Assembly: GCA_965215125.1 (NCBI GenBank) | Contig: OZ244052.1 | Span: 960,001-1,024,000, forward strand | Source of the DNA: an uncultured candidatus Porisulfidus sp. | Lineage (GTDB): Bacteria > Pseudomonadota > Gammaproteobacteria > Poriferisulfidales > Oxydemutatoraceae | Length of the DNA stretch: 64,000 nucleotides | Direction: 5' to 3' | Part shown: one piece after another, positions 1 to 64,000 of the stretch | Layout of the letters: each line of letters begins with the position of its first letter | How positions within the stretch are numbered: position 1 is the stretch's first letter | Translations under genes and position numbers: made by a program | The notes under the pieces: generated by a model | Told to the model about the DNA's origin: nothing | Databases searched by the model: none | The model's input: only the letters and a program-made list of their open reading frames with translations

Positions 1-4
1 GCCG

Positions 5-811
5 ATGTCGCCTTTCTTGCCTGCAGTGCTGGCTTCGTGCGAAATCCCTACTTTTGCCCACGGCATAGAGTTGGTGGGTCCCAAGTACGGTGTAACATAC
101 GCTAAAATTTTGAGAGCTGCAGGCATAAAAACCGATCGGACGACGCGCGATGCCGCCGCATTGTTAGGCGATGTAGGTTGGGCTTATGTTGACCAGAGTC
201 AATTTTGTCCCTCGCTGCATAAGCTCGAATCGCTACGCAGCAGAATTGTCAAACGTCCTCTGCTAACGACGATAGAGGTTTTGCTAAGCCCGATCAGAGG
301 AAAGGAAAAAACGCATTATGTTACCGGGTATGTTCATAAGGCATACCCGCCCGTCTATCTAGATTTGGCACGCTTTTTATCCTTTAATTCTGCAGCGGTG
401 GTGAAGGGCAACGAGGGAGGAATTATACCTTCGTTAAAGCAGCCGTCGCGTTTGTTTGAGTATCATGGGGATGCAGAGATACAACCTCGTGACTTGGATC
501 CCGATAGTTGCGGGCGGAAACAAAACGTCAGAGCGGTTCCGGTTCCGGACGATTTGCCTAAGGCATCGGTGCAAAGCGATGATATCGGTGCCGCCTTGGA
601 CGTAGACAGCATGGCATCGATTACTGCGGAAGTCGGCATCCGTGCCTTGGAAGGTGAAAAAGGCATAGCACTTGATAGCCTAATCTATGGAGGTGCTATT
701 ATATTGTCTCACTTGCGCAAGCAAACATCTTTGAACGAAGCTGCAAAAACGATTGCTAAACAAATCGACAACGGCGAGGCATACGCTCGTTTTAAGGCGG
801 CACTTGATTAA
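5..811 (+). CDS. Glycosyltransferase family 3 / anthranilate phosphoribosyltransferase-like (YbiB-like) protein, probably 5'-truncated by the window
   Basis: TrpD/YbiB-like segments (HGxxxVGPKYGVT, GYVHKAY, KGNEG); sits next to an Alvin_2107-like gene. Confidence 0.65.
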   Translation: MSPFLPAVLASCEIPTFAHGIELVGPKYGVTYAKILRAAGIKTDRTTRDAAALLGDVGWAYVDQSQFCPSLHKLESLRSRIVKRPLLTTIEVLLSPIRGKEKTHYVTGYVHKAYPPVYLDLARFLSFNSAAVVKGNEGGIIPSLKQPSRLFEYHGDAEIQPRDLDPDSCGRKQNVRAVPVPDDLPKASVQSDDIGAALDVDSMASITAEVGIRALEGEKGIALDSLIYGGAIILSHLRKQTSLNEAAKTIAKQIDNGEAYARFKAALD

Positions 812-828
812 TATAAAAAAGGAGAAAC

Positions 829-1020
829 ATGGACAAGTTTTATAGAGAAGCTACGGCTAAAATGGAAGAAGCGGGTGTTCAACCCGACTATATCATCGGC
901 TGGCAAATCGGTTATTTGGGACATCCCGAGCGCGAAGAGCAGCGCGCAAGCGATGCTTATACGGCAGGCTATAAAGACGGGGCGGAAAAATCTTTAGATA
1001 ATTTTTCGTCTTGGTTGTAA
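829..1020 (+). CDS. Alvin_2107-family small protein of sulfur-globule oxidisers
   Basis: 63 aa with YIIGWQIGYLGHPEREEQR...AYTAGYKDG pattern; AGGAG RBS upstream. Confidence 0.75.
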   Translation: MDKFYREATAKMEEAGVQPDYIIGWQIGYLGHPEREEQRASDAYTAGYKDGAEKSLDNFSSWL

Positions 1021-1028
1021 GGGTGGTC

Positions 1029-1170
1029 CATTCCCCTCCTTGTAGGGGCGGACTTGTATGTCCGCCCTTAGGGTGGCAGGCGCAGCCTGACGGGGTGGTC
1101 GCCGCAGTTCTGCACAATGTCATGCCGATTAACCTACCGGCTCAATCGGCGGTTTCACTCGGCGGTTCCA
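1029..1170 (+). repeat. Mosaic intergenic repeat: module A (CCCCTCC..GGCAGGCGCAGCCTGACGGGGTGG) with a nested REP hairpin, plus module C hairpin
   Basis: Same modules recur at about 13 sites in the window. Confidence 0.85.
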
Positions 1171-1171
1171 T

Positions 1172-1915
1172 TTAGAAAGTATAGCCGAATAGTTCGATGT
1201 CTTTTTTGTATTTTTTTGCTACAAGTTCACGCATTCTGTCGTCATATGCATCTTTATAATAGCTGGGGCTACTACTTTGTTTTTTTTCAGAGAGGATTTC
1301 CGAGGCATCAAAATCCGGTGCTATTTTTTGAAGGACAGTTTGCATGTCCGGTTGAAAGTTTTCAAACCGTCCCAAAAAATCGAGTTTTTCCAATTCAAAA
1401 AAATAATGTTGGGGTAGAAAGTGTGGATCACACCGATGATCCGGTATTTTTGCTACAAAATCAACAAAATCCTCAAATTGCATATCCTTGAATTTCAAGT
1501 CACCGTATCGTCTTATAAAATCTTTGAATTCTCCTTTCTCGTCATAGTACGGATTACTTTTAGGGAAAAATCTCGGGGGGTCATAAACTTTATTCTTATA
1601 ACAAGAAAACAGCCTATCCCATGGATTTCTGACAAAGGAAAAGCGGTAATAATCGGCATAACAAGCTACATTTGATGCTTTTATAGTGAGTCGTTTTATT
1701 GCCGGATTTTTATTGTGTACACCTAGACCGGTAGTTTCTACATTATTCAATTTTGCTATACATGTCTTAATCGTTGTGCAAGCTACCTTAGGAACCGAAT
1801 AGTATATCAGCCTATATTGATCCGAGTAGGTGGCAATCTTCATCGATTGCGTAGGATTTCGCAACTTAAGGGCTGATTTAGCCGTAGATACCAATTTATT
1901 TATTTTTGTATTCAT
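1172..1915 (-). CDS. Sulfotransferase family 2 (carbohydrate sulfotransferase-like)
   Basis: PAPS-binding motifs VPKVACTT and FVRNPWDRLFS; C-terminal DIELFGY. Confidence 0.85.
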   Translation of the reverse strand: MNTKINKLVSTAKSALKLRNPTQSMKIATYSDQYRLIYYSVPKVACTTIKTCIAKLNNVETTGLGVHNKNPAIKRLTIKASNVACYADYYRFSFVRNPWDRLFSCYKNKVYDPPRFFPKSNPYYDEKGEFKDFIRRYGDLKFKDMQFEDFVDFVAKIPDHRCDPHFLPQHYFFELEKLDFLGRFENFQPDMQTVLQKIAPDFDASEILSEKKQSSSPSYYKDAYDDRMRELVAKKYKKDIELFGYTF

Positions 1916-1923
1916 CTTAGAAC

Positions 1924-2484
1924 TTATGAAGTTGAATCCGAGAGAAAGTTATTCAAAATCTTTAGTAGATTAAAGTGTATATTATAAGCCACTATATCCA
2001 ATATGTAGGTGGCAGTCCACTTGCGATTCTCACCGCGCATTATTTCGCTCACGTAGTCTCCTAATACACGCCGCATGTCAAAGCCGGGTTCTCGTTCGTA
2101 TTTACATTCGGAGTATTTATCCGTGCGATCATTCAACAATGTCAGAAAAGGTATATTTCCGTTTGTTGTAGCTTTTGTGTCCAGGCGGTTATCTTGGATA
2201 ATTCCTGCTAAATGTTGTGCGGTTTGGGATACTATTCTTTGCCTTTCCGGTGATCGTGATGAATTATATATATATCTATCCAATAAATGAATGGCATACG
2301 CTGCAAATTCGGAGAGTATATCCAGTCGTTGCGAGTTGCTCTCGGTAGCAAAACCTTCGTTCTCCATGTTCAACAATGATTCGGTGATAATACGCCATAT
2401 ATTAGTGCTGATAACACTTGCGGTTTCACTGTGCGTTCTAGCACCTTTGTCCAAATTCCAATTAGTTTTTAATCTAACAACCAT
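1924..2484 (-). CDS. dsrS: DsrS-like protein (single domain)
   Basis: RLKTNW...LLNMENEGF..QRLDILSEF resembles the repeated DsrS domain; rdsr context. Confidence 0.6.
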   Translation of the reverse strand: MVVRLKTNWNLDKGARTHSETASVISTNIWRIITESLLNMENEGFATESNSQRLDILSEFAAYAIHLLDRYIYNSSRSPERQRIVSQTAQHLAGIIQDNRLDTKATTNGNIPFLTLLNDRTDKYSECKYEREPGFDMRRVLGDYVSEIMRGENRKWTATYILDIVAYNIHFNLLKILNNFLSDSTS

Positions 2485-2585
2485 TCTTTCAAAAATAAAG
2501 TATTATAAGTTTTTTACGGCATTTAGAACACCATGTTTGATGAACACAGAGATATTATATAAACTTTTTATTAACTCTTTACGGG

Positions 2586-3632
2586 ATGATGGATCACTCT
2601 ATTAGAAATTTACGCGATGCCGTGCAGCATAACTGCAACATTTCCGATGCGTGTTATGCCGGCACTTACACGATATGCGTCTATCTTTTGAAAATGCGAG
2701 AATACTTTCGTTGGGAGAAGGGTTATGACTTCGGGGTATCTCTGGATCAATCGGAGTTAGGTGCGTGGCTTTGTGGCCGGGAGGCCGAATGGGAGTCTAT
2801 AGAAAATGAAGATTTTCAACCTTTGTTTATCAACGGTCAAATGTTCAACCCCTTTGATACCGAGGCGATTAACGAGCATTTACTCTCTCAAGGTTACATC
2901 TATTCGGGTGGCATAGGAGCAAAATCAATACCGCACTTTTTTATTGCCGAGTATGAATCTCAAAGTTCTTATGGAGATTATCAAGTGCTAATATCTTCAA
3001 AGGAATACGCAAGAGATCTAACCGCACCACCCGGCATGTCTCTGGCAAAGACGATCTTTATTAGAAAAGAGTCGCTGAAGAGAATGATTTGGGAGAAGCT
3101 CAACGAATGGTATTGGAACCGTCCCCACAATGCGATGGAGGCGGCACTCTCGTATTATGATTTTGACAATAATCTAGAAGATGCCCTTGAGCGGATGACC
3201 AAGGCTGAAACAGAAACGGTTCTTTTACACGAAATAGGGGAGCTGGAGGCACACCGTTATCTTCCCAACGACTGGCATCGGATATTACACCAGTGCGGTG
3301 CTTCGAAGATAGAGCTGCTAATCCGCGCAATGAAGGACAATTTAGCCGACAGCATTGTGCTGTTGCCTACCTTAGTCTCGCAACAAAAGTCGGCATCTAT
3401 ACATTTTTATATAGCGAACATGAGTGCTATGCGCAAAGCGTTATGCCCCATGTTAGTCAATGCCTATCAAAGCTGGACACAAAGCAATGATTTTTCATCG
3501 TTAGAATCGTGGTTGTCTCCGGCGAAGAAGCATTGGCAGGAGAAAGTATGTGATCTATTGGAATTATCCGTAGAGGGAAATAATAGGGATAAGCAAAACA
3601 CCGAAGATTTAATAACCCGATATGCTTTCTAG
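2586..3632 (+). CDS. Sfum_1244-family protein
   Basis: VQHNCNISDA...CVYLLKMREYFRWE N-terminus; HEIGE motif. Confidence 0.75.
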   Translation: MMDHSIRNLRDAVQHNCNISDACYAGTYTICVYLLKMREYFRWEKGYDFGVSLDQSELGAWLCGREAEWESIENEDFQPLFINGQMFNPFDTEAINEHLLSQGYIYSGGIGAKSIPHFFIAEYESQSSYGDYQVLISSKEYARDLTAPPGMSLAKTIFIRKESLKRMIWEKLNEWYWNRPHNAMEAALSYYDFDNNLEDALERMTKAETETVLLHEIGELEAHRYLPNDWHRILHQCGASKIELLIRAMKDNLADSIVLLPTLVSQQKSASIHFYIANMSAMRKALCPMLVNAYQSWTQSNDFSSLESWLSPAKKHWQEKVCDLLELSVEGNNRDKQNTEDLITRYAF

Positions 3633-3643
3633 TACCTCATACG

Positions 3644-4249
3644 ATGTGCAGTCAAAAAACTAGAATGCCGCTCAAAACAATATCCGAAGTCAAGCTCAAC
3701 TCTTTTATTTTTGAGAAACATAATGCGCTCTCGGAATCGTTATGCGAAAAAATGATTCATCGTTTTGAAGAGAACACCGACGAGCAATTTGTCGGGCGCA
3801 TCGGTCAAGTCGCAGTGCAAAATTTAGCCGTCAAACGTTCAACCGATTTGTTAATTAGCGGTAAACAACAATGGAAAGATATAGATCGCGCATTGTTTCA
3901 ATCCCTGGCTTGTGCAATGAGAGAATTTAGGGCTACATTCCCTTATTTTTCCGGTCGCTTCAAGGATATGGGTTACGGCATGCAGCGTACCCGAGACGAC
4001 GAATATTACCATTGGCATATAGACGGCGGTAGCCATGATTTCAGCAATCGCCAACTGGTTGCTATTTGGTACTTAAACGATGTGCCCGGACCCGGCGGTG
4101 AGACCGAGTTTCTATTTCAGCAGCTTCGCATCAAACCCGAGCAGGGTAAATTACTTTTATTTCCTCCTTTTTGGACCCACGAACATAGAGGTGTGATTTT
4201 GCAGAAGGGTGTAAAATACATTGCTACGACTTGGATCGTGTTTGCCTAG
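3644..4249 (+). CDS. 2OG-Fe(II) oxygenase (prolyl-4-hydroxylase-like)
   Basis: HID...YLND...GGET...FPP..THEHRG; HxD...H facial triad. Confidence 0.85.
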   Translation: MCSQKTRMPLKTISEVKLNSFIFEKHNALSESLCEKMIHRFEENTDEQFVGRIGQVAVQNLAVKRSTDLLISGKQQWKDIDRALFQSLACAMREFRATFPYFSGRFKDMGYGMQRTRDDEYYHWHIDGGSHDFSNRQLVAIWYLNDVPGPGGETEFLFQQLRIKPEQGKLLLFPPFWTHEHRGVILQKGVKYIATTWIVFA

Positions 4250-4319
4250 GAAGCACGGAACATGAAATTTCAATCGTAGTCGGGATAACGAACAGGTAAC
4301 TAAGGAAAGGAACACATAG

Positions 4320-4658
4320 ATGAGCGATGTATCTAAAATTTCATTAGAGGATAGCGGATGTGAAGTAAGCGAGCCCTTTGCTTTGCGCGTCTTGGGAGAC
4401 AGCATGTTTCCCGAGTTTCCGGATGGTTCTATTATTATCATAGACCCTGCCAATAAAGCGCAGGATGGCAATTACATTATCGCCGAGGTAGAGGGGGAAT
4501 TTATTTTTAGGCAGCTTTGCATAGAGGAAGGAAAATATCTCATTAAAGCGTTAAACCCCGGTTATCCTACATTGGATATAACCGATAAGCCGAACATCAA
4601 GGGTGTCGTTACACAACGAGCAGGCACTCGGCGCAAACATAGAAAGCACTACTTCTAG
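4320..4658 (+). CDS. Stand-alone S24 peptidase-like domain
   Basis: FALRVLGDSM..EFPDG.IIIIDP; no HTH domain. Confidence 0.75.
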   Translation: MSDVSKISLEDSGCEVSEPFALRVLGDSMFPEFPDGSIIIIDPANKAQDGNYIIAEVEGEFIFRQLCIEEGKYLIKALNPGYPTLDITDKPNIKGVVTQRAGTRRKHRKHYF

Positions 4659-4721
4659 CTTATTCACCAATTTACCTAAGCCACCTCCCTAAAAGGAATG
4701 GTTCGCTCGAAACGCAATGCG

Positions 4722-5060
4722 CTAATCTATATTGGTTGGTGGCACGTAGGACGGGTCGTTGGGGTTTAGGAATATAAAGTTGTATTGTCCTTTTTCCAGC
4801 TCTACATAATCTATGGTCATATTTTTGATCATGCCGAGCATGGCACTATTGATGACGATATTGACATTATTACTCTGTAGCTTAAGATCGTCTTCGTGGT
4901 TTTGATCGTCTATACCCATCGCATAATGAAAACTGCCGTCTGCATTGCGCATCACAGCCAATCTTAGATTTACCGTTTTTGCTTCTTCCGGTTTTATGGA
5001 TTGTTGTATTTGTTGCGCCGCAATGTCGGTGATTTTTATAATATTATCGTCTCTACTCAT
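4722..5060 (-). CDS. dsrR: DsrR (IscA/HesB-like, no cysteines)
   Basis: LRLAV.RNADGSFHYAMG, IDYVELE.GQYNFIFLNPNDP.Y.PP. Confidence 0.8.
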   Translation of the reverse strand: MSRDDNIIKITDIAAQQIQQSIKPEEAKTVNLRLAVMRNADGSFHYAMGIDDQNHEDDLKLQSNNVNIVINSAMLGMIKNMTIDYVELEKGQYNFIFLNPNDPSYVPPTNID

Positions 5061-5712
5061 GGTTCGTTCTATAGTCTTTCAATCCTAATGCCGAAATCGT
5101 TTTGCCAAGTAATTTTCTTGATGCTTTGATCTCGGGTTGGTTTATGTGCCCGGCTAAAACAGCGATAAACTCCCCACCGGCTCGCTCGAAGTCATCGTTC
5201 ACAATAGTATAATTGTATTCGCTGAAATGTTCCGCTTCGGAAATCGCTTGTTTCATGCGTGCATCAATCACTTTTACAGTATCTTGTGCGCGTTTCTCCA
5301 GACGTTTACGCAGAGTTGGCAACGAAGGAGGCAAAATGAATATAGAAAAAGTGTTGTCATAACACGCTCTTATTTGCCTAGCACCCTGCCAGTCTATTTC
5401 CATTACGATAGTGTGTCCTTGAGCCAATGTATTTTCTATATAGGATTTTGATGTACCGTAGTATTCGTTGTATACCAGCGCATGTTCAATAAAATCGTTT
5501 TGTTCAATCATTTCTCTAAAAGTTTTTTTATCGACAAAATAATAATCTTGTCCCTCTATTTCATCGGGCCTAGGACGGCGAGTTGTATGCGATATGGATA
5601 GTTTTAGGCTATTTAACTCTTTCAATGCTTCTTTGATTAGACTGGTTTTGCCGCTGCCGGACGGCGCAGACACTACAAAAAGGCGGTTATTATCAGGAAT
5701 TTCGAGTCTCAT
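5053..5712 (-). CDS. gmk: Guanylate kinase
   Basis: SAPSGSGKTS P-loop, SISHTTR.PR, YYGTS, EIDWQGA. Confidence 0.95.
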   Translation of the reverse strand: MRLEIPDNNRLFVVSAPSGSGKTSLIKEALKELNSLKLSISHTTRRPRPDEIEGQDYYFVDKKTFREMIEQNDFIEHALVYNEYYGTSKSYIENTLAQGHTIVMEIDWQGARQIRACYDNTFSIFILPPSLPTLRKRLEKRAQDTVKVIDARMKQAISEAEHFSEYNYTIVNDDFERAGGEFIAVLAGHINQPEIKASRKLLGKTISALGLKDYRTNHE

Positions 5713-6119
5713 TAGGTTTGCTTTTTAGGAAATTATAACACGGAGGAAACATCATTCACCTTTTATATAATTCGTCAGGGAATTATATAGTTAACTTGAC
5801 AAAGAAATGTTAAATTATATTGACCTTCCCCCATTTTCAGGGCCAAAACTTAAATGAGATCTGTATTATAAGTCACCTCTGTGCCTTATGCTAATAAAAT
5901 CTTAAATAAAGCTAGATTTCCAAGCTCGCATTCCAATATGGGTTGGTTATTCTCGTTCAGTGGCAATTTAGACAAAATCCTATGTTGTTGCCTAAATTGA
6001 AGTCTTGCAACTAAAAAACCAGCCTCATAATGCGCCTTTAAGCGACGATCTCTAGTCGAGATGACCTCTACTAGCTGCTGATTTTTAGCTCGTTTCATAA
6101 CTACTAAACAAGCCTTACG

Positions 6120-6938
6120 CTACGCAACACGTGTGGCGAATGCTACCGGGGTCATATAATCTAATGAGCTATGCGGGCGTTCATGGTTATAGTGGTATCG
6201 CCACTGTTCAATAATATGACGCACTTCCTGAAGGCTGCGGAACCAGTGCTGGTTAAGGCAATTGTCTCTAAACTTACCGTTCAGGCTTTCCACCAAAGCA
6301 TTCTGGGTCGGTTTACCCGGTTGAATAAAGTATAGTTCCACGCCGCTATCTTGCGACCAGACCTGCATCTTTTTACTAGTGAACTCCGGCCCGTTGTCGC
6401 AGACGATGCTTTGCGGACAACCTCGCTCGGCGATGAGTTGCTCTAAACATCTCACCACTTGCCCACTGCTAATCGAAAAACCAGCGAATTGACCGATCAG
6501 TTCGCGACTGTAATCGTCCATCACATTGAATATCCTAAACGACCTGCCGTCGCTTAACCGATCATGCACAAAGTCCATTGACCAGCGACAATTCACCTGT
6601 TCAGGCAATGCCTGCCGTTGCCTCGTGCGGATGAGCTTCTTGCGCAGTCTTTTGGGTACTTGCAGTCTCGCTTCTTTGTAGATGCGGTGAACCCGTTTTT
6701 TATTCACTACAAAGCCTGCCTCTCGTAGCAAACGGTAGAGTAGCAAATAGCCATAGCGTGGATACTTGCTTGCCAACTCGCACAAGCGACTTCTAATCTC
6801 TGCATCACAACGCGGCTGTGCTTGATAGTGATAACTACTACGGCTTATCCCGACCAGCTCGCAACTGCGCCTCTCACTCAAACTCCAATGAGTATTCAGC
6901 TCTGCAACAACGCTTCTTTTGCTTGCCGGGGTCACCAC
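6120..6938 (-). CDS. IS3 transposase OrfB (rve DDE domain)
   Basis: WSMDF, CDNGPEF, PGKPTQNALVESLNG; -1 frameshift at A6G overlap with orfA. Confidence 0.93.
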   Translation of the reverse strand: MVTPASKRSVVAELNTHWSLSERRSCELVGISRSSYHYQAQPRCDAEIRSRLCELASKYPRYGYLLLYRLLREAGFVVNKKRVHRIYKEARLQVPKRLRKKLIRTRQRQALPEQVNCRWSMDFVHDRLSDGRSFRIFNVMDDYSRELIGQFAGFSISSGQVVRCLEQLIAERGCPQSIVCDNGPEFTSKKMQVWSQDSGVELYFIQPGKPTQNALVESLNGKFRDNCLNQHWFRSLQEVRHIIEQWRYHYNHERPHSSLDYMTPVAFATRVA

Positions 6939-7195
6939 TTTTTTGATAGCACATCCTTGAGGGCGGTGATTTCTAATAGTTGCTCGCCGAGTAGTTTCTT
7001 GAGTCGGTTATTCTCCGATACAAGGTTCTTTAATCGCTTGGCATCATTGACTTCTAACCCGGCATATTTGCTACGCCAGTTGTAAAAGGTGCCATGCGCT
7101 ATACCGAGTTCTCGGCAAATGTCCTCTGTGCTGCGACCTGCCTCGTGCGATTTGATCGCACCGATAATTTGCTCTTCTGTATATCGTTTATTCAT
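6932..7195 (-). CDS. IS3 transposase OrfA (HTH)
   Basis: RYTEEQII...TFYNWRSKYAGLEV..AKRLK.L..EN.RLKKL, ending KKW. Confidence 0.93.
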   Translation of the reverse strand: MNKRYTEEQIIGAIKSHEAGRSTEDICRELGIAHGTFYNWRSKYAGLEVNDAKRLKNLVSENNRLKKLLGEQLLEITALKDVLSKKW

Positions 7196-7278
7196 TTTGA
7201 AACCTCCTGTTGTTTACTAATTTAACTGGAAATCTCATCTTTGTCATGGCCCAGTTTTGGGGGGTAAGGTCAATATCA

Positions 7279-7646
7279 ATGCAAACCCATAGAACAATCA
7301 GATACCATTTATACCCGGCGTCACAGAAAAAACACCGGCAATTACATAGGACGGCAGGCGCATGCCGCTATGTTCGGGATCACTTTGTAGCTAAGTTGAA
7401 GGACGAATACGAGTATTACGGCGAGAGCCGGTTTAACTTCTTCACCCTAGGCAAGCAATTTACGACATTAAGAAAGTATTGCGACAAGTGGTTGCAAGGT
7501 TATTCCGCTTATATAGTCAAATCGTCATTACAACCGAAAACATTTTGGCGGCTGGGAGTACCGCAACCGGATGTGGAGACGGCGACAGTGGCAACACAAG
7601 TCGGTCAATGAAGCGTCAAAAAGATAGGGTGGGCAAGGCAGGCTAA
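7279..7646 (+). pseudogene. tnpB: tnpB remnant: N-terminal HTH fused out of frame to the extreme C-terminus
   Basis: RYHLYP...AGACRYV N-terminus; after ~7536 another frame reads NILAAGSTATGCG...SMKRQ; RuvC and Zn-finger deleted. Confidence 0.8.
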
Positions 7647-7769
7647 AAAGTCTGTCAAGTTACCTATATAACTCCCATTCGCCAAATAGGTGTTATACTA
7701 TCGCCTATAATCCGGATTGATCGGTTGGTCAATCCAATACGAAATAGACATTATCGGGAAGGAAATAAA

Positions 7770-8399
7770 ATGAAACTAAAGCTATTTTTAATCGGTTTAT
7801 CGTCAATATTCGCTTTGTCAGGGTGTTCTACAATGTCTGATACCCGGGATTGGTTTTTTGAAGACGATGAAGAAGTCGTTGAAATTTCCATGGAAGATGA
7901 GATGGAGGAGGAATTCGACGAGGAGTTTGATGAAACATTTGACGAAGAGTTTGAAGAGGAATTCGACGAGTTCGAAGAAGAATTTGACGAAGAGTTCGGC
8001 GAAGAATTAGAAGAAGAGTTTGGAGAGGAATATGGGGATGAACCTATTAGAAGACGTGCATCGGGAACTTCTTTACCACGAGCCATTGTTTATTTTGATT
8101 ATAAGAGTACTATAGTCCCGGCAACAAGCCTTAATTTGTTGCAATTACATTCTCAATATCTGATCAACAGCGGTGCTTCCGTTACTTTAGTAGGACACTC
8201 CGATGCGATAGCGTCCAGTCGCTATAACAAGGAGCTCGCATTGAGAAGGGCACAAGCCGTTGCCCAGATATTAGTTCAAATGGGAGTCTCTCCTTCCAGT
8301 ATCAGGACAGAGAGCCGTGGCGAAGACGAATTGGCTGTAGAGGGTGATAGTCCCTATGCGAATGGTATGAATAGACGAGTTGAGCTTCGTTACGAGTAA
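7770..8399 (+). CDS. OmpA/Pal-family lipoprotein with long acidic linker
   Basis: Lipobox LSGC; VYFDY, GHSD...YN..LA.RRA, NRRVE; E/D/F-rich repeats. Confidence 0.85.
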   Translation: MKLKLFLIGLSSIFALSGCSTMSDTRDWFFEDDEEVVEISMEDEMEEEFDEEFDETFDEEFEEEFDEFEEEFDEEFGEELEEEFGEEYGDEPIRRRASGTSLPRAIVYFDYKSTIVPATSLNLLQLHSQYLINSGASVTLVGHSDAIASSRYNKELALRRAQAVAQILVQMGVSPSSIRTESRGEDELAVEGDSPYANGMNRRVELRYE

Positions 8400-8440
8400 T
8401 CAATCGATTACTCTTCAAGACCACAATTAAACTATGAATT

Positions 8441-8697
8441 GTACGGGAGGACTAGCATGTCCTCTCGTACGGTACCGAATCTTCACAATTAATATCGTCC
8501 ACCATCAAATTGGTGATTATCATAATGGGTTGATGTGCGGAGGTTAAACCCGTACAAGTACTAAACTTAGGGGCGAACATGTTCGCCTCACTCTGAAGTT
8601 GGGTATCGTAATTAGGTGGATGAATGTTTTGATTGTGGCGAGATTATTCAATCGTCACATGGTATGAGGGGTAGGCATGTGAGTCCACCCCTATACC
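8441..8697. repeat. Degenerate REP-like hairpins
   Basis: GTACGGGAGGAC-TAGCAT-GTCCTCTCGTAC; GGGGCGAACATGTTCGCCTC; GGGGTAGGCATGTGAGTCCACCCC. Confidence 0.5.
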
Positions 8698-8717
8698 TGT
8701 TAGTAAATTAAAAGTCT

Positions 8718-9149
8718 TTAATATGCCTTCATGCCTTCGGCATCTTTCATGCCTTCGCCGCATTTACCTTCACCACATTTGCCTTCGGCATCTTTCATGC
8801 CTTCGGCACCTTTCATACTTTCACCACACTTACCTTCACCGCACTTGCCTTCGCCGCATTTACCTTCACCACATTTGCCTTCGGCATCTTTCATACCTTC
8901 GGCACTTTTATCATGATGACCGCAATGACCTTCGGCATCTTTCATGCCTTCGCCGCATTTGCCTTCGCCGCATTTGCCTTCACCACATTTACCTTCCATG
9001 TGAGAACCTGCCAGCATATAGCCGCTGGGCAGTTCCTGCACCGAGAAAATATTGTTTTCGGCAGACACGGCTCCCGCCATCGTCATGCTTCCCGCTAGGG
9101 TGGCAGTTACCAATCTGATTGATTTTTTCAATTTAAAGTCGTTGTTCAT
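8718..9149 (-). CDS. HvfA-like (EGKCG-repeat) RiPP/metallophore precursor
   Basis: Signal peptide, L.SGYMLA linker, 9 EGKCG and 1 EGHCG repeats, EGMKDA spacers. Confidence 0.85.
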   Translation of the reverse strand: MNNDFKLKKSIRLVTATLAGSMTMAGAVSAENNIFSVQELPSGYMLAGSHMEGKCGEGKCGEGKCGEGMKDAEGHCGHHDKSAEGMKDAEGKCGEGKCGEGKCGEGKCGESMKGAEGMKDAEGKCGEGKCGEGMKDAEGMKAY

Positions 9150-9411
9150 AATGAATCTCCATGTAAAGTTATAAGGGGTTACGAGTGTTCTAGTTTATCA
9201 TATTTACAATCTATCGTACAACAAGTAGCACGATATAAATTGAAGTAGATGTGCAGAAGGCATATAATACTTTCTATTATAAATCAGAAAAGTCTCTTAT
9301 TTTATATTTGTTAGTATGGTTTTCTTGAAAATCAGAGTGGTTTATGCAATATGTGCAGTTATTATCTTGGTGATAACCGAAATTTTTCTATCAATATCTT
9401 AGGATATAACT

Positions 9412-10758
9412 ATGGCAACGGAACATAGAAAAATATGTATCGTAGGTATGGGCTATGTCGGCCTGACCTTAGCCGCGATTATGTCCGATCGGGGTTTTGA
9501 TGTTTGGGGAATAGAGAAAAATCCGGATATACTAAAGATACTTATGCAAGGCAAACCGCACTTTTTAGAAAAAGGTTTTGAACCTCGCATCAAGGGTAAC
9601 CTGAATGCGGGGAGATTGCATTTTTTATCAAAATTATCCGAACTCAATAACGAACAACAGGAACCTTTGGTTTATATCATCACGGTGGGTACCCCGCTTA
9701 ACGATGAAGGTCATCCTCGTATGGACATGATAGAGTCTGTTGCAAAAGAAATTGCAAATCATATGATTGACGATGCGTTGGTCATATTACGTTCAACCGT
9801 GCAACTAGGCACTACCCGTAAGATTGTTAAGAAAACTTTGGAGAAAAGTGGTAAACAATTCGGGCTTGCATATTGCCCGGAGCGTACTATTGAGGGCAAT
9901 GCAATGGCTGAACTGGCTGTTTTACCTCAAGTTATCGGCGGCTTGACGGAAGCGGCAGCATTGCAGGCAGAAGCGGTTTTTAGAAAAATAACGCCTACAG
10001 TTGTCATGGTTTCCTCTCTTGAGAGTGCCGAGATTATTAAATTGTTGGATAACAGTTATAGAGACCTAAATTTTGCGATAGGAAATGAAGTTGCATTATT
10101 ATGTGAGGCGGCGGGGCTAGACAGCAGAGAAATTATTAAGGCTGCGAACATAGGTTATGCGAGGACACAGATCTCGGACCCCGGATTTGTTGGCGGACCT
10201 TGTCTCTATAAAGACCCACATATTCTGCAGGCCTCTCTGGAGACTTATGGTTATGTGCCGCAATTGATTAAACAAGGGAGAGCCCTGAATGAATCTCTTC
10301 CCGGCTATGTATGCGACCGTCTTGACCATACCGGAATTATTCCCGACAAAGGGAAAGACACCAAAATAAGTATTTTGGGTATGGCATTCAAGGGACGCCC
10401 CGAAACCGATGATACTCGCGCTTCGTCCAGTTTGGATATTGCTACATGCTTGAGGCGGCGGTATCCCGAAGCGATGATTTGCGGACACGATTTTGCCGTC
10501 GGTAGTCGGGCGATTTCCAATCTAGGGATAATCCCGGTGGATTTGAAGCAGGCATTTGATTGTGCATCGGTTGTGATAGTGGCAAACAACAATAAAAAAT
10601 ATGAGTGGATAGATTTGGATGCCTTAACGATGTCTATGGCAACCCCCGCCGCTATTTATGATATATGGTCTGTGTTGCCTGCCTATAGAGGTCTATACTC
10701 CGAAGACAAACTAAAGTTTATGCACTTAGGCAACGGTTCCAACCTAACCCCGAGTTGA
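9412..10758 (+). CDS. Nucleotide-sugar dehydrogenase (WecC/UDP-glucose DH family)
   Basis: GMGYVG, VGTP, YCPER, GFVGGPCL.KD, GMAFKG. Confidence 0.9.
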   Translation: MATEHRKICIVGMGYVGLTLAAIMSDRGFDVWGIEKNPDILKILMQGKPHFLEKGFEPRIKGNLNAGRLHFLSKLSELNNEQQEPLVYIITVGTPLNDEGHPRMDMIESVAKEIANHMIDDALVILRSTVQLGTTRKIVKKTLEKSGKQFGLAYCPERTIEGNAMAELAVLPQVIGGLTEAAALQAEAVFRKITPTVVMVSSLESAEIIKLLDNSYRDLNFAIGNEVALLCEAAGLDSREIIKAANIGYARTQISDPGFVGGPCLYKDPHILQASLETYGYVPQLIKQGRALNESLPGYVCDRLDHTGIIPDKGKDTKISILGMAFKGRPETDDTRASSSLDIATCLRRRYPEAMICGHDFAVGSRAISNLGIIPVDLKQAFDCASVVIVANNNKKYEWIDLDALTMSMATPAAIYDIWSVLPAYRGLYSEDKLKFMHLGNGSNLTPS

Positions 10759-10791
10759 TATGAAGCTGTTGCAAAAGTATTTCATACACCG

Positions 10792-11020
10792 TAGGGGTGG
10801 GACCATTCCCCTCCTGTGGAGGGGTGGCAGGCGCAGCCTGACGGGGTGGTTGTGTCGTGGAGCTGTTGAAAAAGTATCCACGAACCGTAGGGGCGGGCGG
10901 ACATATAAGTCCGCCCCTACCGCATGTCCGCCCGTAACGCGTTGCGCCTGCACGATTTATACATTCATTCATCCGGTTTATGGAAACCAAAACCATACGG
11001 CGCAAGCAGTTGCGGTTATT
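10792..11020 (+). repeat. Mosaic repeat: module A, MITE left end, REP nested in REP
   Basis: Matches the 14672-15095 and 46203-46630 repeats. Confidence 0.85.
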
Positions 11021-11056
11021 CCGATTAGTTAGCATAAAATTCATAGGGTTGAATTC

Positions 11057-12055
11057 ATGACGAGCGAGCGAATTTTGGTAACCGGCGGGAGCGGCTTTTT
11101 AGGTAGTGCTTTGGTTAAAAAACTGTTGCGAGAAGGTTGGCAAGTACGTGTTTTAGATAATAATTCCAGAGGACATGCGAGGCGTCTTACCGATGTAATT
11201 AACGATATTGATTTTATCGTCGGCGATGTTCGTGATTATACCGTTGTTGAAAGCGCATGCAAAGGAATGGATGTAGTTGCGCATCTGGCTTATATAAACG
11301 GCACCGAATTTTTTTATAGCATGCCGGAACAGATTTTAGAAGTCGGTATCAAAGGTGCTTTGAACACCCTAGATGCTTGTCTTGCGCATAAAATAGACCG
11401 CTATTGGATTTTGAGTTCATCCGAAGTTTATCAGCGAGCAGAGAAAGTGCCTACCGACGAGACGGCGGCACTGATTATCCCCGATGTTCTGAACCCGCGC
11501 TATAGCTACGGTGGCGGTAAAATTGCGACCGAATTGCTGGCGGTAAATTATGGACGCAAGGCATTCCGTCAATTAGCGATTGTACGCCCCCACAACGTAT
11601 ACGGGGCCGACATGGGCTTTGAACATGTTTTACCGCAATTGATTATGCGTGCCGCTTGGTTGGATAGAGAGATCCCTAAAGGGCAAACCATTGATTTCCC
11701 GATTCGTGGATCGGGCGCACAAACCCGAGCTTTTGTATATGTAGATGATTTCATCGAAGGATGCTATACGGCTTTCACTCAAGCCGAAAAATGCTCCTTT
11801 TTTCATATCGGCACGATGGACGAAGTGAAAATTAAAGATGTAGTCTCTATCGTGCTGGAAGTATTTGACAGGGAAGGCAATATAATACCGTCCGAATCAC
11901 CCTCCGGGGAAACCGACCGCCGCTGCCCGGACATTGCACGCATACAAGCCTTAGGCTATGAACCTAAAACCAATTTGAAAGCGGGCATCAAAAAAATGAC
12001 AGAGTGGTACATTAAAAATGAATCGCTGTGGCCGGTCGATTCTAATATGCCCTAA
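11057..12055 (+). CDS. NAD-dependent epimerase/dehydratase
   Basis: TGGSGFLG, SSSEVY, YGGGK, RPHNVYG. Confidence 0.9.
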   Translation: MTSERILVTGGSGFLGSALVKKLLREGWQVRVLDNNSRGHARRLTDVINDIDFIVGDVRDYTVVESACKGMDVVAHLAYINGTEFFYSMPEQILEVGIKGALNTLDACLAHKIDRYWILSSSEVYQRAEKVPTDETAALIIPDVLNPRYSYGGGKIATELLAVNYGRKAFRQLAIVRPHNVYGADMGFEHVLPQLIMRAAWLDREIPKGQTIDFPIRGSGAQTRAFVYVDDFIEGCYTAFTQAEKCSFFHIGTMDEVKIKDVVSIVLEVFDREGNIIPSESPSGETDRRCPDIARIQALGYEPKTNLKAGIKKMTEWYIKNESLWPVDSNMP

Positions 12056-12135
12056 TGTGGGGCTAGAGTTACGCACTCGCAACACACCTGCACAACCCCA
12101 ACCGCTGTGCGCCATTGAATTTATGATAACTAAGT

Positions 12136-13212
12136 CTACGGATAATTTGCAAACGCAGGACGTGCGGCGAAATACTCGTGAACCGTTTCTATTAACACTT
12201 GTAGATTATCGGGATTGGTTGCCGGATAAATGCCGTGTCCTAAGTTAAAGATATGTCCCGAACCTTCCCCGAAAGCATCGAGCACTTTAAGTACTTCGTT
12301 GCGTACCGCGTGTTCGGATGCAAGCAGGATTGAGGGGTCTAGATTACCTTGTAATGCGACTTGTTTCCCTACTCTGCGCCTTGCTTCACCGATATCGACC
12401 ATCCAATCCAAGCCGATTACATTGCATCCGGTTTCTGCCATCTTTTCCAGCCATAGCCCACCGCCTTTAGTAAATAAGATAATCGGCACATCCGAGCAAC
12501 CTTGGTTCTTCAATGCGGTTATCAGCTTCTGCATAGGTGCGAGAGAATATTCCAAATAGTGTTTGTGCGCCAACACGCCACCCCAAGAATCAAAAACCAT
12601 CACGCATCGGCAACCTGCCTTTACCTGTGCGGCAAGATACGAACCCCCTGCGGTTGCAAGCAAATCCAGCATGCGCTTAAACGAATCGGCGTGATCAAGC
12701 ATCATTTTCTTTACCAAAGAGAAGTTATGCGAGCCTCTGCCTTCTATCATATAAGTTGCCAGTGTCCACGGGCTACCGGTAAAGCCGATTAACGGTATGC
12801 GCCCATCCAGTTCCCTACACACCATAGAGATAGCCTCCATCACATAATGCAGGTCTGCGTCGTCGGGCATGCGTAAGGCATCGGCTTGCTTTTCGCCGCG
12901 TATGGGTTGCTTAAAAAAAGGACCGCGGTTTTCTTCAAAATCAAGTCCCAACCCCATCGCATCCGGGATGGTTAAGATGTCCGAGAATATAATTGCTGCA
13001 TCTAATGGATAACGTTCAACGGGCTGTAATGTGACTTCGCAGGCAAGTTCGGGTGTTTTACAAAGATTCAGAAAATGTCCCGCCTTTTCACGCACCCGAC
13101 GATATTCGGGTAGATAGCGACCTGCTTGGCGCATAATCCACACCGGGGTTCTATCTACGGTGCGATGTGCAATGGCATCCAAGAGGCGGGTGTTGGTATG
13201 CGCTTTAGTCAT
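12136..13212 (-). CDS. hemE: Uroporphyrinogen decarboxylase
   Basis: PVWIMRQAGRYLPEY, DAAIIFSDIL, IFNLGHG. Confidence 0.96.
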   Translation of the reverse strand: MTKAHTNTRLLDAIAHRTVDRTPVWIMRQAGRYLPEYRRVREKAGHFLNLCKTPELACEVTLQPVERYPLDAAIIFSDILTIPDAMGLGLDFEENRGPFFKQPIRGEKQADALRMPDDADLHYVMEAISMVCRELDGRIPLIGFTGSPWTLATYMIEGRGSHNFSLVKKMMLDHADSFKRMLDLLATAGGSYLAAQVKAGCRCVMVFDSWGGVLAHKHYLEYSLAPMQKLITALKNQGCSDVPIILFTKGGGLWLEKMAETGCNVIGLDWMVDIGEARRRVGKQVALQGNLDPSILLASEHAVRNEVLKVLDAFGEGSGHIFNLGHGIYPATNPDNLQVLIETVHEYFAARPAFANYP

Positions 13213-14667
<1,455 letters not shown>

Positions 14668-14671
14668 CTAT

Positions 14672-15095
14672 AATTCCCCTCCTTTGGAGGGGTGGCAGGC
14701 GAAGCCTGCCGGGGTGGTTGTGTCGTGGGGCTGTTGAAAAAGTATCCACGAACCGTAGGAGCGGACATCAAAATTGCCGATTGATCTACTGACTCAATCG
14801 GCGGCTCTATTCTGCCCGTAACGCGTTGGTCGGCACGATTTATACATTCATCCATTCAATTTATGAAAACCAAAACCAAATGGCGCAAGCGGTTGGTGTC
14901 GTGCAGAACGGTACTTAAGGGCAGACATTAAAATTGCCGATTGACCTACCGGCTCAATCGGCGGCTTTATCCTGCCCCCACGGCTTGGTGGTTATTATAA
15001 ATTCACGGCGCAAGCGGTTACGGTTGCAAGCTGACGATACTTTTTCAACAGCCCCCTGATGTCTGCACAAGCTAATTCCCCGCCACAGGAGGTGA
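14672..15095 (+). repeat. Mosaic repeat containing a 329-bp MITE (14727-15055)
   Basis: Perfect 20-bp TIR GGGGCTGTTGAAAAAGTATC / GATACTTTTTCAACAGCCCC; module C hairpins inside REP loops. Confidence 0.85.
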
Positions 15096-15106
15096 ATAAA
15101 TGGCAC

Positions 15107-15925
15107 CTAAGTTTCAGAACCGTCCACCCGGTTGCGAGCACGCGCTCTATAGAGCAATCGTTTAGCGAGTGCATCGGAGTCATCAAAGGCATTGCGATTA
15201 TGTAGCACATTGTTGCAAATCACACCCTCACCGGCAGCCAGTTTATAAGAAATCTTGTAGCGACTTGTGCGTAGCAGTTTGCTTAAACAGTCCAGAGCTT
15301 CTTCACACGACGGATGCCATTTTATGTGTTGCGAGCGTTCGGTGTAGTGCATGAGCAGTTTGTTTGTTATCGGATCGTCCCTGAATACCGGCGAGCTTCG
15401 TGCATCGCGTTCACCCTCGTTGGCGGGTATCGTGAATGCATGAGGGTGTCTTAGTGCTTCCACATAATCCGCGTTCTCCCGATAGAGCAGAATATAAACC
15501 ACTTCGTGATCCAAATACTCGTTCACCCCGCCTTCAGGTGCCGGTTGAACACAGTGCATCATAAATGCCCTGATGATATCGGCATCGGCATTGTAATAAC
15601 CGTCGGTATGCCATGACAGCGCACGGTCGGTATACGGGATATAGCGGTTGTTCGGGCTAGCCGTTATATGACTGATTTTATGCGTATCTGCCATTGGATT
15701 ATCGCATAGACTCTGCAGACCCAGTTGCGTCGCCAATGCCTTGAAGGTGGCACTGTCCGATATAGGCTGTAAACTACGATAAAAACTGAGGTTATACAAT
15801 TCACAGTTATCCAAAATCCGACGGCGTTCCGAATTCCTCAGCGCATTCGGATTATGGATTTCAACCATTAATTGCTCGGCATTGACCGCGCCTCGTTGCA
15901 GTTTAAGTTCTAATCGTTGTTGCAT
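15107..15925 (-). CDS. TauD/TfdA-family dioxygenase
   Basis: WHTDGYYN and NNVLHNR iron ligands; divergent from dsrA. Confidence 0.8.
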   Translation of the reverse strand: MQQRLELKLQRGAVNAEQLMVEIHNPNALRNSERRRILDNCELYNLSFYRSLQPISDSATFKALATQLGLQSLCDNPMADTHKISHITASPNNRYIPYTDRALSWHTDGYYNADADIIRAFMMHCVQPAPEGGVNEYLDHEVVYILLYRENADYVEALRHPHAFTIPANEGERDARSSPVFRDDPITNKLLMHYTERSQHIKWHPSCEEALDCLSKLLRTSRYKISYKLAAGEGVICNNVLHNRNAFDDSDALAKRLLYRARARNRVDGSET

Positions 15926-16004
15926 TTGCTTGATTTACTCAGTGCGACTTATTTTATCCGATTGAGCCTCTGCACCGCTAAAAGTATTTGGTACCATGGC
16001 GTAG

Positions 16005-16180
16005 GTGACCACCCCGTCAGGCTGCGCCTGCCACCCCTCCATAGGAGGGGAATGTACCGTCCCTACAGTTCGTGGGTACTTTTTCAACAGCCCCAAGTTC
16101 TGCATAATGTTACGCCGACTGACCTATCAGGCGGACATGCCAGTCCGCCCCTACTGGCTCAATCGGCGGTTCTATTGCGC
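16005..16180 (-). repeat. Mosaic repeat including an empty REP copy of the IS110 target
   Basis: Module A reversed; AGGCGGACATGCCAGTCCGCCCCTAC nested in module C. Confidence 0.85.
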
Positions 16181-16192
16181 CGCCCTCTGATT

Positions 16193-16220
16193 TTGACATA
16201 AAGCAAAGCTATGCTATATT
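16193..16220 (+). promoter_or_regulatory. Candidate sigma70 promoter of the dsr operon
   Basis: TTGACA, 16-bp spacer, TATATT with TG extended -10. Confidence 0.55.
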
Positions 16221-16328
16221 AGCATGTCCTAATAGAGCTTTCATTGGTTAAAAAAGACATATAGAGCCATGGAACGCTTCAGGTAATAAAAGATTGTAAT
16301 TTTCATAAAATAGTGGAGGTAAAAGGAT

Positions 16329-17609
16329 ATGCCAACAAAACAACCACATGACACACCGATGTTGGACGAACTGGAAAAAGGGCCTTGGCCTAGTTTTATT
16401 TCCGGCATCAAACGGCTTAGAGATCAACACGAAGATGACCGCGTGAGCGGTGTAGCAAACGACTTATTGGGTCAGCTGGAACATTCGTACGAGACCCGCA
16501 AGGGTTATTGGAAAGGCGGCACGGTGAGTGTCTTCGGTTATGGTAGCGGTATTATCCCGCGCTTTTCGGAAGTCGGCGCAGCGTTCCCCGCTTCCAAGGA
16601 ATTTCATACTTTAAGAGTGCAGCCGCCGTCGGGTAATTACTATACGACCGACATGCTCCGCAAGCTCGCAGATAGCTGGGAGAAATGGGGTTCCGGCTTG
16701 GTCACTTTTCACGGTCAGACCGGCAACATTATGTTTATAGGTGCCAGCACCGAAAACACGCAACACTTTTTTGACGACATCAACGAATACGGTTGGGACT
16801 TAGGCGGTGCCGGTCCCTGCGTGCGCACCGGGCAATCTTGCGTAGGTGCTGCCCGTTGCGAGCAATCCAATGTAGACGAGATGCGTATACACCGCACCTT
16901 GCTCAACAATTTCACCGACGATGTGCATCGCCCGTCGCTACCTTACAAGTTCAAGTTCAAGGTTTCGGGTTGTCCGAACGACTGCATGAATTCCATAGAA
17001 CGTGCCGATTTTGCCATCATAGGCACCTGGCGCGACGACATGAAAGTAGATCAAAACGAAGTCAAGGAATATGTCGCCAAAAAAGGTCGTCAATATATCG
17101 TTGACAATGTGATTTCACGCTGTCCGACCCAAGCCCTTTCGCTGAAAGACGACGACACTTTGGATGTGGACAACCGCAACTGCGTCCGCTGTATGCATTG
17201 CTTAAATGTGATGCCCCAAGCCCTCTCTCCGGGCGACGACACCGGCATCTCGATTTTAATCGGTGGCAAGCGCACGCTGAAAATCGGTGACTTGATGGGC
17301 ACCGTCATCGTGCCTTTTATGAAGCTGCAAAGCGAAGAGGATTACGAACGCTTGGTTGAGATTGCCGAAGAAACGATAGACTTTTGGGCTGAGAACGGTC
17401 TCGAACACGAGCGATGCGGCGAGATGATAGAGCGTATCGGTTTGATCAATTTCTTGGACGGCATCGGCGTGGAAGTTGACCCCAACATGGTGAGCGACCC
17501 TCGCACGAGTTCCTACATCCGAATGGACGAATGGGAGCAGGAAGCCAAGAAGTGGTTCGAGAACAGAGCCGAGAAAAAGTCCGAAGAAAAGCAGGCGGCA
17601 ACCGCCTAA
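16329..17609 (+). CDS. dsrA: Reverse dissimilatory sulfite reductase alpha subunit
   Basis: TPMLDELEKGPWPSF, YKFKFKVSGCPNDC, CVRCMHC. Confidence 0.97.
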   Translation: MPTKQPHDTPMLDELEKGPWPSFISGIKRLRDQHEDDRVSGVANDLLGQLEHSYETRKGYWKGGTVSVFGYGSGIIPRFSEVGAAFPASKEFHTLRVQPPSGNYYTTDMLRKLADSWEKWGSGLVTFHGQTGNIMFIGASTENTQHFFDDINEYGWDLGGAGPCVRTGQSCVGAARCEQSNVDEMRIHRTLLNNFTDDVHRPSLPYKFKFKVSGCPNDCMNSIERADFAIIGTWRDDMKVDQNEVKEYVAKKGRQYIVDNVISRCPTQALSLKDDDTLDVDNRNCVRCMHCLNVMPQALSPGDDTGISILIGGKRTLKIGDLMGTVIVPFMKLQSEEDYERLVEIAEETIDFWAENGLEHERCGEMIERIGLINFLDGIGVEVDPNMVSDPRTSSYIRMDEWEQEAKKWFENRAEKKSEEKQAATA

Positions 17610-17637
17610 GATCAACACACAACATAGAGGAATAAGA

Positions 17638-18711
17638 ATGGCACAAGAACATCGTTCTCCGATTGAGTCGGGCTGTCCCGACGGTTTTCAATATATGCAT
17701 CCGGTGATGCGAAAGAATTACGGCAACTGGGCATACCACGACGACCCGCGTCCCGGTGTGCTAAAACATGTATCGCACGAAGGCGAAGCGATCTGGACGG
17801 TGCGCGCCGGCACCCAGCGCATTTTGGATGTGTTCACACTACGCAAGCTCTGCGATATCGGTGACAAATATGCCGACGGCTATGTGCGCTTTACGATCCG
17901 TAGCAACATAGAGTATATGCTGGACGACGAGAAGCGAGTCGTGCCGCTCATCGATGCCCTTGAAAATGCCGGCTTTGTCGTCGGCGGCACCAAGAACTCG
18001 GTGGCAATGATTTCGCATACCCAAGGCTGGTTGCACTGCGACATTCCCGGCACCGATGCCTCCGGTGTGGTCAAGGCAATGATGGACGAACTGATAGAAG
18101 AGTTTAAGAATTGGAACATGCCGAACCGAGTACACATCACCACTTCGTGTTGCCAAATTAATTGCGGAGGACAAGGCGACATCGCAATCAATGTTCAGCA
18201 CACTAAACCCCCTAAAATCAACCACGACTTGGTTTCCAATGTTTGCGAACGCCCGTCGGTGGTGGCACGATGTCCGGTTGCTGCAATACGCCCGGCGATG
18301 GTCAACGGCAAACCTTCGCTTGAAGTCGACGAGAAAAAATGTATCTGTTGCGGTGCTTGTTATCCGCCCTGCCCGCCGATGCAAATCAACGACCCCGAGC
18401 ATACCAAACTTGCGATATGGGTCGGCGGCAATCATTCCAACGCCCGCGGCAAGCCGTCTTTCCAAAAGCTGGTTGCGGCAGGAATACCGAACAACCCGCC
18501 GCGCTGGCCCGAGGCGACTGCGGTGGTGAAAAAGATTTTGAAAACCTACAAAGAGGACGCTAAGGATTGGGAAAGAATTAGCGACTGGGTGGAGCGCATC
18601 GGTTGGCCGCGCTTCTTTGAACTGACCGAACTGCCGTTCACGAAGTTTCATATCGACAACTGGTTAGGTGCCCGCCGGAGTCTGAATGCTTCAACGCATA
18701 TCCGCTTTTAG
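17638..18711 (+). CDS. dsrB: Reverse dissimilatory sulfite reductase beta subunit
   Basis: HTQGWLHCDIP, SCCQINCG, CICCGAC. Confidence 0.97.
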   Translation: MAQEHRSPIESGCPDGFQYMHPVMRKNYGNWAYHDDPRPGVLKHVSHEGEAIWTVRAGTQRILDVFTLRKLCDIGDKYADGYVRFTIRSNIEYMLDDEKRVVPLIDALENAGFVVGGTKNSVAMISHTQGWLHCDIPGTDASGVVKAMMDELIEEFKNWNMPNRVHITTSCCQINCGGQGDIAINVQHTKPPKINHDLVSNVCERPSVVARCPVAAIRPAMVNGKPSLEVDEKKCICCGACYPPCPPMQINDPEHTKLAIWVGGNHSNARGKPSFQKLVAAGIPNNPPRWPEATAVVKKILKTYKEDAKDWERISDWVERIGWPRFFELTELPFTKFHIDNWLGARRSLNASTHIRF

Positions 18712-18734
18712 TCTCGCAGTGTTGAGGCACTGGC

Positions 18735-19127
18735 ATGAAATTTTCCGTAGTAATAAACGAAGGCCCCTATACGCACCAAGCGTCGGATACCGCATACCAG
18801 TTCACTAGAGCGGCACTGGATAAGGGACACGAGATTTACCGGGTGTTCTTTTATCATGACGGGGTTTATAACGGCACCCGCCTATCGGTGCCGCCGCAGG
18901 ACGACCGCAACATATCGCAACGATGGTCGGAGTTGGCGGAGAAACACCAGCTTGATTTAGTGGTCTGCGTGGCAGCAGCACAACGGCGCGGCGTGCTTGA
19001 CGAAGGCGAGGCGAAGCGTGGTGGCAAGGATACCGATAATATCGCCCCGGGCTTTCGCATCTCGGGCTTGGGTCAGTTGATAGAAGCGGGCATACAATCG
19101 GATCGCCTAATCACTTTCGGAGATTGA
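18735..19127 (+). CDS. dsrE: Sulfurtransferase DsrE
   Basis: VFFYHDGV, CVAAAQRRG, ISGLGQL. Confidence 0.95.
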   Translation: MKFSVVINEGPYTHQASDTAYQFTRAALDKGHEIYRVFFYHDGVYNGTRLSVPPQDDRNISQRWSELAEKHQLDLVVCVAAAQRRGVLDEGEAKRGGKDTDNIAPGFRISGLGQLIEAGIQSDRLITFGD

Positions 19128-19137
19128 GGAACACACA

Positions 19138-19560
19138 ATGAGTGATACCCCCGAAGGTGCCGTTAAAAAGTTTATGTATGTCAACCGCAAAGTGCCCTAC
19201 GGCACGATTTATGCGTTGGAATCACTGGAAGTTGTTTTGATTGCCGCAGCCTTTGACCAGCAAGTCAGTTTGGTGTTTATGGACGACGGCGTCTACCAGT
19301 TGATGAAATCTCAAGACACCGACGATATAGAAATGAAAAACTTCTCACCCACCTACAGTGCTTTGGGCGATTACGATATCAAAACTATTTATGTGGATAC
19401 CGAATCGTTAAGCGAGCGCGGACTGTCCGCCGACGACTTACAGGCTCTGGTCTACGAGGACGAAGACGACGACTGGGAAGAGAAAAGTGCGATGCACTTT
19501 GTGGACCGCAAAAAGTTAGCCGAGATCATGGCTGAGCAAGATGTTATCTTAAGTTTTTGA
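19138..19560 (+). CDS. dsrF: DsrF
   Basis: PYGTIYALESLEVVLIAAAFDQ, FMDDGVYQL. Confidence 0.95.
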   Translation: MSDTPEGAVKKFMYVNRKVPYGTIYALESLEVVLIAAAFDQQVSLVFMDDGVYQLMKSQDTDDIEMKNFSPTYSALGDYDIKTIYVDTESLSERGLSADDLQALVYEDEDDDWEEKSAMHFVDRKKLAEIMAEQDVILSF

Positions 19561-19577
19561 GGGATGCTGTCGTGTCT

Positions 19578-19883
19578 ATGCTCCATATAGTCAACAAATC
19601 ACCCTTCGAGCGCAATGCCTTATCGTCGTGTTTGGATACCGCACAAGACGACGCTTCGGTGTTGCTGATAGAAGACGGCGTGGTTTGCGCAACGGCCGGT
19701 GGTCGTTTTGCCGATACGATCACACAAGCGATGCAGCGAAACCTAGCGGTTTATGCGCTGAACCCCGACCTTAAAGCACGCGGTTTTTCCGACAAACAGG
19801 TGCTGGAGGGTGTAAAATTAATCGGCTATGAAGATTTTGTCGATCTGGTTGCAGATCACGACAATGTACAATCATGGTTATAG
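19578..19883 (+). CDS. dsrH: DsrH
   Basis: MLHIVNKSPFE, LLIEDGV, DLKARG, VQSWL. Confidence 0.93.
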   Translation: MLHIVNKSPFERNALSSCLDTAQDDASVLLIEDGVVCATAGGRFADTITQAMQRNLAVYALNPDLKARGFSDKQVLEGVKLIGYEDFVDLVADHDNVQSWL

Positions 19884-19907
19884 ATATATTCAACAGGAGA
19901 TAGAAAC

Positions 19908-20240
19908 ATGCCTTTAGAGATTGATGGTAAAACATACGAGACCGACGAAGAAGGTTATCTTGCCAACTTGAACGACTGGAAGCCCGAGCTTGCCGAAGCA
20001 ATGGCACAGGCCGACGGTGCCGAGTTGTCGGATAATCACTGGGAAGTCATCAATTTTCTTCGCGAGTACTACGAAGAATATCAGATTGCCCCGGCGGTTC
20101 GAGTCTTGACTAAAGCAATCGGGAAGAGATTGGGCAAAGACAAAGGTAATAGCAAGTATTTGTACGAGCTGTTCCCTTACGGTCCCGCCAAACAAGCGTG
20201 TAAATACGCCGGCTTGCCCAAGCCCACCGGTTGCGTCTGA
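19908..20240 (+). CDS. dsrC: Sulfur carrier DsrC
   Basis: C-terminal ACKYAGLPKPTGCV with both cysteines. Confidence 0.97.
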   Translation: MPLEIDGKTYETDEEGYLANLNDWKPELAEAMAQADGAELSDNHWEVINFLREYYEEYQIAPAVRVLTKAIGKRLGKDKGNSKYLYELFPYGPAKQACKYAGLPKPTGCV

Positions 20241-20288
20241 CGACCGATTGAGTTAAGCCGAATTGAGGCAACCCAAGTTTGAGCGACC

Positions 20289-21032
20289 GTGCAGATGAAT
20301 GCACTCAGCATTGCCTATGCCGCGCTCTTTTATATTGCAACCGCGGTATTGATAGGCGGACTGGCTTATAAAATGTGGCTGTATTGGAAAGTGCCGGCAC
20401 CGCTAAAGATACCGACGACACCGGCACCGACCACCCGAAGCGGGGTCGTTTATCGTCTGTTCAAAGAAACCGTTTTCTTTGAAAGCCTGTTCAAGTCCAA
20501 TAAGTGGATTTGGTTATTCGGCTGGTTATTCCACTTCGGTTTGTTCCTGGTTTTGCTACGCCATCTGCGCTATTTCACCGAACCTGTCTGGTTTTGGGTT
20601 AATTGGTTGCAACCTTTCGGCAAGTATGCGTCCTGGATGATGATTATAGGATTGATAGGACTATTGTTGCGGCGTATCGTCGTTGACCGCGTACGCTATA
20701 TTTCGTCTCCGTCCGACCACCTGATGCTACTCTTGTTATTGGCAATCGGCGCAACCGGCGTTTTGATGACATTCTTTTACCCGGTGGATATCGTGACAAT
20801 GAAGATATTCTTTTTAGGCTTGATGCGCCTTGACCCGCAACCGCTACCGTCGGACTTACTGATGGTCGTGCATCTCGCACTCGTCGCCCTGCTGATGATC
20901 ATATTCCCGTTTAGCAAACTACTGCACGCGCCGGGCATATTCTTCAGCCCGACCCGCAACCAAGTGGATAACCCGCGCGAACAACGGCATATCGCCGCAT
21001 GGGCATTAAAACTGGAACAACAAAAGCACTGA
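20289..21032 (+). CDS. dsrM: DsrM membrane cytochrome b
   Basis: NarI-like; PAPLKIPTTPAP, FPFSKLLH. Confidence 0.95.
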   Translation: MQMNALSIAYAALFYIATAVLIGGLAYKMWLYWKVPAPLKIPTTPAPTTRSGVVYRLFKETVFFESLFKSNKWIWLFGWLFHFGLFLVLLRHLRYFTEPVWFWVNWLQPFGKYASWMMIIGLIGLLLRRIVVDRVRYISSPSDHLMLLLLLAIGATGVLMTFFYPVDIVTMKIFFLGLMRLDPQPLPSDLLMVVHLALVALLMIIFPFSKLLHAPGIFFSPTRNQVDNPREQRHIAAWALKLEQQKH

Positions 21033-21039
21033 GAGAATT

Positions 21040-22602
21040 ATGGCAACAACAGAATTCAAAACCCCCAAATATAGAGAAGACCGAGCGATCCCTAAATTGC
21101 AAGAGGATGTGATGAAGCACAGCCAGCCCTTTACCGCAAAACCCGAGTTTCAACAATCGTTAGGCTTTCCGGGTGAACTGGTTGATAACTGGGAGCAGGT
21201 TGCGGTTGATAAAATGGGTGAGTTGGTCGGCAAATACCGCTCGCTACAAGTCTTCTTGGACGCATGCGTCAAGTGCGGTGCCTGTACCGATAAGTGCCAT
21301 TATTATCTAGGCACGACCGACCCCAAAAATATGCCGGTCGCACGGCAGGATTTATTCCGCAAAGTCTATCGCCGCTACTACACTTTCTCGGGCAAATATT
21401 TCCCGTGGCTGGTCGGTGCCGAAGACATGAACAAGGAAGTGCTGGACGATTGGTATAGCTACTTCCACCAATGCTCGCAATGCCGACGCTGTTCGGTTTA
21501 TTGCCCTTACGGCATAGATACCGCAGAGATTTCTATGGCAGCCCGCGAGATTATGGATCACATCGGCAAGGGACAGAAATACTGCAACGAAATCATCGGC
21601 AAAGTCCATGTTATCGGCAACAACTTAGGCTTACCCGAACCGGCATTGGCGGACACACTCGAAGGCTTGGAAGAAGAAGTCTTTGAGGACACCGGCGCAA
21701 AAGTGCGCTTCCCGCTTGACGAAGCAGGTGCCGAAGTATTGCTGGTGACCCCCTCGGCAGATTTTTTTGCCGAACCCCATGTCGACGGCTTGATCGGCTA
21801 TGCAAAAGTATTTCATCAAGCAGGCATATCGTGGACTTTGAGCTCTCATGCCAGCGAAGCAGCCAACTTCGGTATGTTCATCGGCAACTACGAGAATATG
21901 CAAAAACTCGCATTGAGAATACGCGAAGCGGCACAACAACTCGGCGTGCGGCGCATCATATTCGGTGAATGTGGACACGCTTGGCGCGTCGCCTACAGCT
22001 TCCTCAATACACTGGCAGGCCCCTTCGACTTCCTAGACCCCGACTATCCGGTGCCGCAACATATCTGCGAATTTACTCACGACCTCATCCAGAAAAATAA
22101 ACTCACCCTAGACCCCTCGCAAAACGACGATATGGTGCTGACCTTTCACGACTCGTGCAATATCGCCCGCGCCTCACGGATGGGAGATAAGCCAGGCGGA
22201 CAATTCACTATACCCCGCGAGATTATCAAAGCCTGTTGCAACCATTTCCACGACATGTCGCCGGAAACAATCAAAGAAGGCACTTACTGTTGTGGCGGCG
22301 GCGGCGGCTTGCTAACCGACGACCTGATAGAACTACGAGTGAAAGGCGCATTGCCTCGCATGGAAGCACTGCAAGAAGTGGTTGATCACTGCGGCGTTAC
22401 ACACATGGCAGCAATCTGTGCAATCTGTAAGAGCCAATTTACCAAAATCTTCCCATACTACGGGCTGACACTGGATCAAGTCGTGTGCATCCACCAACTG
22501 GTGAGCAATGCCATCGTCCTGGAACCCGATGCCGTTGAAGAAGCGGAAAAGACATCCGATAGCGAAGGCAAAGGTGGAGACGAGGGCGAGGATGCCGCCT
22601 AA
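21040..22602 (+). CDS. dsrK: DsrK Fe-S/CCG protein
   Basis: CVKCGACTDKC, CSQCRRCSVYCP, ECGH, CCGGGGG. Confidence 0.95.
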   Translation: MATTEFKTPKYREDRAIPKLQEDVMKHSQPFTAKPEFQQSLGFPGELVDNWEQVAVDKMGELVGKYRSLQVFLDACVKCGACTDKCHYYLGTTDPKNMPVARQDLFRKVYRRYYTFSGKYFPWLVGAEDMNKEVLDDWYSYFHQCSQCRRCSVYCPYGIDTAEISMAAREIMDHIGKGQKYCNEIIGKVHVIGNNLGLPEPALADTLEGLEEEVFEDTGAKVRFPLDEAGAEVLLVTPSADFFAEPHVDGLIGYAKVFHQAGISWTLSSHASEAANFGMFIGNYENMQKLALRIREAAQQLGVRRIIFGECGHAWRVAYSFLNTLAGPFDFLDPDYPVPQHICEFTHDLIQKNKLTLDPSQNDDMVLTFHDSCNIARASRMGDKPGGQFTIPREIIKACCNHFHDMSPETIKEGTYCCGGGGGLLTDDLIELRVKGALPRMEALQEVVDHCGVTHMAAICAICKSQFTKIFPYYGLTLDQVVCIHQLVSNAIVLEPDAVEEAEKTSDSEGKGGDEGEDAA

Positions 22603-22745
22603 ACATTCCCCTCCTTTGGAGGGGTGGCAGGCGCAATAGAACCGCCGATTGAGCCAGTAGGTCAATCGGCGTAACGTTGTGCAGAACCTTAATACTTGGT
22701 ACAAAATGTAAAACCTTTCCACGGGGTAGTCGTGTCGTACCTGCA
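22603..22745 (+). repeat. Composite repeat (module C insert within module A), left of the sox block
   Basis: Near-identical to 28689-28820. Confidence 0.85.
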
Positions 22746-22831
22746 CAATCTATACCCAAATTTCACATTTTTATGATGCCTAAGTTGTTAACTGCTATAT
22801 AATCAGAAAGACTTTATGCTGATATAATATT

Positions 22832-23218
22832 TTGTGGAGGAATGAAATGCGGAAAATAAGATACAGCATCTTAAACTTTGTTGCTATTGCGTGTGCAATC
22901 GCGTTATGGTTTCCAATAACGACAATCTCGGAAGAAAGAAGCGAGATACATATAATTGAAGAGGGTAAAGCACTTAGCCTTGATAGAAAGAAAGGTAATT
23001 GCGTCTCGTGTCATTACATCGTCGGCGCGGAATCTCCGGGCAATATCGGTCCGGCTTTAGTAGGAATGAAATCACGATACCCCAAAGCCGAATTACGAAA
23101 GCGTATCTGGGATATCACTCAATCTGTGCCCGAAGCTGCGATGCCGCCGTTTGGCAAGCATCAAATTTTGAGCGAAGAAGAAATAGATAAAATTACCGAA
23201 TATATTTACACACTATGA
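22832..23218 (+). CDS. soxX: SoxX cytochrome c
   Basis: DRKKGNCVSCH, GNIGP.L, MPPFGKH.ILS. Confidence 0.93.
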   Translation: MWRNEMRKIRYSILNFVAIACAIALWFPITTISEERSEIHIIEEGKALSLDRKKGNCVSCHYIVGAESPGNIGPALVGMKSRYPKAELRKRIWDITQSVPEAAMPPFGKHQILSEEEIDKITEYIYTL

Positions 23219-23259
23219 ACATGCCGAATCATTGCAACCTATTGAAGGAGGAGTAAAAA

Positions 23260-23718
23260 ATGGACAGAACGAGGAGAAAACTACTGATAGGAACCGGTGC
23301 AGGTCTGTTGCTTACGAGCTGGTGGCCGCAATCTGTGTTTGCGGCGCGGGCATCCGAAGAGGCGTTTGGGTCAAAATCACTGGACGAGAGCATTAAAGAG
23401 CTCATCGGAGATGCCGATGTGATTGAAGACAATGAGCATATTCACATTAAGGCACCCACCATATCGGAGAACGGTGCTGTGGTGCCGATCTCGGTGGAAG
23501 TTGACATGGATAACGTTGACGCGATTAGTCTCTTGGTTGAAAAAAACCCTTTGCCACTGACTTCTAGTTATAAGTTTCACAAAGCTTCCGCCCCGTATAT
23601 CTCAACGCGAATCAAAATGATGGAAACTTCGGATGTGATCGCGTTGGTGACTGCGGACAGTAAGCACTACAAAGCAACCGAGCTTGTCAAAGTGACAATC
23701 GGCGGTTGCGGCGGTTAA
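23260..23718 (+). CDS. soxY: SoxY sulfur carrier
   Basis: Tat signal; C-terminal VKVTIGGCGG. Confidence 0.96.
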   Translation: MDRTRRKLLIGTGAGLLLTSWWPQSVFAARASEEAFGSKSLDESIKELIGDADVIEDNEHIHIKAPTISENGAVVPISVEVDMDNVDAISLLVEKNPLPLTSSYKFHKASAPYISTRIKMMETSDVIALVTADSKHYKATELVKVTIGGCGG

Positions 23719-23734
23719 AACACGAGGAATTAAG

Positions 23735-24046
23735 ATGTCCGATTCTATGAAAATTCGCACCAAAATAGAAGGTGATTATATAGAGGTCAAAGCCTTGATA
23801 AAACATCCTATGGAGACCGGTATTAGAAAAGACAAAAAAGGCAATGTGATTCCGGCACATTATATCGAGGACTTGACTGCAGAGGCTAACGGCAAAGTTG
23901 TATTCTCCGCCGAGTGGGGGACGGGAATTGCCGCAAACCCTTACATTTCTTTCAGATTCAAAGGAGCCGAAGCCGGTGATGAGCTGAAACTTAGCTGGAA
24001 AGACAACACCGGGGCGTCGGACTCTTTGACCGTTCCCATCGAATAA
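23735..24046 (+). CDS. soxZ: SoxZ
   Basis: HPMETG.RKD...IPAHYI, NPY, WKDN. Confidence 0.95.
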   Translation: MSDSMKIRTKIEGDYIEVKALIKHPMETGIRKDKKGNVIPAHYIEDLTAEANGKVVFSAEWGTGIAANPYISFRFKGAEAGDELKLSWKDNTGASDSLTVPIE

Positions 24047-24057
24047 ACGGAGGCATC

Positions 24058-24897
24058 ATGAAAAAAAGACACATTTTAATTACTCTGGTAACAGCGATTG
24101 CATTCGCTGTCGGTGGCTATGCGGTAGCCGACTATCGTGCGGATATCAAGCATTACCAAGATTATCTGAAGGCTAAATTCCCGAACATCGATCCTGCCGA
24201 ATTTGCAAACGGCTATTATGCGTTGAGCGAGGAGATGCGTCAAAACTGGGAAGCCATAGAAGAGTTTCCACCGTATTCCATCTATGTGGATGCCGGCGAG
24301 GAAATGTGGAACACACCTTTTGCAAACGGCAAAGGTTACAAAGATTGTTTCCCCGACGGACCGGCGATAGGCCACAAATATCCGCATTGGGATAAAGAAC
24401 AGGGCATGGTGATGACCATGCCTCTGGCAATCAATCAATGTCGCGAGCGTCATGGCGAAAGCCCACTGGGCTATAAGAAAGGTCCGATTGCTTCATTATG
24501 GGCTTATATCGCGTATCAAAGCCGTGGACAGGTGATAGATGTGGTCGTGCCGGAGAACGACCCTAAAGCATTGGAAGCGTATAACAAAGGCAAAGAATTC
24601 TATTTTGCACGTCGTGGGCAGTTGAATTTCTCATGCGCGCATTGCCACTTCAATAATGCCGGCATGAACTTGCGAACCGAGATTCTCAGCCCGGTGATGG
24701 GACAAACAACCGGCTGGCCGGTATATAGATCGAAATGGAACGACATCGGCACCCTACATCGCCGTTATTCCGGTTGCAACGAACAAGTGCGTGCCAAAGC
24801 ATTCCCACCTCAGGGAGAGGAGTATCGTAATTTAGAATATTTTCATACATCGCTGAGCAACGGTCTTCAACTCAACGGCCCGTCGGCTAGAAAATAA
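24058..24897 (+). CDS. soxA: SoxA (one CxxCH motif)
   Basis: RRGQLNFSCAHCH, WPVYRSKW, RRYSGCNEQVRA. Confidence 0.95.
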   Translation: MKKRHILITLVTAIAFAVGGYAVADYRADIKHYQDYLKAKFPNIDPAEFANGYYALSEEMRQNWEAIEEFPPYSIYVDAGEEMWNTPFANGKGYKDCFPDGPAIGHKYPHWDKEQGMVMTMPLAINQCRERHGESPLGYKKGPIASLWAYIAYQSRGQVIDVVVPENDPKALEAYNKGKEFYFARRGQLNFSCAHCHFNNAGMNLRTEILSPVMGQTTGWPVYRSKWNDIGTLHRRYSGCNEQVRAKAFPPQGEEYRNLEYFHTSLSNGLQLNGPSARK

Positions 24898-24910
24898 ACA
24901 AGGAGGCGCG

Positions 24911-25228
24911 ATGAGCTATACAAAACCAATAATCCAATACCTGACCGCACTACTTTTGCTAATGTTCGTCGCCGTCGGCAATGCAGAAGCCGACTTTGAA
25001 AAATTGATCAACGAGGCAATCGCAGCGCAGAAAAAAGCGAGTGAGGTCGGCGGCGAATGGCGCGATATTCAAAAATTCATAGATGGTGCGAAAGAAGCCG
25101 CTACCGAGGGCAACAAAGAAGCAGCGATGAAGTTAGCTCAAAAAGCTAAAATGCACAGCGAGTTAGGTTATCGGCAAGCAGTCTCTCAGCAAGGCAAAAT
25201 TCAAATTCCATCGTACTTGCAACGGTAG
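24911..25228 (+). CDS. soxK: SoxXA-binding protein SoxK
   Basis: Signal peptide, A..VGGEWRD motif; located between soxA and soxB. Confidence 0.8.
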   Translation: MSYTKPIIQYLTALLLLMFVAVGNAEADFEKLINEAIAAQKKASEVGGEWRDIQKFIDGAKEAATEGNKEAAMKLAQKAKMHSELGYRQAVSQQGKIQIPSYLQR

Positions 25229-25258
25229 GCACAAAGCCTCTTAAACTCGGCAGGTTTA

Positions 25259-27004
25259 ATGAACTTAACCCGTCGTCAATTTATCGCTTTAATGTCAAGT
25301 GCGGCAGCGGCTAGTCTGCTACCGCACTCAACCTTTGCTACCACCGAAGACTTTTACGACTTTCCTTTTTCCGGAAATCTCCGGTTGTTGCATTTCACCG
25401 ACTGCCACGCACAACTATTGCCGGTTTATTTTCGGGAACCGAACACCAATATCGGAATAGGCGATGCCTCGGGACGCGTGCCGCATGTGGTTGGTAAAAA
25501 TTTACTCAAACTCTACCCGGGACTAACCGAACCTTATATACACGCGTTGACCTATCTGGACTTCGTCGAAGATGCCCAACGTTATGGAAAAGTGGGTGGG
25601 TTTGCGCACTTGGCAAGTTTGGTAAAACAACTGCGCGCCGAAGCCGGAGAAAATCGTACACTACTGCTAGATGGTGGCGACACATGGCAAGGCTCGGGTA
25701 CCGCCTATTGGACGCGCGGCGAGGATATGGTCGGTGCGTGCAACCTGCTCGGTGTGGATGTGATGACCGGACACTGGGAGTTCACCTACGACGATAGTGA
25801 AGTCATGGAAAGACTGAAAAAAGTCAACGGCGATTTTGTCGCACAAAATATTCTTTTGACCGAGGAGGGATTGTTTGACGGCAAGCCTGCCTACGACGAA
25901 GCGAGCGGACATGTATTCCCACCGTATGTGATGAAAAACCTAAACGGCGTGCGCGTGGCAGTCATCGGACAAGCGTATCCTTATACACCTATTTCCAACC
26001 CCAAGCGATTTATTCCCGATTGGACTTTCGGAATACGCGAGAGCGAGTTGCAAGAGACCGTTGCCGAAATCCGCAACCGAGAAAAACCGAATGTCGTCGT
26101 GCTACTATCGCATAACGGTGCCGATATCGATTTGAAACTGGCATCGCGTGTTGAAGGCATCGATATCATATTCGGCGGACACACGCACGACGGTGTGTTG
26201 AAGGCGATTGAAGTTTTTAATCGCAGCGGGCGAACCTTGGTTACCAACGGCGGCTCCAGCGGCAAGTTTTTGGGAGTCATGGACTTAAGCGTGAAAAACA
26301 ATAAAATTGCCGACTATCACTATCGCCTGCTACCGGTGTTCTCCGACATGCTACCACCCGATCGAGAAATGCAAAACTATATAGAGCAGGTTCGCAAACC
26401 TTACATAAATAAACTTGAGGAGAAAATCGCCATCGCCGATGATTTGCTGTACCGGCGCGGCAATTTCAACGGCACCTTCGACCAGTTGATTTGCGAGGCC
26501 TTAAACGAACGCCTGGATACGCAAATCGCATTATCACCGGGGTTCCGCTGGGGTACGACAGTTTTGCCGGGACAGGCTATTACTATGGAACACATATTAG
26601 ACCAGACATGCATGACATACCCGGAGACTTATGCAACCGAGATGACCGGACAACAGCTGAAACTAATCTTTGAGGATGTATGCGATAATCTGTTTAACCC
26701 CGACCCATATCTGCAACAAGGTGGGGACATGGTTCGTGTCGCCGGCATGAATTATGTTTGCGACCCGACCGCAAGTATGGGCAAAAGGATTACCGATATG
26801 CGGCTTGACGACGGCAAAGCGATCGAACCCGATAAAAGTTATAAGGTTTCGGGATGGGCGACTGTCGGTTCAAAGTCGCCGGGAGAACCGGTGTGGGATG
26901 TGGTTGCCGATTACTTGCGTGATAAAAAAGTCGCGTCGGTGAAAAAGCTGAATACACCCAAACTGGTGAATATAGACCACAACTTAGGATGGAGTAAACT
27001 ATGA
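25259..27004 (+). CDS. soxB: Thiosulfohydrolase SoxB
   Basis: Tat signal, TDCHAQLLPVYFREP, DGGDTWQGS, GHWEFT. Confidence 0.96.
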   Translation: MNLTRRQFIALMSSAAAASLLPHSTFATTEDFYDFPFSGNLRLLHFTDCHAQLLPVYFREPNTNIGIGDASGRVPHVVGKNLLKLYPGLTEPYIHALTYLDFVEDAQRYGKVGGFAHLASLVKQLRAEAGENRTLLLDGGDTWQGSGTAYWTRGEDMVGACNLLGVDVMTGHWEFTYDDSEVMERLKKVNGDFVAQNILLTEEGLFDGKPAYDEASGHVFPPYVMKNLNGVRVAVIGQAYPYTPISNPKRFIPDWTFGIRESELQETVAEIRNREKPNVVVLLSHNGADIDLKLASRVEGIDIIFGGHTHDGVLKAIEVFNRSGRTLVTNGGSSGKFLGVMDLSVKNNKIADYHYRLLPVFSDMLPPDREMQNYIEQVRKPYINKLEEKIAIADDLLYRRGNFNGTFDQLICEALNERLDTQIALSPGFRWGTTVLPGQAITMEHILDQTCMTYPETYATEMTGQQLKLIFEDVCDNLFNPDPYLQQGGDMVRVAGMNYVCDPTASMGKRITDMRLDDGKAIEPDKSYKVSGWATVGSKSPGEPVWDVVADYLRDKKVASVKKLNTPKLVNIDHNLGWSKL

Positions 27005-27537
27005 AAACAAACACAAAAGGTATAAAACACGCTGCGAAGTGTATCGTCAAAACCGCTTTATTGCTTAGCTATATCGCCTTGTCTTTAACGACCCAAGTCG
27101 CGATCGCCGAGGACAAGCCGGTTTTCCTAGAGACCAGACAACTGACTGCCGAGTCGGCAATGAAAATCGGCAACGCCGCATTGGAGGATTGCACCAGGCG
27201 CGGATTCAAGGTCGGTGTGAGTATCACCTCGCGCGAAGGTCAACTACTTTTCTTTATCCGCCATCCGCTGGCCGGACCCCATACTCCGATGATTAGTCAC
27301 GCCAAAGCATATACTTCTTCAACGATGGGGGTTGCGACATCCGCACTCACCGGAGCCAACACGCAAAAGCTCAACTACTATGAGAACATTACCACCTTAG
27401 GCGGCGGTGTGCCGATTATCGTTGCCGGTCATCAATACGGTGGCATCGGTGTGTCCGGTGCAACACCCGAAGCCGACGAAGAATGTGCCGAAGTCGGCAT
27501 CAAAACCATTGAGGAAGATTTAGAGTTCAGTGAATAA
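27001..27537 (+). CDS. GlcG/HbpS-family heme-binding protein
   Basis: KAYTS, GGVPI....GGIGVSGA...DEECA. Confidence 0.85.
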   Translation: MKTNTKGIKHAAKCIVKTALLLSYIALSLTTQVAIAEDKPVFLETRQLTAESAMKIGNAALEDCTRRGFKVGVSITSREGQLLFFIRHPLAGPHTPMISHAKAYTSSTMGVATSALTGANTQKLNYYENITTLGGGVPIIVAGHQYGGIGVSGATPEADEECAEVGIKTIEEDLEFSE

Positions 27538-28675
27538 GCTGTCTTTTGATTACACGCCCTGCCGCAACTGCGTATTGCAAGCAATGCCGTGGTTTGATAA
27601 AGATGTATTGATACTTGCTTGCCTAACACTCATCGCAGTATGTTCAACGGCAATCGCCGACAGCGAGACCGGGTCGCCGGCGGTTGAACCGGACGGCGAC
27701 GGCTCTATGAGCTATGTATACGCACAAGAAAACCCCGACTGGTTCGGCATGTCTTTCTTGGATATCGCCGAGGATGTCGAAGAAGCGGCAGCCGAAAACA
27801 AACACTACGGACTCTATTTTTATCAGGACGGGTGCCCTTATTGTGAAAAGTTAATCAACGATAATTTCGGACAATACCGCATTAACGAATACGCAAAAGC
27901 AAACTTTAACATCGCGCCGATTAATATCTTCGGTGCCGTTGAAGTAACCGACCTTGACGGTATTCCGAGACCGGAAAGTGTTTTTTCCGAACACCGAAAA
28001 ATTCAATTCACACCGACGTTGATTTTCTTCTCACCGTTGGGAGAAGTCTTTCGCATGAACGGCTATTACCCACCGCATAAATTCCTCGCAATGCTGGAAT
28101 ATATAACCGACAAATACTACCTCAAAGACATAACTTTTATAGACTTCCTGCAGGCCAAAGAAGTCTCTCCGGCATCCGATGAGATGCACTACGCTTCGGA
28201 AATGTTGCGCCTTCCGCTCGATATGACCGAGAACACTCTAGGCGCAAACAAACCCGTTTTGGTTTTGTTCGAACAACCGCGCTGTTTGGCGTGCGACGAA
28301 TTACATCTTGATGTTCTGAAACGAGAAGCAAGCGACGAACTATATCGACAATTTGAAACGGTAATGATTAATGTCTATGGCAAGGAAACCCTCGTGCCAC
28401 CGAACGGCAGTGGCGAAATCAGCGAAAAAGCATGGGCGCGCAAGCTAGGCATTAAATACACACCGTCTTTGGTGTTTTATCAACGGCAAAGCAAAAACCA
28501 ACCATTAGCCGAAGTGTTTCGCGTTGAAGGCTATGTGAAAACCTTTCACGTACAATCGGCAATGGAATATATACTATCGCAGGCTTATGCAAAACCCCAA
28601 GACTTCCAGGAATTCATCAGATTACGCGCCGAGTCAATGAGACCCGAAGACGGCCATTTAGACATCATGCACTAA
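27530..28675 (+). CDS. SoxW-like double thioredoxin-fold protein
   Basis: QDGCPYC and EQPRCLAC motifs, two F/YTP motifs. Confidence 0.8.
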   Translation: MNKLSFDYTPCRNCVLQAMPWFDKDVLILACLTLIAVCSTAIADSETGSPAVEPDGDGSMSYVYAQENPDWFGMSFLDIAEDVEEAAAENKHYGLYFYQDGCPYCEKLINDNFGQYRINEYAKANFNIAPINIFGAVEVTDLDGIPRPESVFSEHRKIQFTPTLIFFSPLGEVFRMNGYYPPHKFLAMLEYITDKYYLKDITFIDFLQAKEVSPASDEMHYASEMLRLPLDMTENTLGANKPVLVLFEQPRCLACDELHLDVLKREASDELYRQFETVMINVYGKETLVPPNGSGEISEKAWARKLGIKYTPSLVFYQRQSKNQPLAEVFRVEGYVKTFHVQSAMEYILSQAYAKPQDFQEFIRLRAESMRPEDGHLDIMH

Positions 28676-28688
28676 AAGCAGACTAGTA

Positions 28689-28820
28689 CATTCCCCTCCT
28701 TCGGAGGGGTGGCAGGTGTAATAGAACCGCCGATTGAGCCAGTAGGTCAATCGGCGGAACGTTTTGCAGAATCTTAGTACATATTACAAAATGTAAAACC
28801 TTTCCATGGGGTGGTTACAA
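28689..28820 (+). repeat. Composite repeat, right of the sox block
   Basis: Direct copy of 22603-22730. Confidence 0.85.
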
Positions 28821-29035
28821 CCGTCCCGCCCTCGCACGATTAACGCGTCCATCCATTGGTTTATGGGAGTTAAAACCGGGTGGCGCATGGCAGTCTCTGC
28901 AACTCATCCATTTTTTGGGTACCGTTCGTCGGAAATGCGAAACAGCACCACATCGCCCATTTTATGATCCAACCATGATTAGACGGCTTGCTATGATGCG
29001 GGCTCTTTCTTATAATTCAACTTAAGAGGTTAAAA

Positions 29036-29527
29036 ATGGAAAATATAGAGAATGTAGACAACTTAACGATTGAAACTATTTACAAAATGGTGCTTGAAAT
29101 GAAGTCAAAGCTGGACTTTCTAGAATCGGAAACGCATACCCCACAATCGGACAAGGCAGGTTTATACATGGAAAGTATAGAACCGAGATTAAGTAAGGTT
29201 GAAGCCGACATTGCAGAAATGAAAACCGATATAGCAGTTATGAAAGCTGAGATGGAAGATATAAAACTAAGACTAAGCAAAGTTGAAGCCGATATCGTAG
29301 ACATAAAAGCTGAAATGGTAGTTATGAAAACCGATATAGCGGTTATGAAAGCCGATATAGAAAGCATGAAACTGAGACTAAGCAAGGTTGAAACCGGCAT
29401 TGCAGACATCAAAGCAGAACAATTTAAATTCAGAGATGACATCTATAAATGGGGTTTAGCGTTAGCCGCCAGCATTATTGTTTCGGTAAGTTCTATTGTT
29501 AGTTTGGTGGTGATTTTTGCAAACTAA
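29036..29527 (+). CDS. Heptad-repeat coiled-coil protein with C-terminal TM anchor (Bdr/DUF1640-like), copy 1
   Basis: K(A/T)DIAVM and LSKVEAD heptads; hydrophobic tail. Confidence 0.75.
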   Translation: MENIENVDNLTIETIYKMVLEMKSKLDFLESETHTPQSDKAGLYMESIEPRLSKVEADIAEMKTDIAVMKAEMEDIKLRLSKVEADIVDIKAEMVVMKTDIAVMKADIESMKLRLSKVETGIADIKAEQFKFRDDIYKWGLALAASIIVSVSSIVSLVVIFAN

Positions 29528-29658
29528 CTCCCAATCCTCCCAGATATAAATGTAAATTATGAATGTAGGGGCGGACTGGCATGATGCCTTATTAAAAATC
29601 AAGCCGTTTTATTCATTTTTTATCTCCTTTTGTGAGTATCGATTTAGGACGCAAATGC

Positions 29659-30633
29659 TCAACAATAATTCGTGTCAAACGGTTGCTTGTGCGTGGTGAC
29701 CCCATAAATAATACGCGTGAGCTTATGAGCGCAAGCAACAATAATCTGCTTTTTAGTTAACTCCGGACGCCGCCGACTTAATTGGTCGGCAAATGCACGG
29801 ATGGTTAGGTTATGCCGACGTGCCGAGAGTGCTGCCATAAATAGGAGGGTGCGCAGGTCGGCATTGCCCTGTTTAGAGATGGGCGTGGGCGATGCGCAGT
29901 TGCCGGATTGCTTGTGCTTGGGCGTGATGCCGATATAGGCGGCGAGTTGCTTTGGATGGCGAAACGTATTATCATCCAGTACTGCACACAGGGCAGCCGC
30001 AGTTTGAGTTCCGATTCCAGGAATGGAACACAGCAACTGGTGAAGCTGTGTGAGGTGCTCGTCTTGAGCGATGATTTTGTCCATTGAGGCATTAATCTTA
30101 TCGATCTGCTTCTCATGGTTCTTCAGGCTAGTGGCTGCCACCTTTTTTTGCTTCGCATCGCGCAGGGTATTAGCGCAATTGCTTAACATCGTACAACACT
30201 TGACTAATTCCCTGCGCCATTTCAGTGCGTCGCGCAAAGCTTGCACAGCCGGTGAGGGCTTTTGCCAATTGTTTTCAGGCGGGATAGCAAATACGAAGCG
30301 TGCGATGATACGCGCATCCACGCGATCGGTTTTACTGCGTATGCCGAGCGAGTCGCGGAATCTAGCGATCAGCACCGGTGCTGCCACGATGATTGGATGC
30401 CCGGCATCATAGCCGGCCATGCACAGGTCTAGTTCAAGACCGCCGGTCGCCTCAACACAGATGCGACACTGCTGTGCGCGGTGTTTGCTCGTCCAAGCTA
30501 ACAACTGTTTGATGCCTTGGGCATCACTACTAAATTGTTGCTCGGCAAAACTATTATCAGTGAATAATAGAGCCGCCTCTAAAGTGTCTTTAGAGACATC
30601 AACGCCAATCGTGACGGGTTGTTTGTTTTCCAT
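29659..30633 (-). CDS. IS110 DEDD bridge recombinase
   Basis: IGVDVSK, CVEATG, KTDRVDA, SIPGIG, KQSG catalytic Ser. Confidence 0.95.
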   Translation of the reverse strand: MENKQPVTIGVDVSKDTLEAALLFTDNSFAEQQFSSDAQGIKQLLAWTSKHRAQQCRICVEATGGLELDLCMAGYDAGHPIIVAAPVLIARFRDSLGIRSKTDRVDARIIARFVFAIPPENNWQKPSPAVQALRDALKWRRELVKCCTMLSNCANTLRDAKQKKVAATSLKNHEKQIDKINASMDKIIAQDEHLTQLHQLLCSIPGIGTQTAAALCAVLDDNTFRHPKQLAAYIGITPKHKQSGNCASPTPISKQGNADLRTLLFMAALSARRHNLTIRAFADQLSRRRPELTKKQIIVACAHKLTRIIYGVTTHKQPFDTNYC

Positions 30634-30694
30634 AATAAATTACTCCATAAGGGTTGGTTAATGAATGAAATACTAGGTATCAAACACAGTTTAG

Positions 30695-30895
30695 GAAAGT
30701 ATGACTACGCCGCCCAAACAGATGAATACGAGATCTAAAGTCCCAAGCTGCCTTTCGAGCTCTATAGTCATAACGCCGGAGGAGTGCTTTTCATACCATC
30801 AGGCTTTAATGCCTCGTCCGTCCTGCAGCGTGTCTCCTCCGACTTCCTAGGCACTGCATCTGCCTAAGCGTTTATCTTATATCAAATAAGCCAGG
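30695..30895 (-). ncRNA. Putative bridge RNA of the IS110 (ends approximate)
   Basis: Two stem-closed loops containing segments that match the target and donor sites. Confidence 0.75.
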
Positions 30896-30909
30896 GTTTA
30901 ATATATCTG

Positions 30910-31110
30910 TCTGCCCTTAAGTGCCGTTCTGCACAGCCGTAATCGCTCGCGCCGTATGGTTTTGGTTTCCATAAATTAACTGGTGTACGATTTTATTTGT
31001 GCAAACGCAGCACGTTACAGTTCTGCATAACGTTACGCCGATTGATCGGGCGGACATGTTAGTCCGCCCCTACAAGCGCAATCGGCGGTTCTATTTTTCA
31101 ACAGCCCCAA
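30910..31110 (-). repeat. Mosaic repeat (REP right arm, MITE parts, REP within module C)
   Basis: Shared modules with the other mosaics. Confidence 0.8.
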
Positions 31111-31325
31111 CCTTAACCCACTCGCACGATTAACGCGTCCATCCATTGGTTTATGGGAGTTAAAACCGGGTGGCGCATGGCAGTCTCTGCAACTCATCCA
31201 TTATTTTGATACCGTTCGTCGGAAATGCGAAACAGCACCACATCGCCCATTTTATGATCCAACCATGATTAGACGGCTTGCTATGACGCAAGCTCTTTCT
31301 TATAATTCAACTTAAGAGGTTAAAA

Positions 31326-31838
31326 ATGGAAAATATCGAGAACGCAGACAACTTAACGATTGAAACTATTTATAAAATGGTGCTTGAAATGAAGTCAAAG
31401 CTGGACTTTCTAGAATCGGAAACGCATGCCCCACAATCTGACAAGGCAGGTTTATACATGGAAAGTATAGATCTAAGACTAAGCAATGTTGATGCTGACA
31501 TCGTAGATGTGAAAACCGATATAGCAGTTATGAAATCTGAGATGGAAGATATAAAACTAAGACTAAGCAAAGTTGAAGCCGATATCGTAGACATGAAAGC
31601 TGAAATGGTAGTTATGAAAACCGAGATAGCGGTTATAAAAGCCGATATAGAAAGCATGAAACTGAAACTAAGCAAGGTTGAAACCGACATCGCAGAAATG
31701 AGAAAGGACATTGCAGACATCAAAGCAGAACAATTTAAATTCAGAGATGACATCTATAAATGGGGTTTAGCATTAGCCGCCAGCATTATTGTTTCGGTAA
31801 GTTCTATTGTTGGTTTGGTGGTGATTTTTGCAAACTAA
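31326..31838 (+). CDS. Heptad-repeat coiled-coil TM protein, copy 2 (one extra heptad)
   Basis: Near-identical to 29036-29527, including ~205 bp of upstream DNA. Confidence 0.75.
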   Translation: MENIENADNLTIETIYKMVLEMKSKLDFLESETHAPQSDKAGLYMESIDLRLSNVDADIVDVKTDIAVMKSEMEDIKLRLSKVEADIVDMKAEMVVMKTEIAVIKADIESMKLKLSKVETDIAEMRKDIADIKAEQFKFRDDIYKWGLALAASIIVSVSSIVGLVVIFAN

Positions 31839-31850
31839 CTCCCAATCCAT

Positions 31851-32020
31851 AGCCTGACGGGGTGGTTGCAGAAATATCTGTACAAGGTGCAGTGCTGGTA
31901 CATTCCCCTCCTGTGGAGGGGTGGCCTATGCATTTTGCAATGCATGCGTTTAGCAGTCATGTTGAGGTTCTGAACGAAGTTACGCCGATTGACCTACTGG
32001 AGCAATCGGCGTTTCTATTT
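31851..32020 (+). repeat. Mosaic repeat upstream of dsrL
   Basis: Module A halves and module C. Confidence 0.8.
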
Positions 32021-32089
32021 TCCAATAAACCCATATATAATAACCAGTTTGATATTCGCAATTCTTAACAGCAACGCAAGGAGCATAAA

Positions 32090-34060
32090 ATGACAGCAGC
32101 AGAGAAACAGGAAAGTTTAGAAACACAGGAAGAACAGAAACTAACTTTTAGGCGTTATGAAGACGGCGACCATAAGTGGGATAACTTCTCCAGCCAAATA
32201 TTCAGTGCCGACCACTCGCCTAAATGCCCGACCTACGTACATAGAACACCACCGTGCCAAGGTAGCTGCCCCTCGGGCGAGGATATTCGTGGCTGGCTTG
32301 CCATTGTCCGCGGCATAGAAAAACCACCCGAAGGCACCTCAATGCAAGAATATGCATTTGAACGCTCGACAACCGCCAACCCCTTCCCGTCGATGATGGG
32401 ACGAGTGTGTCCGGCACCGTGCCAAGACGGCTGCAACCGCAACCATGTAGAAGACTTCGTAGGCATCAATGCGGTTGAACAATATATAGGCGACACCGCA
32501 ATAGAACAAGACTTTAAGTTTGACTGCGACCTCCCGTTGGGCGACAAAAAAGTCGCAATCATAGGTGGCGGCCCTGCCGGTCTCTCGGCAGCATACCAAC
32601 TACGCCGCAGAGGCTACGGTAGCACCATCTTCGACGAACACGAAGAACTCGGCGGCATGATGCGCTACGGCATCCCCGGCTATAGAACCCCTCGCAAACT
32701 ATTGGATGCCGAGATCCAACGCATCCTAGATATGGGCGGCATAGACACCCGTATGTCCACCCGAGTCGGCAAAGATGCCAGCGTTGAAGATATAGAAAAA
32801 GAGTTTGATGCAATTATCTGGTGCTTGGGTTGCCAAGTCGGTCGCGCCCTGCCGGTGCCGGGTGGCGACGCACCGAACTGCGTTAGCGGTGTGAAGTTTT
32901 TGGAAGCCTTTAACGAAGGACGGCTACATGTCACATCCGATAAAGTCATTTGCGTAGGCGGCGGCGATACCTCTATAGATGTAGTCTCGGTGGCACGTCG
33001 TTTGGGCAAAATAGAAAGACTTTCCGGCAAGCAACGCCCCGAACACATCATCGGCGGCTATACCGCACACGACTCCGCCTTTGCCGCAGCACGCGAAGGT
33101 GCCGAAGTGACCCTGACCTCGCTATTCTCCCAAAAGGAAATGACCGCAAGCGAACACGAAGTGGAAGATGCCCTAAAAGAAGGTGTTACTATTCTCGACG
33201 GCGTGATGCCCGTAGAAGTAATCTTGGCGGATAACGGCAAAGCCTCTAAATTGAGAATGGCAAAATGCGAAATGCAAGACGGCAAGCCCACACCGATAGA
33301 AGGCACCGAATTTGAAATAGAATGTGACCTCATCGTCTCGGCAATCGGACAAGGCGGCGACCTCGAAGGCTTGGAAGAATTCGACAACGGGCGCGGACTG
33401 ATGGATGTAGATAAATTCTATGCACTGCCCGACAAAGAAGGACACTTCGCTGCCGGCGACATTATCCGCCCGCACCTGCTGACTACGGCAATCGGACAAG
33501 CCTCTATTGCCGTTGAAGGCGTAGACTACTACCTGCGCCAAGGCGAAATGAAAAAACGACCCAAAGTAGATGTGCATCACTTTGACCTGCTCGCCAAACT
33601 TAGAGAAAACGGCCTTGACCCGACCTCGTTTGAAGGCGGCGAACCCCGCGGCACCGATGCTTCCGATTTCTCGGTGCATAACTACGAAGACCGCTCGGCA
33701 CAAGAAATCGCCTCTTACGAGAAACTATTCCTCGCACACTTCCCCTACACCCCCCGCTACCAACGCAAAACCTGCGGACCCGACGAGGAACAAGTGCTCG
33801 GACACTTCGAGGAACGCGTCATCGGCTTGAACGAGGAAGAAGCAGTCAAAGAAGCCGAACGCTGTATGAGCTGCGGCATGTGCTTTGAATGTGATAACTG
33901 TGTCGTATTCTGCCCCCAAGACGCAGTCTACAGAGTGGACAAAACAAAACAAACCCTCGGCCGCTATGTAGACACCTACTACGACCGCTGCATCGGCTGC
34001 CACATCTGCGCCGATGTCTGCCCCACCGGTTACATTGATATGGCATTGGGGGATCATTAA
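32090..34060 (+). CDS. dsrL: DsrL NAD(P)H:acceptor oxidoreductase
   Basis: HSPKCPTYVHRTPPCQGSCPSG, GGGDTSIDV, C-terminal ferredoxin CIGCHICADVCP. Confidence 0.95.
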   Translation: MTAAEKQESLETQEEQKLTFRRYEDGDHKWDNFSSQIFSADHSPKCPTYVHRTPPCQGSCPSGEDIRGWLAIVRGIEKPPEGTSMQEYAFERSTTANPFPSMMGRVCPAPCQDGCNRNHVEDFVGINAVEQYIGDTAIEQDFKFDCDLPLGDKKVAIIGGGPAGLSAAYQLRRRGYGSTIFDEHEELGGMMRYGIPGYRTPRKLLDAEIQRILDMGGIDTRMSTRVGKDASVEDIEKEFDAIIWCLGCQVGRALPVPGGDAPNCVSGVKFLEAFNEGRLHVTSDKVICVGGGDTSIDVVSVARRLGKIERLSGKQRPEHIIGGYTAHDSAFAAAREGAEVTLTSLFSQKEMTASEHEVEDALKEGVTILDGVMPVEVILADNGKASKLRMAKCEMQDGKPTPIEGTEFEIECDLIVSAIGQGGDLEGLEEFDNGRGLMDVDKFYALPDKEGHFAAGDIIRPHLLTTAIGQASIAVEGVDYYLRQGEMKKRPKVDVHHFDLLAKLRENGLDPTSFEGGEPRGTDASDFSVHNYEDRSAQEIASYEKLFLAHFPYTPRYQRKTCGPDEEQVLGHFEERVIGLNEEEAVKEAERCMSCGMCFECDNCVVFCPQDAVYRVDKTKQTLGRYVDTYYDRCIGCHICADVCPTGYIDMALGDH

Positions 34061-34078
34061 ACGAAGGGGTAAAAATAC

Positions 34079-34100
34079 AAACACACCGCTTGGTGTGTTT
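34079..34100 (+). terminator. Hairpin after dsrL
   Basis: AAACACACC-GCTT-GGTGTGTTT. Confidence 0.5.
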
Positions 34101-34201
34101 GGGGATCAGGCGGTAGCGAGTTTATCGGGTGGTGGCATAATATCTGCGTACCAAGCACTGTAGATGTAAACATCTATAGCTAAAGACTTGAGAATATAGG
34201 T

Positions 34202-35191
34202 ATGGCAAATCAGAATTTGCGAAAAGCAAGAGCTAACAAAAAAGATGAGTTCTACACTCAGCTACCAGATATAGAAAAAGAACTCCAACATTATAAAGAG
34301 CATTTTCAGGGTAAAGTTGTCTATTGCAACTGCGATGATCCGAAAGTAAGTAATTTTTTTCATTATTTCTCATACAACTTTGAGAGTCTTGGTTTGAAAA
34401 AGCTTATTACAACATGTTACAAAAGTAAATATCAGGATATGTTTAGTAAAAACGATTCGGAACAAGCTATCTGGTTAGAATATGAAGGTGATAAGAACAA
34501 AAACAAAATTCCGGATCCGGAAGAGATTGGTATTTTCCCATTAAAAAGTGACGGGGACTTTCGTAGCAAAGAATGCATTGATCTTTTGAAACAAGCTGAC
34601 ATCATTTGCACGAATCCACCTTTTTCGCTGTTTCGGGAATATATTGCCCAGCTGATTGAGTATGATAAGCAGTTCCTTATAATTGGGAATATGAATGCTA
34701 CAATTTATAAGGAAATTTTTCCCTTAATACAAAACAATCAAATCTGGCTTGGGCCGAGCATAAAAAGTGGAGACAGAGAATTTGGGGTTCCTGACTATTA
34801 CCCTCTAAAAGCTGCTTCATCAAGGATTGATAAGAATGGCAATAAGTTTATTCGAGTCAAAGGTGTCCGATGGTTCACTAACCTTGACCATGCACAACGA
34901 CATGAAGAGCTAATTTTATTCAGGAAATATACACTTGAGGAATACCCTCACTATGATAATTACGATGCTATTAATGTTGATAAAACTAAAGACACCCCAT
35001 GTGATTGGGTCGGTATAATGGGCGTACCAATTACATTTCTCGATAAATATAATCCAGATCAGTTTGAACTGTTAGGCATAATGAACACAGGTGAAGAGAA
35101 TGAAGGAATTAGACATAAGGGAACGCCACATGGTAGGCCTCTTGTGAACGGAGTTGAGAAATACCTGCGTATTTTAATTAGAAAAAAGTAA
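34202..35191 (+). CDS. Adenine-specific methyltransferase, EcoRI family
   Basis: DEFYT, YCNCDDP, GDFRS, TNPPFSLFREY. Confidence 0.9.
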   Translation: MANQNLRKARANKKDEFYTQLPDIEKELQHYKEHFQGKVVYCNCDDPKVSNFFHYFSYNFESLGLKKLITTCYKSKYQDMFSKNDSEQAIWLEYEGDKNKNKIPDPEEIGIFPLKSDGDFRSKECIDLLKQADIICTNPPFSLFREYIAQLIEYDKQFLIIGNMNATIYKEIFPLIQNNQIWLGPSIKSGDREFGVPDYYPLKAASSRIDKNGNKFIRVKGVRWFTNLDHAQRHEELILFRKYTLEEYPHYDNYDAINVDKTKDTPCDWVGIMGVPITFLDKYNPDQFELLGIMNTGEENEGIRHKGTPHGRPLVNGVEKYLRILIRKK

Positions 35192-35226
35192 AAAGTTAAA
35201 ATTAACCTGAGAGAGGTCAAAAAGCA

Positions 35227-36309
35227 ATGAAAATAGAGCTCAAAGAAATAACGGTGCGAGAACTCGTTGATGGCTATAGCGACAACGGCGAGGAAGGTGT
35301 AGTTGGTTATTCAGGGAAACTTGATATTCGTCCCCCTTACCAAAGGGAGTTTGTGTACGACGACAAGCAAAGAGATGCTGTCATTGATACCATAACCAAA
35401 GATTTTCCTTTGAATGTGATGTATTGGGCAGTCCGAGACAACGACACCTACGAGATTATTGACGGACAGCAACGCACGGTTTCTGTTGCCCGGTATGTGA
35501 ATGGGGATTTTTCATTCAATAAACTATATTTCCATAACCTGCCGGACGACAAGCAAAACCAAATACTTGATTATAAAATCATGGTCTATTTTTGCAGAGG
35601 AACGGATAGTGAAAGACTCGAATGGTTTAAGACTATTAATATTGCAGGCGCACAGTTAACCGATCAAGAATTGCGCAACGCAGTCTATGCAGGCTCATGG
35701 GTCTCGGACGCTAAAAGATATTTTAGTAAAAGCAATTGTCCTGCGCATGGAATGGGAGGAGACTATCTTAGTGGAAGATCTAATAGGCAAGAATATTTAC
35801 AAGCAGTTATTAAGTGGATAAGCAAAGATAACATTGAAGAGTACATGGCGCAACACCACCACAATCCCGATGCCAAAGAATTGTGGGAGTATTTCCAAAA
35901 AGTGATTGATTGGCTCGAAAGCGTTTTCATAAAGAAACGGCGCGAAATGAAATCAGTAGAATGGGGTGACTTGTATAATGAACACAAGAACATAAATGTT
36001 GACCCAGAAAAAGTTGAAGCAGAAGTGGTGAAACTTCTGTGCGATGATGATGTGACCAAGAAATCAGGGATATATCCGTATATTCTTTCTCGTAAAGAAA
36101 AACATCTTAACATCCGAGCTTTTACTCCCGCAATGAAGCGAACAGCATACGAAAAACAAGCCGGCATTTGTGTCACCTGTAAAAAGCATTTTGAATTTTC
36201 TGATATGCAAGGCGACCATATAACCCCATGGATTGAGGGAGGCAAAACCACTCCCGAGAACTGTCAAATGCTATGCAAAGAATGCAACCGCCGCAAATCC
36301 TCAAACTAA
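35227..36309 (+). CDS. DUF262 (GmrS-like) plus C-terminal HNH endonuclease
   Basis: RPPYQREF, DGQQR, CxxC...DHITPW..GG.T...NCQMLCxxCN. Confidence 0.9.
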   Translation: MKIELKEITVRELVDGYSDNGEEGVVGYSGKLDIRPPYQREFVYDDKQRDAVIDTITKDFPLNVMYWAVRDNDTYEIIDGQQRTVSVARYVNGDFSFNKLYFHNLPDDKQNQILDYKIMVYFCRGTDSERLEWFKTINIAGAQLTDQELRNAVYAGSWVSDAKRYFSKSNCPAHGMGGDYLSGRSNRQEYLQAVIKWISKDNIEEYMAQHHHNPDAKELWEYFQKVIDWLESVFIKKRREMKSVEWGDLYNEHKNINVDPEKVEAEVVKLLCDDDVTKKSGIYPYILSRKEKHLNIRAFTPAMKRTAYEKQAGICVTCKKHFEFSDMQGDHITPWIEGGKTTPENCQMLCKECNRRKSSN

Positions 36310-36402
36310 CCCCACAACACCCTCCCTTTGAACAAGAATCTTAAAAAACAGTATGAAAACTCTCTCTGAGTGTGACACTAAAAATGTTGTAAAGTTATAA
36401 AG

Positions 36403-39400
36403 ATGGCAAAAAATAATTTTATTGACAATTTACGTGAAAAGGCCAGAAAAAAATTAGAGAATGTTATTGACGATCCCAATGTAAAACTAACATTTTTTAT
36501 TGGTAATGGTCTCTCTCGTATTTCAGAAATTTTATCTTGGAAAGATTTGGCAGATGAAATGCTTAAAACACTTTCTAAGTATGAGATTATTGACCTGAAC
36601 CAACAATCTTTATTTTCAAAACTACCTGTGAAAACAAAAATATCTATTGCCGATGCTTATTTACGCAACAAGGAGTTACTAAAAAAAACAGTAAAAGATG
36701 AAGGAAAGAGAAAAGAACTTACATATCATGGAATTATTAAAAAAAACTACAAACTCTCCTCTAATGACCCTTATAAAAAACTTGCTGAACTTGCTAAATC
36801 AGATAGGCATACTATAAAAAGTTTTGTGACAACTAATTATGATTTGATGTTGGAAAAATCCCTAGAGCGAGAGGATCTTCTTTTAGATATATTCCCAAAA
36901 TCTTCGCAAGATACACCCTCAATGCTTTCTGACGATGGCAAGTTTTATCCTTTTTACAATCCAGACGAGTTTCTGGAAAAACGATCTCAAATTAACCGAA
37001 AGATTTTATTGTATTTGCACGGCTCAATAAAAAACGAGTCTAAAATGAAAGTATCTATATCAGATTACCTATATTTATATCGTTCATTAGATGGCAAAAA
37101 TCTAATGCAAGACTTACTCAGCAAGGCTTTAAGTAGACAGACAATAATTTTTATGGGTTATTCACTAGACGAGCTAGAAATTTTAGAATTGTTATACCGG
37201 AATGTATTAAATCCTAGTGTTCCTCATTTTCATTTATTTCCTTATTTTTCGCATCAGGTAGAAATACTAAATCAGCTGGTAGAACACTGGAGGGAACTTG
37301 GTATTACAATTGTTCCTTATAATGTTGACAAAAACTGGCATAAAGGAATTAATGAGATTATAGACGAGATAAAAACATGGATTGAGCAGAGAAAAGCTAG
37401 ACCACAATTATCAAGGATTGGGGATCTAGATATGATAGACAATTTAATTAAGATTGTTCTAACTGAAGTAGAAAAATCAGAAAAGATTAAACAACTGCTA
37501 AAACTTCTTCAGAAGAATGAAAGGAACAAAATTTACTTTTTCAAAGAAATCAGAGGGTCAGAATGGTTCTCTTTCTTAAAAAAGTATAGGTTATTTGAAA
37601 TTACAGATAACAATATAAGGAAATCTCACCCATGGCCTCCGATTTTTTATTTAGAACATCTGGCGAATATGGTAAGCGAAAAAAAACTATCAGATCCCGA
37701 TATAATCAAAGATTTGGTGCCGCTTATCACGGATAATTTTAGCAAACTAGAACATATTCCAAATTCTGATCATATTAGACCTACGGTAGTTGAAATTTTA
37801 TTTTCTATGCCTCACCGTTATTTAAGTGTTGACGATGTTATTAAAGCATTTGATTATCTTAAAGGGTTTGCAAAAAGTCGCTCCATCAGTATTTATTTGC
37901 AAAATGCCTTTAAGAAGCTAGCTAATAAACTAGATAACACCGAACATTCAAAAAATATCGTATGCAAATATATAGAGTTAATATTCGGCTACCAAAAAAC
38001 CAAGGACGAAATGTCTAGAGAAGAATACAAACTTTCGTATTTTGAGGGATATAATTTTGAACGGGATAGACTTAAAAAACTTGAAGAACAAATAGATCAG
38101 CTTAGTGAAAAAAATGAAGGATTAATTGCAAGCCTGATTACAATTTTTGATAAGAAGCTGAATACGCTTTTGACTGAAGATGAGGAATTAGATGGATCAA
38201 GTGGTCATTTGAGACCGGCAGTTAAAGAACACTATCAAAACAGACATAACGATAGTGCTTTCTCTTTATTTTTAGGGATATTATTTTTCTTATCGGCACG
38301 ACAATTAGAAAATAAAGATGAACTTAGTAAACTAGATGAATGGGCTACATCCCTCTTTCTAACGTATAAAAGACTTTATCTGGCATTGGTAACAGAATTT
38401 CCGAAAATAATTTCTGTTAACCAATCATTTAAAGTCTTCATGTCCGAAAATTTTAATGGGATGAAGGGTGCTAAGTATGAAAGATATCATTATTTGAGGA
38501 AGTTCTATCCTAAATTCTCCGATGAGCAAAAAGAGAAAATTATAGATGCAATACTGTCTATAAGAAATGGCGAAAGAGAAACTACTATCCTAAAACAGTT
38601 AGGATGGCTTCGTGCGTTAAAAGGTTTGAAAAATGCCCCGGAAATACAGGAAAGACAGGAAAAATTAGAAGAGAAGTATAAAAAAATTACTGGTAGAGAA
38701 ATAACGAGTTGGATACTAGGACATCCCGAATTTTCCGATTCAAGATATTTTTATGGAGTACGAACTGTCCATATTATTTCTCCGTTATCAAAGGACAAGA
38801 TGTTTGCAATGGGACCCGATGAACTTATTGAATATCTAAAAGAACAGAAGTTTGATCCTGTAGAAGAATGGAAAAGACCTCGCAAGGCAGGGCTTGAGGA
38901 AAATCTAAAGCAATACATAAGGCATAAGTATTCTGATGCAACTACTATAGTAAATAATCTATTGGAACTAGATTACTCGTATGTTTCAAGTATCCTTGAT
39001 GGGTTAACGGAATTATGGACAGAAAGAAAGCATATTCCCTACGAACTAGCATTAGAAAAAATCAAAGATCTAGTTGGGAGCGAGACATTTACTAATCAGT
39101 TGAACGATGAAAATTTCAATATATATTCGATCATTTCTTCAATTTCTAAATTTATTGAAGCTGGTGCCAACAAAAATCATTTTTTTGAACATAAAACATA
39201 TAGGACATCTTATGAGATATTAAAAACTCTTTTTGAAAAAGTTAAGCCTGACCCGAATGCTAATTTTCGTGATGCATACATGCAGGCACTAAATGAACCT
39301 AGAGGCAAGATAATAGAAACATTAATCTACCTGACATGGTGGCAACATGAACATGAGGATAAAAAAAATGGGAATGAAAAAGAGGCAAGGCAAAATCTAA

Positions 39401-40335
39401 AAGACCTAATTACTCCTCAAATAGGAAAAGATGGAGAATTTTCTTTGCATGCACTGATAGGTGGGCAATCTGGATGGTTGTCACACATGTATGAAGACTG
39501 GTTTTATGAAAATTTAGACAGATTAGTTCCTTATGATGAAGAACAGAGCGATGAGTCTTCAAGTGCAAAATTATGGAAATCCTTTGTTCACGGTTTTGGT
39601 TATACCAGTCGTTATAATCCTGATGTGTACAAAAAATTAAGTAAAAAAGGTGTATTTAAGGCGTATTTAAGGCAAGAAAGAGAAAGAAAAGGAGCGGACT
39701 GGACGGGAAGTGATAGCCCTGAAAATAGAATTATTGACTTTGGTTTAATTGCTTATGTCGAGGGAGATGGTGAAGAATTGATTAATCTGATTCTTGAGGA
39801 CAAACAAGAGAGTGAATGGTCTTACTTATTTAATACTATTAATATCATTGCAGCTCTTTATGAAAAAAAGGAAGAATCGAGACGAGAGTATCGTATCAAG
39901 ATTGGTAAGCTACTCTGGAAAGTATTTGAGACAATAAAACCAACCGACGATAGCTGGAACAAATATTTTGTGAGTTTAGACTCTATGTTGGAATTATTTG
40001 ATGACCCTTCGGATGAATATGTAAGGACTATCGTTGAAATTGTCTCCAAACATGCCGAAGATGGCTGGCGTTTGTATAGAATTATTGATTATCTGCATGC
40101 ATATAAAGATAAGCATTGTAAACAAGTAGGAGAACTATATTGTGTAATGCTTGATAAAACTTCTTTTGCGCCTGTTTATCCAGAAGACAGAATACAAGAA
40201 ATATGCCAAAGCCTTAAAGAGGCTCAAGAAACAGAATTTCTTGAAACGATTTGTCATTTTTATGGGGAACGGACTGTCGATTGTTTCCCTATTAGAGAAA
40301 TTTGTGAATCATTGTTAGACAATGACCAGAACTAA
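36403..40335 (+). CDS. Large SIR2-domain protein (defence-associated-sirtuin-like)
   Basis: FIGNGLS, TTNYD, LHGS, FMGYSL; ~1000-aa helical C-terminus; AT-rich. Confidence 0.8.
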   Translation: MAKNNFIDNLREKARKKLENVIDDPNVKLTFFIGNGLSRISEILSWKDLADEMLKTLSKYEIIDLNQQSLFSKLPVKTKISIADAYLRNKELLKKTVKDEGKRKELTYHGIIKKNYKLSSNDPYKKLAELAKSDRHTIKSFVTTNYDLMLEKSLEREDLLLDIFPKSSQDTPSMLSDDGKFYPFYNPDEFLEKRSQINRKILLYLHGSIKNESKMKVSISDYLYLYRSLDGKNLMQDLLSKALSRQTIIFMGYSLDELEILELLYRNVLNPSVPHFHLFPYFSHQVEILNQLVEHWRELGITIVPYNVDKNWHKGINEIIDEIKTWIEQRKARPQLSRIGDLDMIDNLIKIVLTEVEKSEKIKQLLKLLQKNERNKIYFFKEIRGSEWFSFLKKYRLFEITDNNIRKSHPWPPIFYLEHLANMVSEKKLSDPDIIKDLVPLITDNFSKLEHIPNSDHIRPTVVEILFSMPHRYLSVDDVIKAFDYLKGFAKSRSISIYLQNAFKKLANKLDNTEHSKNIVCKYIELIFGYQKTKDEMSREEYKLSYFEGYNFERDRLKKLEEQIDQLSEKNEGLIASLITIFDKKLNTLLTEDEELDGSSGHLRPAVKEHYQNRHNDSAFSLFLGILFFLSARQLENKDELSKLDEWATSLFLTYKRLYLALVTEFPKIISVNQSFKVFMSENFNGMKGAKYERYHYLRKFYPKFSDEQKEKIIDAILSIRNGERETTILKQLGWLRALKGLKNAPEIQERQEKLEEKYKKITGREITSWILGHPEFSDSRYFYGVRTVHIISPLSKDKMFAMGPDELIEYLKEQKFDPVEEWKRPRKAGLEENLKQYIRHKYSDATTIVNNLLELDYSYVSSILDGLTELWTERKHIPYELALEKIKDLVGSETFTNQLNDENFNIYSIISSISKFIEAGANKNHFFEHKTYRTSYEILKTLFEKVKPDPNANFRDAYMQALNEPRGKIIETLIYLTWWQHEHEDKKNGNEKEARQNLKDLITPQIGKDGEFSLHALIGGQSGWLSHMYEDWFYENLDRLVPYDEEQSDESSSAKLWKSFVHGFGYTSRYNPDVYKKLSKKGVFKAYLRQERERKGADWTGSDSPENRIIDFGLIAYVEGDGEELINLILEDKQESEWSYLFNTINIIAALYEKKEESRREYRIKIGKLLWKVFETIKPTDDSWNKYFVSLDSMLELFDDPSDEYVRTIVEIVSKHAEDGWRLYRIIDYLHAYKDKHCKQVGELYCVMLDKTSFAPVYPEDRIQEICQSLKEAQETEFLETICHFYGERTVDCFPIREICESLLDNDQN

Positions 40336-40485
40336 AATGCCACAGAGTTTAACCTACTTGCAAACTGGTGTTTTATTGAAATGGAGACTAGTGGGTGAAA
40401 GAGGTCATAAAACCTTGCGTATTTTGCACGAACAGCAGCATGAAAACTAACTTTGCAGATGAGCCTAAAATGGGGTAACCACAAA

Positions 40486-40932
40486 TCAATTCTTATCTAA
40501 AAACTTGCTTATCTTGCGCCTTAGGCGGTCTATGTTTGATAATTCACATTCCCACACCACGATAGATTTCCAGCCCATGCGCCGTAATTTATCCCTGACC
40601 CGTTTGTCCCGCCGCCTATTACTTTCCAGCTTGGGTTTCCAAAAGCTTCGTCTGGATTTAGGCATTGTTCCTTTCGGGCAGTTCTCGTGTGCGTGCCAGA
40701 AGCATCCGTGAACGAAGATAGCTTTATTGAGTGATTTGAAAACCATGTCGGGACAGCCCGGCAATTCTTTGACATGTAGTCTATAGCGATAACCCATGCG
40801 GTGGGTTAATCTACGGACGGTGATTTCCGGTTTAGTGTCTTGGGTGCGCACTGATGCCATTAATTTACTTCTTTGAATTTTCGTTAGCGTGTCCATTGCC
40901 TCTGATGCCGTCATAACGGACGGACTTTTCAC
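40486..40932 (-). CDS. vsr: Very short patch repair endonuclease
   Basis: RS..M..V...DTKPE, FVHGCFWH.H, VVWEC. Confidence 0.93.
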   Translation of the reverse strand: MKSPSVMTASEAMDTLTKIQRSKLMASVRTQDTKPEITVRRLTHRMGYRYRLHVKELPGCPDMVFKSLNKAIFVHGCFWHAHENCPKGTMPKSRRSFWKPKLESNRRRDKRVRDKLRRMGWKSIVVWECELSNIDRLRRKISKFLDKN

Positions 40933-40967
40933 AAAACTATAGTGTTCTTACCCGGTAATACTTGATG

Positions 40968-42038
40968 TTAGAGTGGTGTCGACATGTGCTTTATGATTGT
41001 TGTTCCCAAAGCCTTCGCCAGTTTCGGCGGCACTGCGTTTCCGATCATGCGTTGTATGGCGGTACGGTTCGGGATTTCTTCCTGGGGGCAGAATTCGTAA
41101 TTTCTCGGGAAAGATTGTAGGAGCATGGCTTCTCTAAGTGTGATTGACCTGTCCTGTTCGGGATGCCCGAATCGCCCGTTTCCGATACCGGTGCAATGGG
41201 TTGTCATAGTCGGAGACGGCTTATCCCACCACATTCTGCCGTAGTTGCAACAGTAGCTTTGTCCCGAGATTTTCTTATGGCAATCCAATACCAAATTACT
41301 CGGCCAGTCACGTCGTGTGCCGCCGTCATGTTGAGTCATACGCATGCGTTCTAGGTTCAAGGGTGAGAGGTCGGGAGCGCAGTGCATACGATCCGTCGGA
41401 TCTTCTTCGCCTGCCTTCAGAGGTGGCAGCTTTTCTATGGCTCTACGCACCGTTTCCCATTGCTCGTCATTTCGGTATGTTCCGGCGGGAACCGAAATCT
41501 TGCCTAAGCGAGAGGCTAGTAAGACCAGCCGTTTGCGTGATTGCGGGACACCGTATTCGCAACAATTAATAATGTCCCAGTCAACATGATATTTGTTCTT
41601 TGTTAAAGTTGCGAGAAATTGATTAAACACAGCACTCCCTCGGCTCGCTAGTCCCGGAACATTCTCCATAGTAACGAATTCCGGTAATATTCCCTCTATA
41701 TAACGACCGAAATGTTTCAGCAAATCCCAGTCGTCATGAAGTTTTTTTTCTTTGGTGGTAAGTTGTGAAAACGGTTGGCACGGTGCGCAACCGGCTAAGA
41801 GTCTATATTGTCCGGTTGCGAATAGTCCGGCGATATCCGAGTGGTGATTGCGAGTTAAATCCCACTCGTAAAACCGAGATCCCGGATTATTTGTTTCGTA
41901 GGCATAGCGTGCCTGCCTGTCAATATCGATGCCTGCCGCTACTCGGATACCCGCTTTGCGCAACCCGTAGGTTAGACCGCCGGCACCGCAGAAAAGATCT
42001 ACGGCACTGATTCTCTTTGTAATCGTTCTTTTAGACAT
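40968..42038 (-). CDS. C5 DNA cytosine methyltransferase
   Basis: DLFCGAGG, PCQPFS, ENV, Q.RKR, IGNAVPP. Confidence 0.93.
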   Translation of the reverse strand: MSKRTITKRISAVDLFCGAGGLTYGLRKAGIRVAAGIDIDRQARYAYETNNPGSRFYEWDLTRNHHSDIAGLFATGQYRLLAGCAPCQPFSQLTTKEKKLHDDWDLLKHFGRYIEGILPEFVTMENVPGLASRGSAVFNQFLATLTKNKYHVDWDIINCCEYGVPQSRKRLVLLASRLGKISVPAGTYRNDEQWETVRRAIEKLPPLKAGEEDPTDRMHCAPDLSPLNLERMRMTQHDGGTRRDWPSNLVLDCHKKISGQSYCCNYGRMWWDKPSPTMTTHCTGIGNGRFGHPEQDRSITLREAMLLQSFPRNYEFCPQEEIPNRTAIQRMIGNAVPPKLAKALGTTIIKHMSTPL

Positions 42039-44019
42039 CGATTGATTTTATAATGGCTTCAATTCTTTGAATTTGCTTGCTTGCCTTTTCTTGAGCCTCT
42101 ATATATTCTTTATATTGTTTCTCGGCTTGAGATATGATTTCTTGATATGTCGTTACTCTAATACCACTTTCTTGAAGAGTTCTTTTACCTGTTTCCATTT
42201 CATCGGGACTCTCCCAACCAATAGGAAATTCTCCTAGAATAATAACACCTTCCACGATGTTATCTTTTCTACCTGAGTCTTTTAATTCTTTGGAAACAGC
42301 ACTCATATATTCGCGGATTTGTTTTGCTAAATCAAAATGGTTGAGTTTTCTTCCGGGTCTCTTAAGTTCTATCACCACATGTTGTTCGGGTGCTTTTTTG
42401 TATTGAATATCAATTCTTAATTCTTTTATCCTCTCTACTTCTTTGCCGGTTTTATCGTCAAGTTCTTTCCAACGTCTTTTTACCCGTTTTTCCAACTTTT
42501 GTTCTGCACAAGCTCGATCCCAGGAGGGGTCTAATAACCACAAATGATCATATATATGTTCTTGAATAATCTTTTCTAGTTGCTTTTCATCTACATACTT
42601 TTGCAACTTATTTATGATTTCTAGACGCCCTTCGGTTATAGTGTAATAACTCATTGCTTCGATTTCATCTTGATTTCTGAACAATTCTGAGAATTGTTCT
42701 AAATTGTCTAAAGAAACATTGCTCAGAGCGTCTAAATTACCCCTCATACGCATTTGTTCTACAGCAGGCACGAAATGGCGAATTATATCTCTTTTCCTAT
42801 CGCTGTCGTCAAGTGTTGCAGTATATTTAAACAATTTGTTGGTTATTTTTTTAGCATCTTGAGAAAGTTCGTCGTACCATTCTTTTATATCTTTATTTTT
42901 GCCAAGAATATCCTCTTTGGCTCTATCAGTTCTTAATTTGTGCCAATCTCCACATATATGTGTAACTAGACTCCTAATGCTTTCTTTAACATTTTGATAA
43001 CGGTCGTCATTCTGATTTAAGTGTTGTCTGCCACTGGTTGCCATATCTTCTTCATCATCCCTGTCAAGATAATTTGCATGGATTTCTCCTATAAGATATT
43101 TTACGGCAACATCTCCCTTACCTAAGCTGTGTAATATATCCTCTTGGGCCAATCTACCGCGCATCATGATAGCGATATTATTAAAATTCTCGCCGCCGTC
43201 ATCCATTAACTGGTTGACTTCGAATACTGAACCAACCCATCCCGACAACCTGCTACCGTTATCTTTAATCAAATTTTTATCAATATGCTTATGCAAAGAA
43301 TTGCAACAGGCTTTCTTAATTTCCGCTGCTTTGTCTTTATCTCCAAAAGTCCAGAGTTTTTGAATTTTAGAGAAATAATTTCTGTCGCTTACGCTCACCT
43401 CGTCATTATTTACAAAAACCTTGAAATGATACTTATCTCCGATTATCGAGAATCTTCTAGATAGACGTTCTCTTAAATACTTATGTAGCCCCCTTGATTT
43501 ATGTCGAAAACTAGTAAGTTCTATTCTAGTGCCACAATCAAAGTTTATTTCACTATTTATTTCACTTTCATCTAGTTCATTCGGATAGTAATCGTTTTTT
43601 CCCTGAATTGCTTTTTTTATCTCGGGATACGACAATTCAAGCCCAATTTTCTTTCCTTCTTTAACCGAATACACCTTAACTTCATTAGCTATTGAGAATA
43701 GTGCCAATCTACCGATTCCTTTTCTCCCCATAACCGGTCGCTCATATTTTGGTGTTTTCTGTTCATTGGCATCCCGCCGCCGATAACCAATGGTGAGATA
43801 TTTTTTTTGGATGTCATCCCTGTTCATACCGTGACCGTCGTCTTTGATTACGATTTTGTCTTCGCTGGTCAGTATATCGACTCGTTCGGCATCGGCATCC
43901 CATGCGTTTGCTACTAATTCTGCGAGAGCAGCCGGAAATCCGCTGTATAGTTTGACACCTAGGTCGTCAATAGTGCCTAGGCTTACTTTCATGTATAAAG
44001 GTTTTTGCTCTTCAGCCAT
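42031..44019 (-). CDS. GHKL-ATPase / PD-(D/E)xK restriction enzyme (HgiDII/BbrUII-like)
   Basis: ELVANAWDA, DDGHGM, MGRKGIG; C-terminal RID...VIELKRP; operonic with the MTase. Confidence 0.75.
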   Translation of the reverse strand: MAEEQKPLYMKVSLGTIDDLGVKLYSGFPAALAELVANAWDADAERVDILTSEDKIVIKDDGHGMNRDDIQKKYLTIGYRRRDANEQKTPKYERPVMGRKGIGRLALFSIANEVKVYSVKEGKKIGLELSYPEIKKAIQGKNDYYPNELDESEINSEINFDCGTRIELTSFRHKSRGLHKYLRERLSRRFSIIGDKYHFKVFVNNDEVSVSDRNYFSKIQKLWTFGDKDKAAEIKKACCNSLHKHIDKNLIKDNGSRLSGWVGSVFEVNQLMDDGGENFNNIAIMMRGRLAQEDILHSLGKGDVAVKYLIGEIHANYLDRDDEEDMATSGRQHLNQNDDRYQNVKESIRSLVTHICGDWHKLRTDRAKEDILGKNKDIKEWYDELSQDAKKITNKLFKYTATLDDSDRKRDIIRHFVPAVEQMRMRGNLDALSNVSLDNLEQFSELFRNQDEIEAMSYYTITEGRLEIINKLQKYVDEKQLEKIIQEHIYDHLWLLDPSWDRACAEQKLEKRVKRRWKELDDKTGKEVERIKELRIDIQYKKAPEQHVVIELKRPGRKLNHFDLAKQIREYMSAVSKELKDSGRKDNIVEGVIILGEFPIGWESPDEMETGKRTLQESGIRVTTYQEIISQAEKQYKEYIEAQEKASKQIQRIEAIIKSIDV

Positions 44020-44305
44020 AACAAAGTTTTATCCGATTCAAGGGTTCGCCATATTATAGTCTATATATGAGACAACCTTCCGCTAAGCAAGCGTAAGCCA
44101 TAAATTAGGATGTAATCCCAAGTAGATATGTAACTAAAAATGGGGTAATGTCTATGCCATGCAGGGTGCTCTGCTTCTACTGTTCTTTCGCTGTTTAGGA
44201 CGCAATATTTAGATTTTGTAAGAGGTTACGCCACTTGCCCGACTGGAGCAAGTGGCAATTCTATGCAACAAGTGGCAGTGCTATTTGTGCAATGACAACA
44301 CTTTT

Positions 44306-45256
44306 TCAATCGGCGGTTGTATCTTTTAGCTGTTCAATCTCAGTGGTGGATATACCTATCACTTCGGAAATCTCCGAAATCTCGTAACCTTTTTGTAGCA
44401 TGTTCAGAGCGATTTCGTGATTCCTTGCTGTTTTACCTTTGCCCATCCCATCGGCATGCCCTTCTCTCAGGCCTTTCTCATAAAAACCACGCTCTTCCAA
44501 TCTATCATCCAACTTTTGTATCTTTCGCACCATAGAAACTAGGTCTAACCTCCCATCTTTTGATACCTTCTCTAAATGTTCTAGTATCATTTTTGTCTCT
44601 TTGTCTTGTGATAGGTGTGCTACTTCTTCGTCTGTGAGCTCGGACGCTTTCTTCATAATGTAACACCATCTTTCCTGCATATCGACCAGTTCAAAGCAGC
44701 TTTCTTTGAGTTTACTCAATTCCACCATCACCAATCTGGAACGCTGATTGAGCTCGTCATGCGGCTGCCCATCCGAATACCATATCGGTTGGTGTATATA
44801 GTCCGGTGAGTCTTCGAATAAAACGAGATCTTCAAACATCAACACATAGGCTGGTCTCCCTCTGTAAAAAATCCCTCGCTTCGCTAGCACATAGTGAGGC
44901 GGCACTCTATCCAAGAAGTGATCCTCAATAACCGCCGGCATCTCCACATTGACATTTTTGCCACTACTCAATTTCACCTTAAAGTCCAATATGATATGCC
45001 TATTATTCGGTGCCACCGACATTATAAAATCATCTTCCCAGCGTAGTTTGTCGCCCGGTTGATTTTGTTTGATGGTCTTTTGCCTATGGGAGAATATTTT
45101 GTCTAATTCTCTAGGTCTTAGAATGAACACATCCGAGATCTTATCGGTAATAGGCAAGAAACACTCAAACAAGGAGATGAGTACTTGCTTATTGCTCGTA
45201 AAAAACTTTTTGAAAACGGCATCTTGTGTAAGTGATAAATATTTAGTTTGTTCCAT
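44306..45256 (-). CDS. Rpn-family PD-(D/E)xK nuclease, possibly degenerate
   Basis: DAVFKKFF, LD.KV....NVEM, C-terminal EG..EIALNML; AGGAG before the ATG at 45256. Confidence 0.7.
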   Translation of the reverse strand: MEQTKYLSLTQDAVFKKFFTSNKQVLISLFECFLPITDKISDVFILRPRELDKIFSHRQKTIKQNQPGDKLRWEDDFIMSVAPNNRHIILDFKVKLSSGKNVNVEMPAVIEDHFLDRVPPHYVLAKRGIFYRGRPAYVLMFEDLVLFEDSPDYIHQPIWYSDGQPHDELNQRSRLVMVELSKLKESCFELVDMQERWCYIMKKASELTDEEVAHLSQDKETKMILEHLEKVSKDGRLDLVSMVRKIQKLDDRLEERGFYEKGLREGHADGMGKGKTARNHEIALNMLQKGYEISEISEVIGISTTEIEQLKDTTAD

Positions 45257-45364
45257 GATAAATCTCCTAAGTTTTGATTGAAAACTCATAGTGTGGATCA
45301 ATGCTCAATAACCTGAAAAAACATTCCGATGAACGGTAGTAAATATCCGATAAACGGTGTGAGG

Positions 45365-45535
45365 TGTATGATGCCAGATACATATTGGACTCTTTAGAGC
45401 CTAATTTTCCCGCTAGGAAAAGTGCTTTTTCTAGCGGGAAAATACCCTCTAAATTAAAGTAGCCGACATGCAAAACCAGCACAACAGCTTGCTTCCTTTT
45501 GCCCTCATTTGTCCAATATGTCATGGCATCGTACA
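45365..45535. mobile_element. 171-bp MITE-like element
   Basis: TIR TGTATGATGCCAGATACATATTGGAC / revcomp TGTACGATGCCATGACATATTGGAC; another end at 62123-62148. Confidence 0.6.
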
Positions 45536-45625
45536 ATTTATTGACAAATAGAAATTTCCTATTACAATTAGTTTCTATGAAAGAGCAGCTATATATGAAA
45601 ATTCTGGAAAAGTAGAGAAAAAATT

Positions 45626-45850
45626 ATGACGAAAACTCCAATACAATGGATAGTGACCATTCTTGTGATAGTTGGTGCCCTTAACTGGGGAATATTGGGT
45701 TTATCCCAATTATTCGGTTCTAGTGGCTGGGACTTAGTAACATGGTTACTTGGATCTATTCCTGTGCTAAAAAGCCTAGTATTTGTGGTTGTTGGTTTAG
45801 CAGGTGTGTTAGCAATTGTTCAAGTTGCACAGTCCTGTAAATCAGATTAA
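45626..45850 (+). CDS. DUF378 small membrane protein
   Basis: LVIVGALNWGILG...DLV...VGLAG; TTGACA-16-TACAAT at 45541-45568. Confidence 0.8.
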   Translation: MTKTPIQWIVTILVIVGALNWGILGLSQLFGSSGWDLVTWLLGSIPVLKSLVFVVVGLAGVLAIVQVAQSCKSD

Positions 45851-45894
45851 ATGCACGGTTAATTAGACCCTAACTGGTTTATATTCAGGCGGTG

Positions 45895-46203
45895 CCTTCG
45901 CATCACCGTCCTAGCAAATCGTACTGATTAAACGATCATGAGCGATGGCATGAAAGAAATTGCCGGCGATGGCGTATCCGGCATCATCGCTCTAATCTTC
46001 GGACAAGCCCAGAGTAGCAATGACCATGCCAGTATCAAATTCATGCATCTTGGGTTTGATAAAAGCGGGAGGGCGTTGAGGTAAGTGAACTTTGGACTCA
46101 TTTCATTTTTAGGCTTATTCATCACAATTCTGCCTCTGTGGCTTCGCTGAGTTTTTCCATCCTGATACCCGGCTAGAATCGGTGAACCGGTAAATAGCGT
46201 TTG
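45895..46203 (-). pseudogene. Degenerate partial paralogue of the 48334-50205 gene
   Basis: Aligns by eye to ~49380-49690; includes a TGG>TAG stop; truncated by a repeat. Confidence 0.8.
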
Positions 46204-46630
46204 GGGTGGTTGTATCGTGGGGTTGTTGAAAAGGTATCCACGAACTGTAGTGCCGGTACATTCCCCTCCTTTGGAGGGGTGGCAGGCGCAGCCTGACGGG
46301 GTGGTCGCTGGGGTCTTGCACAATGTCACGCTGATTAACCTACTGGCTTAATCGGCAGCTTTGTTCTGCCCGAAACGCGTCACGCCTGCACAATTTATCC
46401 ATCCAATTTATGGAAACCAAAACCATACGGCGCAAGCGGTTGGTGTCGTGCAGAACGGTACTTTAGGGCGGACACACAGGTCCGCCCCTACGGCTTGGTG
46501 GTTATTATAAATTCACGGCGCAAGCGGTTACGGTTGCACGCTGACGATACTTTTTCAACAGCCTCACTGACGCGACCACTCCATGGAAAGGCTTTACATT
46601 TTGTATATATGCTAGAGTTCTACACAATGT
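46203..46630 (+). repeat. Mosaic repeat with a MITE copy (46219-46565) containing nested modules A and C
   Basis: Same TIRs and body as 14727-15055. Confidence 0.85.
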
Positions 46631-47505
46631 CACAGCCGCTCGGCTATTTTTTCTATTTCTTTTTGGTTGGATTGTGGGGTTTGCACTTCAATCGCTTTCC
46701 ATACGCTCAGGTATCCGATTTGGTCAATGATTTCTGTCAATTTTTCTCTGTTAATTTCTCTGTTGTTCTGGAGAAACAGCAATAGTCCGCCGAATATGTT
46801 TTCCGAACTTATATAGCTTTTCCCGCTGTGCATTTTTTCAGAAAATCTGACATAGTATTTTTGGTCTAGAATTTCTAATATCAGTTTGGGTTCCATAATG
46901 TTGGACATTTTATCTGCCCACCGCCATCGCCAGTAAGCCTTTCCGAGAGGAAAGTCATTGAATACGATTTTTTTGCCGCTCGGTGCCGGATTACATATAG
47001 AGCGTAAAACCCGTCTAACACAACCGCCTATTTTCCCTGCATCATCGGATGTTAGGGCATCGTCAATCATATAAATACCCGTGCGATTCGGATTATTAGA
47101 ATCCGATGCCAAAAAAAGCGGCTTAATTTGATCATTCTCGATCATCTTGATAATCACATAACCCCAGAAACCACACTTGTATGCGATTTCATCGGGTAGC
47201 CTCTTAAACGCTTGCCAGATTTTTTCCTGAATATCATAAGGCGGGCGAATGAATTCTTGCTCGGTAAATTTGCGCGTAAAGTTGACCAGTTCACCATCGC
47301 TAGCACTATCCGGCAACTTCTTATGCTTCAGGTGTCTTAGAAAACCATCTTTCCCCGATTTACAAGCAGCGAGAAATTCTTTTTGTTCCTCTAGGCTTTT
47401 GTCCTTGCCTTTCAACAATTTTCTACCAAATTGCCCCCAAGCACCTTCATCAAGTCTTTTGTATTCATTCATCACCGGTTCCCCCCTTAAATACACCCAA
47501 GACAT
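46630..47505 (-). CDS. Hypothetical protein, third gene of the GHKL operon (likely start MNEYK)
   Basis: Overlaps the upstream stop; FWGY and AYWRWRW motifs. Confidence 0.65.
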   Translation of the reverse strand: MSWVYLRGEPVMNEYKRLDEGAWGQFGRKLLKGKDKSLEEQKEFLAACKSGKDGFLRHLKHKKLPDSASDGELVNFTRKFTEQEFIRPPYDIQEKIWQAFKRLPDEIAYKCGFWGYVIIKMIENDQIKPLFLASDSNNPNRTGIYMIDDALTSDDAGKIGGCVRRVLRSICNPAPSGKKIVFNDFPLGKAYWRWRWADKMSNIMEPKLILEILDQKYYVRFSEKMHSGKSYISSENIFGGLLLFLQNNREINREKLTEIIDQIGYLSVWKAIEVQTPQSNQKEIEKIAERL

Positions 47506-48334
47506 AAGGTTTCATTTTGGTGGCCGCTAGGCTCGGGGCAAAGTCCTCGTCCTCCCAATTTTCTCCTGTCTGGCTCTCGAGCATTTGCAGATGGCTCAAT
47601 AGCACGCCGCCTACTCTATCTTTATTTTCTGGATCTAGACTATGCATGTACGCATAAGTGGTACACAATGCCTGAGTAGCGATGGCCCAGCTCATTGACT
47701 CGTCGGTATTGCTTGGTTCTGTCGGGCGGGCTTTTCTCAGTTGATCATAGACATCGCTACCGCATAGCAAAGACACGGGGATCTCACCTTCTCCGGCATA
47801 TTCGCTGACTTCGACTTTCATCTCGCCATCGTCAAGGTCTTCGTCATGAATCAATCTCATTAAATGGTTTATATCACCTTTGGAGAAGGTTAATTTCGAA
47901 CCTATGGCAATGCGGGCGTATTTGGGTATGAAGAGGGACTCGCCCGGCCTCCAAAAGTCTGTCAATCCCGATGAAGCGTTTACCGTAATTTTCACATCTT
48001 CCAGAGCGATGATGCTGGGCATAATTTCCGGAGCATAAGAAAAGTCCATCGGTATGGTTTGCGTGATGGTTATGGCTTCCTCTTGCATGGAGGGGATGCT
48101 TGTGTCATACAAGTGATGTTGCCGCTCGGAACTATCCTTGTAAAGCAACCTAACGGAAAACTGTGCTTTGCCTTGTTCCAGTAAGTTTGAAATGAATGAA
48201 CGACCTTTGAGACTATGTCTTAGGTATAGTTTCCCGTCACCTTGTTCGGCTTTGACTTCGTAGGCGATTGATGCCGGGAAATCACTGCTGTCCTTTCTTA
48301 AGATCGGGAAATCGAGTATTAGATTATCCGGCAT
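47465..48334 (-). CDS. Hypothetical protein, second gene of the GHKL operon
   Basis: TAATG coupling to the upstream gene; 289 aa. Confidence 0.7.
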   Translation of the reverse strand: MPDNLILDFPILRKDSSDFPASIAYEVKAEQGDGKLYLRHSLKGRSFISNLLEQGKAQFSVRLLYKDSSERQHHLYDTSIPSMQEEAITITQTIPMDFSYAPEIMPSIIALEDVKITVNASSGLTDFWRPGESLFIPKYARIAIGSKLTFSKGDINHLMRLIHDEDLDDGEMKVEVSEYAGEGEIPVSLLCGSDVYDQLRKARPTEPSNTDESMSWAIATQALCTTYAYMHSLDPENKDRVGGVLLSHLQMLESQTGENWEDEDFAPSLAATKMKPYVLGVFKGGTGDE

Positions 48335-50205
48335 TATTGCGATCCTTTAGATTTTTTGCGTTGTTTCAATCCTAGCATTGGCGATAAAGCTACTTTCATG
48401 TTTCCGATATCATTCGGTTTTTCAATTTCGGCAATCAAGTCGTATTTAGTATCCTTGCTTAACGAACCCAATTTAATTTGTTTTTTACTATCATCGGAAA
48501 CCTTGATTGCCGTGCCGTTCAATTCGGCTGTTATGAAGTTGAGGTAGGTGCGTTGTTCTTTATCACTATCTTCTCCTAAACCTATTGACAAGTACGCATC
48601 GTCTTTGGCATTTTCTTGTTGTGTGGGAGTAATTCTCAACCGCACTTGCCATTTGCCGCCTTTGTCTATATATCTAACGGCAGTCTTTGACTCAAGCAAT
48701 CTGGAAATAACGATAGGCAAAGCGTGTCCGCCCCCCTCTATTGAGACTTGCTCCTTTTTGACTTTGGGTGGTCTAGTCAATTCGGGCTTGGGAGATGCCT
48801 CCTCTCCTTGACCGTCCGATTTTTTGACGCTACCGACATTTTCTTGGGCTTCACTAGGCACGGTGAATAACGGCAAATCAAAAGAATCTCGCTCTATCTT
48901 TTTCAAATAATCTGCCTTCATCTTTTCGCTTAATTCCTTCAGTAGTTTTTTAAGTTCTTTCTCGTCTTTTTTAATCAGTCCACCTTTCTGCAATTTATTA
49001 TGGTACGGACCTTCGGCATTTTTCACCAACCAGAATAATTTCGGGGCATCTTGTTTATCAATATCAATAATCGCGGTAAAAGGTTCAAAATCAGGGTCTT
49101 TTCTTAGCTTGTCTATGTCCACGGATAGCATGGAGTCGTGGCGTGCGACGACCATCCCGTTTCTAACCAGTATGATGGCGGAATTGGTGTTTTTGTCGCT
49201 TTTGATACACACATGGACCTTATCGGAATTGCTAAGTGCAATGATTTTTTGTGAGCCTTGTTCTTGGAGCGTCTGCCACGCTTGAAAGACCATTTTGCCG
49301 GATAGTATATTGTCTCCCATTGCTTTTTTAACCTCTTTTTTCCCGCCGATCAGTTGTTCAACTCGGTTATCGGAGATTTCCTTCGCATCACCGTCCTTAT
49401 GAATGGTAATGCCTAAACGATCGTGCGCGATGGCATGAAAGAAGTTACTAACGATGGCGTATTCGGCATCATCGCTCCAATCTTCGGACAAACCCAGAAT
49501 AGCAACGACCGTGCCGGTATCAAATTCGTGCATCTTGGGTTCGATAAAATCGGGGGGGTTGTTGAGATAAGTGAACTTTGGATTCGTTTCATATTTGGGC
49601 TTCTCCTTCACAATCCTGCCTCTGTGGCTTCGCTGAGTTTTTCCATCTTGATGACCGGCTAGAATCGGTGAACCGGTATATAGCGTTTTTGGAGTGCCGT
49701 TGTCCTTATACTTGGTAGCATAAAGCACATAGCGAAGCGATGAGAGCGAATAGCTCGATAAATTACCGACCCCGAAAGAACCGCCTGATTTTTCATCACC
49801 TTTAATACTAACGCCTCCTGTCAGTATGGCATCCAGCCGATTTTGCTTCATTCCTATGCCGTCGTCGGCAAACAGCAAGACCTTTAGCTTTTCTTTCTGT
49901 AATGCCTCTTCAATGAGTGCCACCCTTTGCTTTGAGTTTTCATTATAACTGCCCTGTTTTTCTGCCGTTTCAATGGCTTTATGCAAGACTTCTTTGTATT
50001 CTTCAATGTGCGGAATTTGACTCGCCGAGATTGTTTCAATGTATATATTTACTTTACATTCATTATTATGCGCTTCGTGGGAAGCATCCAGAGCATTTTG
50101 CAACAACTCTCTAATCGGATTCGTGTAGCCTTCTTTTTTATCCGCCAAGTCACTTCCGGTAAATCCTTCCATTGGACCGACCCTGAAATAAAGTTCCGAT
50201 GACAT
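48334..50205 (-). CDS. GHKL (HATPase_c-like) ATPase protein
   Basis: RELLQNALDA, DDGIGM, GGSFGVG, GT motif; AGGAGG RBS. Confidence 0.75.
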   Translation of the reverse strand: MSSELYFRVGPMEGFTGSDLADKKEGYTNPIRELLQNALDASHEAHNNECKVNIYIETISASQIPHIEEYKEVLHKAIETAEKQGSYNENSKQRVALIEEALQKEKLKVLLFADDGIGMKQNRLDAILTGGVSIKGDEKSGGSFGVGNLSSYSLSSLRYVLYATKYKDNGTPKTLYTGSPILAGHQDGKTQRSHRGRIVKEKPKYETNPKFTYLNNPPDFIEPKMHEFDTGTVVAILGLSEDWSDDAEYAIVSNFFHAIAHDRLGITIHKDGDAKEISDNRVEQLIGGKKEVKKAMGDNILSGKMVFQAWQTLQEQGSQKIIALSNSDKVHVCIKSDKNTNSAIILVRNGMVVARHDSMLSVDIDKLRKDPDFEPFTAIIDIDKQDAPKLFWLVKNAEGPYHNKLQKGGLIKKDEKELKKLLKELSEKMKADYLKKIERDSFDLPLFTVPSEAQENVGSVKKSDGQGEEASPKPELTRPPKVKKEQVSIEGGGHALPIVISRLLESKTAVRYIDKGGKWQVRLRITPTQQENAKDDAYLSIGLGEDSDKEQRTYLNFITAELNGTAIKVSDDSKKQIKLGSLSKDTKYDLIAEIEKPNDIGNMKVALSPMLGLKQRKKSKGSQ

Positions 50206-50759
50206 ATCTGCCTCCTAACTAGTCTATAAAATCACAAGGGATATAGCTTTCATCCTCCAGATAAAATGATAGTGTAAATGTGCTAATCGTAGCACCTTGT
50301 AATAATGTAGTCAAAGATAAAGTCAATGTGTCCTGTCGGCACACATCGCGTTTACCCATTAATTTATGAAAACCACCATTCCCCTCCTGTGGAGCGCAAA
50401 GCCTGACGGAGTGATTCACAACCGCCTGCACCTCCGCACATGGTTTCCACAAATCAAATAACGAACGACATTAGTGGTATTGGCATGACACATGCGCAGG
50501 GGAGGCAATCCCCCCCTCCCCCCCTACATGTATAAAATGCATTGTGGTTGATTTTCCCTAAATTTCAAACCATAACAAAAAACAACCTTTATACAAATAC
50601 TTGTCGCCCCCACACACTGTATTTTGATTAAAAACTCTCAGTTCATCTCGCATAGGAATCTTGACATAGCACTGATAAATCATAATAATTTCATATTGGA
50701 AGTGCTAATTCTGTGGGAATTAGATATATATATCCTAGGATGATAGAGGACAAATCGCA

Positions 50760-51227
50760 GTGACTACGACAGTATTTAATGTTGCAAATCATATATTGAA
50801 ACGCGACAAAAGATTTGATTTATTGCAGCTAATAAAGCTGTGCTACCTATCGTATGGGTGGTATTTAGCCTACCATGATAAAGAATTATTTGAAGAAAAG
50901 ATTGAGGCATGGAAGTATGGACCTGTTATTCCTGAACTCTACTATGCGTTAAAACATTTTAAGGGGCAGCTATTGCCCGATAATTGTCTTGAAAGCCTTA
51001 TAGAAAATAAAGGAATGACACCTGTTTTCTCTGAGGAAGCAGAGAGTTTAATTGGAGAAGTAGTGGAGGTTTATGGAGATTATAGCGGATTAGAATTATC
51101 TGCTTTGACCCATAAAAGAGGAACACCTTGGTATAACACCTACCATGGGAAAAGCAAACGTCCATGGGTTTATATTCCACGCAATGTAATAAAAGATTAC
51201 TATGATGAATTGAAAAATCGTACCTAG
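50760..51227 (+). CDS. Panacea/SocA (DUF4065) antitoxin
   Basis: QLIKLCY, IEAWKYGPV, LSALTH..TPW. Confidence 0.88.
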   Translation: MTTTVFNVANHILKRDKRFDLLQLIKLCYLSYGWYLAYHDKELFEEKIEAWKYGPVIPELYYALKHFKGQLLPDNCLESLIENKGMTPVFSEEAESLIGEVVEVYGDYSGLELSALTHKRGTPWYNTYHGKSKRPWVYIPRNVIKDYYDELKNRT

Positions 51228-51231
51228 TTAA

Positions 51232-51504
51232 ATGGCCAAGCAAACAGGAAAAATAATTAGTCCTACTGAGGAAGAAATTCGCCCTGAAGGAATTGCGACT
51301 GCAGAAGCTCAACTTGTTGCAGGCGGCAACTATGATGAAAAACCGAGTATAGAATTGCAAAAAAAAGAGGAGAATTTTGTAGAAAGACTAAAAAGTTTTA
51401 TCTATAAGGAAGGAACTTATAACGAAATCACTCCTCCAGCTAGCGAGCTTATCGAAAAACGAATTGATGATATGAGAAAAGTTCAAAAATTAATCAGTTC
51501 TTAA
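51232..51504 (+). CDS. Hypothetical protein directly downstream of Panacea
   Basis: ORF starts a few bases after the antitoxin stop; no recognised motif. Confidence 0.5.
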   Translation: MAKQTGKIISPTEEEIRPEGIATAEAQLVAGGNYDEKPSIELQKKEENFVERLKSFIYKEGTYNEITPPASELIEKRIDDMRKVQKLISS

Positions 51505-51577
51505 ATAATCAATATTTGCCACTTTGCCGCTCATTTTAAATTCCTAGCCTTTGAAAATGAGCCCGCCCCTGTGATTT

Positions 51578-52231
51578 TTGATGCTTGATATAGAGAATCT
51601 AATTTGGACTATACCAGGTGCCACCGGCCTTTTGGTCTATAACAAGATTGTAAATTTGAAGTATCATCAAGCGGAAGGCTGGAGGTATCTTTTGGCGGTT
51701 GTATTTTTTGCTACACCATATTATTTTTTCCCTTCAATACTCCAATATATCCTCTCCTTGTTATCTCTACCAATTGACATATCAAAATCCGGTTTAATTA
51801 GATTAGTTGTCTCTGCGGTTCTTTCTGCTTTTTTGGGTTACTTGCTTGCTTTAGCCCGAAATAAAATACCTGATAATCTAAAATCTAGTCCATTCCATGA
51901 CTGTTGTTTTTTCTGGAAGGATAAAATTTGTCTTTATTACTTTAACCAATGGCAAAGTTTATCTTGCGCAGTTGCTTGATTATACAAAAGATTTAGGAAT
52001 TGAAGCCTCAATTAGGGTAGAACCTTTCACTAGTGGTTATAGGACTAAAAAAGGAAAAGTTCGCTGGACTTTTTTTTATCCAGTCGAGGATATTGCATTG
52101 TATAGGAAAATAGAGAGCATTAAAAACCCGGGTCTCATTATTCCATATAAAGAAATAGTAACTTTCTCTCTTTGAGATAATTCTCGGGAATTCACGGATG
52201 TCCCTAAAGTAGAAAAACATGAAAGGAAGTA
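51578..52231 (+). pseudogene. Frameshifted membrane protein
   Basis: An extra A near 51923 separates ...WKDK from FVFITLTNGKVY; in-frame TGA at 52173. Confidence 0.55.
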
Positions 52232-52401
52232 ACTCTTCAATTCTCTCACGCCAAAACAGGTTTCCTGGCAAGCCAGAATCACGAACAGTGTTGCTGACCA
52301 AGCCGCCGGCATAGGTGCTTTGACACCCTACAATACCATGAAATTTTTCCCCCATTGGTGTAAATAATTGCAATATTACACTTTATAATAGCATTGGAAA
52401 T

Positions 52402-52474
52402 GGTAAGCGTGGTTCAATTGGTGGAGCGCACGATTGTGATTCCTGAGATTATGGGTTGCGCTCTATCGCCTATC
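52402..52474 (+). tRNA. Degenerate tRNA-His(GUG) pseudogene
   Basis: G-1, D arm GTTC..GAGC, anticodon loop TTGTGAT; broken T arm, mismatched stems, no CCA. Confidence 0.55.
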
Positions 52475-52615
52475 TTTTCGGTACTTTTCATTATCAACCA
52501 CGATAAAAGGAGATGTTGATGAAGCGTATACATATCCACGTTGGTGTGGAGAATATAGATAAATTAGTAGAAAATAGTTTTGCCTGCCCTTTACTTTCTA
52601 TTGTGCTTTATCCCA

Positions 52616-53191
52616 CTACTCCTTTGTCGTTTCCATTTGAGAAGCCTCAATAGCTTCTTCCAGTTTCTCTTTTAACTCGGCAATAGCCTGCTTGGTGTTT
52701 GCATGATTTTCCTTGAGTAGTTTGGCATGTTCCAAAAGTGTTTGTTCTGGTGCATCTACGTTTTTCTCTGCTTTTTGATGTGGTTGCAGGAGGTCGTTGT
52801 TGCGATGTAGCAAATCAATCATACACTTTGAAATGACATAAGCATTGATAATCATTTTACGCAATTCGTCATCGGCAAGATAACCGATAGAGGAAGCGTT
52901 ACCGTCGTAGATAGTGAAGAAATTCTTGCCCATCGGATAGTGAATAAGAAAGGGCTGGTTTTCGCCTAGTTTTTCTATTTCCTTCCCGACATTTTCGTAA
53001 TAACCGTCCCATATAATCGTTATCTCACTATGAATGGCTCGGAGTAGGTTGTCAATCAGTCCTTTTTCTTTTTGCTCGGTGGCCTTTCGTTGGCGGGATA
53101 AACTTACTAGTAGTGCTATTATGGTAAGAGCACTCCCGATTACACCGGCAACAATAGCCATGATAGCAATACCATATAATATGAATTCCAT
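52616..53191 (-). CDS. Hypothetical protein with N-terminal TM helix
   Basis: AGGAG RBS; 191-aa ORF. Confidence 0.65.
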   Translation of the reverse strand: MEFILYGIAIMAIVAGVIGSALTIIALLVSLSRQRKATEQKEKGLIDNLLRAIHSEITIIWDGYYENVGKEIEKLGENQPFLIHYPMGKNFFTIYDGNASSIGYLADDELRKMIINAYVISKCMIDLLHRNNDLLQPHQKAEKNVDAPEQTLLEHAKLLKENHANTKQAIAELKEKLEEAIEASQMETTKE

Positions 53192-53303
53192 GTTTTACTC
53201 CTGATTAAGATGAAGTTGATGTTCCAATGAGAGTTATTGTATGGTACTTCCGATTTTCCTCAAAGGTAGCGATTTATCCGGAGACAGGCGGTTTAGGTTG
53301 TGA

Positions 53304-53390
53304 ACCACCCCGTCAGGCTGCGCCTGCCACCCCTCCGAAGGAGGGGAATGTACCGTCCTACAGTTCGTGGATACTTTTTCAACAGCCCCA
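53304..53390 (-). repeat. Mosaic repeat (module A plus MITE end)
   Basis: Near-identical to 16007-16094. Confidence 0.85.
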
Positions 53391-53467
53391 TGTCACCCGA
53401 CGCAATGCAAGGTGGGAAATAATACTTATGGGAATATAATAGATGTTTTACATCTCCCCGCATTTAT

Positions 53468-56400
53468 TTGATACAAGCACAGTTGAATATTTTAGTTTTG
53501 AGAGCTTTAGCAAAAGTTCTTATGATATGGCTTCTAACGGCGGGCATGCAGTCTGTCGTCGCTCAGTCGGAGCAGTCGGATTTCTTTTATGACCGGCAGT
53601 GGCATTTGACCGGTCAGGAAATCATCGGGCGTGTAACTGCGTTTACCATAGATATTAATGTAGAACCGGTATGGGAGAGAACGCTCAAGGATGGACAGAC
53701 GAAAATAAGAGGTCAAGGCACATACATTGCCATAGTAGACGGAGATCTGCCGATTGCACGCCAATCTGCTACAACCCAGACATTGGCTCACCCGGATCTA
53801 ATAGAAAACATATCAACCCAACACAGCGTTGATTATTATCCTTCCGTGATTGATCCTGATGGGCATGCGACCGCCGTAGCGGGTATTGCTGCGGCGCGCG
53901 GTTATAACCGAATAGGCGTTAGAGGGGTGGCACCTTGGGCAAGAGTTTATGGCTTGAATATCTTGGGAATACCCGATGGGGACAGGAGTATTTCGGCAAT
54001 CACTAGAGATATAGCTACCTTAGACGCCATGGTTCGTCATACCACAATAACTGCGGTTTCCAATAACAGTTGGGGAAGCGTGCCTCCTTTTCAACCGTCC
54101 GGTTCTCGTCTTAGGGCATGGGAAATGGCAATAGAAACCGGCATTGAGGACGGATTCCACGGCAAAGGGGTAGTCTACACTTGGGCTGCCGGAAATAACC
54201 GTTGTATTAGCAGAAGAATATCGTCTAACCGCTACGAACAAGTTTGTAACATAGATAATTCAAATTATGACGGCAGGGCAAAGCATTATGCAACCGTTGC
54301 CGTATGTGCGGTGGATTATCGGGGAAGACATGCTACGTATTCGGAACTAGGTGCCAATTTGTGGGTTTGTGCGCCATCACGGGATGCCATTTTCAATCCC
54401 ACATTCGGGATAAACCAATTTACACGAGGGATTACTACAACCTATAGAGGAATCTTTAGAGGGGTCTACGACCATTACTTTTACCGTCCTATTTTCGGCG
54501 GAACCTCTGCGGCAGCTCCGATGGTCAGCGGTGTGGTGGCATTGATGCGGCAGGTCAACCCGAGTCTTAGCTGGCGCGATGTGAAGCTCATTCTGGCTAA
54601 TTCCGCAAGGCAAAACGACTTTACGGACGACGGCTGGGCGCAAGGTGCCGTAAAGTATGGTTCGTCCAGCGATGATGTCGAGGCGCGCTATCATTTTAAC
54701 CACAAATATGGCTTCGGTCTTGTTGACGCAGAAAAAGCGGTTGAAATGGCGGAAGGGTGGATCAATCTTCCCCCCGTAGCACCGTATACGGAAGTAAGCA
54801 CCAGCAATCTGAGCCTTATGTTAAGTGCCGATAATCCGGTTATCAATAGCGATATATCCGTCCAGTCCGATATCAATTTTATAGAATACATGGAGATCCC
54901 TATCAGATTAATACACCCTCTAATTCAAGATTTAAGCGTTGAATTGATCTCGCCGTCAGGTGCTATTTCAAGCCTATTTATACCCTCCACTCATCCCATC
55001 AGTAGTAACAGTTCATACGCAGTCAATACTAGTAGTAGAGGCAGCTCTTGGCGTTTCGGTTCAAGCGTGCATTTAGGCGAAGATCCGTCGGGGATTTGGC
55101 GATTAAGGTTTGAAGACACAAGAGCTACAACCGGCACTTTGATTGCGTGGGGAGTGAGGATACGCGGCTATCGGATAAAAATGGATGCTACTCCTGCTGT
55201 CGGGTTATCGGACGAAAATGTAGCCGAAACCCCGCTGACTTTGTCTTTGATTGGTGCAAGTTGGGAAAAAGATTTGCAGTCTAGCGATTTTAGTTTGAGG
55301 AATGCGCCGGCAGGGTTGCGCATTGCGAGTGTGCGCCGTACTTCTGATACACAAGTTGAACTGAATCTTGCGTTGGATAAAGGCTTTGCGCAGGACTACC
55401 TTTTTCAAGTTGAAGCAACGACCAGTACCGTTCCAAACATTAGAAATCCTCTTATTAGCAACGACATACCAATAGTATGGGAAACGAACGAAGCACCGAT
55501 ACTTGAAATTGTTGCCTCACCGGAGCGTGCGATAGAACTGGGAGGTACCGCAGATGTGGTGGTCTCGGTGGCAGATAATAATTTTGATGTGGGTGATCGC
55601 GTCACATTGACGGCGAAGTCATCGAGCCGAACGATCGTATCGGTGACCACATCGGCGCAAACCGACAATATAACGAATGATGCAAGTATTACCTTTACGC
55701 TAACCGCTGAGCAAAACGGAGAAGCGACGGTTACATTTACTGCAACCGATAACAACGGGTTAAAAGATAGTGAAACCGTGTCGGTGCAGGTCAACGCACC
55801 ACCGACGATTACATCTTTTGACGACACAGTCTCGGTCAAGGAAGGCAGAGAGCAGACTATTGCAGTGTCGGTATCCGATGCCGACACCGACGACAGCTTA
55901 ACTTTATCGCTAACCGCAATGGATGAGAACCAAGATATAGTGGAATTGGTGACCACCAATGTGATAGTAATGACCAACGGCAGTGTTGCAAGAGACGCAC
56001 AAGCTCTAAAGATTAAAGGGTTGAAAGCCGGTGTGGCAACACTCAATATCACCGTGAGCGATGCACACACCGAGTCGGTTGCGGCTTCGGTCTCGGTGAC
56101 GGTGGAGCGGAACACGGCTCCGACGATTATTGGTATTCCCGAACAATCCATCAGATTGTTGGAAGGAACAGAAACTACGCTGAATGTTGTGATAAACGAT
56201 GCCGACGACGATAGCCTTAGTGTAAGAATTGATACCGGCAATAGCCTGATTGCAACCGCAACGATTATTACGACCGATGGTGCTACCCGCACACTTGAAG
56301 TTAGCGGTGTCGGTGCCGGTAGTGCGACGATTATGGTGACGGTAAATGACGGCAGAGGTCTATCAAATTCAAGGATTTTGGAGGAATTTGAAGTGCGAGT

Positions 56401-59400
56401 AGAAGCGAATACGAAACCGACGATTATGATTACACCGCCCACCGTTCCAACGATGCAGTTGAATGACATGACCGATGTCGTTGTCTCGGTGGCGGATGAT
56501 AATTTTGATGTGGGTGATAGTGTCACATTGGAAGCGATGTCGTCGAGCCGAACGATCGTATCGGTGACGACATCTGTAGAAACCGACGATATAACGACCA
56601 ATACGAGTATCACCTTCACACTAACTGCCGAGCAAAGCGGAGAAGCGGTGATTACATTCACCGCAACCGACAGCAACGAGTCAACAAACAGTAAAACCGT
56701 GTCGGTGCGAGTCAATGCCTCTCCGACGATTACATCTTTTGACAATACAGTCTCGGTCAAGGAGGGCAGAGAGCAGACTATTGCAGTGTCGGTATCCGAT
56801 GCCGATACCGACGACAGCTTAACTTTATCGCTAACCGCAATGAATGAGAACCAAGATGTAGTGGAATTGGTGACCACCAGTGTGATGGTAATGACCAACG
56901 GCAGTGTTACAAGAGACGCACAAACTCTAAAGATTAAAGGATTGAAAGCCGGTGTGGCAACACTCAATATCACCGTGAGCGATGCACACACCGAGTCGGT
57001 TTCGGCTTCGGTCTCGGTGACGGTGGAGCGGAACACGGCTCCGACGATTATTGGTATTCCCGAACAACCCATCAAATTGTTGGAAGGAACAGAAACTACG
57101 CTGAATGTTGTGATAAACGATGCCGATGTAGACGATAGCCTTAGTGTAAGAATTGATACCGGCAATAGCCTGATTGCAACCGCAACGATTATTGCGACCG
57201 ATGGTGCTACCCGCACACTTGAAGTTAGCGGTGTCGGTGCCGGTAGTGCGACGATTATGGTGACGGTAAATGACGGCAGAGGTCTATCGAATTCAAGGAT
57301 TTCGGAGGAATTTGAAGTGCGAGTAGAAGCGAATACGAAACCGACAATTATGATTACACCGCCCACCGTTCCAACGATGCAGTTGAATGACATGACCGAT
57401 GTCGTTGTCTCGGTGGCGGATGATAATTTCGATTTGGGTGATAGTGTCACATTGGAAGCGATGTCGTCGAGCCGAACGATCATATCGGTGGCGACATCTG
57501 CAGAAACCGACGATATAACCACTAATACGAGTATCACCTTTACGCTAACCGCCGAGCAGAGCGGAGAAGCGGTGATTACATTCACCGCAACCGACAGCAA
57601 CGAGTCAACAAACAGTAAAACCGTGTCGGTGCGTGTCAACACGCCTCCGACGATTACATCTTTTGACAATACAGTCTCGGTCAAGGAAGGCAGAGAGCAG
57701 GCTATTGCAGTGTCGGTATCCGATGCCGATACCGACGACAGCTTAACTTTATCGCTAACCGCAATGGATGAGAACCAAGATGTAGTGGAATTGGTGACCA
57801 CCAGTGTGATGGTAATGACCAACGGCAGTGTTACAAGAGACGCACAAACTCTAAAGATTAAAGGGTTGAAAGCCGGTGTGGCAACACTCAATATCACCGT
57901 GAGCGATGAACACACCGAGTCGGTTTCGGCTTCGGTCTCGGTGACGGTGGAGCGGAACACGGCTCCGACGATTATTGGTATTCCCGAACAACCCATCAAA
58001 TTGTTGGAAGGAACAGAAACTACGCTGAATGTAACAATAAACGATGCCGACGACGACGATAGCCCTAGTGTAAGCATTGATACCGGCAATAGCCTGATTG
58101 CAACCGCAACGATTATTGCGACCGATGGTGCTACCCGCACACTTGAAGTTAGCGGTGTCGGTGCCGGTAGTGCGACGATTATGGTGACGGTAAATGACGG
58201 CAGAGGTCTATCAAATTCAAGGATTTCGGAGGAATTTGAAGTGCGAGTAGAAGCGAATACGAAACCGACAATTATGATTACACCGTCATTGGATCAAACA
58301 CTATCCCTGAATAGTACGGCTCATATTGTTGTCTCGGTGGCGGATGATAATTTCGATTTGGATGATATCGTCACATTGGAAGCGATGTCGTCGAGCCGAA
58401 CGATCGTATCGGTGACGACATCTGCGGAAACCGACGATATAACGACCAATACGAGTATCACCTTTACACTAACCGCCGAGCAGAGCGGAGAAGCGGTGAT
58501 TACATTCACCGCAACCGACAGCAACGAGTCAACAAACAGTAAAACCGTGTCGGTGCGAGTCAATGCCTCTCCGACGATTACATCTTTTGACAATACAGTC
58601 TCGGTCAAGGAGGGCAGAGAGCAGACTATTGCAGTGTTGGTATCCGATGCCGACACCGACGACAGCTTAACTTTATCGTTAACCGCAATAGATGAGAACC
58701 AAGATGTAGTGGAATTGGTGACCACCAGTGTGATGGTAATGACCAACGGCAGTGTTACAAGAGACGCACAAACTCTAAAGATTAAAGGGTTGAAAGCCGG
58801 TGTGGCAACACTCAATATCACCGTGAGCGATGAACACACCGAGTCGGTTTCGGCTTCGGTCTTGGTGACGGTGGAGCGGAACACGGCTCCGACGATTATT
58901 GGTATTCCCGAACAACCCATCAAATTGTTGGAAGGAACAGAAACTACGCTGAATGTAACAATAAACGATGCCGACGACGACGATAGCCTTAGTGTAAGCA
59001 TTGATACCGGCAATAGCCTGATTGCAACCGCAACGATTATTGCGACCGATGGTGCTACCCGCACACTTGAAGTTAGCGGTGTCGGTGCCGGTAGTGCGAC
59101 GATTATGGTGACGGTAAATGACGGCAGAGGTCTATCGAATTCAAGGATTTCGGAGGAATTTGAAGTGCGAGTAGAAGCGAATACGAAACCGACAATTATG
59201 ATTACACCGTCATTGGATCAAACACTATCCCTGAATAGTACGGCTCATATTGTTGTCTCGGTGGCGGATGATAATTTCAATTTGGGTGATAGTGTCACAT
59301 TGGAAGCGATGTCGTCGAGCCGAACGATTGTATCGGTGACGACATCTGCAGAAACCGACGATATAACGACCAATACGAGTATCACCTTCACACTAACCGC

Positions 59401-60754
59401 CGAGCAAAACGGAGAAGCGGTGATTACATTCACCGCAACCGACAGCAACGAGTCAACAAACAGTAAAACCGTGTCGGTGCGTGTCAACACACCACCGCAA
59501 GTAGTGTTCGAGCGGGTACCTTCAAAACCGATCGTGGCAACGGTAGGAGAAGCATTTAGACTAGAGACTGGCGGCTACTTTAGCGATGCCGACAATGATG
59601 TACTGACATACAGTATCGTAGTAGACCCGAACAACTTAAGTTATAACTTCAGCACCACCGGCACATTGACATTTACACCTGTAAATGCAAGCACAAACAC
59701 AGCAGGTTTTACCGTAATCGTGTCGGCATCCGACGGCAAGGGTGGCACTGCGCAGGCGACCTTCACCTTATTGATAGATGCTAAGCTGGAAGGACGCGTG
59801 ATTATAACACCCGATACCACCGATAAATGGCTACTGAATACGACTTCAACGATAATGGATGCAAACGGCATCGCTGAGACAAATTATCAGTGGTATAGAA
59901 ATGATGCAATGATAAGTGAAGCAACCAATAATACTTATGAGATACCGGACAATAGAAACGGACGAGCCACAGGGACACGCTATAGATTGGATGTGATGAT
60001 TTTGGACAGCTTAGGAAGAAAGGAGACTACTCAATCCAATACGATTACGATCGCAAACGAAGAACCCGTTATTGCCGGGCAGATTACTGTTTTGCCATCT
60101 CCGGTGGAGGAAGGGCAGGAAGCGGTAATTACTGTTCCCGCCAGTGATGCAAACTACGACAGCTTGGCTTATGACTGGCGCGTGACCAGTGCGCATAACG
60201 GAATAACCGTATCCGGAAACCCGGCAACATTAATCACTTCACCCGACTTTGTAGATGCTGCATCCACTAAAACGACGGTGAACTTGGAAGTGGCAGTGGG
60301 TGACGGATCTGCCGCTACGACAGGAATGGTGTCGGTGGTGGTACGTAAGATAAATAATGGTTCTGTGACTTTGGGAATTTCCATAAAGGTGGGAAGTAGC
60401 GCAACGACATTAACAGCGAGGGTATTATCTGACGATCCCGACGGTGGAACGAGTGGGACTGTAGTGTATCAATGGCAAGTATGTGAAGGGAGTGGAGGAC
60501 GTTGTCTGCCGGGGCGGCAATGGCAGAATATCAACGAAGCCACTGAAACAACCTACATAATATCGGGTTCTAGAATTTTAGTAGGAAACGATTCGTTTTC
60601 TTTGGTAGAAGACAGTAGCATATTTCGCATCAAAGCGACCTATAGTGATGGTCAGAGATATAAGGAGAATGTTTATTCGGCAGGACGTATTTATACGACC
60701 CGTCCAGTACTTAGGATTCGCTCCAGAGTATTTTTGGAGAGTCCCCTCCAATAG
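53468..60754 (+). CDS. Secreted kexin-like S8 protease with P-domain and tandem Ig/cadherin-like repeats
   Basis: IVDGD, GHATAVAG, AAGN, GTSAAAP; FNHKYGFG; P-domain; Thr/Val-rich repeats. Confidence 0.88.
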   Translation: MIQAQLNILVLRALAKVLMIWLLTAGMQSVVAQSEQSDFFYDRQWHLTGQEIIGRVTAFTIDINVEPVWERTLKDGQTKIRGQGTYIAIVDGDLPIARQSATTQTLAHPDLIENISTQHSVDYYPSVIDPDGHATAVAGIAAARGYNRIGVRGVAPWARVYGLNILGIPDGDRSISAITRDIATLDAMVRHTTITAVSNNSWGSVPPFQPSGSRLRAWEMAIETGIEDGFHGKGVVYTWAAGNNRCISRRISSNRYEQVCNIDNSNYDGRAKHYATVAVCAVDYRGRHATYSELGANLWVCAPSRDAIFNPTFGINQFTRGITTTYRGIFRGVYDHYFYRPIFGGTSAAAPMVSGVVALMRQVNPSLSWRDVKLILANSARQNDFTDDGWAQGAVKYGSSSDDVEARYHFNHKYGFGLVDAEKAVEMAEGWINLPPVAPYTEVSTSNLSLMLSADNPVINSDISVQSDINFIEYMEIPIRLIHPLIQDLSVELISPSGAISSLFIPSTHPISSNSSYAVNTSSRGSSWRFGSSVHLGEDPSGIWRLRFEDTRATTGTLIAWGVRIRGYRIKMDATPAVGLSDENVAETPLTLSLIGASWEKDLQSSDFSLRNAPAGLRIASVRRTSDTQVELNLALDKGFAQDYLFQVEATTSTVPNIRNPLISNDIPIVWETNEAPILEIVASPERAIELGGTADVVVSVADNNFDVGDRVTLTAKSSSRTIVSVTTSAQTDNITNDASITFTLTAEQNGEATVTFTATDNNGLKDSETVSVQVNAPPTITSFDDTVSVKEGREQTIAVSVSDADTDDSLTLSLTAMDENQDIVELVTTNVIVMTNGSVARDAQALKIKGLKAGVATLNITVSDAHTESVAASVSVTVERNTAPTIIGIPEQSIRLLEGTETTLNVVINDADDDSLSVRIDTGNSLIATATIITTDGATRTLEVSGVGAGSATIMVTVNDGRGLSNSRILEEFEVRVEANTKPTIMITPPTVPTMQLNDMTDVVVSVADDNFDVGDSVTLEAMSSSRTIVSVTTSVETDDITTNTSITFTLTAEQSGEAVITFTATDSNESTNSKTVSVRVNASPTITSFDNTVSVKEGREQTIAVSVSDADTDDSLTLSLTAMNENQDVVELVTTSVMVMTNGSVTRDAQTLKIKGLKAGVATLNITVSDAHTESVSASVSVTVERNTAPTIIGIPEQPIKLLEGTETTLNVVINDADVDDSLSVRIDTGNSLIATATIIATDGATRTLEVSGVGAGSATIMVTVNDGRGLSNSRISEEFEVRVEANTKPTIMITPPTVPTMQLNDMTDVVVSVADDNFDLGDSVTLEAMSSSRTIISVATSAETDDITTNTSITFTLTAEQSGEAVITFTATDSNESTNSKTVSVRVNTPPTITSFDNTVSVKEGREQAIAVSVSDADTDDSLTLSLTAMDENQDVVELVTTSVMVMTNGSVTRDAQTLKIKGLKAGVATLNITVSDEHTESVSASVSVTVERNTAPTIIGIPEQPIKLLEGTETTLNVTINDADDDDSPSVSIDTGNSLIATATIIATDGATRTLEVSGVGAGSATIMVTVNDGRGLSNSRISEEFEVRVEANTKPTIMITPSLDQTLSLNSTAHIVVSVADDNFDLDDIVTLEAMSSSRTIVSVTTSAETDDITTNTSITFTLTAEQSGEAVITFTATDSNESTNSKTVSVRVNASPTITSFDNTVSVKEGREQTIAVLVSDADTDDSLTLSLTAIDENQDVVELVTTSVMVMTNGSVTRDAQTLKIKGLKAGVATLNITVSDEHTESVSASVLVTVERNTAPTIIGIPEQPIKLLEGTETTLNVTINDADDDDSLSVSIDTGNSLIATATIIATDGATRTLEVSGVGAGSATIMVTVNDGRGLSNSRISEEFEVRVEANTKPTIMITPSLDQTLSLNSTAHIVVSVADDNFNLGDSVTLEAMSSSRTIVSVTTSAETDDITTNTSITFTLTAEQNGEAVITFTATDSNESTNSKTVSVRVNTPPQVVFERVPSKPIVATVGEAFRLETGGYFSDADNDVLTYSIVVDPNNLSYNFSTTGTLTFTPVNASTNTAGFTVIVSASDGKGGTAQATFTLLIDAKLEGRVIITPDTTDKWLLNTTSTIMDANGIAETNYQWYRNDAMISEATNNTYEIPDNRNGRATGTRYRLDVMILDSLGRKETTQSNTITIANEEPVIAGQITVLPSPVEEGQEAVITVPASDANYDSLAYDWRVTSAHNGITVSGNPATLITSPDFVDAASTKTTVNLEVAVGDGSAATTGMVSVVVRKINNGSVTLGISIKVGSSATTLTARVLSDDPDGGTSGTVVYQWQVCEGSGGRCLPGRQWQNINEATETTYIISGSRILVGNDSFSLVEDSSIFRIKATYSDGQRYKENVYSAGRIYTTRPVLRIRSRVFLESPLQ
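55560..59490 (+). repeat. About 4.3 tandem intragenic repeats of 921-924 bp
   Basis: Equivalent positions at 55562, 56483, 57407, 58331, 59255. Confidence 0.92.
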
Positions 60755-60825
60755 AACCGGCGATTGACCTATCGGTTCAATCGGCCGTTCTATTTGTGCA
60801 ATGACGATACTTTTCTAACAACCCC
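60751..60825 (+). repeat. Module C hairpin plus degenerate MITE end between convergent genes
   Basis: ATAGAACCGGCGATTGA..TCAATCGGCCGTTCTAT; similar copy at 44223-44305. Confidence 0.75.
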
Positions 60826-60836
60826 AACCCGCTTTT

Positions 60837-62033
60837 TTAGTTTTCTTCCGGCATGATTCTTTTCATAAAGCTGTCAAAGAGAGGGACTGTAAACTCTGTA
60901 TCTCCGTGAGAGGGGCTGTAGATCATTCCTTTTTTTATCAGTTTGTTTCTTAGAGGGGCTACACTTTGGGGGCTGGCTGCTAATTTTTCGGCTATATCTC
61001 CTGAACGATGACTTCCGCCACCGAAAGAGGCTAAAGCTCTAAGATATTTCTTTTCTTTGGGCGTAAGTCTGTCAAAGCGCACTCGGAAAAAACCCTCGTC
61101 TAAGCGATTTAACGAATGTTTATTCGCTTTTTTCACAACATCCAAAGTGATTACTTTTGAGTTGGATAAATTCCAGCATTGGTATCCCCACTCTTGTAAA
61201 AAATAAGGGTAGCCTTTCGTTTTGTTAAAGATTTCTTCAAGGGCTTTTTTATCAAAGCGTATGTTAAAGGCTTCGGTGGGTTTTTGAAGGGCTTGAAAGG
61301 CAAGTTCCTTTTCAAGAGGCCCGAGATGAGGAAAGTCAAACATTCTTTCTGCATAAGACTTTGAGGCCCCTATAAGGCTTAGCAGTTGGGGCAGTCCTGC
61401 ACCTATCATCATAAGAGGAAGTTGTTTTTGTACGATTCTATGAAAAGCCATAATAAGCGCGCTGAGTTCTTTTTTTGATAAGTATTGAATTTCATCTAGT
61501 ATAAGGACTAAAACTGCATTGTGTTCTTTTATAGCTTCACCGACATGTTCCAAGAGGATAGGAACATCGATTTCCAAATCACCGCTATCGGCAGAGCCTT
61601 TTTCCGGTTCAATATCTAAATCTAAACTTATTTCAATATTGCCATACTTTAGCTTCAGGGATTTCAAAAAGCTTTTAAGTATACGAAAGGCCTTTTTAAT
61701 TTTTTGACTATTTCCTTTATTTTGAAGGCTGAACAGTAGCTTTTGCAGATGAACGGCTAAGGTTGTAGAAAAGTGTTTTTTCTCGTGAGCTTCTATGTAG
61801 ATGGAGTAGCAGTTGTATTTTTCTACAATGCCGTCAATTTTGTTCAAAAGAACCGTTTTCCCTACCCCTCTTAAGCCTACTAGCAGAAAACTTTTTTCTG
61901 ATTTTCTGCGATGGAGTCGAGCTAGGGCGAGACGGGCTTTTTCTAAAATCTCCGAGCGACCCACTAGTGCCGGCGGAGGGGCTCCTGCGCCTGGGGAAAA
62001 GGGGTTTTCTATCTTGTGTTCTTCATAGTTCAT
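60837..62033 (-). CDS. AAA ATPase with C-terminal wHTH
   Basis: NPFSPGAG, GLRGVGKT, LILDE, GYPYFLQ. Confidence 0.85.
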   Translation of the reverse strand: MNYEEHKIENPFSPGAGAPPPALVGRSEILEKARLALARLHRRKSEKSFLLVGLRGVGKTVLLNKIDGIVEKYNCYSIYIEAHEKKHFSTTLAVHLQKLLFSLQNKGNSQKIKKAFRILKSFLKSLKLKYGNIEISLDLDIEPEKGSADSGDLEIDVPILLEHVGEAIKEHNAVLVLILDEIQYLSKKELSALIMAFHRIVQKQLPLMMIGAGLPQLLSLIGASKSYAERMFDFPHLGPLEKELAFQALQKPTEAFNIRFDKKALEEIFNKTKGYPYFLQEWGYQCWNLSNSKVITLDVVKKANKHSLNRLDEGFFRVRFDRLTPKEKKYLRALASFGGGSHRSGDIAEKLAASPQSVAPLRNKLIKKGMIYSPSHGDTEFTVPLFDSFMKRIMPEEN

Positions 62034-62037
62034 AGGT

Positions 62038-62103
62038 GAAATATACCAAGTTTATCCAAATATATCAAAATTTTAGTATATTTAGGTAAACTTGGTATAT
62101 TTC
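62038..62103. promoter_or_regulatory. Long inverted repeat directly upstream of the AAA ATPase
   Basis: 27-bp arms GAAATATACCAAGTTTATCCAAATATA / TATATTTAGGTAAACTTGGTATATTTC. Confidence 0.6.
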
Positions 62104-62376
62104 GGGACACCAATGACAAGATTGTACGATGCCGGATACATATTGGACCTTGTAAGTCATTGATGCTCAATGAAAATCATCGCTGATATTAAGGGAAGTT
62201 TCCCGATAATTAGGGCAACTAATATAAAGGAGACACTGATTTTGTATAAATTAATAGAATACTTTTTCGACAATTTCCCATCAGTAATGTCGCCTAATTA
62301 GCAGTTGCAGTATAATGCTCATAATAGTACTATTTATAATATAGTCAAAAAATAAACGTTATACGGAGAAATAAAA

Positions 62377-62838
62377 ATGGCACATGATGCAGGCGTAATT
62401 GCCAATATGTTGATTAAACTGGGAGCTGAGAAAAACAGACCATTTACTCCTATGCAGATTATAAAATTAGTTTATATTTGCCATGGGTTTATGTTGGGGC
62501 TGTACCATAGACCCCTGATTATTCAACCTATAGAAGCATGGAAATATGGACCTGTGATAGAAACATTATATGCAAGCATGAGAAAATACGGTGGTTCACA
62601 TGTCACGAAGGAAATAAGGACAGGGCTCTCGTTTAAGAGCAAGGGTAAGTTAGATGAGTACGAACAAGATATTGTTGAACAAGTATTTAACAAATATAGT
62701 TATCTTTCGGGCATTGAATTATCAACTCTCACACATCAAGAAGGAACTCCTTGGTATATAGTGTGGCATGAAAGAGGCGGGAAAAGAGGGATTATACCTA
62801 ACGATATTATTGAAAGTTACTATTCGGCTTATTGCTAG
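62377..62838 (+). CDS. Panacea/SocA (DUF4065) antitoxin, second copy
   Basis: TPMQIIKLVY, IEAWKYGPV, LSTLTH..TPW. Confidence 0.9.
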   Translation: MAHDAGVIANMLIKLGAEKNRPFTPMQIIKLVYICHGFMLGLYHRPLIIQPIEAWKYGPVIETLYASMRKYGGSHVTKEIRTGLSFKSKGKLDEYEQDIVEQVFNKYSYLSGIELSTLTHQEGTPWYIVWHERGGKRGIIPNDIIESYYSAYC

Positions 62839-62840
62839 TA

Positions 62841-63191
62841 ATGGCGCAATTTAATAATAATAAAAAAGAGGTTAAAGATCCGCCTAAAGATTTAAGTTCG
62901 CAAGATGATAAATTAAGTCGGCAAGAATCACTTGAATATGCATCTCATCAAAGCCAACATAATAGACGTGAAGGAATTCTTGATTTAACCCATATAAGTC
63001 TCTCAAGAATTCTAAAAGTTATTGCTTGGTTATTTATAATTGCAATAATTATTATTGCTTACCATCTAATGGCTCCTAGTGAATGGCAGTGGCTTTCAGA
63101 AGAACAACTTGAAACATTACATACAATTTTTTCCAGCGTGTTTGTAAGTATGCTGGCTAGCAATTATTTACATAATTATTTTAAGAAATAG
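62841..63191 (+). CDS. Two-TM membrane protein, candidate Panacea-paired toxin
   Basis: Abuts the antitoxin stop; P..WQWLS.EQL between two hydrophobic helices. Confidence 0.6.
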   Translation: MAQFNNNKKEVKDPPKDLSSQDDKLSRQESLEYASHQSQHNRREGILDLTHISLSRILKVIAWLFIIAIIIIAYHLMAPSEWQWLSEEQLETLHTIFSSVFVSMLASNYLHNYFKK

Positions 63192-63456
63192 AGATTGCCC
63201 TTCGGCCTCCCCACTCCCCCTATATCTGCGGTTATTCTATGATAAAATCAGCCACAGGAAACGAGTAGCGAGTATAGGACGAGTGATAATTCAAATAAAT
63301 AGGCAGTCGGTTGATAAGGTAATCAGGCGTTGGGCGACACAACGGGTCTATGAAGTAGTGACACGGCAGTCTTAAGAGGTGATTTCAAAGTATATGCGTG
63401 AGCATCAAACATGCGGCAAAAGAAGCCGCTTTTTCCAACAAAGGAGTTATGTTAGA

Positions 63457-64000
63457 GTGCAGCAAGGTGAATCGACACTGTATGCGGTCGTCGCCTCGGT
63501 GTTCCTATTCCTTTCATTGCTTCTCGTGCCGGCATCGGCGTTGTATGCCGACGGACATTCGGGTTTGGGTCCGGTAATCCCCAAGGCTAAGGGTGAGCGG
63601 TGTGTGGAACCGACGGAGGTCATGCGTCGGCGGCATCACGAGTTTATATTGCATCAGCGTGATGATACCGTGATCGAGGGGATACGCACCGAGCAATACC
63701 GATTTACCCGGTGCATAGATTGTCATGTGCAGCCGACTGCGGCGGGCGAGTATCCGCGCCACAGCGACGATACGCATTTCTGCACCGCATGTCATCTTTA
63801 TAGCAGTGTGAGCATAGATTGTTTTCAGTGCCATGCAGATCGCCCCGCGCAAGCCTACACCACTATCAAATCAAAGCCCGAATCGGACTTGAAGGCATTA
63901 TCGGATATGAAACAACCGCAGAGTGGGCTATCATTGCAGTTTATACAAAAGCATTTAAGTGGTGGTGAGAAAACAAACGGCAATGAACGAGTGAGTAGTA
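63457..64000 (+). CDS. dsrJ: DsrJ triheme cytochrome c (runs off the window; alternative start 63394)
   Basis: Manual translation: signal/TM, CVEP..VMRRRH...HQRD.TV..GIR, CIDCH, CTACH, DCFQCH. Confidence 0.9.
   Translation, partial: MQQGESTLYAVVASVFLFLSLLLVPASALYADGHSGLGPVIPKAKGERCVEPTEVMRRRHHEFILHQRDDTVIEGIRTEQYRFTRCIDCHVQPTAAGEYPRHSDDTHFCTACHLYSSVSIDCFQCHADRPAQAYTTIKSKPESDLKALSDMKQPQSGLSLQFIQKHLSGGEKTNGNERVSS

Follow-up and report, generated by a model that had tools for sequence, protein, structure and literature searches.

Elements of the IS607 type move by a serine-recombinase TnpA and have neither terminal inverted repeats (TIRs) nor target duplications, and the Merlin transposons are the eukaryotic relatives of the IS1595 family. 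TnpB is thought to earn its keep by cutting the scarless empty site that is left after excision of IS605 and IS607 elements. The need for such a site has been argued to be the reason why TnpB is rarely linked to DDE transposons (2026 review, PMC13565253), and the same review describes IS200/IS605 elements as having subterminal hairpins and a Y1 transposase, with no TIRs and no target duplication. Several DDE-transposase-associated TnpB branches, designated DDE-1 to DDE-6, were described by Altae-Tran et al. 2023 in PNAS (PMC10691335) and have been reviewed in 2026 (PMC13565253); the partners named are IS630 in the main text of the former and ISL2, IS630 and IS1031 in the latter. The linkage of TnpB to DDE enzymes is already published, but no mention of IS1595 among the partners was found, at least in the main text of PMC10691335, whose supplement may list the clade. 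An IS1595-family element with 8-bp A/T-rich repeats has been reported (PMC12561309), and eukaryotic transposons with TIRs are known to carry Fanzor1 proteins (Bao and Jurka 2013, PMC3627910).

The locus described here lies in a window of 64,000 nucleotides, by which we mean the whole stretch of DNA that was analysed. We consider it probable that the interval 5778-7676 represents a dead tnpB-only element with IS1595 TIRs of the GGGAATTATA type, which would have been moved in trans and retained by RNA-guided activity (Table 1). Its anatomy is that of a dead copy of a non-autonomous transposon, which lost an internal segment and into which an IS3-family element inserted at a later time. Once this IS and one ATAT copy are taken out, 43 + 400 = 443 bp are left, bounded by TIR arms of 24 nt that are complementary at 22/24 positions (92%) and flanked by 8-mers that are identical at 7/8. 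The tnpB ATG (7279) then lies 21 nt from the left TIR, and the stop of the C-terminal frame (7644-7646) lies 6 nt from the right TIR. All this agrees with the first-pass annotation, which had described a unit of ~443 bp with 24-nt TIRs, an 8-bp flanking duplication, and a tnpB start about 21 bp and a stop 6 bp from the TIRs. The interrupting IS has TG..CA ends and a 4-bp ATAT duplication at 5817-5820 and 7273-7276, and it is present in five genomic copies with 98.7-100% identity.

Table 1. Coordinates of the features of the tnpB element and its flanks in the window
Feature	Position	Strand	Sequence or basis
Remnant of tnpB-only element	5778-7676		443 bp without the IS3 insertion
Candidate TAM-like position	5766..5769	+	TATA directly 5' of left target duplication; purine at 5769; putative function
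Left target-site duplication, 8 bp	5770..5777		ATTCGTCA
Left terminal inverted repeat	5778..5801	+	GGGAATTATATAGTTAACTTGACA
Remaining 5' leader of tnpB element, up to IS3 insertion point	5802..5820	+	Alignment with full-length copies
IS3-family IS, secondary insertion, 1452 bp	5821..7272	-	
orfB of IS3-family IS	6120-6938		rve E 1e-22; rve_3 6.5e-31
orfA of IS3-family IS	6932-7195		HTH_Tnp_1, E 2e-22
tnpB remnant, residues 1-86 (HTH_OrfB_IS605 region)	7279..7536	+	tblastn, 90.7% identity to 397-aa copy
omegaRNA-like structured region	7526..7676	+	Match to positions 1-132 of covariance model R1 (39.6 bits, E 6e-7)
Junction of internal deletion, ~826 bp	7537..7538		Alignment and tblastn segments
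tnpB remnant, residues 363-397 and stop codon	7539..7646	+	tblastn, 97% identity
Right terminal inverted repeat	7653..7676	-	Read inward: GGGAGTTATATAGGTAACTTGACA
Right target-site duplication, 8 bp	7677..7684		ATTCGCCA
Predicted guide segment (duplication and 8 nt of flank)	7677..7692	+	Putative, if the RNA reads through the TIR

The internal deletion removed residues 87-362, including the RuvC residues D184, E266 and D357 as well as the zinc finger, and the C-terminal piece (ORF 7479-7646) is in a different frame from the N-terminal one, which matches only PF12323 HTH_OrfB_IS605 (E 6.4e-5, 22.8 bits at a cut-off of 21). The window copy is unable to make TnpB, and it has retained the whole RNA scaffold and both TIRs. 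The earlier suggestion that the deletion spares the region encoding the omegaRNA also stands, because a covariance model matches 7526-7676 and its match ends exactly at the TIR terminus. DNA contigs from four runs were also compared with window positions 5300-8200. Those in which the IS3 is skipped have 9-10 differences and represent other genomic copies, so that they say nothing about an allele without the IS3 here and were rejected as evidence. Contigs of other copies part from the window sequence exactly at 7537/7538.

The source genome contains several relatives of the window copy. Searching its 2.22 Mb with the 24-nt TIR pattern (at most 3 mismatches) gave 13 matches (7 forward, 6 reverse) against 0 for a reversed control pattern, and the inverted repeat is therefore not a chance feature. 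These matches form six pairs and one single, for which a diverged partner was found separately. A search for TIR-bounded and full-length copies, as proposed in the first-pass annotation, hence yields seven TIR-bounded copies, five of them with an intact TnpB ORF of 397-405 aa. The full copies are 1259-1269 bp long and the deleted forms 588 and 443 bp. In full-length copies the ATG is at element position 46, and the TAA stop is 5 nt from the terminus in four of the five intact ones. The termini read GGGAATTAT, and the left and right TIRs are consistently unlike each other just inside position 24. Target duplications are perfect (8/8) in two copies and 7/8 in three, while the proteins share 77-95% identity. 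These identities and the several imperfect duplications indicate that the seven copies are old, and the TIR of the resident IS1595-family IS matches theirs at only 21/27 positions (ungapped, read by eye); mobility at present is thus doubtful. An unoccupied allele, which it had also been proposed to look for, is present in the related genome G001, where the insertion site of the window copy is empty and a single diverged copy of the 8-mer is found. An independent 140-bp derivative lies 13 bp from this site in the opposite orientation.

The same arrangement is widespread outside the source genome, in many uncultured bacteria. TIR pairs of the GGGAATTATATA type were found in 67 of the 73 related loci of at least 4 kb to which the test was restricted, and of these 67, 36 have a perfect (8/8) flanking duplication and 41 one of at least 7/8. 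The combination of TIRs and tnpB persists down to 39% protein identity and across several bacterial phyla. Moreover, tnpB is the only gene within the TIRs in all related loci, and an IS1595 transposase is encoded inside the TIRs in 0/80 loci, with any similarity to one within 2.5 kb in 2/80. The first-pass annotation had named two observations that would count against its reading, namely IS605- or IS607-type ends inside the TIRs and a lack of other TIR-bounded copies. Neither was seen: seven such copies occur here besides those in the related loci, and the ORF fills the element, with its stop usually inside the right TIR, so that full-length copies leave no room for IS605/IS607 ends. Our survey of plasmids returned nothing beyond ordinary TnpB genes, with identities up to about 36%.

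Regarding the enzyme that moves these elements, the source genome possesses two PF12762 (IS1595-family) copies (E 1e-39), and the duplication of the resident IS is 8/8. A search for a cognate IS1595 transposase, likewise proposed beforehand, was also successful in every other TIR-tnpB genome checked (8/8 in all: G000, G001-G005, G259 and G385), compared with a background of 23/401 genomes in the class sample (~6%) and 1/14 control genomes. Autonomous PF12762 elements and tnpB elements alike have GGGAAYTATA-type termini and 8-bp duplications, the duplications of the autonomous copies being 8/8 in 10 of the 15 loci scored. In genome G002, where the autonomous IS and the tnpB elements are both present, their TIRs are 22/24 identical. 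The best-matching IS, that of G405 (L143), has a TIR that agrees at 22/24 positions with the right TIR of the window copy and at 23/24 with other copies in the source genome, and G405 has no tnpB of this clade, indicating that the IS can do without such a pairing. These values bear out the IS1595-type ends that had been claimed for the locus. The element may fall into the ISNwi1 subgroup, which has GGnnATTAT as the consensus of its termini and a transposase motif of its own (ISfinder). Y1 transposases (PF01797) and serine recombinases (PF00239) were both absent (0 matches each) from the source genome, which is closed and 99% complete, whereas the control searches were positive in 6/14 and 12/14 genomes, respectively. 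Because of the near-identical TIRs, the presence of the transposase in all eight genomes and the lack of a Y1 or serine enzyme, movement in trans by an IS1595-family transposase is well supported, albeit by sequence comparison. The earlier view of a tnpB residing in a DDE-type TIR element and mobilised in trans is accordingly confirmed for the ends and their recurrence, whereas the movement itself is deduced. As no transposase is found inside and the ORF is a TnpB, we regard the element as a non-autonomous user of IS1595 ends and not as a member IS.

The protein of the full-length copies appears to be a conserved nuclease. One full-length copy matches PF07282 (1e-18), PF01385 (1.8e-10) and PF12323 (2e-8), and ISDra2 TnpB (8bf8/8ex9/8exa) aligns with it over residues 9-376 (E 4.7e-28). 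No variation occurs among the five intact copies at D184, E266, D357, C328, C331, C347 or C350, and the RuvC triad and zinc-finger residues sit in the motifs GLDRN, YMEGLN and NADVNAALN. Values of dN/dS over codons 1-355 are 0.03-0.18 in most pairs and 0.39 in the closest one (e1291 vs e1725). Judging from the sequences, purifying selection acts on the TnpB of this family, in which none of the three RuvC residues is lost and the zinc finger is kept. The last ~45 codons behave differently from the body, having lower dS and higher dN; for instance, dS falls from 1.84 for the body to 0.12 for the tail in the pair e1153 vs L021. A promoter scan detected no sigma-70-like promoter in or beside an intact copy.

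A conserved and covarying RNA structure occupies the final ~132 nt of the element, its end coinciding with the TIR tip. The predicted parts are hairpin A, helix B and a terminal hairpin, together with a pseudoknot in which the last 6 nt take part. Model R1 gave 76 matches in 76 sources (510 kb, both strands), all of them ending at the right terminus. Paired cells amount to 95.8%, while shuffles reach 82.2% and slid controls 30-44%, although the alignment was fitted to the structure of the model and pair counts are therefore inflated for five of the six helices. Compensatory changes occur at 15/25 pairs, and the covariation score is 0.332 vs 0.132, with 0/500 shuffles reaching 0.332. The pseudoknot helix, which is outside the model, is 92.8% paired, and one of its pairs switches between AU (44) and CG (10); three of the six pairs in this helix are disrupted in 6 to 12 of 69 sequences. 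In the seed lineage the two main helices are invariant. The GGGAAU loop is conserved even though one lineage translates it in another reading frame than the rest. A joint RNAalifold run on the 65 sequences yielded a poor consensus, and per-lineage folds and the covariance model were used instead. Rfam contained no relevant family for the window region or nine full-length elements, the sole match being the M23 sRNA, below threshold. For the 3' region, whose folding had been suggested at the outset, the covariance model predicts a structured RNA in the window copy as well (7526-7676, 39.6 bits). On computational grounds, which include the reduced dS in the tail of the gene, the family seems to possess a structured omegaRNA whose sequence covers the 3' end of tnpB and stops where the transposon does. 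Its pseudoknot geometry, joining the last scaffold bases to a site ~100 nt upstream, resembles that of the ISDra2 omegaRNA, which has a 116-nt scaffold, a 16-nt guide and a pseudoknot of -5..-3 with -103..-105 (PMC10097598). The guide segment in Table 1 was placed by means of the RNA model's 3' end and these ISDra2 lengths.

Insertion sites of the family show an asymmetry that looks TAM-like. The base just 5' of the left duplication (-9) is a purine in 42/42 independent family insertions, with no mirror bias on the right, compared with 6/11 autonomous IS1595 sites having the same TIR type (Fisher p 1.6e-4), a control of only 11 clean sites that is small because this TIR type was present in just 8 of the 66 metagenome IS1595-relative loci whose flanks were long enough. 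The signal is degenerate: the purine alone is strict, and the preceding bases vary by lineage and could follow the GC content of the host. A reading of -14..-9 as the -35 box of a hybrid promoter was dropped, since the consensus calls for C at -10, where no other base is as rare (2/42).

We suggest the following mechanism. An IS1595-family transposase acting in trans would bind the TIRs, move the element and generate the 8-bp duplication. TnpB with the 3' RNA would then cut the unoccupied allele, recognized by the TAM, the single duplicated 8-mer and the right flank, and this cutting would favour retention or copying of the element. By TAM-dependent cutting of the unoccupied allele we would explain the purine that is invariably seen just 5' of the left duplication in surviving insertions. 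Tentatively, and with somewhat more doubt than confidence, we extend this to a whole TnpB/omegaRNA clade adapted to a DDE transposon, in which the TIR tip would serve as a pseudoknot strand, the guide would start with the 8-bp duplication, the TAM would be lineage-specific, end in a purine and have to lie directly 5' of the duplication, and RNA-guided cutting of empty alleles would decide which IS1595-type insertions persist.

Transposition of the IS1595 type might also take place with TnpB as a passenger, the 3' RNA helping either to express or stabilize tnpB or to bind the transposase at the right end, and the flank not being a guide. The -9 purine would be an orientation-dependent target preference of the transposase complex, which fits a TAM-like signal of just one strict base, and an oriented transpososome is conceivable given that the left and right TIRs differ inside position 24. 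We nevertheless find this account unlikely, as the purine rule is missing in the autonomous IS, the RuvC and zinc-finger residues are intact under purifying selection, and the RNA stops exactly at the terminus with an ISDra2-like pseudoknot. RNA-guided retention of an element moved in trans is the reading that we prefer.

Two other explanations dispense with trans movement of a tnpB element or with its unity. The TnpB of this clade could itself be the transposase, its RNase-H-like RuvC fold cutting and joining the TIR ends with no need for an IS1595 enzyme. The elements indeed code for nothing else, and TnpB has long been annotated as a putative transposase. However, the TIRs match those of PF12762 DDE elements at up to 22-23/24 positions and have the same 8-bp duplication, every TIR-tnpB genome checked holds an IS1595-family transposase against the ~6% background, and an end-to-end alignment links the protein to the ISDra2 nuclease, all of which make this highly improbable. 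We give practically no credence to a nested insertion, namely an IS605/IS1341-type tnpB element inside an older IS1595-derived MITE. Nesting is common and the window copy itself carries a nested IS3, but the same layout recurs in the 67/73 loci from several phyla, even at 39% protein identity; between the left terminus and the start of the ORF there are 14-132 nt, the ORF stops within the right TIR, and the last 6 nt of the TIR are paired in the RNA structure. Moreover, the more distant TnpBs L162 and L163 are without the TIR motif and have different ends.

The elements described above place a TnpB clade inside DDE-type ends across several phyla, with no transposase of its own and a guide RNA that appears fused to the TIR, and they offer a concrete case for how an RNA-guided nuclease may serve a cut-and-paste element. 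Genes occurring as tnpB alone, for which annotation as IS200/IS605 accessory proteins is routine, can be part of another transposition system. The family may also provide compact TnpB/omegaRNA pairs (~400 aa) with a defined scaffold end, as predicted by the RNA model. If the tentative extension to a whole clade is true, restorative homing would not be limited to scarless IS605/IS607 excision, and deleted copies that keep the TIRs and RNA scaffold without the nuclease would be guide-only units served by the TnpB of other copies.

Compared with known systems, the family shares with the IS1341 group of IS200/IS605 a single tnpB, the same domains and an omegaRNA overlapping the 3' end of the gene, and differs in its 24-nt TIRs, its 8-bp duplications and the absence of a Y1 gene from the source genome. 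The TIRs and duplications also set it apart from IS607, as does the lack of PF00239 in that genome. It resembles IS1595 IS (PF12762) in the GGGAAYTATA-type TIRs and 8-bp A/T-rich duplications, whereas its whole interior consists of tnpB and its RNA and no transposase. Fanzor1, as described in the literature cited above, is likewise a TnpB-type nuclease in DDE transposons with TIRs and target duplications, but has eukaryotic or viral hosts, longer proteins and other transposon superfamilies. Closest are the branches DDE-1 to DDE-6, in which, according to their published descriptions, TnpB also lies within inverted terminal repeats with its 3' end near the transposon end. Those branches encode a transposase beside tnpB, unlike the present family (0/80 loci inside the element), but for their solo TnpBs with the same ends movement in trans has been proposed, as we propose it here.

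The window element is bounded by 24-nt terminal inverted repeats (TIRs; arms at 5778-5801 and 7653-7676, inverted and 92% complementary) and flanked by an 8-bp target-site duplication, ATTCGTCA (5770-5777) and ATTCGCCA (7677-7684), as the first-pass annotation had claimed. Also borne out are its proposals that an IS3-family element lies inside a unit of about 443 bp (the remainder is 443 bp) and that tnpB nearly fills this unit, beginning 21 nt after the left TIR and stopping 6 nt before the right one. The tnpB remnant retains residues 1-86 and 363-397 of the full-length protein, and a deletion of about 826 bp (junction 7537/7538) has taken all catalytic residues with it. Five full-length copies of the IS3-family element are present in the window's own genome, G000 (98.7-100% identity), and four of these, the window copy among them, have 4-bp duplications (ATAT in two, AAAC in two). 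This element looks recently active, and its insertion is the youngest event at the window locus. The neighbouring OmpA-family protein carries a long acidic E/D-F repeat run, and a minus-strand ORF at window 8718-9149 is made up of KCGEG repeats.

Features at the window locus, further IS3-family copies and the related derivative in genome G001
Feature	Position	Strand or orientation	Remarks
gmk	window 5053-5712	minus	one neighbour of the window element
IS3-family element	window 5821-7272	orfA and orfB on minus	TG..CA ends; HTH_Tnp_1 (orfA), rve (orfB); 4-bp duplication ATAT
OmpA-family gene	window 7725-8399	plus	other neighbour of the window element
Other IS3-family copies	G000:C1 177297-178748, 231637-233088, 585704-587155, 588842-590293		
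140-bp derivative (L111)	G001:C1:421878-422035	opposite	orthologous gmk/ompA intergenic region, 13 bp from the window's insertion point

The window corresponds to G000:C1:960001-1024000. In the closed 2.22-Mb G000 the TIR pattern gave 13 matches (none for the reversed control), and these, with one diverged arm, account for seven elements bounded by TIRs. Five of them measure 1259-1269 bp and have intact ORFs of 397-405 aa. The other two have internal deletions: one is the window copy, the other a 588-bp copy with 11-bp direct repeats on either side of its deletion. Duplications agree at 8/8 positions in two of the seven copies and at 7/8 in three, and are unclear in two; the copies are old. 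Between the TIRs of the intact elements there is no space for anything besides tnpB: the ORF begins with an ATG at position 46 of the element and in 4/5 extends into the right TIR, with the stop 5 nt from the terminus. Lone ends or mini-remnants were also seen outside the window, at G000:C1 597941, 1127796, 1174941-1175012, 1196843, 1280254 and 1380547, with TIRs of other subfamilies known from other genomes (e.g. ...CCTAAATCCGC, ...CTATTCTG and ...CAATTATGCACA). More than one TIR subfamily, in fact several, passed through G000.

Full-length copies possess the three TnpB Pfam domains and align with TnpB of ISDra2, the studied IS200/IS605 system, over residues 9-376 (E = 4.7e-28). Among the intact G000 copies neither the RuvC triad nor the zinc-finger cysteines vary. 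For codons 1-355, comparisons among the copies and with close relatives give dN/dS values of 0.03-0.18 for most pairs and 0.39 for the closest pair, and hence the copies diverged while they were working genes. A solved 540-aa 'Transposase' (PDB chain 9j09_A) matches residues 208-366 of the full-length protein (E = 2e-29) and, like the clade, carries a SAKGT..PGKNV..KSGLNR insert that separates RuvC-II from the zinc finger; it may be the clade's closest studied relative.

Scanning a five-protein alignment against one genome per species returned 137 relatives, of which 80 loci were kept. The source records are labelled as uncultured Gammaproteobacteria (Oxydemutatoraceae, Porisulfidus, Rariloculaceae), Thermodesulfobacteriota, Dadabacteria, Caldilineaceae and others, and the lowest protein identity to the query within the family is 39%. 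Seven loci were too short for TIR counting; among the remaining 73, a GGGAATTATATA-like motif (at most 3 mismatches) is inverted at both ends of 67, delimiting elements of 1210-1516 bp. The outside 8 bp agree fully in 36 of these 67 and at all but one position in a further 5. Among the six motif-negative loci are some with diverged TIRs (e.g. L035). The TIR motif is absent from two more distant TnpBs of the class sample (35-39% identity; L162 in G226 and L163 in G007). These two are the nearest TnpBs outside the clade and are followed by GC-rich hairpin-like sequence resembling ordinary IS605-type ends. One locus on a contig labelled Nitrosopumilaceae archaeon (L084) matches a locus on a Caldilineaceae chromosome (L049) in TIRs, duplication (AATGCGAT) and flank; this may be one DNA assigned to two bins, not an archaeal host.

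Genome-wide searches of G000 found neither a Y1 transposase nor a serine recombinase. The genome does hold two near-identical copies of a 1294-bp IS encoding a PF12762 (DDE_Tnp_IS1595) transposase, one with a perfect 8-bp duplication; its TIR, GGGAACTATAGCGATTAGTTGACAAAG, is an imperfect match to that of the tnpB elements (21/27, ungapped, by eye). The IS1595-type ends of the tnpB elements may belong to the ISNwi1 subgroup. Closer pairs are found elsewhere: in G002, the TIRs of an autonomous IS (L098) and of tnpB elements L024-L026 agree at 22/24 bases. G405, a member of the same order as G000, has an autonomous IS (L143) whose TIR, GGGAATTATGTAGGTAACTTGACA, is 23/24 identical to the G000 tnpB-element TIRs, and has no tnpB of this clade. 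An IS1595-family transposase is present in 8/8 TIR-tnpB genomes examined (G000, G001-G005, G259 and G385), against 23/401 class-sample genomes (including one unpublished genome, G044) and 1/14 control genomes; because related genomes are non-independent, this co-occurrence is support and not a test. Transposase similarity lies within 2.5 kb of tnpB at 2/80 loci, and inside the TIRs in neither. In G385, at both C1 1213078-1217035 and 2430305-2435216, a clade tnpB and an IS1595-family transposase gene are separated by 2-3 kb and follow one another in the same order, and this pair of loci may be a repeated composite unit.

In genome G001, whose flanks are 82-85% identical, the window's insertion point carries the 8-mer just once, in diverged form. 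Nearby, the 140-bp L111 joins 46 bp of left end to 94 bp of right end; it has the duplication GCCTTTTG/GCCTTTTA and is an independent, MITE-like derivative of the tnpB element. This intergenic region has therefore taken two insertions, and the family has MITE-like decay products.

The insertion sites carry a footprint. Over 42 independent insertions with duplications of at least 7/8, oriented by tnpB, the base immediately 5' of the left duplication is a purine in 42/42 (A 19, G 23), the next base upstream is G/T/A in 40/42, and the duplication's first base is A in 34/42; the right-side mirror positions are unbiased (A 15, C 12, G 5, T 10). By eye, a purine stands there too in the window copy, where TATA precedes ATTCGTCA, as well as in the 588-bp copy and the mini-element of G001. 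In autonomous IS1595-family elements that share this TIR type, the counts at the position are A 4, C 3, G 2 and T 2 (Fisher p = 1.6e-4 for purine, with a small control of 11 clean sites). A symmetric transposase preference cannot yield this one-sided rule. We infer that the rule may be explained by a TAM, the target motif that TnpB reads, on the empty allele.

According to a 2026 review (PMC13565253), TIRs and duplications are both absent from IS200/IS605 and IS607, and Altae-Tran et al. 2023 reported TnpB encoded with DDE transposases (ISL2, IS630, IS1031) inside TIRs. The main text of the latter (PMC10691335) reports six DDE-associated branches that have inverted terminal repeats, as well as solo TnpBs with those ends, and the principle is therefore already published. 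'IS1595' is absent from that main text. Full-text literature searches, judged largely by titles and abstracts, turned up no description of a pairing of TnpB with IS1595; no paper on TnpB and ISXO2 was found, ISNwi1 gave unrelated matter only, and Fanzor with Merlin gave, by title, only reviews. We did not find described the IS1595 partner family, the transposase-free design, the RNA-TIR fusion or the insertion-site footprint.

This fusion is predicted at the 3' end of tnpB. Over the last ~45 codons synonymous change is several-fold lower and amino-acid change higher, the reverse of codons 1-355, and nucleotide motifs in the tail are common to five lineages. One lineage reads a conserved GGGAAU loop in another frame, so that its protein tail is NIRRLGMAQLHGE versus NILAAGNTATGRGD in the others. 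A covariance model (R1) built on 21 sequences from this lineage was run over both strands of 76 sources (510 kb) and matched each exactly once at full length; every match ends at the right terminus, window 7526-7676 included. Five of the six motif-negative loci match it at their own tnpB end; in the sixth (L071) tnpB is truncated and the only match lies ~2 kb downstream. Paired cells reach 95.8% on the model alignment (82.2% for shuffles, 30-44% for slid partners), with compensatory changes in 15/25 pairs, counts that lean toward structure since five of the six helices are part of the model. The sixth, outside it, is a pseudoknot of the hairpin-A loop GGGAAU with the last six TIR bases, AUUCCC, and is 92.8% paired, one pair alternating between AU and CG (44/10). 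A scan of an intact copy found no promoter. By analogy with ISDra2, the guide would begin at the first base beyond the TIR, that is, with the duplication itself. The ISDra2 omegaRNA, as described in PMC10097598, has a 116-nt scaffold in which -5..-3 form a pseudoknot with -103..-105, and the family 3' RNA, here computed from sequence, has the same pseudoknot geometry.

What the first reader, a model, noticed from the sequence alone, without database searches (positions are those of the whole stretch)
29565..30920. IS110 bridge-RNA system apparently programmed against the genome's own REP hairpin (CA core)
Seen: the IS110 splits a REP hairpin. In element orientation the target is GGGCAGA-CA-TGCC and the circle (donor) junction is AAGGCAT-CA-GATA. 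The upstream non-coding end forms two stem-closed loops. Loop 1 holds GGACGGAC (30823-30816; 7/8 to the REP consensus GGGCGGAC) and GGTATG (30797-30792; pairs CATGCC via one G-U). Loop 2 holds AAGGCAGC (30754-30747; 7/8 to donor AAGGCATC) and CATCTG (30724-30719; 5/6 to the complement of CAGATA). The DEDD residues and catalytic Ser are intact. Established: this is the IS621 bridge-RNA architecture, but IS621 uses a CT core and E. coli REPs. Inference: an independent programmable recombinase with a different core and target repeat; empty candidate targets lie at 16129-16141, ~31050 and ~1060.
Basis: partly seen in the sequence, partly recalled or inferred. Interest (0 to 1): 0.88.

Follow-up and report, generated by a model that had tools for sequence, protein, structure and literature searches.

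The report
REP-targeting IS110 bridge-RNA insertion sequence

Summary
Window 29582-30909 (minus strand) is a 1326-bp IS110-family element. Its recombinase is intact and its left end encodes a two-loop non-coding RNA. All 8 full copies in this genome sit at GGGC(G/A)GA-CA | element | TGC.. or TAT.., inside the loop of a REP hairpin. Across 25 distinct insertions in four genomes of the genus, the guides change with the sites. The right target guide pairs at 172 of 175 positions. The right donor guide switches U/C exactly when the element's end switches A/G. Relatives that sit in a second REP type (GGGAGGGC) carry a rewritten left target guide, and occur only in genomes that have that REP. A covariance model finds the same RNA fold upstream of 30-36%-identical recombinases in 8 of 26 distant loci, with compensatory changes in 37 of 44 pairs. 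Those relatives use a CT core; this clade uses CA. It is therefore a real, recently active bridge-RNA element. Bridge RNAs, REP targeting and natural retargeting are already published. RNA expression and recombination were not tested. Interest is moderate.

The parts
29582..30907 (-). The insertion sequence, counting one copy of the CA core (1326 bp). The left core CA is at 30909-30908 and the right core CA at 29583-29582.
   Evidence: Boundaries come from 8 copies in different flanks. The element length of 1326 is.
29659..30633 (-). IS110-family DEDD/Ser recombinase gene, 324 aa, intact.
   Evidence: Pfam PF01548 and PF02371. NF033542 'IS110 family RNA-guided transposase', 216 bits. PDB ISCro4 E 1.2e-44 and IS621 E 2.1e-43, with D12, E61, D103, D106 and S243 aligned to the IS621 catalytic residues.
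30699..30870 (-). Predicted bridge RNA body of 172 nt: 5' stem-loop 30868-30846, target-binding loop module 30843-30774, donor-binding loop module 30771-30699.
   Evidence: Consensus fold. Covariance model R1. Hits upstream of the recombinase gene in 8 of 26 distant loci. 95.6% of cells paired and 37 of 44 pairs with compensatory change, against 35-44% paired in slid controls.
30815..30823 (-). Left target guide GGACGGACG, same sense as the left target plus core GGGC(G/A)GA-CA.
   Evidence: one A.C mismatch at position 3 in all GGGCGGA-type classes, and G.T wobble at core position 2. The segment is rewritten to GAGAGGAUU or UCGAGGGCU in relatives that sit in GGGAGGG-CA REPs.
30790..30798 (-). 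Right target guide UGGUAUG (30798-30792), antisense to CA-TGCCA with one G.U. It is followed by AA (30791-30790) at the handshake-guide position.
   Evidence: the right target guide pairs at 172 of 175 cells over 25 insertions; target position +6 covaries best with 30797. The handshake assignment is by analogy to IS621 (PMC11208158 passages).
30746..30754 (-). Left donor guide AAGGCAGCU, same sense as the right-end AAGGCAT-CA.
   Evidence: mismatches occur only at position 7 (22 of 25) and core position 2 (25 of 25). It aligns column for column with ACGGUAUCU of a CT-core relative whose donor is ACGGTAT-CT.
30717..30724 (-). Right donor guide CAUCUG (30724-30719), antisense to CA-GATA, plus UU (30718-30717) at the handshake position.
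   Evidence: donor position +4 (A/G) pairs with 30722 (U/C) in 100% of pairs; 144 of 150 cells are Watson-Crick.
30908..30916 (-). Left half of the split REP hairpin plus the core: GGGCAGA-CA.
29568..29581 (-). Right half of the split REP: loop remainder TGCCA and 3' arm GTCCGCCCC.
29597..29602 (-). -35-like hexamer TTGATT in the right end. It lies 17 bp from the -10 only when the ends are joined.
   Evidence: Sequence and a script scan of the computed junction (that junction lacked one core base, so its printed spacing of 16 equals 17). Subfamily B has TTGACT.
30900..30905 (-). -10-like hexamer TATATT in the left end.
   Evidence: In the integrated state the hexamer at the -35 position is AACGGC, which I read.
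29591..29595 (-). Subterminal inverted repeat arm TTAAT. Its partner ATTAA is at 30902-30898. The two arms bracket the 14-nt donor AAGGCAT-CA-GATAT.
   Evidence: Sequence. A short subterminal inverted repeat flanking the programmable donor is described for the IS110 group (PMC11208160 passages).
16129..16141 (+). Empty REP with the same right target as the occupied site (GGCGGA-CA-TGCCA).

Best explanation
This is an autonomous, recently active IS110-group insertion sequence. Its left end encodes a bridge RNA. By analogy with IS621, excision would give a circle whose RE-LE junction assembles a sigma-70 promoter (TTGATT-17-TATATT) that transcribes the left end. The RNA folds into a 5' stem-loop and two internal loops. 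[quoted passage not shown] In the second loop, AAGGCAGC and CAUCUG would recognise the element's own junction AAGGCAT-CA-GATA in the same way. The DEDD/Ser recombinase would then exchange strands at the shared CA, which places the element between the 5' arm and the loop of a REP hairpin. Shown here: the anatomy, the site specificity in all copies, guide-target and guide-donor covariation, conservation of the fold, and intact catalytic residues. Inferred: transcription, the circle intermediate, the pairing in the ribonucleoprotein, and the chemistry.
For: (1) All 8 full copies in this 2.22-Mb genome lie at GGGC(G/A)GA-CA|...|TGC(C/A)A or TATCA inside REP hairpins, with at least three unrelated outer flanks. 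Four copies are 99.5-100% identical, so movement was recent. (2) Over 25 distinct insertions in 4 genomes of the genus, the pairing counts are as follows. Right target guide: 168 Watson-Crick, 4 wobble and 3 mismatched of 175 cells. Right donor guide: 144 of 150. Left donor guide: 178 of 225, with mismatches only at positions 7 and 9. Left target guide: 149 Watson-Crick, 26 wobble and 50 mismatched of 225. (3) Covariation. REP loops CAA, CTA and TTA go with guides UUG, UAG and UAA. Donor CAGATA or CAGGTA goes with UAUCUG or UACCUG. Left target C-to-A at position 4 goes with guide C-to-A. The element's own guide set is best or tied among the six sets for 22 of 25 insertions. (4) Elements with guides for GGGAGGG-CA-TGTTA occur only in G016 and G017, which hold 178 and 152 REPs of that type. 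G000 and G018 hold none. (5) The first 200 nt of the left end stay 88-92% identical between elements whose recombinase genes are 51-67% identical in the central bins. Variable columns are enriched in the guides: 16 of 35 against 24 of 138 elsewhere, Fisher p 0.0012. (6) Model R1 finds the same fold directly upstream of 30-36%-identical recombinase genes in 8 of 26 distant loci. 37 of 44 pairs show compensatory change, 0 of 500 shuffles reach the observed values, and slid controls pair at 35-44% against 95.6%. Where I could map the ends of those relatives (G074 with 5 copies, G227 with 2), the aligned guide columns read their own CT-core donor and target. (7) The recombinase matches IS621 and ISCro4 with all five catalytic residues. 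(8) A junction promoter and a 5-bp subterminal inverted repeat bracket a 14-nt donor. (9) The ordered four-guide match is reached by 0 of 1000 shuffles.
Against: No RNA evidence exists, and no circle junction was seen in the contigs laid. Single-sequence folding energy is unremarkable (z -1.1 to -1.3). Within the genus the stems barely vary, with 1 compensatory pair of 56. Structural support therefore rests on a model-fitted alignment of distant relatives, which leans towards the model. The left target guide is imperfect. It has an A.C mismatch at position 3 in every GGGCGGA-type class, and the GGGAGGG-type guide GAGAGGAUU has 3 mismatches and 1 wobble of 9. The insertions are related by descent, so the cell counts overstate the number of independent events; there are six guide classes. 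In 3 of 25 insertions another co-resident guide set fits better than the element's own.
Confidence: 0.9

Rival explanations
1. The window's subfamily (class A) has a partly decayed donor loop. It moves only because co-resident class B elements, whose guides fit perfectly, supply bridge RNA or recombinase in trans.
For: Class B reads AAGGCATC, TATCTG, TTGCATG and GGACGGACA, perfect or nearly so. Class A has extra mismatches. A class A copy sits in a CATGCAA site that fits the class B guide better, and a class B copy sits in a CATGCCA site that fits class A better. Two recombinase-disrupted copies were nevertheless duplicated, so action in trans does occur.
Against: The class A form of the donor loop (AAGGCAGC) is the majority form in 22 of 25 insertions. 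This includes genomes G016 and G017, where no AAGGCATC form was seen among the loci sampled. Position 7 of the left donor is reported as mismatch-tolerant in IS621 (PMC11208160 passage). Class A has the most identical copies in this genome.
Confidence: 0.15
2. Site choice is made by the protein recognising the REP hairpin. The guide-like matches in the left end are by-products and do not guide.
For: The target is a structured repeat. For ISPpu10, a target stem-loop contributes to recognition beyond base pairing (preprint 10.64898/2026.03.19.712850, abstract and section 7). The left target guide is imperfect.
Against: The variable REP loop bases covary with the right target guide, and the element's own end covaries with the right donor guide. 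A protein-only model does not predict either. The guide columns are homologous to those of CT-core relatives that read their own sites. A structural contribution from the hairpin could still add to RNA guidance.
Confidence: 0.04
3. The REP-like words in the left end are captured REP debris or chance matches.
For: REPs are abundant, at 34-52 hairpins depending on the stringency used. Nested and truncated copies exist.
Against: 0 of 1000 shuffles reach the ordered four-guide score. The words sit in unpaired sides of conserved internal loops. They change in step with the host REP type in sister genomes.
Confidence: 0.01

Closest known systems
IS621 (E. coli) and its bridge RNA; solved structures 8WT6-8WT9
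   Same: The recombinase matches at E 2.1e-43 with all catalytic residues aligned. Both have a long left end and a short right end, and a junction promoter. Both have a 5' stem-loop plus a target-binding and a donor-binding internal loop. The 5' sides are same-sense and the 3' sides antisense, and the core is included in the pairing. The left donor guide is mismatch-tolerant at position 7. An A follows the right target guide and can pair with donor position 7, which matches the handshake logic (PMC11208160 and PMC11208158 passages). Both target REP.
   Different: The core is CA, not CT. The antisense guides end in UG instead of AG, while the left donor guide keeps CU. The right target guide is 7 nt, against 4 nt natively in IS621. 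The recombinase is only about a third identical by eye in the alignment, where no percentage is printed. The crossover lies between the REP 5' arm and the loop, so the element splits the hairpin. In the CT-core relative I mapped (G074), the hairpin lies wholly upstream of the core. The exact IS621 position within its REP is recalled, not checked.
ISCro4 / IS622 (Citrobacter rodentium); PDB 9T56
   Same: It is the best solved-structure match (E 1.2e-44) and has the same domain order.
   Different: It has a CT core (preprint 10.1101/2025.05.14.653916 passages) and a different host and target.
ISPpu10 and ISPpu9 (Pseudomonas putida), REP-targeting IS110 elements
   Same: There are multiple copies, all in one REP family. 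The target carries a stem-loop (the ISPpu9 abstract was seen only in the listing).
   Different: ISPpu10 duplicates CT, and its stem-loop is a 5' extension that pairs with the left target. Here the left target is the 5' arm and its partner arm lies beyond the right target.
ISEc11/ISXne4 and ISEc21/ISMch6 natural redirection (seekRNA paper, PMC11187229)
   Same: Close relatives keep the RNA stems and swap the target-matching stretches to a new site (passages). The same is seen here between GGGCGGA-type and GGGAGGG-type REPs.
   Different: Here the switch tracks which REP family the host genome carries. The loop bases are also fine-tuned within one REP family.

Membership tests
IS110 family, IS110 group (bridge-RNA elements) | Recombinase with an N-terminal DEDD RuvC-like domain and a C-terminal Tnp domain carrying the catalytic Ser | tested here: met
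   PF01548 and PF02371. NF033542 above its cut-off. D12, E61, D103, D106 and S243-G244 align to the IS621 residues.
IS110 family, IS110 group (bridge-RNA elements) | No long terminal inverted repeats; a short core shared by target and donor; no duplication beyond the core | tested here: met
   8 copies in G000 and 25 insertions in the genus all show CA at both junctions and nothing further shared.
IS110 family, IS110 group (bridge-RNA elements) | Long left end and short right end, with the non-coding RNA in the left end | tested here: met
   The left end is 274 nt and the right end about 75 nt. The model hit lies in the left end.
IS110 family, IS110 group (bridge-RNA elements) | RNA with two stem-closed internal loops, conserved in relatives | tested here: met
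   The alignment was fitted to the model, and the slid controls are much lower.
IS110 family, IS110 group (bridge-RNA elements) | [quoted passage not shown] | tested here: met
IS110 family, IS110 group (bridge-RNA elements) | Guide positions covary with target and donor across relatives | tested here: met
   There are six guide classes, and related copies are not independent.
IS110 family, IS110 group (bridge-RNA elements) | Sigma-70 promoter assembled across the RE-LE junction | tested here: met
   TTGATT-17-TATATT, a match to the consensus only. Its activity was not tested.
IS110 family, IS110 group (bridge-RNA elements) | Short subterminal inverted repeat flanking a 14-nt donor | tested here: met
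   TTAAT ... ATTAA brackets AAGGCAT-CA-GATAT.
IS110 family, IS110 group (bridge-RNA elements) | Circular excised intermediate and transcription of the bridge RNA | not testable with these tools
   No run on record as RNA holds the element. Contigs of 4 DNA runs show no RE-LE joint, and contigs cannot show absence.
IS110 family, IS110 group (bridge-RNA elements) | RNA-dependent, reprogrammable recombination | not testable with these tools
   This needs a plasmid or in vitro assay.
IS621/IS622 subgroup | CT core dinucleotide, with guides reading CU and AG | tested here: not met
   The core is CA. The right target and right donor guides end in UG. Seven distant relatives with a model hit (of the eight) read AG at the core-pairing end of the right target guide; L091 was unclear.

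The most novel reading that the evidence does not exclude
This genus-restricted clade is a natural bridge-recombinase lineage that has moved the second core base from T to A. Only the two antisense guides (right target and right donor, AG to UG) have compensated. The same-sense guides keep U, G or A at that position. This would imply that bottom-strand pairing at core position 2 is dispensable in this lineage, and that a natural core orthogonal to CT exists. The bridge-RNA module also behaves as an exchangeable cassette. Recombinant copies join one subfamily's left end to another's recombinase gene. Some insertions fit a co-resident subfamily's guide better than their own. A recombinase-dead copy carrying a 1.1-kb IS481-like passenger was moved in trans.
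Probability: 0.35. Interest if true: 0.55.

Novelty: new member of a known kind. Interest (0 to 1): 0.4.

Why it matters
The core dinucleotide is a stated limit on bridge-recombinase targeting (review PMC13604230 passage). Engineered cores other than CT work less well, and only first-base changes (AT, GT, TT) appear in the passages I read (PMC11208160). Orthogonal cores (CT against GT) are already used to stop cross-talk between two bridge RNAs (preprint 10.64898/2026.04.29.721476 passages). A natural, multi-copy and apparently active CA-core orthologue is a ready-made candidate for a second orthogonal core. It comes with six natural guide variants and their sites. For genome biology, it is a clean case of an insertion sequence tracking its host's REP families, down to the hairpin loop bases.

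Tried and rejected
Rfam: no family matched the left end at E up to 1. The only hit in 29000-31500 was a chance SNORD104 match at 18.3 bits against a gathering score of 40.

RNA evidence: no RNA holder was listed for the element.

Laying contigs of 4 DNA runs (X1, X2, X6, X7) gave no RE-LE circle joint and no contig bridging an empty site at this locus. Loose ends at 29564 and at 30908/30909 only show the element and the REP repeat in other contexts. I draw nothing from the uncovered parts.

The search for related loci on genome contigs gave only 3 loci, all in one sister genome.

The plasmid collection holds no relative above 35% identity among the 12 rows listed; the search reached its 5000-record limit.

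A full-text search for 'CA core' together with IS110 and bridge RNA found 0 papers. This does not show that CA cores are unreported. The supplementary tables of PMC11208160 and of the 72-orthologue screen were not available to me and may list such cores.

Handshake pairing of the bases after the right donor guide is consistent in classes A-D and F but not in the single class E copy. I leave it as an analogy.

I considered a captured-REP or chance origin of the guide words and rejected it.

Full report
WHAT IS THERE. Window 29582-30907 on the minus strand is a 1326-bp element, bounded by CA on both sides (30909-30908 and 29583-29582). It carries one ORF, 29659-30633(-), of 324 aa. The ORF hits Pfam PF01548 (DEDD_Tnp_IS110, E 1.4e-20) and PF02371 (Transposase_20, E 1.3e-24). 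It also hits NCBIfam NF033542, 'IS110 family RNA-guided transposase', at 216 bits against a cut-off of 140. Its closest solved structures are the ISCro4 transposase (E 1.2e-44) and the IS621 transposase (E 2.1e-43). In the printed alignment, D12, E61, D103, D106 and S243-G244 stand opposite IS621 D11, E60, D102, D105 and S241-G242. Residue numbers allow for two extra N-terminal residues in the PDB chain, and the roles are taken from PMC11208158 passages. The catalytic serine is the S of 'QSGN', not the S of 'ISKQG'.

THE OBSERVATION. The flanks read GGGCAGA-CA on the left and CA-TGCCA-GTCCGCCCC on the right, so an uninterrupted site would be a REP hairpin GGGCAGAC-ATGCCA-GTCCGCCC. The left end folds into a 5' stem-loop and two stem-closed internal loops. 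The folding energy of the single sequence is not unusual (z -1.3 and -1.1). An ordered four-guide match scores 27 of 29 with wobble allowed. None of 1000 dinucleotide shuffles of the 274-nt left end reaches that; the shuffle mean is 23.1 and the maximum 26. I chose the guide lengths after seeing the data, so this test is rough.

ALL COPIES SIT IN THE SAME PLACE. The genome is one 2.22-Mb contig. It holds 8 full copies. Four are 99.5-100% identical to the window's, and four are 79-83% identical at the DNA level. All 8 read GGGC(G/A)GA-CA | GATATATT ... AAGGCAT-CA | TGC(C/A)A or TATCA followed by GTC(C/T)GCCCC (one copy reads ATCCGCCCC), with at least three unrelated outer flanks. Model R1 finds 8 full-length RNA genes and 2 degraded ones in the genome. 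The genome has 52 intact REP hairpins of this type at up to 1 mismatch per arm, or 34 at up to 1 mismatch overall.

TWO SUBFAMILIES RESOLVE THE IMPERFECT MATCHES. The window's subfamily (class A) reads GGACGGACG, UGGUAUG, AAGGCAGC and CAUCUG at the four guide positions. A co-resident subfamily (class B, 3 copies) reads GGACGGACA, UUGCAUG, AAGGCAUC and UAUCUG at the same positions. Those are exact for the donor AAGGCAT-CA-GATA and for the target CA-TGCAA.

GUIDES CHANGE WITH THE SITES. Four other genomes of the genus have relatives, and none of 14 genomes from the other five genera of the family has one at E 1e-20. From 25 distinct insertions with both ends in hand in G000, G016, G017 and G018, I read guides and sites at fixed scaffold positions. 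The two interrupted G000 copies are not in this count.

The per-guide results are these:
- Right target guide: 168 Watson-Crick, 4 wobble and 3 mismatched of 175 cells. REP loops CAA, CTA, TTA and CCA go with UUG, UAG, UAA and GGU-type guides.
- Right donor guide: 144 of 150 cells pair. Elements whose left end begins GGTATA have UACCUG, and those beginning GATATA have (U/C)AUCUG.
- Left donor guide: 178 of 225 cells pair. The mismatches fall only at position 7 (22 of 25) and at the second core base (25 of 25).
- Left target guide: 149 Watson-Crick, 26 wobble and 50 mismatched of 225 cells.

An unbiased column-by-column scan puts the best partner of target position +6 at window 30797 (pairing 0.90). 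It puts the partner of donor position +4 at 30722 (pairing 1.00), and left-target position 4 at 30820 (identity 0.90). All three lie on the expected diagonals. With only two left-target types, several columns tie by descent. The element's own guide set is best or tied among the six sets for 22 of 25 insertions.

THE GUIDE FOLLOWS THE HOST'S REPEAT. Relatives with 59-66% identical recombinases in G016 and G017 sit in a different REP, GGGAGGG-CA-TGTTA-GCCCTCCC. Their left target guide is rewritten to GAGAGGAUU or UCGAGGGCU, and their right target guide to UAACAUG or UAGCAUG. That REP type has 178 and 152 copies in G016 and G017, and none in G000 or G018. The GGGCGGAC type has 34, 45, 107 and 219 copies in G000, G016, G017 and G018.

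THE RNA SCAFFOLD IS MORE CONSERVED THAN THE PROTEIN GENE. The first 200 nt of the left end stay 88-92% identical between the window's element and the G016/G017 class F elements, while their central recombinase bins fall to 51-57%. Within the 173-column RNA alignment, 16 of 35 guide columns vary against 24 of 138 elsewhere (Fisher p 0.0012), and 11 of 88 paired columns vary.

THE FOLD IS CONSERVED IN DISTANT RELATIVES. A class-wide search found recombinase relatives in 29 of 400 genomes at E 1e-30, at 30-36% identity. I gave 26 of the 28 new loci to the model, leaving out the two from genomes flagged unpublished. Model R1 was built from 9 genus sequences with the structure minus three pairs between guide bases. 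It hit full length, directly upstream of the recombinase match, in 8 of the 26 loci (E 2.7e-8 to 5.2e-4), with one further partial hit. On the model-fitted alignment of 6 genus and 8 distant sequences, 95.6% of cells pair and 37 of 44 pairs show changes on both sides. None of 500 shuffles reaches the observed values, and partners slid by 1-3 columns pair at only 35-44%. The fit to the model favours the structure, but the slid controls share that bias only in part.

THE CORE IS CA HERE AND CT IN THE RELATIVES. For two distant elements with several copies I mapped the ends. In G074 the donor is ACGGTAT-CT-TGTATC and the target GCCCAAC-CT-ACAT. In G227 the donor is ACAGTTG-CT-TGTGTC and the target ACCCACC-CT-AC. 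In the model alignment, their guide columns read ACGGUAUCU and UACAAG for the donor, and ...AACCU and UGUAG for the target. This checks that the columns I call guides are the homologous ones. Seven of the eight distant RNAs end the right target guide in AG (GUAG, UGAG or UCAG); L091 is unclear. In this clade both antisense guides end in UG. The left donor guide keeps CU, and the last base of the left target guide is G, A or U. So the T-to-A change of the second core base is compensated only on the antisense guides. In IS621 the left donor guide pairs only through the first core base (PMC11208158 passage), so the retained U is not surprising there. For the left target guide it is a departure.

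OTHER FAMILY HALLMARKS. The hexamers TTGATT (29602-29597, right end) and TATATT (30905-30900, left end) would stand 17 bp apart only across a joined RE-LE junction. Class B has TTGACT. In the integrated state the -35 position reads AACGGC. TTAAT (29595-29591) and ATTAA (30902-30898) form a 5-bp inverted repeat bracketing the 14-nt donor. This is the short subterminal repeat described for the IS110 group (PMC11208160 passage). The base after the right target guide is A in all classes and can pair with donor position 7 (T), as in IS621's handshake. The U after the right donor guide pairs with target position 7 in classes A-D, wobbles in class F and fails in the one class E copy.

GEOMETRY. Here the left target is the 5' arm of the hairpin, and the core plus right target lie in the loop, so insertion splits the REP. 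In G074 the hairpin lies wholly upstream and the left target is its 3' arm. This resembles the 5' stem-loop described for ISPpu10 targets. Whether the hairpin itself helps recognition here is open.

VERDICT. It is a bridge-RNA IS110 element aimed at the host's REP. What lowers the score is that each main idea is already in print. Bridge RNAs are predicted in most IS110 elements, with target and donor covariation over thousands of pairs (PMC11208160 passages). REPs are known as IS110 targets (same paper). Natural redirection is also published (PMC11187229 passages). NCBI's own model already names this protein an RNA-guided transposase. What remains of interest is the natural CA core with one-sided compensation, the fine tuning of the guide to hairpin loop variants, and the signs of modular and trans behaviour listed under Noticed in passing. 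RNA expression, circle formation and recombination were not tested.

Noticed in passing
G000:C1:764794-765934 and 298355-299495 (loci L048, L045); outside the window: Two of the 8 IS110 copies carry the same 1141-bp IS481-like element (NF033577, 192 bits, below its cut-off of 224). It sits at the same position in the recombinase gene with the same 5-bp duplication CTCGC. The 7 other copies of that element have other duplications. The two composite copies lie in different REPs with different flanks. The 2.47-kb recombinase-dead composite was therefore most likely moved in trans as a unit.
   Followed up: partly
G000:C1:1998228-1999590 (locus L051): This copy is a mosaic. Its first 400 nt (the bridge RNA and the start of the gene) are 99-100% identical to the window's subfamily, and the rest is 99-100% identical to subfamily B. 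A G018 copy (L044) likewise joins the left end of one subfamily to the body of another. The bridge-RNA module is exchanged by recombination.
   Followed up: partly
L034 (G000:C1:603034-604389) and L061 (G000:C1:1121635-1122997): A class A element sits in a CATGCAA site that fits the class B guide perfectly. A class B element sits in a CATGCCA site that fits the class A guide better. This may reflect guidance by a co-resident element's RNA.
   Followed up: no
G000:C1:521859-521933, 1981220-1981359, 1402490-1402598, 585642-585705, 670310-670417 and 1429610-1429805: These are left-end stubs and one internally deleted copy. For example, 45 nt of the left end sit between the two halves of a REP at 521887. 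They may be footprints of imprecise or partial excision.
   Followed up: no
L041 (G016) and L050 (G017): In each, a full element is preceded by a 76-nt or 53-nt duplicate of the left end. This fits insertion into another copy's left end at GGAGGAGA-CA or GGTAGATG-CA, followed by deletion, and would be a natural off-target.
   Followed up: no
window 30908-30977 (minus strand): About 70 nt upstream of the REP belong to a longer dispersed repeat with roughly 35 partial copies in the genome. Most copies end exactly at the CA insertion point.
   Followed up: no
window 29036-29527 (+) and 31326-31838 (+): Two near-identical paralogous ORFs (163 and 170 aa) flank the element. Each has heptad-like repeats and a hydrophobic C-terminal tail.
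   Followed up: no
G017:C2:362579-380423: Dozens of GGGCGGAC-type REPs with loop ATATGA stand in arrays at mostly 134-348-bp spacing, in two orientation blocks.
   Followed up: no
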